A stretch of DNA of 28,456 nt from an uncultured archaeon. GTDB taxonomy: Archaea; Asgardarchaeota; Lokiarchaeia; Sigyniarchaeales; Promethearchaeaceae. The position numbers were made by a program, and so were the translations under genes. The stretch covers positions 6,571 to 35,026 of the forward strand of contig CAYRPF010000029.1 of the NCBI GenBank assembly GCA_964426185.1, in the 5' to 3' direction. Positions 1 through 28,456 of the stretch are shown here, piece by piece. Below the pieces are notes generated by a model. The model was given only the letters and a program-made list of their open reading frames with translations. It searched no databases and was not told the origin of the DNA. How positions within the stretch are numbered: position 1 is the first letter of the stretch; each line of letters starts with the position of its first letter.

Positions 1-369
1 CGGGAATCATTTTTAGTATTCTATCTTTAATAATTCATTTAATCATAAGCTTGATGAATCAATATTTAATCCCATTTTTATTTTCGATTTGGGACAGATT
101 TTCAATCATATTCTTCGATTTATCAAATAATATTAACTGTTTATCAATTTTTCTTCTTAATTTTTGGTATAATACTGATAGCATCCATTAAAAATACCGA
201 AGATTATAAACAAGGGTCTCGCTATGCTTTTACATTTTCATTTGGGGTTAAAATTGCATACATCTTTACTCCATTATTGTCAATCGTTATGAATTTGATA
301 TATTTGATATCGTTTTTGGAAAATCTCATCATTTTTATAGAGTGAACGTTTGATCTGCATGACTCTTGA

Positions 370-1299
370 ATGAAATCATTATTGAATTCCACTATTAAAT
401 CCATCCACTGGAAAGAATATCTCTTATTGGTGATCTCGATGTTTTTTTGGGGGCTCAGTTGGCCGCTTACTAAAATTTTAGTATCTTATGCAACCTCTTT
501 TCAACTCGGATTCTTCCGATTCTTGATAGCAGGTGTAATATTCCTATGTATCTTTTTTATTCGCTATCGAAAACAGAATAAAGTATATTCATGGCAAACT
601 TGGTTTCAGTTCGGAATTTTAGGATTATTAGGGATTTTTGGATATGGAATTCTATTTTTGACCGCAATGCGGTTTACTACTTCAGCACAAGGTGCAGTAA
701 TTGCTGGTATTCAACCGGCAATGATCTCTATTTTAGCAGGTCTTATCCATCATGAACGACTTCAGCCTGCTTGGCGCTATTGGGGTTTGTTGTTCAGCTT
801 TCTGGGTGTAATTTTAATCATCGGGATTCAACCATTTCTAAATTTCAATAGAGATCATTTTATTGGTAATTTAATTGTAGTAATTGCATTTCTATGTTTT
901 GCTTCATACAGTGTTTATGGGAAAACAGTTATGCAAAGCAATGACTCATATGAAACCACTACTTGGGCCACAGTTATCGGAATGGGATTATTCGCCATGA
1001 GTGCAGTAGTAGAAAACAAATGGGCTGAAGTACAGTTGAATCACGAATTTTTATGGGTGGGAATAATCATTCTTGGAGTTGGAACCACCGTAATCGCCTT
1101 CTTTTCATATTTTTATGCCATAAATAGGATAGGTGCTACAAAAACAGGAATTTTTATTAATTTAGTTCCAGTTTTCGGCACATTGACCTCTGTTTGGCTA
1201 CTAAATGAACAACTCACTTGGACATTATGGGTGGGGATGATCTTAATTTCAATTGGAATCGGTTTCATTAATTTTCCAAGGAACTCAAATTCAAAATAG
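370..1299 (+). CDS. DMT/EamA family transporter (10 TM, two EamA repeats)
   Basis: Hydrophobic 309 aa with EamA motifs 'FFWGLSWPLTK', 'FFRFLIAG', 'AMRFTTSAQGAVI', 'AINRIGATKTGIFINLVPVFG', 'LLNEQLT'. Confidence 0.93.
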   Translation: MKSLLNSTIKSIHWKEYLLLVISMFFWGLSWPLTKILVSYATSFQLGFFRFLIAGVIFLCIFFIRYRKQNKVYSWQTWFQFGILGLLGIFGYGILFLTAMRFTTSAQGAVIAGIQPAMISILAGLIHHERLQPAWRYWGLLFSFLGVILIIGIQPFLNFNRDHFIGNLIVVIAFLCFASYSVYGKTVMQSNDSYETTTWATVIGMGLFAMSAVVENKWAEVQLNHEFLWVGIIILGVGTTVIAFFSYFYAINRIGATKTGIFINLVPVFGTLTSVWLLNEQLTWTLWVGMILISIGIGFINFPRNSNSK

Positions 1300-1369
1300 A
1301 GTAATAGAGTAATTAATTAACTTCACTAAAATCCGATTTATCAGAAATTCTATTAACGAGAATTCAAAA

Positions 1370-1396
1370 CTAATGAAAAAGAAAAAGATAAAAAAT
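1370..1396 (-). terminator. Oligo-T terminator region downstream of the actin gene
   Basis: A-runs on + (T-runs on -) just downstream of the actin stop at 1408, in the convergent intergenic gap; typical archaeal oligo-U terminator. Confidence 0.5.
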
Positions 1397-1407
1397 TGAA
1401 AAAGATT

Positions 1408-2553
1408 TTAGAAGCAACGGTGAATTACCTGTGGACCGAGCTCTTTATACTCACGTCGAGTTACCCACATTCTCTGGAAAGTCTTCAAACTCGCCAAAAT
1501 AGAACCACCAATCCAAACAGAATACATACGCTCTGGTGGTGCGATGATTTTTACATCCACCGATTCAGGAATTTGTTCTTTGATTTCCTTGGTCAAGCGC
1601 TCCTTCAAGCCAGGATACATGGTTGAACCACCAGAAAGCACAATATTGCTGTAAAGATCACGACGCAAATCGACATCACATTGTTTAATGGCATTGCAAA
1701 TGACATCATCTAACGGGGGTAATTCTTTTCCAAGCACACCTGGATTGAAGAAGCATTCGGGAGCCAAAAATCGCTCTACAGACACTGTAATAGTTTCACC
1801 ATCTGGTAGCATATAGACTTTTTCCATTCCGGCTACTTTCTTAGAAAGCATAATTTCTTTTTCTGGATCGAGCGCGATATAGCAGAGCTTTTCTTTGATG
1901 TCCCGCACTATTTCTTTTTCTGCAGAGGTTGTGAAAGTAAAACCTTTTTGTCGCAATAATCGTTGTAAGTAACTGGTAATATCACGACCTGCTAAATCTA
2001 AACGTGAGATTGCATGAGAAAGTGCAAATCCTTCGTAAATGGGGACAACGTGTGAAACACCGTCACCAATATCAATAACACACCCTGTTGTTCGCCCAGA
2101 TGCGTAGAGAGAGAGCACTGCTTGCATCGCGACATATAACGCTGGGACGTTGAAAGTTTCAAACATAATCTCAGCCATTTTCTCTCGATTCGGTCGGGGG
2201 TTTAACGGTGCTTCAGTTAATAAAACTGGGTGTTCAGAAGGATCAACACGTAAATCCGTATAGAATGTATAGTGCCATATTTTTTCCATTGCAATCCAGT
2301 CTTCAATTACACCATGCTCCACTGGGAACATGAGTTTCAACACACCTTTCAATTGTAAAGCTTCTTCACCAATATAGTATTCGCGGGTATAATGTTCAAC
2401 ATCGGTCATAATACTGGTGTATTTTGGATACCCGATGAGGGTCGGGAAGACCGAACGAGGTTGATCTTCTCCTGCGAATCCATTTTTGGAGATACCGGTT
2501 CCATTATCGACCACAAGGGGCTTTGCGGCCAGCCAATCGCTTTCATTGCTCAT
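1408..2553 (-). CDS. Actin (Lokiactin / Asgard actin), ~381 aa
   Basis: Near colinear with eukaryotic actin: 'LVVDNGTG', '[13 protein letters not shown]', '[18 protein letters not shown]', '[20 protein letters not shown]', '[14 protein letters not shown]', 'DIGDGVSH', '[10 protein letters not shown]', '[19 protein letters not shown]', C-terminus 'IHRCF'. ATG at 2553 preferred over the GTG at 2562. Confidence 0.98.
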
Positions 2554-2604
2554 AATAATCACAAAAAGTTTGGGTTCGAAATATCGTTTTTTTACATGCG
2601 GAAA

Positions 2605-2652
2605 AACTAAGTTTCTTAGTTATAATCTTCCCTTCGAACTTAAAAACTTTTA
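2605..2652 (-). promoter_or_regulatory. Putative BRE/TATA promoter of the actin gene, with a palindrome at the predicted TSS
   Basis: Minus strand reads AAAAG-TTTTTAAG (2651-2639); perfect 7-bp inverted repeat AACTAAG-ttt-CTTAGTT at 2605-2621, ~25 nt downstream. Confidence 0.45.
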
Positions 2653-2903
2653 CTCGATAAAGGAAAAGAAGGGGAGATGGGGAATGAAGGAGAGTAAAAA
2701 GCAGAACGAAAAAAAAGTATCAAGAATGGAAAGCATAAAAATAGGAAAAACGAAGGAAAAAAAACCTAGATAGATTAGGTGCAAACGCCAAGAAATACAA
2801 CTAATAGAAAGGTTACATTAATAAAATCCAATCTTTATTTTATCGATTGAAAATAAAATAAATTACAGATAAATAAACCTAAATCAAGGAAGAAATTAAT
2901 AGA

Positions 2904-3129
2904 AAGGAAGTCCGCAAATTAATAAAAACAGAACCATAAGAAATTGAGAATTCTTGACTTTGGTGTTCCTGGGAAATCACTCAAATTTTTTACTTCTTTT
3001 ATCTTTCCTTCCTTAAGGATTTTTGAAAGGAGGAAATAGAAGAAATTTATAAGAATAGGTTTGATTCTTCACCATTAGATATTTCTTCAGTGGTTTCGCA
3101 CCCCAAGAGTTATCCCCTCCTACTGCTTG
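2904..3129 (+). repeat. Degenerate direct-repeat copy of 4340-4723 (3' end of surface-protein gene, intergenic, 3' end of lacZ)
   Basis: 3013-3129 vs 4607-4723: 117 bp ungapped, 12 mismatches by hand count (~90%). 2931-3000 aligns with 4472-4540; 2904-2934 aligns with 4340-4370. Confidence 0.92.
3013..3129 (-). pseudogene. Orphan fragment duplicating the last 38 codons of the beta-galactosidase
   Basis: Encodes [38 protein letters not shown] vs [38 protein letters not shown] at the end of 4607-7795. Confidence 0.88.
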
Positions 3130-3303
3130 AAGGGGGAGAAGAAAAACGAGTCTTATTTTAAAGAATGGTATAAATTTCCTCCCATTTGAGAACACCTTCA
3201 CCTTGTTCTGGAAAGAAAAAAGAATAAATAGAAAGATAGATTGATGATTAAAAATCTACATAAACAACAACTAAATCAGCAAAGAAAAACGGATTGTGTG
3301 ATT

Positions 3304-4497
3304 ATGAAAAAAAAACTATCAATTTTTGAATATACATTAATTTTCACCTTTCTGGGGATATTTATTATCAATTCCCAGCTAACTACTTCAATTTTCGCCT
3401 TTAACATGGTGGCTGAAGATATTCCTAATGGAAATGCTAATGAAATTCATATTAATACTGGGGAATCCTTCATATGGAATACTACACGAAAAGATCTCAC
3501 AGATTATTCCTATTTAGAACGTTGGGACATTACAAAAAAATCCAACGACGGTCTTTATGCCAATATTTTCACTTCTAATGATGGCAATCACTGGATATCG
3601 AGTTTAATGAATGATAGAGTTATCTATTTCTATCCTGAAGGTGGTTTTAGTATTCATCAAGCTGGACCTAAACTCGTACCTGTCCCTATTAATGCAACTA
3701 GCTTAATTCTGCAAATTGAAGGAACTTGGGCTTACTTTCTTAATCTTGAGTTTACGACTTGGAATTGGGATGGAAGGATATTAAGAGTATGGAATAATTA
3801 CGCCCCCGAAATTGGTGATGTATTAGAAAATTATTATTTGGAAGTTCATTATAATAATGATGGTGTTTTACTGCAGTGGAATGAAACATTTAGTATTAAT
3901 GGTCAATACTATCAAATATTAACCAATTTGGTTTCAAGGGGTGGAAAAGAGTATGTTCCAGCATCCAGTGAACCGATAACTATATCATTTCCTTCCTATA
4001 ACAATTTAACAGCATCGATTAGTGTTGCTACTTCAGATGCAGTTAATTTTTCTTTATCTATATCAAATCCTAGTGATTTTCTTCTCAATGGAACACCCTC
4101 ACAAATGGTGGCTTTACTGGAATTGAATTGTTCAGATCCTTCAAAAGTCAACTTTCCGGTAACTCTATCTATTCAGTATACTGATGAGCAATTAGAACAT
4201 TGGGGGTTGAGTATCGAAACGTTGGCATTTTGGTATCTAAATGATTCAGGAAATTGGGAAGAACTTCCAACCAAAGCATATCAAGATAGCCATCGAATTG
4301 AAGTACAGCTTTCTCATTTTTCAACCTACGGTTTAGCTGAAGGAACTCCTGAATTAGTAAAAAACAGAACAAATGCTATTCCTGGGTACGGCAGTACTCT
4401 ATATGAGATTTCACCCTTATTATTCATCTTATCTATTGTTCCGATTATTGCACTGATTTATCGATTGAAGCGAACCTTAAAAATTGAAAGTTCTTGA
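3304..4497 (+). CDS. Secreted, C-terminally anchored cell-surface (glyco)protein with Loki-CTERM-type sorting signal and juxtamembrane HFS-motif domain
   Basis: N-terminal MKKK + hydrophobic signal (ATG 3304 preferred to TTG 3241); many N-x-S/T sequons (NTT, NAT, NET, NLT, NFS, NGT, NCS, NDS, NRT); C-terminal IPGY + TM helix + basic 'RLKR'; 'GNWEEL...LSHFSTYGL' domain before the anchor. Confidence 0.85.
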   Translation: MKKKLSIFEYTLIFTFLGIFIINSQLTTSIFAFNMVAEDIPNGNANEIHINTGESFIWNTTRKDLTDYSYLERWDITKKSNDGLYANIFTSNDGNHWISSLMNDRVIYFYPEGGFSIHQAGPKLVPVPINATSLILQIEGTWAYFLNLEFTTWNWDGRILRVWNNYAPEIGDVLENYYLEVHYNNDGVLLQWNETFSINGQYYQILTNLVSRGGKEYVPASSEPITISFPSYNNLTASISVATSDAVNFSLSISNPSDFLLNGTPSQMVALLELNCSDPSKVNFPVTLSIQYTDEQLEHWGLSIETLAFWYLNDSGNWEELPTKAYQDSHRIEVQLSHFSTYGLAEGTPELVKNRTNAIPGYGSTLYEISPLLFILSIVPIIALIYRLKRTLKIESS

Positions 4498-4606
4498 CTT
4501 TAGTGCTTTTAGAAATAACTCTATTTTTACTTTTTTCCGTCCAATTTTATGCTAAATTTTGTCTCAAGCTTTGATGAGAGCATTATTGAATAAAAAAGGG
4601 GAATAA

Positions 4607-7840
<3,234 letters not shown>

Positions 7841-8800
7841 TCACGCCTTTTTTGGGGGAAAAGAATCTATCGAGTAATTCCTCCATTTTTGAATAACTTC
7901 TATAGATTCAGTTCCCATCTCATAATTTCTATGCCAATTTAGGGAAACTGGCATTTCTTGATATAATTCTTTTCTCAAAGCCTCTAAAGGAACACGTTTG
8001 TATCCCATAAAATCTGCGGCAGATAAAACGCGCCCAGATGAATTTTTATCTAAACGGTCGATAAAGTCAAAACCCTCCAAGAATCGCAGTAAGTGATGAT
8101 CAATTATCAGAGTTGGGATATTTTTTGCCAATTTTACTGCTTGATTCCATGCGAATGACTCAAATTTCTTGCGAACGGATGAAATATACAAAGGAGGTCC
8201 TGCAATATAAGCAATTGTTGGCTTAAAATCAAGAATCCAGTTAATACTTGCTGAGTTGAGCATTTGTATATCTGAACCAAATAGAAATCTGTTCGATCCT
8301 TCAGTAATACCGACCATCATTACAGTATTTTTGCTTTGTTGGATTTCTCCATGAGCCATTGGAGGAGAAAAATGCAAATTTCCTTCTATCTTACCTTCAA
8401 ATATGTTAAATTTTTTTTTTAGAAGATGTTCCAATTGTTTCCTTCTTTTTTTTGCAGTACTCGAGATTTTTTCTTCACTTTTACAATAAATATTTACTTT
8501 TTGTAAAAACGGAATTATATTTGAAGCATCAAGCTGATAAATATCAGCGTTCACCATTGGATGATGATCTCCGTGAAAGTGGGTGATAACCACATCTGTA
8601 GCATCTTTCAATTCGTGAATAATATTTATACGAAGAACCCTTGCAGCCACAATTTGAAAAGGGTGCGGGAGTAGTTGAAACCGTCCCCTATCCAATGCTA
8701 TGCCTGGATCAATTACAATTTTCTGTGACCTTGTTTTTACTACGCATGCCATGCTTCGTGCACCAAAGGATTCAGCCGCGATACACTTTATTTCCACCAA
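7841..8800 (-). CDS. MBL-fold metallo-hydrolase (UPF0282/COG2248-like)
   Basis: 'AAESFGARSM', 'IVIDPGIAL', metal motif 'ITHFHGDHHP', 'HGE', 'FGSDIQ', 'IIDHHLLR'. Confidence 0.9.
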   Translation of the reverse strand: MVEIKCIAAESFGARSMACVVKTRSQKIVIDPGIALDRGRFQLLPHPFQIVAARVLRINIIHELKDATDVVITHFHGDHHPMVNADIYQLDASNIIPFLQKVNIYCKSEEKISSTAKKRRKQLEHLLKKKFNIFEGKIEGNLHFSPPMAHGEIQQSKNTVMMVGITEGSNRFLFGSDIQMLNSASINWILDFKPTIAYIAGPPLYISSVRKKFESFAWNQAVKLAKNIPTLIIDHHLLRFLEGFDFIDRLDKNSSGRVLSAADFMGYKRVPLEALRKELYQEMPVSLNWHRNYEMGTESIEVIQKWRNYSIDSFPPKKA

Positions 8801-8864
8801 ATTTCACCGATTTTATCTGATAATGTTAACTTTTTTTTTCGAGGATTTATATGTAGTACCTAAG

Positions 8865-9164
8865 ATGTCGAACTCTTCCTACCCAGAATTCACAGTAAAT
8901 TTATATGGCCCTTTTTATTCATTAACTCGAAAAAAAAAGGTTACCTTCACAAATGATCATCAACTGCCAACCGTAAAAGAAATGCTACAGAAAGTAGTAT
9001 CGATCTATCCAAAATTGGAAGAATACATATTTGAAGATGATCATTTGGCAGAATTTACCACCATAGTGATTAATGGTGATTTGATTTCTGAAGAAGAATG
9101 GGAGAAGGTTCGAATCCACCCCGAAGATAGAATATCCCTATTCAAAGGTCAACATGGTGGATAA
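8865..9164 (+). CDS. MoaD/ThiS/SAMP/Urm1-type ubiquitin-like beta-grasp protein (99 aa), C-terminal HGG
   Basis: 'TVNLYGPF', 'TVKEMLQKV...YPKL', 'IVING', 'IHPEDRISLF..QHGG*'. ATG 8865 avoids overlap with the divergent MBL gene. Confidence 0.9.
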   Translation: MSNSSYPEFTVNLYGPFYSLTRKKKVTFTNDHQLPTVKEMLQKVVSIYPKLEEYIFEDDHLAEFTTIVINGDLISEEEWEKVRIHPEDRISLFKGQHGG

Positions 9165-9212
9165 CTAAAGTGTAAATAAAGTTAATAATAGAATAACAAT
9201 AGAATAATATAT

Positions 9213-9653
9213 ATGGCTAACGATGCTGAGAAAGAATTAAAGAAGTTTATCAAATTAAAAACCAATAAAAAATCGGATCAAATCTGTGTTCTGGTAAAAA
9301 TTCGAGAAGCTGTGGATATAACGGACGTGCAAATCAAGGAAGATGCAGATGGAATCTATAAAATCCGGGTACATTCCACAAATGAGAAGTATCCAAAATG
9401 GTATACCTTCGGCTATATGATTGACATAAAGAATTTACGGTTAAATTTTAAAGAGATTAAGAAGCAAAGCCAGGTTTTAGATGTATTAAACAACCCTAAC
9501 GCCGTTGTACATAAGCCTACCGCGCAACTATTGGACAAATTCGATAAAGATTTCGGTGGGATTCATCCGGATGGAAAAGGAAAATTGTTTTTCCGTACAG
9601 AACGTTTTAAAAAGAAGAAGGATCCGTTCAAAGTAAAAATGAAAGCTATATAA
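9213..9653 (+). CDS. Hypothetical basic protein (146 aa)
   Basis: Clean ORF filling the gap between co-oriented genes (48 bp and 14 bp spacing); no family recognised. Confidence 0.75.
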   Translation: MANDAEKELKKFIKLKTNKKSDQICVLVKIREAVDITDVQIKEDADGIYKIRVHSTNEKYPKWYTFGYMIDIKNLRLNFKEIKKQSQVLDVLNNPNAVVHKPTAQLLDKFDKDFGGIHPDGKGKLFFRTERFKKKKDPFKVKMKAI

Positions 9654-9667
9654 GCAAATTCTTTTAG

Positions 9668-12600
9668 ATGGACTATATGGAAACCGAACCGACCAACCGA
9701 GCGCGTGCAAAACTCCAATTTTGGAAATCCAGCTTTTTAGATCTTTCCTATCGGAACAATCAACTTAATTTTAATCCGATGGGTAAAAATGTAATTGAAA
9801 TTCTCCATCAAGACAGCTCTGCCTTTTTTAAAATTTTAGTAATCATGCAACAAACTTTTACCATCCCATCTGTATATTCTCCTTCAAAACGAAAAATAAA
9901 ATCGACAAAAGAACCCCAAAAATTAAAAATATTGGAAATTCCTTCTAAAATTGCAAGTAGTTTAACCAGTCCTCATATCCGAGCATTAAATAAAAAGAAA
10001 AAAGATTTAAGATTAACCGAATTGCTCACATATGAAAATGACATTAATTTAAAAAAAAAAATAGGAAATTTGCGGGCAAAAACCGAAGAAATGTTGGAAG
10101 AACGCGGCATAAACACGCTTTTTCTTACGTTTGGACTTCTCAATTGGCAAGAACCGAATGAAAAACAGAGTTATACTTCCCCCATTCTTTTTATTCCAAT
10201 AGAAATTAAGGCTAATCCTTTAGAAATCACCTTGTTAGATGATGAAGTAATTGTAAATCCGGCTTTACGTGAAAAACTCCGAGAATTCGGGGAGCATCTC
10301 CCAAATTTTCCTGATGAATTCAGTACTCGCACATTTTTAAGGTTTTTTTCTGAATTGAGTTCCAATATACAGGACAAGAAGAATTGGAAAGTCGAGTCCC
10401 GTCAGTTCATTTCCACATTTGCCTTTACAAAGGTAAATCTCTTTGAAGATATCGATGATCATGCCGATCTTATATTATCTCATCCAATTATTAAGGCTAT
10501 CGCAGAAGAACAAGGTTTTGAAGAGGCGCCCGAAAACATTCCTAATTTGGAGCAATTATCAGGTGAAGCAAATCCAAAACGGTTTTACACCTTGCTAGAT
10601 AGCGATTCAAGCCAGATGGAAGCAATACTATATGCAAAATCCGGCTGTTCTTTAGTTATTCAAGGTCCTCCTGGAACAGGCAAATCACAATGCATCGCAA
10701 ATATCATTGGAGAATGCTTAGCTGAAGGAAAAAAGGTACTATTTGTGGCTCAGAAAAAGGCTGCATTAAATGTGGTTAAGCGAAGATTAGATCGATGTGG
10801 AATCGGAGATTTTTGCCTGCTTGTCCATTCTCAGAATTCAAATAAGAAAAATCTGCTGCAATCTATCCAAAATACGATGGATCGAAATTTTCCCATACAT
10901 TCTTTACCAGAAAATAAGTTTCATGATTTAATACAAGCAAGAAATCGTTTAAATGAATATGTTGAATTGGTAAATCAGCCATTCGGTAAAATGCAAAAAT
11001 CAATTTATCAAATTGCTGGAAAAATGCTGAAATTTAAAAATATTCCCAAAATTCAGGCCCCTTTTCGTGATCCTAATTTAGTTACTTTCCAAGATTATAC
11101 TTTACTCAAGACGTTATTCGGAGAATTAGACCAATTCCGACATACTATGGAAAATTACTCCAAAAATCCTTGGTATACTGCCAGAATCACCCATCCCCTC
11201 ATATTATCCAACGAGTTGAAGGTCAGATTGAAAGAGTGTCTAACCCTCTTTAGAGAATCCAATTTTGCCCTCCAAGAGCAAATCCGCCAATTCCATTTTA
11301 AATTTCCCCTTAATTTTGATCATAATCCTGATATCATCACCGAATGGCAGCAGCAGCAAAGGAAAATTCAGTATTGGATGGAAGCTATGCGAAACCTGTT
11401 CCCCCACTGGTTGAAGTTGGAAGAAAGTTATCAAGAACTGCGGGATTATTTTGATATTGATGCTCTAATTGATTACACTCAATTAAATTTTGAATCTTTC
11501 CGCCAAATTCGTCTTGCGTTCAATTTAGGGAAAACTTTAAAAGATCAACTTAGTTCTCCAGTAGATGAAAAACTTCAAAAATACGCGGATATGCTGCAAA
11601 CCTTTCAAGATCACTTAAATGTGTTCAATCTGAAATCACTCATAGCACCCATTCAAACTGTGCAAGAATTAAGCGACGTTCACCAATTTTTTCAACGTTT
11701 TTACCCCAAAGCCTTGCTGTTACCAGTTGATTTATTAGTTTCACGTTTTACCACCGATTATCTGGTATGGAGAAAACGGTTATCCTCAACTTATAGAGAA
11801 GATCGAAAACAAATATTGGCATGCAGGAGAGAAGGCCGTAAAAAGGTTCGTCCGTTAGATTATTTAAACCAAATCAAGAAATTTCAAGATTCATTCGGTA
11901 AACCTTATCATCACACCGCTGTCGAAATCTCCAGCATGGTTTCTGAGTTTGAAATCTTATACCAAGATTGGGGTAAACTTCATCAAATGGAGCAGGAACT
12001 ACGGCCATTCTTCAAAATTTCCTACTTACCGACGGCCATTGATCAATCAATTTGGGACAATAACCATAGTTTTGCCCAGCAGTGGTTGGATAATTTACCT
12101 TATTTAAACGATTGGTTTGAGGTGCAAGTCAGGGCGCATCAGATTGCCGATTTAGGATATGCGGAGTTATTTAAGGCTTTACTCGATGAAAAATTTTATC
12201 TTCCTGACAATTACACTCCGGTTAGCTATGAACTTATTTTTCTCCATTCCTTTTACGGTTATTGGCTGGATAATATTATGGATAGCCTTCCTCCGCTGGT
12301 AAATTTCGAAAGATCCTTTTATATAAAGCAATTAAAGCGATTTCGTCAACGTGATGAAGAAATATTGAAAATAAATCAGCAGAGGTTGGCGCAACAATTA
12401 GCTCAAAGGCGGCCACAATCGGAAGTCGATTTGTCACTTGAAATTTTAACCCAAATTGGGTATTTACGCCGAGAAGCAAAGAAAAAGAGAAACATCAAAC
12501 CTTTACGGCATATATTTAAGGAGTCCCAACAATTAATCACGCAAATAACCCCTTGTTTTCTCATGAGCCCCCTATCCATCGCCAATTATTTGGATTTAGA

Positions 12601-13933
12601 AGCTTATTACCGTTTCTTTGATGTAGTGATTTTTGATGAAGCTTCCCAAGTTACTCCCGAAGATGGAATCGGGGCTATAGCTCGCGGTAAAAGTCTCGTA
12701 GTAGTAGGTGATTCAGAGCAATTACCACCCACCCGATTTTTTACCAGTAAGAAAAGTGATGAAATGTTCGATGAAACTTTGGATACGGAAATACAAACGA
12801 TGGAATCGCTGCTGGATGAATGCACCGGCATCGGGTTCAGGGAGAAAATGCTAAGATTTCACTACCGTTCCAAAAAGGAAGGGCTGATTGCCTTCAGCAA
12901 TTATAACTACTACAATGGGAAGTTGTTTAGTTTTCCCGATATCGGCAATATCTCTCCAAATAACTCATTAAATATTTCAAATTCCGCTCAAAAGGGTCAA
13001 AATTCCAGTATAACTGGATACTCAGAAATTCACCACCTTCCCGCCATTCAATTCTGTTATATTCCCAAAGGTGTTAAAGAAAAAGGGCGTAACCCCATCG
13101 AGGCTCAAGCGGTAGCTCAAGCCATAGTGCAACACTATCGAAATAACCAAGCTGCGAGAACAAATTATTCTTTGGGAGTGGTGGCTTTTTCAATCGTTCA
13201 ACAAGCAGAAATTGAGGATGCACTGCATAAATTATTAAAAAAGTATCCTGAAGTAGAAGAATTGGCAAATAGGACCCAAGATGAGAAATATTTTATAAAA
13301 AATCTGGAAAATGTGCAAGGAGATGAAAGGGATTTTATTTTTTTCAGTGTCGGTTACACCCGAGATGCTAGTGGTAATTTCAGCCTAAATTTCGGACCTT
13401 TAAACAGAACAGGAGGTTATCGGCGGTTAAACGTGGCTATCACTCGCGCTCGTTATCATTGCAAGCTCTTTGCATCCTTTTTACCTTCAGAAATATCCAT
13501 GGATCGGGTTAAAGCCCGGGGATTAAAGGATTTGCTAAATTATATGGAATATGCTCGATCGGGAAGACTTCCTCTCAATTTAATTCCCGAATCGTTGGAA
13601 AAGCAAGAATTAGATACCGATACTTTGGAATTCGATATTAAGGAGGCATTAGAAGAAGAAGGATTTACAGTGGTACCGAAAGTTGGTATTTCGAACATCA
13701 GAGTCGATTTGGCCGTTGTACATCCCAATGACCACACTCGTTATATTTTGGGAATTGAGTGCGATGACGGTTCATATGCAGAAGCATTAAATGCACGTGA
13801 TAGAGATCGAATCCGATACAATGTCCTTACAGGGCTGGGATGGAAAATTCTGCATATATATACCCCAGAATGGATTTATCAACGCGAAAAAACACTTCAA
13901 CGGATTAAAAGAATTATTTTTTCTCAAATTTAA
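9668..13933 (+). CDS. DUF4011 - SF1 (UPF1/DNA2-like) helicase - C-terminal Vsr-like/MTES_1575 restriction-endonuclease fold; Hhe-like defence protein
   Basis: DUF4011 'KLQFWKSSFLDLSYRNNQLNF', 'EERGINTLFLTFGLLNW...SPILFIP'; helicase 'QGPPGTGKS', 'FDEASQ', 'GDSEQLPP', 'HYRS', 'ENVQGDERD', 'RRLNVAITRAR'; nuclease 'RVDLAV..ILGIECD..RDRDR.R..L..LGW'. Confidence 0.9.
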   Translation: MDYMETEPTNRARAKLQFWKSSFLDLSYRNNQLNFNPMGKNVIEILHQDSSAFFKILVIMQQTFTIPSVYSPSKRKIKSTKEPQKLKILEIPSKIASSLTSPHIRALNKKKKDLRLTELLTYENDINLKKKIGNLRAKTEEMLEERGINTLFLTFGLLNWQEPNEKQSYTSPILFIPIEIKANPLEITLLDDEVIVNPALREKLREFGEHLPNFPDEFSTRTFLRFFSELSSNIQDKKNWKVESRQFISTFAFTKVNLFEDIDDHADLILSHPIIKAIAEEQGFEEAPENIPNLEQLSGEANPKRFYTLLDSDSSQMEAILYAKSGCSLVIQGPPGTGKSQCIANIIGECLAEGKKVLFVAQKKAALNVVKRRLDRCGIGDFCLLVHSQNSNKKNLLQSIQNTMDRNFPIHSLPENKFHDLIQARNRLNEYVELVNQPFGKMQKSIYQIAGKMLKFKNIPKIQAPFRDPNLVTFQDYTLLKTLFGELDQFRHTMENYSKNPWYTARITHPLILSNELKVRLKECLTLFRESNFALQEQIRQFHFKFPLNFDHNPDIITEWQQQQRKIQYWMEAMRNLFPHWLKLEESYQELRDYFDIDALIDYTQLNFESFRQIRLAFNLGKTLKDQLSSPVDEKLQKYADMLQTFQDHLNVFNLKSLIAPIQTVQELSDVHQFFQRFYPKALLLPVDLLVSRFTTDYLVWRKRLSSTYREDRKQILACRREGRKKVRPLDYLNQIKKFQDSFGKPYHHTAVEISSMVSEFEILYQDWGKLHQMEQELRPFFKISYLPTAIDQSIWDNNHSFAQQWLDNLPYLNDWFEVQVRAHQIADLGYAELFKALLDEKFYLPDNYTPVSYELIFLHSFYGYWLDNIMDSLPPLVNFERSFYIKQLKRFRQRDEEILKINQQRLAQQLAQRRPQSEVDLSLEILTQIGYLRREAKKKRNIKPLRHIFKESQQLITQITPCFLMSPLSIANYLDLEAYYRFFDVVIFDEASQVTPEDGIGAIARGKSLVVVGDSEQLPPTRFFTSKKSDEMFDETLDTEIQTMESLLDECTGIGFREKMLRFHYRSKKEGLIAFSNYNYYNGKLFSFPDIGNISPNNSLNISNSAQKGQNSSITGYSEIHHLPAIQFCYIPKGVKEKGRNPIEAQAVAQAIVQHYRNNQAARTNYSLGVVAFSIVQQAEIEDALHKLLKKYPEVEELANRTQDEKYFIKNLENVQGDERDFIFFSVGYTRDASGNFSLNFGPLNRTGGYRRLNVAITRARYHCKLFASFLPSEISMDRVKARGLKDLLNYMEYARSGRLPLNLIPESLEKQELDTDTLEFDIKEALEEEGFTVVPKVGISNIRVDLAVVHPNDHTRYILGIECDDGSYAEALNARDRDRIRYNVLTGLGWKILHIYTPEWIYQREKTLQRIKRIIFSQI

Positions 13934-13976
13934 TGAAAATGAGAAATGCAAGGAAAAAAAGTAAATTACATGCGGT

Positions 13977-13988
13977 AAACTTTTAATA
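13977..13988 (+). promoter_or_regulatory. Archaeal BRE/TATA for the 14011 gene (leaderless spacing)
   Basis: AAAC-TTTTAATA ending ~23 nt before ATG 14011. Confidence 0.5.
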
Positions 13989-14010
13989 TTCCCAAAGGCA
14001 ATTCCTTTTT

Positions 14011-14646
14011 ATGAGCATTAAAGACTTTCTGCCGATTGATCCAGAAATTGAACAATTTCAATTTGATAAGAAAATTACAGAATCAATCAATAAGCAACAA
14101 TACTTGGAAGATGGAGTTCGTCGGGCTTTAAATGAGTTAGCCAATCAATTAAAGAAGTCTGCTCAAGAAATACAGCACTATTTAGTCATTCAAAGAGAAA
14201 ATGAGCGTAACTATATCCAATTAATCAATCGAAAGTCTGATTTAGTTTTAAAAAGCGATTTAAGCCAGTTAAGAACCGAAAATAGTCAAATGGAGCAGAA
14301 ATTACAAGTTCAAGAACATATACTTAATTCCTTGTTAGATTTATCCAATGATTACAAAGAATACACAAAAACCTTGAAAAATTTGGGAAAAATTATGGAA
14401 AAATTAAATAAGTCTCAAAGTTCTTGGCGTGATGCTGCAGCAGAATTGGCAAAACTACGTGGTTCTCAAATGGCATCTGGTGGAAAATTACAAAAAGTTG
14501 AAAATAAAATTGAGGCGGGAAAGGCCTCGGTAATTAAAATCCGATCAGAAGTGAAACATCGTAAATCATTTGTGTTAACCACATTGAAACGAATTAACGA
14601 AACTTTATTGAAATTAAAAAATGGAATCAAGAGCTTTATTAATTAA
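14011..14646 (+). CDS. All-helical coiled-coil protein, possibly BAR-domain (Vps5/SNX-BAR-like)
   Basis: 211 aa with heptad periodicity throughout, no TM, Pro only at the N-terminus; segment 'DYKEYTKTLK...WRDAAAELAKLR...GKLQKVENKIE'. The CDS is certain; the BAR call is tentative. Confidence 0.6.
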   Translation: MSIKDFLPIDPEIEQFQFDKKITESINKQQYLEDGVRRALNELANQLKKSAQEIQHYLVIQRENERNYIQLINRKSDLVLKSDLSQLRTENSQMEQKLQVQEHILNSLLDLSNDYKEYTKTLKNLGKIMEKLNKSQSSWRDAAAELAKLRGSQMASGGKLQKVENKIEAGKASVIKIRSEVKHRKSFVLTTLKRINETLLKLKNGIKSFIN

Positions 14647-14664
14647 TTTTTTTTCTGTTCTGCA

Positions 14665-15660
14665 TTATTTTAGAAGATGTAAGTAAAATTCAATCATTTT
14701 GCGAAGTAAATCTTTATGATGTTTTAACCCAAAAGGAGGTAAATCTTCTTCAGCAGGTTTTCCCTTAATTATTGCTTTCGTCACATCAAAAATTGCCATG
14801 TCTTGGGCATCATCGCCAGCTTGGAAGATTTTTTTCAATGATTTCTCATCCATTTTATATTGTGTCAAATCCAAGTATAGCGCATAAGCTGTTGTCATAT
14901 AGACTCGCTTAGTTCCATCAGCATTGCGTTCCTGTTCTGTAGTTGGAATAGTGGTAATATAATATATATTGCTGGAAATTTCGCTTAAATCTTTTGATAT
15001 CCTTTCAAAACCGTGTACTTTTACCGGAATTTCTGGAATGGAGTAATTTTCTCTTAATGATTCTAAATTTCCTTCATAGGTTATGCTTAAATTGCTCTCT
15101 TCTCTCACTTCCCTAAGCATGGTGTAAATAGGGGAGTCTAACATCTCAGATGTATTCAGAATTCCACCTATGATAGCGGGAGCACCTTGACCTGGAGGAT
15201 TTTTTCTTACTATTCCTACAAAATAATGTCGGGCGCCGGATTTAATGAAAATACCCAAATCAGCTGCTAAAGTTGGTTTGATCCATGCTAACTGGCCAAT
15301 AAAATCAAGTTTCAATGCCCTAAGCTCATTTTCACCATTATTTGATATAATAGTGCATTGTAACCAATCTCCATATCGCCCCGGGTAATATTTTCCCGAA
15401 TTAGTGAGTGATTTGTAAAAATCTAATAGAATTGATTCGATGTCATCTTCTTTTGCATTGGTAATATCCCAAATTTGTCCAAATAAATCCAATCGGTTTT
15501 GCTTTAACTCAATTAAGGGGGCAGAAACAGCTTTACGTTTTTTAATTAAGGTGAAACCAGGCTTTTGAATTTTATTATTTTTGATGAGTAAGCCGTATTG
15601 CTTAACAAAAAAAGGAGATGAAGGTTCACGGAATTTTTTGTTTTTTTGCAGAAATTTCAT
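14665..15660 (-). CDS. Nudix hydrolase with long N-terminal extension (ADP-ribose pyrophosphatase-like)
   Basis: 'RKNPPGQGAPAIIGG', Nudix box 'MLREVREESNL', 'AGDDA'. ATG 15660 (MKFLQ) follows GGAGG; alternative start 15699. Confidence 0.8.
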   Translation of the reverse strand: MKFLQKNKKFREPSSPFFVKQYGLLIKNNKIQKPGFTLIKKRKAVSAPLIELKQNRLDLFGQIWDITNAKEDDIESILLDFYKSLTNSGKYYPGRYGDWLQCTIISNNGENELRALKLDFIGQLAWIKPTLAADLGIFIKSGARHYFVGIVRKNPPGQGAPAIIGGILNTSEMLDSPIYTMLREVREESNLSITYEGNLESLRENYSIPEIPVKVHGFERISKDLSEISSNIYYITTIPTTEQERNADGTKRVYMTTAYALYLDLTQYKMDEKSLKKIFQAGDDAQDMAIFDVTKAIIKGKPAEEDLPPFGLKHHKDLLRKMIEFYLHLLK

Positions 15661-15747
15661 ATTTTTCCCTCCATGTAAAAAAAACATGAAAAAATTCATT
15701 GAATTATAAATGAAAAATAAAAAATGAAATTTGATAAATTTTTGATG

Positions 15748-16092
15748 CTATTGGATTTTAGCACCCGGTTTTAGCTTATCTTGCAATTTTTCATCTGGTT
15801 TTAATAAGATTGCCTTACCTCCTACATCTGCAGCCAATAACATCCCTTGACTTTCAATCCCCATCATCTTCCGGGGTTTTAAATTTGTGCAGACAATTAT
15901 AAAGAGATCCACCAATTCTTCGGGTTTATACCATGCTGAAATGCCCGAAAGAATTTGTCTGGGCTTCTCTTCTCCTATATCTACTTGTAATTTTAGCAGA
16001 TTCTTGGATTTTGGCACTTTTTCAGCTGTGACTATTTTTCCAACTCGCAGATCAACCGCATCAAACTCCTGGAATTCAATTGTATTTCCCAT
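15748..16092 (-). CDS. Stand-alone tRNA-binding OB-fold protein (Trbp111 / MetRS C-terminal / CsaA family)
   Basis: 'FDAVDLRVGKIVTAEKVPKSKNLLKLQVDIG', 'RQILSGI', 'NLKPRKMMGIESQGMLLAA', 'PGAKI'. Confidence 0.93.
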   Translation of the reverse strand: MGNTIEFQEFDAVDLRVGKIVTAEKVPKSKNLLKLQVDIGEEKPRQILSGISAWYKPEELVDLFIIVCTNLKPRKMMGIESQGMLLAADVGGKAILLKPDEKLQDKLKPGAKIQ

Positions 16093-16231
16093 AACTTAGT
16101 CATACAACTTAACCTTTTGTGATTCAAAAAACTTACTTTTCCTAAAAAATCAGAATTATCAAATAACATCTTAATTTTGTAAAAATATCAGATGGAATTG
16201 AGATTTTTGACAGTATTGAGGCTGATGCATC

Positions 16232-17146
16232 GTGAGTAAACAAATAATGATGAAAGAAAAAAAGAAAAAGTATCAGAAAGAACTAAACAGTAGCACAGAA
16301 ATGGAAATTAATAATCCGGAAGGTTATCAAATTCGCAGAATTTCTAAAATGGCCCGGTTAATTGATGAATTTACCAGTTTATCCAAAAAAAAAAATATTA
16401 TCTGGAGTTTTACTCAAGTGGATGTTACCGAGGCACGGGAAAAAATACGATTACATTTTAAGCGGACAGGAGAAAAAATCAGTTTTACCGCTTTTATCAT
16501 TACTGTTTTTGCCCGCACAGTGGCTAATCATAAATACCCCATGAATGCCATGCGAAAAGGAAAAAAAAAATTATATGTTTTTGACGATGTAGATGTTATG
16601 ACTAATATTGAGCGTGAATTACCTGATGGAAGCAAGAAACCCGTATCTTATACTATTCGCAAGGCCCATACCAAAACTCTCAAGGAAATCAGTCAAGAAC
16701 TGCGCGAAGCCCAAAAAACAAAGCATATTCAAGCTGCAAGTGGTCAGAAAAATGCATTACTCAAAAAAGTGGCAAAAAATGTGCATAAATCACCCAAGTT
16801 TATGCGAAAATTAATATTAAATTATATGTTTAAAGATCCGAAGTTTAAAAAGAGTGCCATGGGAACCGTGGGAGTGACGGCCGTGGGCATGTTCGGTTCG
16901 GGAATGGGGAAAATGATACATCTAACCCCGCATACCCTCAGTTTGGGCGTTGGTGGAATGGAAAGCCTACCTACCAACTACATTGGGGAGATAGTATTAA
17001 GGGATCAAATTGGATTAACAATTGCAATGGATCATGCTATTATTGACGGAGCTCCAGCTGCCCGTTTTTTCCATGATTTACGCCAAATGTTCATGTATTT
17101 CTGCCACGATGCTGATTGGTGTTTTAAATCCTTAGATAATGGTTAG
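16232..17146 (+). CDS. 2-oxoacid dehydrogenase E2-type acyltransferase catalytic domain, stand-alone (no lipoyl domain)
   Basis: 'VDVTEA', 'KISFTAFII', 'KTLKEISQEL', 'GTVGVTAVGMFG', catalytic 'MDHAIIDGAPAARF'. Start uncertain (GTG 16232 or a downstream ATG). Confidence 0.87.
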   Translation: MSKQIMMKEKKKKYQKELNSSTEMEINNPEGYQIRRISKMARLIDEFTSLSKKKNIIWSFTQVDVTEAREKIRLHFKRTGEKISFTAFIITVFARTVANHKYPMNAMRKGKKKLYVFDDVDVMTNIERELPDGSKKPVSYTIRKAHTKTLKEISQELREAQKTKHIQAASGQKNALLKKVAKNVHKSPKFMRKLILNYMFKDPKFKKSAMGTVGVTAVGMFGSGMGKMIHLTPHTLSLGVGGMESLPTNYIGEIVLRDQIGLTIAMDHAIIDGAPAARFFHDLRQMFMYFCHDADWCFKSLDNG

Positions 17147-17262
17147 AATTTGTATTTTTCTAATATTATTTCAAAATTTATAAAATGAATGTTGATATTT
17201 TAAATTAAAACTTGATATAAATTGAAAATTATTTATAGTATCGAATCTATAAATAGCACATA

Positions 17263-18987
17263 ATGTCAGAACAAAAACCATGGTTAAAATACTATGGCGA
17301 AGTGCCTCATGTTATCGAAATTCCCGAAATGACGCTGTATGAAAAGCTAGTGGAAACTTCGCGAAAATATCCTGATCAGCTATCATGGGATTTTATGGGA
17401 ACACAGTATACATATCGAAAATTCTTGCATGAAGTGGATTTATTCGCAAATGCTTTGGCTGGTATTGGATTTAAACAAGGTGATACCATTACCATCAGTA
17501 TGCCCACCGCTCCCAATGGGATCATTCCGATCTATGCTGTGAATAAACTCGGTGGAATCTGTTCGATGATTCACCCATTAAGTCCTCCCGCAAAAATTAA
17601 AATGTACCTCCAAATGTCAAAAAGTAGATTTGCGCTTACTTTAGATGCATTTTACGGGGCATTTAATGAAATTTTGGATGAAACAGATGTTGAAACATTA
17701 ATTTTGGCAAAAATTGGAGATTATCTAAGCCCAATCATGCGATTAGGGTTTTGGGTTACCAAAGGTCGAAAAATTCAAAAAATTCCATATGATTCGCGAG
17801 TCTTCTGGTACAAAAAATTAATTCAAACAAATTACCCTGTTGTACCGAAATCAAATATGAAATCGACTGATTTGGCAATAATTCTCTATTCAGGAGGCAC
17901 AACAGGAGTTCCAAAGGGAATCATGCTTTCGAATAAAAACTTGGTAGCAGAAGGTTTAATGGCCGCCCATTGGGGTGATATATCTCCAGGAGATCGAATT
18001 TTAGCAATTTTACCCATATTTCATGGTTTTGGATTGGGTGTATGCGTAAATGCCGTTTTTATGCGGGGAGGCGCCAGTATTTTGGTTCCAACCTTTACAC
18101 CCGAAACGGTGGCTAAGTTAGTCAAACAGAAACGCCCTCAATACCTAATTGGAGTCCCTACATTATTTGAGTCCTTAGCAAATAACCCACAATTTCAACA
18201 AACTAATCTTTCTTGCTTAAAAGTATGTTTCTCCGGTGCTGATACCCTTCCCCGTAAAACCAAAGAAAAATTCGAGGATGTTGTGCGAGAGGCAGGAGGA
18301 AATGTGGTATTATTAGAAGGTTACGGTTTAACTGAAGCGGTGACCGCTATAATGGCATCCCCCATTCAAGAATATCGTGAAAATAGCATTGGTATACCCT
18401 TTCCCAATATGGATGCGAAAATTTGCAAATTAGATACCATCGAAGAACAGAAAATTGGTGAAGATGGAGAAATTGTGGTTTCCGGGCCTGCAGTTATGAT
18501 GGGATATATGAACCGACTTGAAGAAACTAGAAAAGTGCTAAAGAATCATGCTGATGGTAAAATTTGGCTTCATACGGGCGATATTGGATATCAAGACAAA
18601 GATGGCTTTTTCTACTTCAAATTACGGAAAAAACGGATGTTGAAAGTAAGTGGAGTCAATGTTTACCCTAAAAATGTGGAAGAAGTCTTGCGAAAACACC
18701 CGGATGTGGCTCAAGCTTGTGTGATTGGGATTCCTGATAAGAAACAAATTTCACGAGTTAAGGCTTTTATTGTGTTGAAGGCGGGAATAGAACCTTCAGA
18801 TGAACGTAAAAAGTCGATTTTGGAACACTGTAAATCACAGTTGTTAAAATGGGAAACACCACGAGAGATTGAATTTCGCACGACTCTACCGCTAACTTTG
18901 GTAGGTAAAATCGCGTTTAAAGAGTTGGAAGATGAAGAATTGGCCAAATTAAAGGCAAAAAAAGCATACCCATTTGATGAAGAATAA
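17263..18987 (+). CDS. fadD: Long-chain fatty acid--CoA ligase (AMP-binding family)
   Basis: 'KPWLKYY', 'YSGGTTGVPKG', 'LPIFHGFG', 'EGYGLTE', 'WLHTGD', 'SGVNVYP', 'LPLTLVGKI'. Confidence 0.93.
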   Translation: MSEQKPWLKYYGEVPHVIEIPEMTLYEKLVETSRKYPDQLSWDFMGTQYTYRKFLHEVDLFANALAGIGFKQGDTITISMPTAPNGIIPIYAVNKLGGICSMIHPLSPPAKIKMYLQMSKSRFALTLDAFYGAFNEILDETDVETLILAKIGDYLSPIMRLGFWVTKGRKIQKIPYDSRVFWYKKLIQTNYPVVPKSNMKSTDLAIILYSGGTTGVPKGIMLSNKNLVAEGLMAAHWGDISPGDRILAILPIFHGFGLGVCVNAVFMRGGASILVPTFTPETVAKLVKQKRPQYLIGVPTLFESLANNPQFQQTNLSCLKVCFSGADTLPRKTKEKFEDVVREAGGNVVLLEGYGLTEAVTAIMASPIQEYRENSIGIPFPNMDAKICKLDTIEEQKIGEDGEIVVSGPAVMMGYMNRLEETRKVLKNHADGKIWLHTGDIGYQDKDGFFYFKLRKKRMLKVSGVNVYPKNVEEVLRKHPDVAQACVIGIPDKKQISRVKAFIVLKAGIEPSDERKKSILEHCKSQLLKWETPREIEFRTTLPLTLVGKIAFKELEDEELAKLKAKKAYPFDEE

Positions 18988-18990
18988 AAA

Positions 18991-19104
18991 AAAACATGGA
19001 TGAATTTCAAAATTCAAGGATCAATTTGGATACTCCTTTTTTTTATTCCATCTTCTTAATTTTCATTTAATTTATCCTTCGACTTGAAAATTCATCAAAA
19101 CATG
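18991..19104. mobile_element. Candidate 98-bp MITE (18999-19096) with imperfect terminal inverted repeats and 8-bp target-site duplication
   Basis: AAAACATG at 18991-18998 and 19097-19104 directly abut the ends GATGAATTTCAA... and ...TTGAAAATTCATC; the inverted similarity extends ~28 bp (AAGGAT/ATCCTT). Confidence 0.55.
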
Positions 19105-19115
19105 TATGATGATGA

Positions 19116-20015
19116 TTATTTTTTAAGTGGAATGTCATTAAGCGTTTCAAAGACTTGATAGATAGCCTGCGTTCCCTTATTCTCTAAACCCAAATTCATA
19201 GCAACTATGTAAAATTGATGGGCCAAAGACAATCCAGGAAGTGCCAAATGCATACGCTCGGCTTCTTTAAGGGCTATTCCCATATCTTTCACAAAATGTT
19301 TTATAAAAAAACCTGAATCAATGCGATTGTCAATCATCCGCTTACCCAAATTGACTAAAGACCAAGATGATGCCGTCCCCTTGCCTAAAACTTCGATAGT
19401 CTTTTTCAGATTTAAACCCTCTTTATAGGCAAATTGAAGTGCTTCAACCACCCCAATCATAGTATTAGCGATTAGAATCTGATTGCTGATTTTAGTAGAC
19501 TGACCCGAGCCCGCGGCACCCATATAGGTAATTTCTTCAGCAAAGATCTTAAATAGGGGGTAGATTTCATCAAAAATATGCTCATCTCCACCTACCATAA
19601 TGGCGAGTTTCTTATTTCTTGCAGCTAAATCCGGGCCTGATATTGGGGCATCTAAAGCAAATGCGCCCTTTTCCTTTGCAGCAGCATAAATCTCACGGGC
19701 CAAATCAGGCTCAGAAGTGGTCATATCAACTAAAATAGTTCCCTCACTGACGCTCGCCAATAATCCATCATTTCTATCAGTGCCGAAGTAAACCTTCCGT
19801 ACATCACCGGGAAATCCTAACATAGTAAAAATAATTTTGCTGCTTTCTGCCACTTCACGGGGGTTTAAACATAAATGGCCACCCAAATCCACTAAATCAT
19901 TGCACTTTTCAATAGTACGGTTGTACACAGCAACTTTATGTCCAGCTTTGATTAAATGGGACGCTAAAGTTTTTCCGGTTGTTCCAGTTCCAATCCAGCC
20001 AATATCTCTTACCAT
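19116..20015 (-). CDS. NAD(P)-dependent beta-hydroxyacid dehydrogenase (3-hydroxyisobutyrate dehydrogenase / tartronate semialdehyde reductase family)
   Basis: 'IGWIGTG', 'YNRT', 'VDMTTSEP', 'LDAPISG', 'IMVGG', catalytic Lys in 'GSGQSTKISNQ', 'HFVKDMGIAL'. Confidence 0.92.
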   Translation of the reverse strand: MVRDIGWIGTGTTGKTLASHLIKAGHKVAVYNRTIEKCNDLVDLGGHLCLNPREVAESSKIIFTMLGFPGDVRKVYFGTDRNDGLLASVSEGTILVDMTTSEPDLAREIYAAAKEKGAFALDAPISGPDLAARNKKLAIMVGGDEHIFDEIYPLFKIFAEEITYMGAAGSGQSTKISNQILIANTMIGVVEALQFAYKEGLNLKKTIEVLGKGTASSWSLVNLGKRMIDNRIDSGFFIKHFVKDMGIALKEAERMHLALPGLSLAHQFYIVAMNLGLENKGTQAIYQVFETLNDIPLKK

Positions 20016-20157
20016 AACGTATCACATTAATTTTAACGAGTTCATATTAAAAATTTTATGGAGTAAATACTATTTTTTATATTCACCATTATTTTACAAA
20101 AAAAAAGTAATTATTAAATAAGTAAATTGCATTCAAATCATCTATAGAGGTGTAAAA

Positions 20158-20331
20158 ATGGAAAAATCATGTGAAAACTGTATACATTTCCTTTCATGTT
20201 CAACCGAGAATGAGAAAGATGTCAGAGGTTATTGTTCCACCGATCCCGAAGTGGTCGGATACTGCCATCTTTGGGAAGGTGCTAGATATAAGATCGAACC
20301 CTGCGAAGGATGGAAAGCTAAGATTGCTTAA
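20158..20331 (+). CDS. Small Cys-rich protein (57 aa), HiPIP-like Fe-S or Zn-binding; absent from the ORF track
   Basis: Hand translation MEKSCENCIHFLSCSTENEKDVRGYCSTDPEVVGYCHLWEGARYKIEPCEGWKAKIA*; Shine-Dalgarno-like GAGGTG at 20147-20152; T-run right after the stop. Confidence 0.78.
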   Translation: MEKSCENCIHFLSCSTENEKDVRGYCSTDPEVVGYCHLWEGARYKIEPCEGWKAKIA

Positions 20332-20335
20332 AGAG

Positions 20336-20352
20336 CAGCTTTTTTTTTGCTG
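20336..20352 (+). terminator. Oligo-T terminator after the small Cys-rich ORF
   Basis: CAGC-TTTTTTTTT-GCTG a few nt after TAA 20331. Confidence 0.55.
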
Positions 20353-20699
20353 AATTCTTTATATTTTGAAGAAGATTCGCACCGACAAAACCCTTTAACA
20401 AGCTTCCAGCAATTCCAGGCAAAATAAAACGATTTTTGGTGAATTCCAGCAATCATGTTTCGATATTTTTATTCTCATTTTCTGAGAGGCATTAAGTCAG
20501 ATTTCAGTTGTGAATGGTAAAATTAATGAATGCTATGGGGCTAAGCCATATTGTATTGCTATCTTTTACCATTTTCCATCATGTGAAATTTTCATCGTGA
20601 ATTATTCTGCTTAAGAAAAATTTGTAATGTATCCATCTTTTCTCCAAAAGTGACAAAAAAATTATTAGGTCATGATTCTTCAATCAATGTGAAATTCGT

Positions 20700-21356
20700 A
20701 TGAAAACCCCTAATATCATTAGGCGCTTAGTAAATGAAATCAGCGCAGAACCCATAAATGATGAAGATGATAATCTTCCAATTGAATATTATGAATTGAG
20801 AGAATTGGCCAAAACCCGCGTTTTGCTTAAATCTTCTCTTAAAACACATATTTTCATCTACCTTATTGTAAATACATTTTTAATCATCCTAAATATTTTA
20901 GGAAATATACCTCCCGTGTCCAACTTCACAGATCTTTGGAGTTTATGGAGCATTCTCGGCTGGGGATTACTTCTGGTTGCCCATACCATGATATTAGTCA
21001 CAAATAATATTCCAAATTTAGAATATCGTATTTATATCATCACATCAACAATTTTACTGTATATCGGTCTTTTCCTAATTTACCTAAACAACTATTTGTT
21101 TATTGCAGGACAAACTAGCGACTATTGGTGGTATTGGCCAGATATAGCAATAATTTTATTTATTTCAGCATATGCTTGGATTGTTTTCTATTCGGAAAAT
21201 AAGGAAAAGTTCAAATCTCGAGTGGACAAGGAAATAGCTGAATTGATTGAGAAAGAAGAATTGAAAGAAAATGATGAAAAAAGCAGAGCTGCTAATGGTA
21301 GTAATGTTCAAGTTAAAGATAAGAAGAAAAACAAGAAAAAAGGTGAACTAATCTAA
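20700..21356 (+). CDS. Membrane protein with 2TM domain(s)
   Basis: 2TM pattern 'HIFIYLIVNTFLIILN...WSLWSILGWGLLLVAH', a second degenerate copy ('LIYLN...WWYWPDIA'), then charged tail 'VDKEIAEL'. Confidence 0.8.
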   Translation: MKTPNIIRRLVNEISAEPINDEDDNLPIEYYELRELAKTRVLLKSSLKTHIFIYLIVNTFLIILNILGNIPPVSNFTDLWSLWSILGWGLLLVAHTMILVTNNIPNLEYRIYIITSTILLYIGLFLIYLNNYLFIAGQTSDYWWYWPDIAIILFISAYAWIVFYSENKEKFKSRVDKEIAELIEKEELKENDEKSRAANGSNVQVKDKKKNKKKGELI

Positions 21357-21374
21357 GAGAAGTGTATCTAAAAC

Positions 21375-21986
21375 ATGTTTTCAAAAAAAATTCGACTTTC
21401 AAAAGGGAATAGAACAATTTCTGTAGCAACTGCACTGGTTTTGCTGGCAATAGATGATCTTATTCAAGAAAATCAAGGCGGAGAAAAAGTCGTTTATGGA
21501 TATCAAATTATGGGTCATTTAAAAAATAATTACTCATGGAATGTTAAATCTGGAACCGTTTATCCTATTTTGAAGAAATTATCTCAAGAAATGTTGATTA
21601 AAAAAGGAGTAGGTCCCGATACCAATAGTAAAAGGCAAACAATCTTTTATTCAATCTCCCGTCGTGGCGAAAAATTAGCAAACGAGATTCGATCATTGAA
21701 TGATGAAGCATTGGATGCAGCTTTAACTTCTGGCTCCACGTTAAAGAATAAAACACCATATAAATTAGTCAAAGAAGGATTTCCCTCAAATAATTTTGCA
21801 GAACATTATCTCAGCCCTATATTACGGGATTTTTGCCAAAATGTTTCCAATTTGATTGCTAAGCAAGATAAAGAAGGGCTTTCAAGGATAGAACAAGAAA
21901 TTGAGGTAGCGATAACAAAATTAGATTCTGTAAAGGAAATCCTAAAAGGTGAGATTGAAAAAATAAGAACTTTAAAAAAACTCTGA
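21375..21986 (+). CDS. PadR-family transcriptional regulator with C-terminal coiled coil
   Basis: 'YGYQIM', 'SGTVYPILKKL', 'YSISRRG'; 18 bp downstream of the 2TM gene. Confidence 0.88.
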   Translation: MFSKKIRLSKGNRTISVATALVLLAIDDLIQENQGGEKVVYGYQIMGHLKNNYSWNVKSGTVYPILKKLSQEMLIKKGVGPDTNSKRQTIFYSISRRGEKLANEIRSLNDEALDAALTSGSTLKNKTPYKLVKEGFPSNNFAEHYLSPILRDFCQNVSNLIAKQDKEGLSRIEQEIEVAITKLDSVKEILKGEIEKIRTLKKL

Positions 21987-21996
21987 AATTTTTATT

Positions 21997-22413
21997 TCAT
22001 CCTACTAGTTGGCAGTAAATTGTTCTTTTTCGCGCTTTTTCATCAAATTCACAGAAAACAATTTGTTGCCATGTTCCCAGAATTAATTCTCCATTAATAA
22101 TAGGAACAGTTTGACTGGGAGGGACGAAAAATGAGCGTAAATGGCTATGTCCATTATGATCTCCCCAGGTTTGATGATGTTGGTAATCAGGACCGGCGGG
22201 AAAGAGTTGCTGTAGCATTGTTGGAACATCAATTTTGACTAATCCCGGTTCAAATTCCAAAAAAGAAATACCTCCCGTCGATCCAGGCATAAATATTGTT
22301 ACTGTTCCATCTTTAATATTTGATTTTTGCACACACCGCTCAACATTGGGCGTTATATTGACAATTTCATCAGGAACGGTTTGTATATCGAATTTAAAAG
22401 TTTCAGTAACCAT
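21997..22413 (-). CDS. yjbQ: YjbQ / UPF0047 (secondary thiamine-phosphate synthase) family
   Basis: 'VNITPNV', 'GSTGGI', 'EPGL', 'YQHH', 'NGHSHLRS', 'LILGTWQQIVFCEFD', 'RTI'. ATG 22413 preferred to GTG 22437. Confidence 0.92.
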   Translation of the reverse strand: MVTETFKFDIQTVPDEIVNITPNVERCVQKSNIKDGTVTIFMPGSTGGISFLEFEPGLVKIDVPTMLQQLFPAGPDYQHHQTWGDHNGHSHLRSFFVPPSQTVPIINGELILGTWQQIVFCEFDEKARKRTIYCQLVG

Positions 22414-22474
22414 CTCATTTTCACCAATATCTTGCACAATTGCATAGAATTTCTTGGAAGTGCATGAATTTTTA

Positions 22475-23614
22475 CTAAATTAAAGGAGGATCTTTAGGGG
22501 TATAGGTCAATTTATCATATCCATCCTCCTTAATAACCAAATCATCCTCCAAACGCACACCCCATTGACCTTCCCAATATAAACCGGGTTCATTGGTGAT
22601 GATCATGTTTTCTCTCTGAAGAATACTATCCGGCATTTTCGCCCGCATACCTCCTCCCACATCATGTACTTGAAAGCCTAATGAATGGCCTAAACTGTGA
22701 AAGTAAAGCTTTTCATGGTCATATCCTTTTTCTGCTAAAGCTTCTCGAACCCGAATCGCAGGTAAATTCATAGGATTTCCTGCTTTGATCACCTTATAAC
22801 TTTTCGCTTTGGCATAATTCAGCGCTTGATAGGAATTCACAAAATCTTCGGATGGTTCTCCACCAATCCAATAAGTCCATGTAATATCGGAACACATTCG
22901 ATGAGGTTTCATCCCAGAATCAATTAATAGTACACCTTTCTCGATTTTTTTATCAGAACCATTATGGTGGGGATCAGCCGCGTTTGCGTTATTGGCTATG
23001 ATGGCTGGAAAACCAATTCCACCATTTTCCAAATATTTTGCTTCTAATTTTCTCTTTACTTCATTCTCGGTCATGCCGATTTTTACCCAATTGGGTAGAT
23101 CCTCCAATATTTCCAGGTTTATCTTGGCAGTTTCACGTAAATCTTCGATATCTTCATTAGTTTTTATAGTGCGTAATTCGTAAATAATAGGTGCAGCGGA
23201 GAGAAAATTAGTATTTGGTGCGAGCGATCTTAACGCACGATATTCTCCTAGGGGTAAATATTCAGCAAATGCAGTACTTTCCATAGATAGTACATTTTCT
23301 CCAAAATCAAGCGCAATTTTGGGTTTGTTAAGGATTTTTTTTAATTTTTCCTGAATATCATCAAATCCAGTATAGGCCGAAACTTGGGCATTTACACCCA
23401 TTTTATTTAATTGCTTTTCTACCATGGGTTTTTCCATAGTACATGTTAAAACCTGATGGTTTCCCGAACGGTCAATATAAATGTAATGTCGAATGTGTAC
23501 TTCTAAATTTAGCATAAATTCAGAATGAATATCTGAGCCTTCGGAACAAGCGATGAGCCATCCATCAATTTCATTTCTATCGAGAAGATGTTGGGCACGT
23601 TCAAATAGATTCAT
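22475..23614 (-). CDS. M24 family Xaa-Pro amino/dipeptidase
   Basis: 'LRTIKT', 'ADPHH', metal ligands in 'IDSG', 'SDIT', 'HSLGHSLGFQVHD', 'TNEPGLY', 'GVRLEDD'. Confidence 0.93.
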   Translation of the reverse strand: MNLFERAQHLLDRNEIDGWLIACSEGSDIHSEFMLNLEVHIRHYIYIDRSGNHQVLTCTMEKPMVEKQLNKMGVNAQVSAYTGFDDIQEKLKKILNKPKIALDFGENVLSMESTAFAEYLPLGEYRALRSLAPNTNFLSAAPIIYELRTIKTNEDIEDLRETAKINLEILEDLPNWVKIGMTENEVKRKLEAKYLENGGIGFPAIIANNANAADPHHNGSDKKIEKGVLLIDSGMKPHRMCSDITWTYWIGGEPSEDFVNSYQALNYAKAKSYKVIKAGNPMNLPAIRVREALAEKGYDHEKLYFHSLGHSLGFQVHDVGGGMRAKMPDSILQRENMIITNEPGLYWEGQWGVRLEDDLVIKEDGYDKLTYTPKDPPLI

Positions 23615-23636
23615 AAATTGTCTAAGTTCACCCAGA

Positions 23637-23662
23637 TTTTAAAGGATCGTTTTAAAGGATCG
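23637..23662. repeat. Perfect 13-bp tandem repeat (TTTTAAAGGATCG x2) in the divergent promoter
   Basis: 23637-23649 and 23650-23662 are identical; they lie between the M24 start (23614) and the TTTATAT box (23669-23675) of the 23698 gene. Confidence 0.85.
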
Positions 23663-23697
23663 GTAAGATTTATATTCACTATCCTAAAAATTGTAAT

Positions 23698-25386
23698 ATG
23701 GTAAAAAAGCGCGTAATTCTTTTCGGTATGATTATAATCACCTCCTTTATTTTGCAAATCATTGCCCTTTCTTGCTTCATTCCAGTAAAAAGCGATCACG
23801 ATATCGAATTTGATTATGTTTATAAGTGGAAATTGAATGGCAAAACGGGGGATTATTACGATTATGATGAAAAAATGACCACAACTGGGCATTATGTGGT
23901 GGATTTTGATGGAGATGTGGCTAATGTCATTGCGGAATTCAGTTGGAAATGGAAAGCAACCTATCAAGGTAGTTACTACGATTCAGCAGAGGGTGCGGAT
24001 GAGTACATTTTTCAATTTTCGTTGATTGATGGAAAATATATAGGTTATCAAACTGATCAAGATGAGTATCATCCTGATATGGGAGTATGGTTCTATATTC
24101 CGAACATTGAAACAACAAATTCACATAAAATTCTTACAGGAACTTATCAAAAATCACAAGTGAAATCTCTTGAAACAATTTGGATACGATCATTAAGCCC
24201 GCAGTTAGGTTATAAATTCACCGATACTGGGAATTTTCACCGAAATGATGAGTACGGCAACATGGACGCCACATATCGCAGTGATTATTACTTCACCAAA
24301 GAAGGTTACTTACTTGGTGAAATTTATTCTGAATCAGATAAAGGGTACAGCAATGGATATTACAGCACATATGATGTTAATTCAAAAGTTTTTGTGTATT
24401 CAAGTAATTATGGCCGATCTTTAAACTATTTTTATTTCTTGTTATGCTATTGGCTCCCTATTATTGTAGTTTATGGATATGCTATTGCATTGAAAAATTA
24501 TAATATTCGGCGAAGAAAACACATCAATTACCGAGAAAAAACCTTGATATTTCAACCGAATATTGATTTTAAAATAGAAAATGCCGACTTCAGCTCAATT
24601 TACAAAAGTTTAATCCCAGCGTTTGTGTGGCGCACATACCGTCAAGAAGGTAAGGTTTATTCAATAACTGATGATAATAAATTAAAGGGATTAGCTCTAA
24701 TTGATGCTAAGGGAAAAGTAGGAACACTTTTTGGGAAATATCAAAGCTTAATGATTAAGCAGACTAAAATTGATTATTTCTTTACCGAAAATACACAGCA
24801 ACATCGATATCACTGCATTGATAACTATGATATCTTAAGAATTCCCAATTTGTCTGCCCAAAATTTCGATTATAATGCATTTCTGGTAAATCCTTTAGCT
24901 GAAAAATATGTTCCGGCAGTTGTCGATCTTATTTCAAACGAAGATTTTGGCAAAGTATTACCAGAAGTCTGGAAATGGGTTCATCAAGCCATAAGCAATG
25001 AGATTGCATATGTTGCAATAGCAAATATAAAAGAACCATGGGTAAAAGAAATATTAGATGCATTAGAGACAAAGAAATTCCCCCCTCCTGAAGCTGTGGA
25101 AGAAGATGTAATAATGGGAGTAGGATTCGCGGTTATCTATCAAGATATAGGATGGTTGTACGGACTTTATGTTCATCCTGCATTTAGGAATTTAGGAATT
25201 GGTAGAAATCTTGCTCTGGCTCGGTTATCTGCTTTAAAAGAACTGGGAGCAAAAGAAGTGTTGACAGAAATTGGTCAATGGAACGGACCTGCAAAAAAAA
25301 TCTATGAAAATTTCAACACAAAAACAGTAGGGAAAATATATCTGTATGGTAAGAAGAAACCCACAGTTCGCATCCGCCGTAGATAG
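23698..25386 (+). CDS. Membrane-spanning GNAT acetyltransferase: signal/TM, Tyr/Asp-rich ectodomain, TM, cytoplasmic GNAT domain(s)
   Basis: Hydrophobic N-terminus; TM 'YFYFLLCYWLPIIVVYGYAIAL' followed by 'RRRK'; GNAT motif A 'LYGLYVHPAFRNLGIGRNL' and motif B 'NGPAKKIYENF'. Confidence 0.85.
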   Translation: MVKKRVILFGMIIITSFILQIIALSCFIPVKSDHDIEFDYVYKWKLNGKTGDYYDYDEKMTTTGHYVVDFDGDVANVIAEFSWKWKATYQGSYYDSAEGADEYIFQFSLIDGKYIGYQTDQDEYHPDMGVWFYIPNIETTNSHKILTGTYQKSQVKSLETIWIRSLSPQLGYKFTDTGNFHRNDEYGNMDATYRSDYYFTKEGYLLGEIYSESDKGYSNGYYSTYDVNSKVFVYSSNYGRSLNYFYFLLCYWLPIIVVYGYAIALKNYNIRRRKHINYREKTLIFQPNIDFKIENADFSSIYKSLIPAFVWRTYRQEGKVYSITDDNKLKGLALIDAKGKVGTLFGKYQSLMIKQTKIDYFFTENTQQHRYHCIDNYDILRIPNLSAQNFDYNAFLVNPLAEKYVPAVVDLISNEDFGKVLPEVWKWVHQAISNEIAYVAIANIKEPWVKEILDALETKKFPPPEAVEEDVIMGVGFAVIYQDIGWLYGLYVHPAFRNLGIGRNLALARLSALKELGAKEVLTEIGQWNGPAKKIYENFNTKTVGKIYLYGKKKPTVRIRRR

Positions 25387-25428
25387 ATATAAATCATTTT
25401 AGGAAGATATAAGGAGTTCATTTGAAAG

Positions 25429-26658
25429 ATGGAACAAGAAAAAAGAATTCGATCGGATAATTATACTCAACATCTAACACAATTAAAGAACTTTCAATTA
25501 ACCCTCTATTCGGTACCACTTTCTTCGTGCCAAACAAATCCCCATTTCACTCATTTAAAATCATGGATCATGTTGCATATTGGAACGGGAAGTTACCAGT
25601 TACTTGCAAAAATCCATCCGGAATTATTTCACCAAGAAATGTCGGTTATTTCTGCCATTCGAGATGAAAATCGAAATGCAATCATTCCAGATCGTTTCAT
25701 CATTATAGAAAATCGTAGATATTTCCTTTCAATTAAAGGTTGTGGTGCCTATGAGGATATGTTTGAAGGAGGGCAATTAACACAACAAAGTCTAAGAAAT
25801 ACATGTCGAGATCCAAATTTACTTCCCAAAATTAAGGAATTAACAAATACAACTGGATTTTTCATGGCGGAAAATTGGATGGGTGAGAGCCCTTACGGTG
25901 CACAAGGTGAATTGAATGCCAATGATGAATTGGAATTTTCCACATTGGCCAATCCTCTGCATATTAATGGCGCATATCTCTGTCCTGTTATCGCAATTAT
26001 CCGTATACCAGAACCAATTGAAACATTGGCGAGGAAGTTTTTTTGGTATCGAACTTATAAAAAACCATTTTACCAAGTAATCCGCTTGGTTCCTTCCAAA
26101 ATACGGTTATATTTCGAATCTACGGAGGTACTTAAACATCCCGAGCAGTTAATGGACGTATTAGGGATAGATACGGGAGAAGAACTGCGTGAATTTGAAT
26201 TGAATTTTATCAGAAGCGGCATCGCTCTTCTATCCCTATTTACCCGTTCTGCAATCATTCAAGAAAATACAATTAAAGGATTAATCTATCAAGATGTTTG
26301 GTTAGATAAAGATGCAATTTTGGCTCTTGATGGAACCATTCATTTCGCAGACATCGAAGGTTTAATGTATTCAACCGTACAATTAGCAGATTATCCAAAT
26401 TTTCAAGAAAAAGAATGGCAGAAATTAGCTTTCGAGTTTCTTTTTGCATTAAATAACCTGGATAAGACACGCCGTCAACTTGAAAATCTTTCTTTAGATT
26501 ACACTTCTCAAAGACTGGAATTGGCAAATTTAGTTCAAGAGTCTTTGGAAACTGATCCCATTGCCGATACAACTGTCCATGATAGAAATCTATACATAAA
26601 AATTCAGTGGAAATCGCTTCCACCTATAGAAATTCCTTTTTTAGAACAATTTCATTAA
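25429..26658 (+). CDS. Uncharacterised protein with SelO/YdiU-like kinase-fold motifs
   Basis: 'FLSIKGCG', 'GESPYG', 'CPVIAII', 'IRLVPSKIRLYF', 'WLDKDAIL..DG..HFADIEG'; AAGGAG upstream. The CDS is certain; the fold call is tentative. Confidence 0.6.
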   Translation: MEQEKRIRSDNYTQHLTQLKNFQLTLYSVPLSSCQTNPHFTHLKSWIMLHIGTGSYQLLAKIHPELFHQEMSVISAIRDENRNAIIPDRFIIIENRRYFLSIKGCGAYEDMFEGGQLTQQSLRNTCRDPNLLPKIKELTNTTGFFMAENWMGESPYGAQGELNANDELEFSTLANPLHINGAYLCPVIAIIRIPEPIETLARKFFWYRTYKKPFYQVIRLVPSKIRLYFESTEVLKHPEQLMDVLGIDTGEELREFELNFIRSGIALLSLFTRSAIIQENTIKGLIYQDVWLDKDAILALDGTIHFADIEGLMYSTVQLADYPNFQEKEWQKLAFEFLFALNNLDKTRRQLENLSLDYTSQRLELANLVQESLETDPIADTTVHDRNLYIKIQWKSLPPIEIPFLEQFH

Positions 26659-26697
26659 AAAAGAACAACCAACTACAAAAAAGGTGAATAGAAATAT

Positions 26698-28434
26698 ATG
26701 ATTAATAATTTAACCTCTCAAGAGGGACTTGAAATCTTAGAATCGCTAAAAAATCATGAATTTATTCCTGTAGACTTGGAAAATATAAAAAATTTAGAAG
26801 AATTAGGAATAATTCATGGCCGAGAGCCATTGGATATTAACGGAATAATCCAAATAGATTTAGATGAGAAAAAAAGGGAATATCAAGAGCAGTTGCAAAG
26901 ATACGATACTTTAAAGGAAAAATTTATTCAAATATCAAAGGAAAGAGATAATTCAAGATATTTGAGTGAATTCTTTTACCCATTTGGCTTTGGTAAAAAA
27001 CGGAAAATGGTAAAAAGGCTTTCATCCATCATGAATCAAATTCGTTTGGAAGAAGAGCAATTAGCCAGACTTAAAAAGGAAATATTGAAGATGATCACCC
27101 TTCGAGATGGTGAACTTGGCTCCATCCAGTTTAAAAACAAAAGTTACAGAATTACACCTAAGGGAATAAGCTTAATTCGAGAAATTAAAATCCGTCCGCG
27201 TTTTCTCAATCGCAATATGGAAGATCTATTAAAATTCTTGAACTTAGTAGATCAAAATTATCAAAATCAAATTGATACGGTGCAATCTCATATCACAGGT
27301 CGGAAATTTTCTCCAATTCTCGTTCCATATATAGCAGATTTAGATCAACTCCATCTGGTTCCGTACTTCGATAGAATAGGAAGGAAACATAATCCTTACG
27401 TAGATCGAATTGTTCCCGAAGAACGAATTATCAAAAAAATGGTAGATGAATTATACGATTTTCCAATTTCACCAAATTTTCTGAAGCAAACTAACAAACT
27501 TTATCGAATAATGAAAAATATCATGAACTCTTTTGGTAGTGTTCCAAATGAAATTAGGATTACAATGCGATTAATATCATATATTCTACTTTATTGGGCA
27601 TACAACCAAACACGAGATGATTCCAAAAACTTATTGAAGCATCCACTAATATTGAGATTCATTAACAATTTAAATGAATTAGAAAGAAATTATTTTGGTC
27701 ATTCCTCCTCAGAAGAAAAGTCACATTATTCCGATTTAAAAATTGGTAGATATAAAAAACTGCATCCACTTACTTCATTATTTATATTGGCATTAAGCGA
27801 TGATCCTTCTAAATTCAGCTATTTTCTACCTAAAGTTAATCATGGATTAAAGGGAGCCACTTTTTTTGCATCAACCTTATCAATAATGCCTTGGACAAAA
27901 GAAGAATCATGGTTACTGCTTAAAAGAGCAGAAAAACAAGTTTTAATGGCCCAAAGTGTCCAATTTATTCCTGAATTGCTAGAATATAGTATTATTTTAA
28001 ATTTGAATCCTAAGTTGCTATCAAGTATTGGAGAATTAAGTGAAGTTGATCTAAAATACTGGAAATATGTAATTTTACCGATTATAGCTTCAATTGATAT
28101 CTTTTCATTGAATGAAGAAATATCAAATTATGTAGAAAAATACCCATTGTCCTACATCACCAATCCTCGCCCGTATTACCATTATTATGGTTATTATCAT
28201 AGAAGAACTTGGTATTTCTGGATTGGAAGACTACATCGGCATTATTATCGACGATATCCCACAACAACGACATATACTACTTATCATACAGGAACTCGAG
28301 GAGGACGGATGCACTCTAATCGATTAATCAGTGGAACCAGAGGTGTTGGTTCGGTGGGTAGATTTGGAGGAGGAAGTCGAGGTTCGATGAGGGGTAGCCG
28401 GTATTCTTCTCTTCACCATCATACTATTGGTTAA
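26698..28434 (+). CDS. Uncharacterised protein: wHTH-like N-terminus split by a coiled coil, helical core, Y/H/R- and G/R/S-rich C-terminal tail
   Basis: 'KNLEELGII'...coiled coil...'YRITPKGISL'; tail 'PRPYYHYYGYYHRR...RGGRMH...GRFGGGSRGSMRGSRYSSLHHHTIG'; AAGGTGA RBS at 26681-26687. Confidence 0.75.
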   Translation: MINNLTSQEGLEILESLKNHEFIPVDLENIKNLEELGIIHGREPLDINGIIQIDLDEKKREYQEQLQRYDTLKEKFIQISKERDNSRYLSEFFYPFGFGKKRKMVKRLSSIMNQIRLEEEQLARLKKEILKMITLRDGELGSIQFKNKSYRITPKGISLIREIKIRPRFLNRNMEDLLKFLNLVDQNYQNQIDTVQSHITGRKFSPILVPYIADLDQLHLVPYFDRIGRKHNPYVDRIVPEERIIKKMVDELYDFPISPNFLKQTNKLYRIMKNIMNSFGSVPNEIRITMRLISYILLYWAYNQTRDDSKNLLKHPLILRFINNLNELERNYFGHSSSEEKSHYSDLKIGRYKKLHPLTSLFILALSDDPSKFSYFLPKVNHGLKGATFFASTLSIMPWTKEESWLLLKRAEKQVLMAQSVQFIPELLEYSIILNLNPKLLSSIGELSEVDLKYWKYVILPIIASIDIFSLNEEISNYVEKYPLSYITNPRPYYHYYGYYHRRTWYFWIGRLHRHYYRRYPTTTTYTTYHTGTRGGRMHSNRLISGTRGVGSVGRFGGGSRGSMRGSRYSSLHHHTIG

Positions 28435-28456
28435 ATGGAAACCGTGTAATTTTTTT

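Follow-up and report, generated by a model that had tools for sequence, protein, structure and literature searches.

Organization of the locus

The window (the whole 28,456 nt stretch of DNA that was analysed) derives from a Loki-type Asgard archaeon and carries three genes that are co-oriented on the + strand and separated by gaps of 42 and 39 nt, as reported in a preliminary description of the sequence (Table 1). The SD-like motifs noted there ahead of genes 2 and 3 are likewise present. The accompanying suggestion that gene 1 is leaderless stands only in part: the TTTATAT at position 23669 is in place, but a leaderless start is unproven, since 17 copies of this 7-mer would be expected in the window and 20 are present, and in several homologues gene 1 is preceded by SD-like motifs. 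The contig ends 22 nt 3′ of gene 3, and complete relatives have no conserved gene downstream in this layout.

Table 1. Features of the three-gene locus (positions are those of the window)
Feature	Position	Strand	Description
Gene 1	23698..25386	+	562 aa; signal/anchor, beta-rich ectodomain, TM helix, cytoplasmic GNAT region
Ectodomain (aa 30-242)	23785..24423	+	DUF6263/DUF3108-like half-barrel
TM helix (~aa 245-266)	24430..24495	+	From hydropathy
Cytoplasmic GNAT region	24535..25383	+	CoA loop intact, V492-x4-R497-x2-G500-x-G502
SD-like AAGGAG	25411..25416	+	5′ of gene 2
Gene 2	25429..26658	+	409 aa; SelO/NIS-clade kinase-fold enzyme, predicted AMP transferase or acyl-adenylating ligase
R219-x2-P-S-x2-R226 motif	26083..26106	+	Putative counterpart of SelO RVAPSHLR, predicted to bind flipped-ATP phosphates
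Catalytic loop QDVWLDKD (aa 288-295) and DFG-equivalent D308	26290..26352	+	Register from motifs
SD-like AAGGTGA	26681..26687	+	5′ of gene 3
Gene 3	26698..28434	+	578 aa; winged-helix-like unit split by coiled-coil hairpin, helical body, disordered tail
Tyr/Arg/Gly/Thr-rich (RGG) insertion (aa ~489-568)	28162..28398	+	Clade-specific, disordered, pLDDT < 50
Terminal motif RYSSLHHHTIG	28399..28431	+	His motif and invariant C-terminal Gly; proposed reactive end

Gene 3 lies directly 3′ of gene 2 in all 80 genome loci (80/80; Lokiarchaeia, Thermoplasmata, Bathyarchaeia and Methanoperedens) and, one unscored case excepted, in every metagenome locus with sufficient downstream sequence, the gap among loci being mostly −4 to +6 nt. 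The ectodomain and GNAT of gene 1 are encoded either by one fused gene or by separate genes within the same cluster, with full-length homologues of gene 1 in 25 of 101 order-level genomes, and myxobacteria also carry the trio. The expected co-conservation of the three genes in other genomes is thus borne out, and we regard it as virtually certain that they form a real functional module. The earlier statement that no named system has this composition also holds: no description of the module was found in the literature searched, of which few subscription papers were within reach, and all three proteins gave 0 matches to the PADLOC anti-phage defence models. Frequent neighbours in Loki genomes are formylmethanofuran-dehydrogenase-like genes and a divergent M24 peptidase; considered as module parts, these were set aside as local Loki synteny, missing in other lineages.

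Protein 1

Hydropathy places hydrophobic segments at approximately residues 5-28 and 245-266 of protein 1, and a GNAT domain is recognized at residues 466-538 (Pfam E 8e-10; PF00583, 39.4 bits against a cut-off of 20.7), which bears out the receptor-like layout of ectodomain, TM helix and acetyltransferase previously described. No described precedent for such a single-pass, receptor-shaped acetyltransferase was found in the literature searched. The best structural relatives of the ectodomain in the ESM Atlas are a DUF6263 protein (TM-score 0.72) and a Nitrososphaerota histidine kinase carrying PF11271 (TM-score 0.55); we take its half-barrel to be LolA-like. The residues R182-x-D184-x-Y186-G187 are conserved in the homologue alignment, and searches with protein 1 returned no shorter protein consisting of the ectodomain alone. 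Within the CoA loop of the GNAT, R497 and G500 are invariant among homologues and G502 nearly so, as are E524 and N529 invariant elsewhere in the alignment, and the best PDB sequence matches, which are weak, are to Naa30 and RimI (E ~1e-8). Signalling through the TM helix to the GNAT had been envisaged, but as an obligatory mechanism it is unsupported, because about 30 of 80 loci encode the GNAT as a separate soluble protein; in these a zinc ribbon forms the C-terminal end of the ectodomain protein.

Protein 2

The AlphaFold model of protein 2 (pLDDT 95.6) has SelO/YdiU as its top match both in Foldseek (YdiU, E 8e-5) and in a VIA fold comparison, in agreement with the SelO-like fold proposed from the sequence. 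VIA Z scores are 13-14.7 for SelO/YdiU (PDB 6eac, 6lna and 9jym; rmsd 4.2-4.6 Å over ~260 aa), 10-12.9 for NIS synthetases, whose chains align over almost the whole length of protein 2, and 8-9.8 for canonical kinases; SidJ and NiRAN are not among the fold matches listed. None of 43 members of the protein 2 family matches the SelO/YdiU profile PF02696 (0/43), which also has no match in the host genome or 40 relatives, where control profiles did match. A PDB sequence search with the protein 2 profile gave no match, and that profile showed no significant similarity to either of two individual sequences, E. coli SelO and MchC. Protein 2 represents a new family of the kinase fold, whose nearest fold neighbours are SelO/YdiU, followed by the NIS amide ligases.

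The likeness to SelO extends to the order of motifs (GDGR, KGxG, the alphaC Glu, RxxxSxxR and the metal ligands) and to a Val at the position of the canonical catalytic Asp. K103, E148, R219, R226, D295 and D308, mapped by motif onto E. coli SelO, are invariant in 250 sequences, as are D293 and K294 (250/250 in each case scored), and SelO K113, E136, R176, N253 and D262 all have invariant counterparts, with Asp replacing Asn253. In SelO, D252 is the catalytic base and R176 has a role in binding the phosphates of flipped ATP (10.1101/2020.07.08.194084). The invariant K294 stands at the D252 position in a register that comes from motifs and not from superposed coordinates; a similar motif reading places Ser there in MchC. 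D289 and D293, which are also conserved, could serve instead as a base shifted in position. Lys or Arg is often found at the K294 position in a distant sister clade, yet this clade lacks the partner genes. Phosphorylation, one of two activities previously put forward for protein 2, is unsupported because Val replaces the canonical catalytic Asp and the arginines of SelO type, associated with flipped ATP, are invariant; transfer of AMP is highly probable. With its invariant Lys at the SelO base position, protein 2 would add a new catalytic branch between the SelO AMPylases and the NIS ligases.

Protein 3

In the predicted structure of protein 3, a helix-helix-strand...hairpin-helix unit that resembles a winged helix is interrupted by a ~95-aa coiled-coil hairpin; after it come a helical body and a disordered tail rich in Y/R/G/T. 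The Pfam match to HTH_45 reaches only E 0.06, a DUF4003-like assignment is not borne out by Pfam, and a DUF2207 feature match (0.82) is at chance level. Fold searches returned generic coiled-coil matches from the PDB and the protein's own relatives from the Atlas, the lists being dominated by the coiled coil. The helical body may be novel. The RGG insertion is missing from 20 of 23 aligned Loki homologues, shrinks to a few residues in another, and varies among close relatives. Being limited to these, it is not the conserved target that the Tyr/Thr/Ser-rich RGG tail had been suggested to be. Nor do we find support for nucleic-acid binding by protein 3, because the RGG part lacks conservation and homologues have an acidic helix at the recognition position.

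Conservation is concentrated instead at the extreme C-terminus. Protein 3 ends in Gly in 76 of 76 and 51 of 52 cases, and in 101 of 102 distinct tails, against a background of 31/674 (5%), and the last residues of neighbouring proteins vary freely; the copies lacking it are a frameshift and one interrupted at 200 aa close to the end of a contig. It is kept across 22 lineages whose protein 2 enzymes are < 60% identical. We considered whether an overlapping GGAGG ribosome site might account for it and rejected this, because the Gly is encoded by all four Gly codons and persists where gene 3 is the last gene of the operon. The Gly follows a hydrophobic or aromatic residue, and no exchange, to Ala or Ser for example, was seen in 101 tails. 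Upstream of it, H573 is invariant and H575 nearly so, and no Tyr, Ser or Thr in the protein 3 end is invariant across clades. The distance from the last His to the end ranges over 3-16 residues, and Gly remains the final residue in tails that were lengthened independently.

A possible C-terminal tagging module

Protein 3 is likely to be the substrate of protein 2. The adjacency of genes 2 and 3, the near-universal terminal Gly, the SelO/NIS fold and K294 at the base position argue for ligation at the protein 3 C-terminus, and we tentatively prefer the reading in which the C-terminal carboxylate of protein 3 is adenylated by protein 2 for ligation, with the sensor-GNAT providing the acceptor or regulating it, a scheme reminiscent of microcin MceIJ and E. 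coli YgiB/YgiC. The trio would then act as a dedicated tagging system for the protein 3 C-terminus, governed from the envelope. Its best-founded step would be that protein 2 binds flipped ATP in the manner of SelO and transfers AMP, not phosphate. The AMP acceptor would probably be the free carboxylate of the terminal Gly, which a flexible tail would present and the His motif would make recognizable, to give an acyl-adenylate; NIS synthetases make acyl-adenylates. More speculatively, the adenylate might be discharged onto an amine or hydroxyl of a polyamine, another small molecule or a protein Lys, the acyl-CoA-dependent GNAT might make or mask the acceptor or acetylate one of proteins 2 and 3, and the ectodomain, which is lipid-carrier-like, might couple the reaction to an envelope cue. 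In an extended form, which we think distinctly unlikely, protein 2 would be an E1-like kinase-fold enzyme activating the terminal Gly of a helical carrier, with the receptor-linked GNAT controlling or performing transfer to an amine (metabolite, lipid or protein Lys) on an outside cue: a ubiquitin-fold-independent conjugation in Asgard, other archaea and myxobacteria. Activation of the terminal Gly would amount to C-terminal protein tagging without a ubiquitin fold or E1 and, if true, would place such tagging in the archaeal group nearest eukaryotes. Protein 2 has an obvious candidate substrate and its chemistry is therefore testable with two soluble proteins and ATP.

The main rival to C-terminal ligation is a dual side-chain modification, close to that envisaged in the preliminary description, in which protein 2 AMPylates His, Tyr or Ser in the protein 3 end, the sensor-GNAT acetylates Lys and the Gly only docks. 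We consider this unlikely, although SelO/YdiU, the best fold match, is a side-chain AMPylase and the weak best matches of the GNAT, RimI and Naa30, are protein acetyltransferases. The Lys at the SelO base position speaks against it, but the catalytic-loop register on which that point depends is motif-based, D293 or D289 could conceivably serve as a shifted base, the partnerless sister clade often has Lys or Arg at the same position, and the invariant H573, as a nucleophile, would need no base either. The variable spacing between His and Gly would be odd for one rigid docking motif, and no hydroxyl-bearing residue at the end is invariant across clades. That protein 2 is instead an atypical protein kinase acting on the Tyr/Thr/Ser-rich tail is very improbable: the fold, its Z scores to canonical kinases and the invariant Lys, Glu and DFG-like Asp speak for it, but the Val at the catalytic Asp position, the SelO-type arginines and the lack of conservation of the hydroxyl-rich tail speak against it.

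A NIS-like synthesis at the membrane, in which the GNAT acylates an amine, protein 2 joins this to a carboxylic acid so that a metallophore or lipid-like compound results, and protein 3 serves as scaffold or metal-binding partner through its His motif, would suit the near full-length alignment with the second-best fold matches (including the GNAT-NIS fusion DfoC), the intact CoA loop and the carrier-like ectodomain fold. We judge it improbable, as it leaves the invariant Gly unexplained, protein 2 is ~170 aa shorter than NIS enzymes, and the gene neighbourhoods hold no monooxygenase, decarboxylase or transporter gene conserved with the module. They also hold no conserved acceptor-making gene, which counts against ligation. 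A binding pocket or a protease can also fix a terminal Gly. The protein 3 C-terminus might be a non-covalent switch (a ligand that activates or inhibits protein 1 or protein 2, or a protease or degron signal), with protein 2 modifying unrelated targets in the cell. A hydrophobic or aromatic residue plus Gly on a flexible tether suits peptide-binding pockets, tight translational coupling suits an enzyme-inhibitor pair, and the sister clade of protein 2 occurs without protein 3; pockets, however, usually tolerate some exchange, to Ala or Ser for instance, and none is seen here, and no protease is linked to the module in the gene neighbourhoods, so that we give this reading little credence.

Comparison with known systems

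Protein 2 differs from SelO/YdiU in its low identity (9-14%, with no PF02696 match), in its catalytic loop (QDVWLDKD against HGVMNTDN in SelO, with Lys at the base and Asp at Asn253), in lacking the SelO C-terminal domain and Cys/Sec tail, and in being tied to dedicated partner genes. The NIS synthetases (AcsD, SbnC, IucA, AsbB, DesD and the GNAT-fused DfoC) share the kinase-derived core over ~290 aligned aa and are partnered with acyl-CoA acyltransferases, but protein 2 is much shorter, has no IucA/IucC Pfam match, uses another catalytic loop and has no siderophore pathway genes beside it. In microcin maturation, SelO-like MchC/MceJ and an HlyC-type acyltransferase attach a siderophore to the carboxylate of the C-terminal Ser (PMC3281104, PMC7680869), and HlyC-type enzymes are GNAT-like (PMC8339906). 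The MceI/MceJ (MchD/MchC) pair resembles our module in combining a SelO-like enzyme with a GNAT-fold acyltransferase beside a gene for a Gly-rich, fixed C-terminus, and MchC, by motif reading, also lacks the SelO base Asp. No sequence similarity between MchC and protein 2 was detected in a single-sequence comparison that also misses SelO. MceI/MchD is of HlyC type (PF02794) without the CoA loop, whereas the module has a membrane-linked, CoA-type PF00583 GNAT; as this keeps the canonical loop, it is not a direct MceI equivalent. The microcin is moreover an exported peptide ending in Ser, whereas the presumed substrate here is a cytoplasmic protein of 480-590 aa ending in Gly, and no siderophore genes, precursor or exporter are conserved with the module.

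Kinase-fold SidJ of Legionella forms an acyl-adenylate (10.1101/2021.04.13.439722). It too combines a kinase fold and flipped ATP with adenylation of a protein carboxylate ahead of amide formation; its target, however, is a Glu side chain and calmodulin is required. The YgiB-YgiC pair of E. coli, likewise encoded in an operon, combines an envelope-associated protein with a peptide ligase that depends on ATP, but the folds are unrelated and the parallel is one of analogy only, the physiological substrate of YgiC being itself unidentified (PMC11762307). If the terminal Gly of protein 3 is activated, the module would also serve as a model for two pairs that are poorly understood, MceIJ and YgiB/YgiC. 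YgiB (DUF1190) has an RGG/Gly-Gly tail that ends in Gly, and its gene adjoins that of YgiC, an ATP-grasp peptide-spermidine ligase.

Organization and conservation of the module

The three genes at the 3′ end of the window encode a receptor-like ectodomain–TM–GNAT protein, a SelO/NIS-like kinase-fold enzyme and a protein with a glycine-ended tail (proteins 1–3). The ORFs, their spacing (gaps of 42 and 39 nt) and the SD-like motifs upstream of genes 2 and 3 agree with the preliminary description; the TTTATAT box noted there exists, but is not rarer than chance expectation. Each gene is single-copy across the assembly; only 22 nt separate gene 3 from the contig end. The nearest relatives, Ca. Harpocratesius repetitus and further Promethearchaeota, together with an actin gene in the window, identify the host as a Loki-type Asgard archaeon; the 2TM–PadR–YjbQ–M24 order beside the module is kept only in Ca. 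Harpocratesius repetitus, and we treat it as local synteny. The actin-family gene, expected in such a host, and a helicase gene lie elsewhere in the window.

Coordinates of the module, window genes and compared loci
Feature	Position	Strand	Description
Gene 1	23698-25386	+	ORF, 562 aa
Gene 2	25429-26658	+	ORF, 409 aa
Gene 3	26698-28434	+	ORF, 578 aa
Actin-family gene	1408-2562	-	Pfam Actin, E 3e-130
Helicase gene	9668-13933	+	1421 aa; DUF4011 superfamily 1, C-terminal MTES_1575 nuclease domain
Flanking genes	20700-23614		2TM-domain gene, PadR regulator, YjbQ, M24 peptidase
Sister-clade locus L112	8001-10602
Sister-clade locus L201	6001-7194
Sister-clade locus L203	2102-3373
Bacterial locus L109	5321-6220		Extra ectodomain–TM gene
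Locus L067	10560-11609		Layout B ectodomain gene
Locus L198	G016:C250:21268-21447	-	Isolated 68-codon frame
E. coli ygiB-ygiC (L195)	3745-5582

Of 101 genomes from this order, gene 2 occurs in 25, full-length gene 1 in 25 and a gene 3 match in 26; the three co-occur almost always and in unchanged order, the discordant cases being contig ends, one divergent gene 3 (profile-detected) and one 68-codon remnant. A gene 3 homologue lies directly 3′ of gene 2 in 80/80 genome loci, and hhalign shows homology between the Loki and non-Loki gene 3 families (97 %, E 2e-11). In layout A an ectodomain–TM–GNAT gene precedes those for the enzyme and protein 3; this arrangement occurs in Lokiarchaeia, in Thermoplasmata (Methanomassiliicoccales and others), in Methanoperedens and in myxobacteria, Sandaracinaceae for example. 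Layout B, at about 30 of the 80 loci (Thermoplasmata and Bathyarchaeia), comprises enzyme, protein 3 and an ectodomain–TM–Pro-rich linker–zinc ribbon protein, and here the GNAT is encoded on its own by a convergent gene; a covalent GNAT–ectodomain link is thus not required. Retention of all four parts despite fusion, fission and reordering is strong evidence that they share one function.

Layout B ectodomain proteins (L067 and others) end with the Pro-rich linker, the conserved sequence QQIIIKETVKV and the zinc ribbon, where the soluble GNAT may dock. The extra L109 gene lacks a GNAT and immediately precedes gene 1 (32 % identity); both bacterial module loci have Ser/Thr kinase genes nearby. 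The L198 frame, which ends LHYHTTG, matches protein 3 at its C terminus alone, has no enzyme or GNAT gene in the 7 kb examined around it, and is either a remnant or a small stand-alone peptide.

The proteins

Protein 1 has hydrophobic segments at about residues 5–28 and 245–266. Its ectodomain matches DUF6263/DUF3108-type half-barrels (TM-score 0.72), which we take to group with LolA/RseB-like lipid carriers, and resembles the extracellular region of a histidine kinase from Nitrososphaerota (TM-score 0.55); we infer a sensing function. Protein 1 is a true GNAT: it exceeds the PF00583 cut-off and its CoA loop is retained in alignment from Loki through myxobacteria, so that it is probably, judging by sequence, an active acyl-CoA transferase.

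Protein 2 matches nothing in Pfam or among PDB sequences and nothing convincingly in NCBIfam. Its family is compact; the loci of a distant sister clade (P0170, P0187, P0188, P0190 and P0205) lack GNAT, ectodomain and Gly-tail genes, and at L112 two divergent sister-clade copies follow two M16 peptidase genes as a tandem pair. The structure model is confident (pLDDT 95.6). YdiU/SelO are its top fold matches (Foldseek E 8e-5; Z 13–14.7, r.m.s.d. 4.2–4.6 Å, about 260 aa), nearly tied with a second group, the NIS synthetases, which align over almost the full length (Z 10–12.9, about 290 aa); canonical kinases come third (Z < 10). Protein 2 probably functions as SelO/NIS clade enzymes do, but it does not match the SelO profile and its catalytic loop departs from that of SelO. 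Its motifs pair with those of E. coli SelO (ENRNA/GDGRG, IKGCG/LKGAG, RLVPSKIR/RVAPSHLR, QDVWLDKD/HGVMNTDN and HFAD/LDYG), and R82, K103, E148, R219, R226, D293, K294, D295 and D308 are invariant across 250 sequences. The known phosphate-binding and metal residues of SelO (10.1101/2020.07.08.194084) are kept and Val replaces the canonical catalytic Asp, a combination of motifs that makes AMP transfer from flipped ATP likely. K294 is the counterpart of the SelO catalytic base D252, in a register set by motifs and the D295–D308 spacing, not superposed coordinates; MchC has Ser at this position, and D293 might serve as the base in a shifted register.

In the protein 3 model (pLDDT 79) a long coiled-coil hairpin interrupts a winged-helix-like unit, which is followed by a helical body with no recognized fold and a disordered tail. 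The Tyr/RGG stretch stressed previously proves to be an insertion in the genome's close relatives; the conserved element is instead the invariant end, a His motif and a terminal Gly that lies 3–16 residues after the last His. Gly is the last residue in all 76 complete genome copies, in 51 of 52 copies from metagenomes and bacteria and in 101 of 102 distinct tails (background 31/674), counts that include kin and are not independent; exceptions are sequence breaks. It spans 22 lineages with enzymes less than 60 % identical, uses all Gly codons, and is retained in independently lengthened tails (Loki, myxobacteria and genome G014).

Possible mechanism

An enzyme that probably transfers AMP without the customary base, and that is always translated beside a protein whose flexible tether carries an unvarying, free terminal Gly, points to ligase and substrate: most simply, protein 2 would be a carboxylate-activating ligase and protein 3 its substrate. 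We hold this C-terminal carboxylate ligation tentatively, as somewhat short of probable. In precedent, SelO-like MchC/MceJ and an HlyC-type acyltransferase modify the C-terminal carboxylate of a microcin (PMC3281104, PMC7680869), HlyC enzymes are GNAT-like (PMC8339906), and kinase-fold SidJ forms a protein acyl-adenylate (10.1101/2021.04.13.439722). Unlike MceI, the module GNAT keeps its CoA loop, and making or masking the acceptor, or acetylating a partner, would thus be a likelier role for it than the one MceI plays.

Next in order of probability is side-chain AMPylation by protein 2 with acetylation by the GNAT, which we consider rather unlikely. Small-molecule synthesis of the NIS kind is improbable, as is service of the protein 3 C terminus as a non-covalent switch, and phosphorylation by protein 2 is very improbable.

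By neighbouring genes and profiles the cluster does not belong to the microcin, siderophore or known defence loci, and no description of it was found in the literature searched. Among known kinds it comes nearest to pairs of a SelO-fold and a GNAT-fold protein that act on a C-terminal tail, and it is unlikely to be a conjugation system of a new type. In E. coli, as a further precedent, the gene for YgiB, with the RGG/Gly-Gly tail RGGFG...SMGG, lies beside that for the peptide-spermidine ligase YgiC, and the YgiB C terminus is a candidate natural substrate of YgiC.

Follow-up and report, generated by a model that had tools for sequence, protein, structure and literature searches.

A new kinase-fold protein family, similar in predicted structure to SelO and NIS synthetases, in a three-gene cassette of Asgard and other archaea

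The kinase-fold protein described in this work is the founding member of a new family, which resembles SelO and the NIS synthetases and falls outside SelO, because profile comparisons with SelO and MchC are not significant. The protein is encoded at positions 25429..26658 (+) of the window, a 28,456-nucleotide stretch of an Asgard archaeal contig (CAYRPF010000029.1), by an ORF which starts with ATG and specifies 409 amino acids (P0001), exactly as reported in the first-pass annotation. [quoted passage not shown] We infer the orientation of ATP, the transfer of AMP and the identity of the acceptor; the cassette as a whole suggests that Asgard and other archaea possess a protein-modification system not described before.

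Fold and family placement

The AF2 model of the kinase-fold protein (pLDDT 95.4, pTM 0.93) is bilobal, a predicted beta-rich N-lobe being followed by a helical C-lobe, and is thus PKL-like, in keeping with the remote kinase-fold family surmised in the first-pass annotation. Secondary structure and spacing place in the model the hallmarks of the PKL fold, namely the beta3 Lys (K103), the metal-binding Asp (D295) and the DFG-type Asp (D308). The catalytic Asp of the HRD motif of canonical kinases is absent, and PF00069 is not matched at E<=1. The nearest structural neighbours are the SelO/YdiU AMPylases (PF02696; PDB 6eac, 6k20, 6lna, 9l29) and the NIS siderophore synthetases, and SelO is the closest solved fold.

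Similarity to SelO is not significant, in contrast, at the level of sequences and profiles. No Pfam family is matched at E<=1 by the protein, by 53 homologues, or by 10 distant members; searches of NCBIfam and PADLOC gave no match for the protein, and a sequence-profile search of the PDB gave 0 matches at E<=10. The SelO HMM (PF02696, gathering score 22.8 bits) is unmatched by the protein, as are the IucA_IucC (PF04183) and FhuF models in Pfam, and IucA_IucC is not matched by the homologues either. Family alignments of 53 or 138 sequences were compared by hhalign with a single E. coli SelO, and then with an alignment of 81 SelO sequences in local, global and low-threshold modes; against the latter, the probability was <1% and E 0.18-0.19. 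The sole local match lays residues 70-107 on residues 75-111 of E. coli SelO, pairing R82 with R87 and K103 with K107, and is not significant; when a long alignment is forced, the RxxPSxxR motif falls out of register and the result is unusable. Comparison with 117 MchC sequences gave a probability of ~1% and E 0.04, with the match falling in an irrelevant region, while MchC against SelO, used as positive control, gave E 1.3e-4. In a language-model feature search the first neighbour that bears a name is an MchC cluster (0.94), which is a lead and not a proof. The first-pass annotation had described the protein as SelO/YdiU-like and possibly an AMPylase. The likeness holds for the nearest solved fold and for the active-site residues, which fit; profile homology is lacking, since both the PF02696 HMM and hhalign returned nothing significant, and the protein is best kept outside SelO. 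The family is missing from Pfam and NCBIfam, and no description of it was found in the literature searched.

Conserved motifs and predicted active site

Five motifs noticed at first reading occur in the order and at the places then reported: LSIKGCG (residues 100-106, nt 25726-25746), SPYG (154-157), RLVPSKIRLY (219-228, nt 26083-26112), DKDAI (293-297) and ADIEG (307-311). G104, G157, P186, Q216, R219, P222, R226, D295, G302 and D308 are invariant in all 138 full-length homologues; R82, K103 and K294 are each conserved in 137 of the 138, and position 310 is occupied by E in 135 and by D in 3. The pattern R[LIVM]xPSx[LIVM]R has a single match among the ORFs of at least 200 aa of the same genome (815,830 residues), and this lies in the kinase-fold protein. 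Judged from the alignment, the motifs exceed chance, because of the invariance in 138 homologues and of the uniqueness of RxxPSxxR in the genome.

Residues were equated to those of SelO and PKA from the pattern of the motifs, their spacing and the secondary structure of the model. The segment D79-E-N81-R82-N (25663..25677, +) forms the turn between strands 1 and 2 of the N-lobe (72-79 and 83-93), where kinases have the glycine-rich loop. N81 is conserved in 129/138 homologues, and R82 is proposed, from the motif, as the counterpart of the Arg found in the SelO GDGR motif. In L-S-I-K103-G-C-G (+ strand), K103 closes the strand 96-103 of the AF2 model and is followed by G-x-G, as the beta3 Lys is in the LKGxG motif of SelO (K113 in P. 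syringae); G106 is conserved in 135/138 homologues. The block E148-N-W-M-G-E153-S-P-Y-G-A-Q-G (25870..25908, +) directly precedes the helix in alpha-C position (161-173). E148, E153 and P155 are found in 131, 121 and 137 of the 138 homologues, respectively, and one of the two Glu residues may pair with K103. In the first-pass annotation S-P-Y-G was proposed as a putative counterpart of the TPYS motif of SelO. R219-L-V-P222-S223-K-I-R226-L-Y (+ strand) covers the end of beta5 (strand 214-221) and the hinge, and has the pattern R-V-A-P-S-x-x-R-F-G of SelO, with S223 conserved in 135/138. In P. syringae SelO, R176 and R183, together with the beta3 K113, bind the gamma-phosphate of the flipped ATP (PMC8097203). 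Numbering of the motif confirmed that R176 and R183 fall on RxAPSxxR. The two-Arg hinge motif and the beta3 Lys of SelO are thus matched by the kinase-fold protein in pattern and spacing, a correspondence at the level of sequence motifs only.

The equivalent of the catalytic loop is D289-V290-W-L-D293-K294-D295 (26293..26313, +), followed by strands 296-298 and 304-306. From sequence and model, D295, which directly precedes beta7, would occupy the position of the metal ligand N171 of PKA and N253 of SelO. The position of the HRD Asp, five residues before D295, is that of V290 (V in 122, A in 10, I in 4 and S in 2 of the 138 homologues); this residue probably corresponds to the Val of SelO HGV, and the HRD-Asp position would hence be a Val in both. 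D293 is conserved in 132/138 homologues, and is lost in a distant subfamily. In D301-G-T-I-H-F-A-D308-I-E310-G (26329..26361, +), D308 lies two residues past beta8, where the DFG Asp resides (D262 in SelO), and E310 adds another acidic side chain, reminiscent of the D-x-E motif of choline-kinase/APH-type enzymes. In PKA the metal-binding Asn is N171 and the DFG Asp is D184; the N171-to-D184 spacing equals the 13 residues from D295 to D308. Taken together, the invariant residues of the family appear to fit the functional layout of SelO (K113, R176/R183, N253, D262), and, seen alongside the high-confidence model, suggest an enzyme of the same 'flipped ATP' class.

A conventional phosphotransferase might also make use of D293, K294 and the D-x-E motif. 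It could be a protein kinase, or phosphorylate small molecules like the APH, choline-kinase or Kdo enzymes; ATP would then be bound in the standard orientation and its gamma-phosphate transferred, D293 or D289 serving as base. Such an enzyme is an unlikely solution. The residue at the HRD-Asp position is Val in most homologues, and the distant subfamily loses D293 yet retains D295 and D308. In the structure search, the AMP-transferring families score ~4 Z units above any kinase, and the TM scores of the model to the APH/Kdo clusters in the Atlas are just 0.36-0.41. Similarly, six basic residues are invariant or nearly so, two of them at the hinge where kinases bind adenine, and this set better suits a buried triphosphate.

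The three-gene cassette and its distribution

The kinase-fold gene is the middle member of a cassette in which a membrane GNAT acetyltransferase, the kinase-fold enzyme and a third protein of ~500 aa are encoded in this order on one strand. Order and strand are conserved in the loci read, on Asgard, Methanoperedens and Sandaracinaceae contigs, and 4-nt overlaps are frequent. Of the 17 loci read by script, 16 carry a GNAT-containing gene on the upstream side, as does, with a called gene, the Sandaracinaceae locus (L098); the third gene is found downstream in all the loci read. The upstream gene (23698..25386, +) encodes a protein of 562 aa, composed of a signal or TM segment (12-30), an ectodomain of ~210 aa, a TM helix (247-265) and a cytoplasmic region. 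The GNAT domain is C-terminal (466-540; Pfam Acetyltransf_1, E 8e-10) and carries the conserved R..G.G acyl-CoA motif; the C-terminal tail of the protein is basic (VRIRRR) and conserved.

The downstream gene (26698..28434, +) encodes a soluble protein of 578 aa. Its N-terminus is winged-helix-like, with a coiled-coil hairpin inserted in it; then come an all-alpha domain (174-481) and a tail rich in R, G, S and Y (489-578), predicted to be disordered. The AF2 model has a pLDDT of 76, falling below 50 in the tail. No family was found for the third protein in Pfam, NCBIfam or PADLOC. Foldseek, with the whole protein as query, returned nothing at E<=0.001, and VIA matched the coiled-coil hairpin only, so that outside the hairpin no fold in the PDB was recovered. 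The protein ends in S-S-L-H-H-H-T-I-G (28405..28431, +). The terminal Gly is found in 26/26 homologues read, including those from Methanoperedens-type and bacterial contigs, which are only 11-15% identical; ORFs ending in Gly make up 2.5% of the ORFs of at least 200 aa of the organism. The C-terminal peptide is proposed as the site of recognition or modification.

Alternatively, the enzyme could be a small-molecule ligase like the NIS synthetases, and would adenylate the carboxylate of a metabolite and condense it with an amine or an alcohol. In this case the third protein would not be a substrate, and the GNAT would catalyse a preceding step of the pathway, like IucB or DesC. We regard this as distinctly improbable. 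Besides the lack of IucA_IucC and FhuF matches in Pfam, the loci read show no conserved hydroxylase, decarboxylase, exporter or receptor gene in the vicinity of the cassette. The membrane anchor and the ectodomain of the GNAT protein also speak against it, and a ligase of this kind would not explain why the gene is so strictly tied to that of a wHTH/coiled-coil protein whose terminal Gly never varies.

The family is rare, with 78 representatives in 1.84 billion proteins. Members reside mostly in Asgard archaea, distant ones in Thermoplasmatota, in Methanoperedens and in a myxobacterium. The kinase-fold gene is present in 11/201 genomes of the phylum, and the third gene in exactly the same 11; none of the sampled genomes of the same genus and the same family hosts the kinase-fold gene. 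Canonical SelO is missing both from the organism's own genome (92% complete), searched in six frames with PF02696, with 4 control genomes scoring positive, and from the 201 genomes of the phylum; because of this, the notion that the kinase-fold protein is a diverged in-paralogue of a resident SelO was rejected. In the distant subfamily (~20% identity) the core residues are kept, D295 and D308 included. Its genes lie outside the three-gene cassette, next to genes encoding two M16 peptidases or a 234-aa protein, or next to none of these. The subfamily was considered as a bridge to known families, and discarded, having no Pfam match and no cassette.

The spotty distribution, which spans archaeal phyla and reaches a myxobacterium while sparing the sampled close relatives, is what may be expected of a mobile stress or anti-virus defence module, in which the kinase-fold effector would modify host or viral targets following a signal at the membrane; the compact unit of three genes with a sensor-like membrane component fits as well. 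Against this idea, which we consider highly doubtful, none of the three proteins is matched in PADLOC, and the cassette is surrounded in the loci read by ordinary housekeeping genes rather than by defence islands. Defence would be a biological role, and is compatible with the AMP-transfer chemistry proposed here. Least credible is a catalytically dead pseudokinase that would link the GNAT receptor to the third protein only as a scaffold or a sensor of nucleotides, for although the canonical catalytic Asp is missing, and the tight operon coupling with its frequent overlaps suggests a stable complex, R82, K103, R219, R226, K294, D295, D308 and E310 are invariant or nearly so in 138 homologues, down to ~20% identity, as is typical of active sites, and SelO, labelled a pseudokinase on the same ground, turned out to be active (PMC8097203).

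Proposed mechanism and comparison with known systems

In the AMP-transfer mechanism favoured here, ATP would be bound flipped, with the beta- and gamma-phosphates held in a basic pocket formed by R82, K103, R219 and R226, and probably completed by R273 and K294. Mg2+ would be coordinated by D295, D308 and E310. AMP would be passed to the acceptor and pyrophosphate released, and no phosphate would be transferred. According to this view the enzyme is the middle component between the membrane-anchored GNAT acyltransferase and the third protein, whose flexible C-terminal tail, ending in Gly, would be the likeliest acceptor. AMP could be received by a side chain, as in the AMPylation carried out by SelO. 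Alternatively, it could be received by the terminal carboxylate, and the resulting acyl-adenylate be resolved later with the help of the GNAT; MchC/MchD (MceJ/MceI), SidJ and the NIS synthetases may provide analogues for this route. In a fuller version, which we put forward as speculative and rather unlikely, the three genes would form a new system for modifying or ligating a protein C-terminus. The terminal Gly, displayed on the disordered tail, would have its carboxylate adenylated by the kinase-fold enzyme; the GNAT would then carry the transfer through to a nucleophile, and its ectodomain may control this step.

Kinase-fold enzymes which do not phosphorylate have each opened new biochemistry, as AMPylation for SelO, glutamylation for SidJ, and RNAylation for NiRAN. 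With two obligate partners and a candidate substrate tail ending in Gly, the chemistry of the cassette can be put to a direct test with three recombinant proteins. Should the reading based on the terminal Gly be correct, a new route of activation of protein C-termini would exist in the archaeal lineage closest to eukaryotes, and a C-terminal Gly would be activated without an E1/ThiF-type or an ATP-grasp enzyme in Asgard and other archaea. If it is false, the atypical kinase class nonetheless gains in this family a new, well-defined member, with clear targets for mutagenesis.

The kinase-fold protein differs from SelO in several respects. An insertion of ~40 residues (108-147), absent from SelO, separates K-G-x-G from S-P-Y-G; the catalytic loop reads W-L-D-K-D instead of M-N-T-D-N; the gap to the DFG-type Asp is 13 residues in place of 9; and D-I-E-G replaces D-Y-G-P. 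The C-terminal helical domain and the Cys/Sec tail of SelO are missing. Compared with NIS synthetases (IucA/IucC family: AcsD, SbnC, AsbB, DesD, DfoC), the protein is shorter by ~170 residues and has no N-terminal 'thumb', NIS chains remaining unaligned before residue ~130-190. One of these enzymes, DfoC, is an acetyltransferase fused to a NIS synthetase (PDB 5o7o title).

SidJ, the kinase-fold glutamylase of Legionella, is a mechanistic precedent for the adenylation of a carboxylate before ligation. Its kinase-like site adenylates a protein carboxylate, and a basic pocket buries the beta- and gamma-phosphates (bioRxiv 10.1101/2021.04.13.439722). SidJ differs in that it depends on calmodulin and binds nucleotide in a second, 'migrated' pocket as well, and it is outside the top structural matches listed.

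MchC/MceJ, a subfamily of SelO, acts with the acyltransferase MchD/MceI on the C-terminal carboxylate of microcins (PMC3281104; PMC7680869), and the MchC/MchD gene pair is present in the locus of E. coli CFT073. The two systems diverge in their components. The acyltransferase is a membrane-anchored classic GNAT (Acetyltransf_1) here, and of the HlyC type in the MchC/MchD system; the putative substrate is a structured protein of ~500 aa ending in Gly, in contrast to a Ser/Gly-rich microcin of 75 aa ending in Ser. MchC/MceJ systems mature siderophore-microcins, whereas neither siderophore nor export genes were found near the cassette in the neighbourhoods read. The layout is nonetheless suggestive of MchC. 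In both cases the kinase-fold gene lies beside an acyltransferase gene. The partner protein of MchC is modified at its C-terminus; the kinase-fold gene described here is adjoined by a GNAT, different in type from MchD, and by a downstream protein whose invariant terminal Gly is a candidate site of modification.

Fold and family assignment

The kinase-fold gene (25429-26658, + strand) opens with an ATG and encodes 409 residues. The first-pass annotation had read the product as a divergent SelO/YdiU-like pseudokinase, possibly an AMPylase, on the basis of motif order, and all the motifs are there in the order claimed: LSIKGCG (residues 100-106), SPYG (154-157), RLVPSKIRLY (219-228), DKDAI (293-297) and ADIEG (307-311). 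No match was found in Pfam, NCBIfam or PADLOC, either for this protein or for 53 homologues and 10 distant members, and no PDB sequence was retrieved by the family profile at E<=10. The AlphaFold2 model, built on a 53-sequence alignment, is very confident (mean pLDDT 95.4, pTM 0.93). In a Foldseek search of the PDB the top ranks went to YdiU/SelO-type entries, namely six structures of YdiU plus 6iii, which is untitled (E 1.2e-4 to 6.5e-4, probability 0.99-1.0), followed by NIS synthetases and by pseudokinases and kinases. In the ESM Atlas three unnamed archaeal clusters, corresponding to the family itself, preceded the PF02696 SelO cluster (TM 0.54/0.63 across 289 residues), and the first named neighbour in a language-model feature search was the 'MchC protein' cluster (score 0.94, 187 shared features). 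Since three independent structure searches concur, the protein as modelled adopts a kinase fold. Two kinase-related families stand about 4 Z units above all others, and both use ATP to transfer AMP.

The SelO-like fold thus holds, YdiU/SelO-type entries coming first among the PDB matches, but membership in SelO by sequence or profile does not. The family passes none of the sequence tests for SelO, MchC and NIS synthetases, whereas the control comparison of MchC with SelO was detected (E 1.3e-4 across 160 columns). Within the kinase-like superfamily the protein is therefore best classed in a new family that resembles SelO and NIS synthetases. Searches for canonical SelO drew a blank in the source genome (92% complete) and in 201 searched genomes of its phylum, while 4 control genomes scored positive. 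The family is rare, yet real: about 120 clusters (90% identity) occur in a collection of 5.8 billion proteins, and just 78 representatives (50% identity) among 1.84 billion. The nearest relatives (44-60% identity) reside in Asgard MAGs labelled Loki-, Thor-, Heimdall-, Odin-, Hermodarchaeota or Promethearchaeota, those at 30-39% identity in Thermoplasmatota, Methanoperedens and one Sandaracinaceae bacterium. No account of the family was found in the literature searched, and the conserved partnership with the cassette genes is itself undescribed.

Conserved residues and the putative nucleotide site

Over 138 full-length members, G104, G157, P186, Q216, R219, P222, R226, D295, G302 and D308 are invariant, R82, K103 and K294 are found in 137, and S223, R273 and E310 in 135, the remaining three carrying D at position 310. 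A subfamily at about 20% identity retains R82, K103, Q216, R219, P222, S223, R226, R273, K294, D295 and D308, and has lost W291 and D293.

In P. syringae SelO the gamma-phosphate of flipped ATP is held by K113 (stabilised by E136), R176 and R183, Mg2+ is bound by N253 and D262, and the HRD Asp is missing (PMC8097203). In the Pseudomonas and E. coli SelO sequences these residue numbers map to L-K-G-x-G, R-x-A-P-S-x-x-R, N-T-D-N and D-[YF]-G-P. In the kinase-fold model K103-G-x-G is found where strand 96-103 ends, and R219-L-V-P-S-x-x-R226 where strand 214-221 ends; the RxxPSxxR-type pattern has a single occurrence among the 815,830 ORF residues of the source genome. D295 directly precedes strand 296-298 and D308 falls two residues past strand 304-306, an arrangement that, including the 13-residue spacing, is that of N171 and D184 in PKA. 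Five residues ahead of D295, at the HRD-Asp position, 122 of the 138 members have Val, as does SelO in H-G-V. R82 is located in the turn joining the first two N-lobe strands; in the sole local hhalign match to SelO, which is not significant (E 0.18), it pairs with the Arg of G-D-G-R, and K103 with the SelO Lys. Pattern, spacing and predicted secondary structure suggest that these residues are counterparts of the functional residues of SelO. The large conserved basic set (R82, K103, R219, R226, R273, K294), two members of which are located at the hinge, the adenine-binding place of kinases, would fit a buried triphosphate such as that of SelO and SidJ.

The three-gene cassette and its conserved C-termini

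The kinase-fold gene is the middle one of three genes on one strand, separated in the window by gaps of 42 and 39 nt; 4-nt overlaps are found at several other loci. The order is constant at every main-family locus readable, including those of a closed 4.36-Mb Lokiarchaeota genome and ten further genomes of the order, of a Methanoperedens and a Sandaracinaceae contig, and of two long metagenomic contigs. The distribution is patchy. The gene, present in one copy in the source genome, was identified in 11 of 201 sampled genomes of the phylum, all from one order, and in none of those sampled from the same genus or family; a profile of the third protein gave hits in exactly these 11.

The product of the upstream gene (23698-25386) is a membrane protein that starts with a signal/TM segment and continues with an ectodomain (about 210 aa), a TM helix and a cytoplasmic region; the GNAT domain at the end of this region has an intact R-x-x-G-x-G acyl-CoA motif. 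The ectodomain is rich in Tyr, Asp and Gly, the overall layout is receptor-like, and shorter homologues (386-438 aa) keep a single TM helix. A short basic C-terminal tail (VRIRRR, VKVRRY or IVRR; 25366-25383 in the window) is always present, and is a second conserved C-terminus within the cassette.

The first is found in the soluble protein encoded downstream (26698-28434). In its model a long coiled-coil hairpin interrupts the winged-helix-like N-terminus, and an all-alpha domain and a disordered tail come next; family and fold searches matched nothing except the coiled coil. The last residue is Gly in 26 of 26 homologues read, from archaeal and bacterial lineages, at 11-15% overall identity; only 2.5% of the long ORFs of the source organism end in Gly. 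The proteins terminate in ...S-[SM]-L-H-[HY]-H-x-[IV]-G, ...H-[ST]-x-[FY]-[AV]-[YF]-G or ...G-W-G. In the clade of the window a disordered linker, about 90 residues long and rich in R/G/S/Y, leads up to the final nine residues, SSLHHHTIG (28405-28431).

In the bacterial-type contigs (L096/L097, 5321-6220) the 5' end of the GNAT gene is overlapped by an additional gene, encoding 299 aa and matching no known family, which in this lineage may act as a fourth cassette member. An M24 peptidase gene (22475-23614, - strand) lies upstream of the cassette in divergent orientation, joined in the closest Lokiarchaeota genome (L093, 3899-6126) by YjbQ and PadR genes; as this arrangement is missing from more distant loci, it reflects lineage synteny, outside the cassette. 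The three-gene cassette is absent at the loci read for the 20%-identity subfamily. In the contig of one such protein (P0190) the kinase-fold gene is flanked by two M16 peptidase genes ahead of it and by the gene of a 456-aa unknown protein behind it; at other loci (L111/L112, L114) one member is ahead of a 234-aa unknown protein, and another stands alone beside a ribosomal-protein operon.

Proposed activity and known systems

The protein is a kinase-fold enzyme of an atypical kind that probably transfers AMP. By analogy, we lean towards a scheme in which it would bind ATP flipped, transfer AMP rather than phosphate and, with the GNAT protein as its partner, modify the third protein in its tail, either at a side chain (conserved Ser, His, Tyr, Thr) or at the carboxylate of the terminal Gly. 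An ordinary phosphotransferase, which the D-x-E motif could also serve, as could D293 with K294, we consider unlikely. A NIS-like small-molecule ligase is a quite improbable option and a non-catalytic scaffold a very improbable one; at the level of biological role, we assign a slim likelihood to a mobile stress or defence module. All four account less well than the proposed scheme for the strict linkage with a third protein whose terminal Gly is invariant.

A kinase fold of SelO or NIS type combined with an acyltransferase has two precedents. MceIJ is reportedly ATP-dependent. MchC and MceJ form a distant SelO subfamily that, with the acyltransferase partner MchD/MceI, acts at the C-terminal carboxylate of a microcin (PMC3281104; PMC7680869), and the arrangement mchB-mchC-mchD was observed in E. 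coli CFT073. In DfoC, the second precedent, an acetyltransferase is fused to a NIS synthetase (PDB 5o7o title). In SidJ a protein carboxylate is adenylated by a kinase-like site (bioRxiv 10.1101/2021.04.13.439722).
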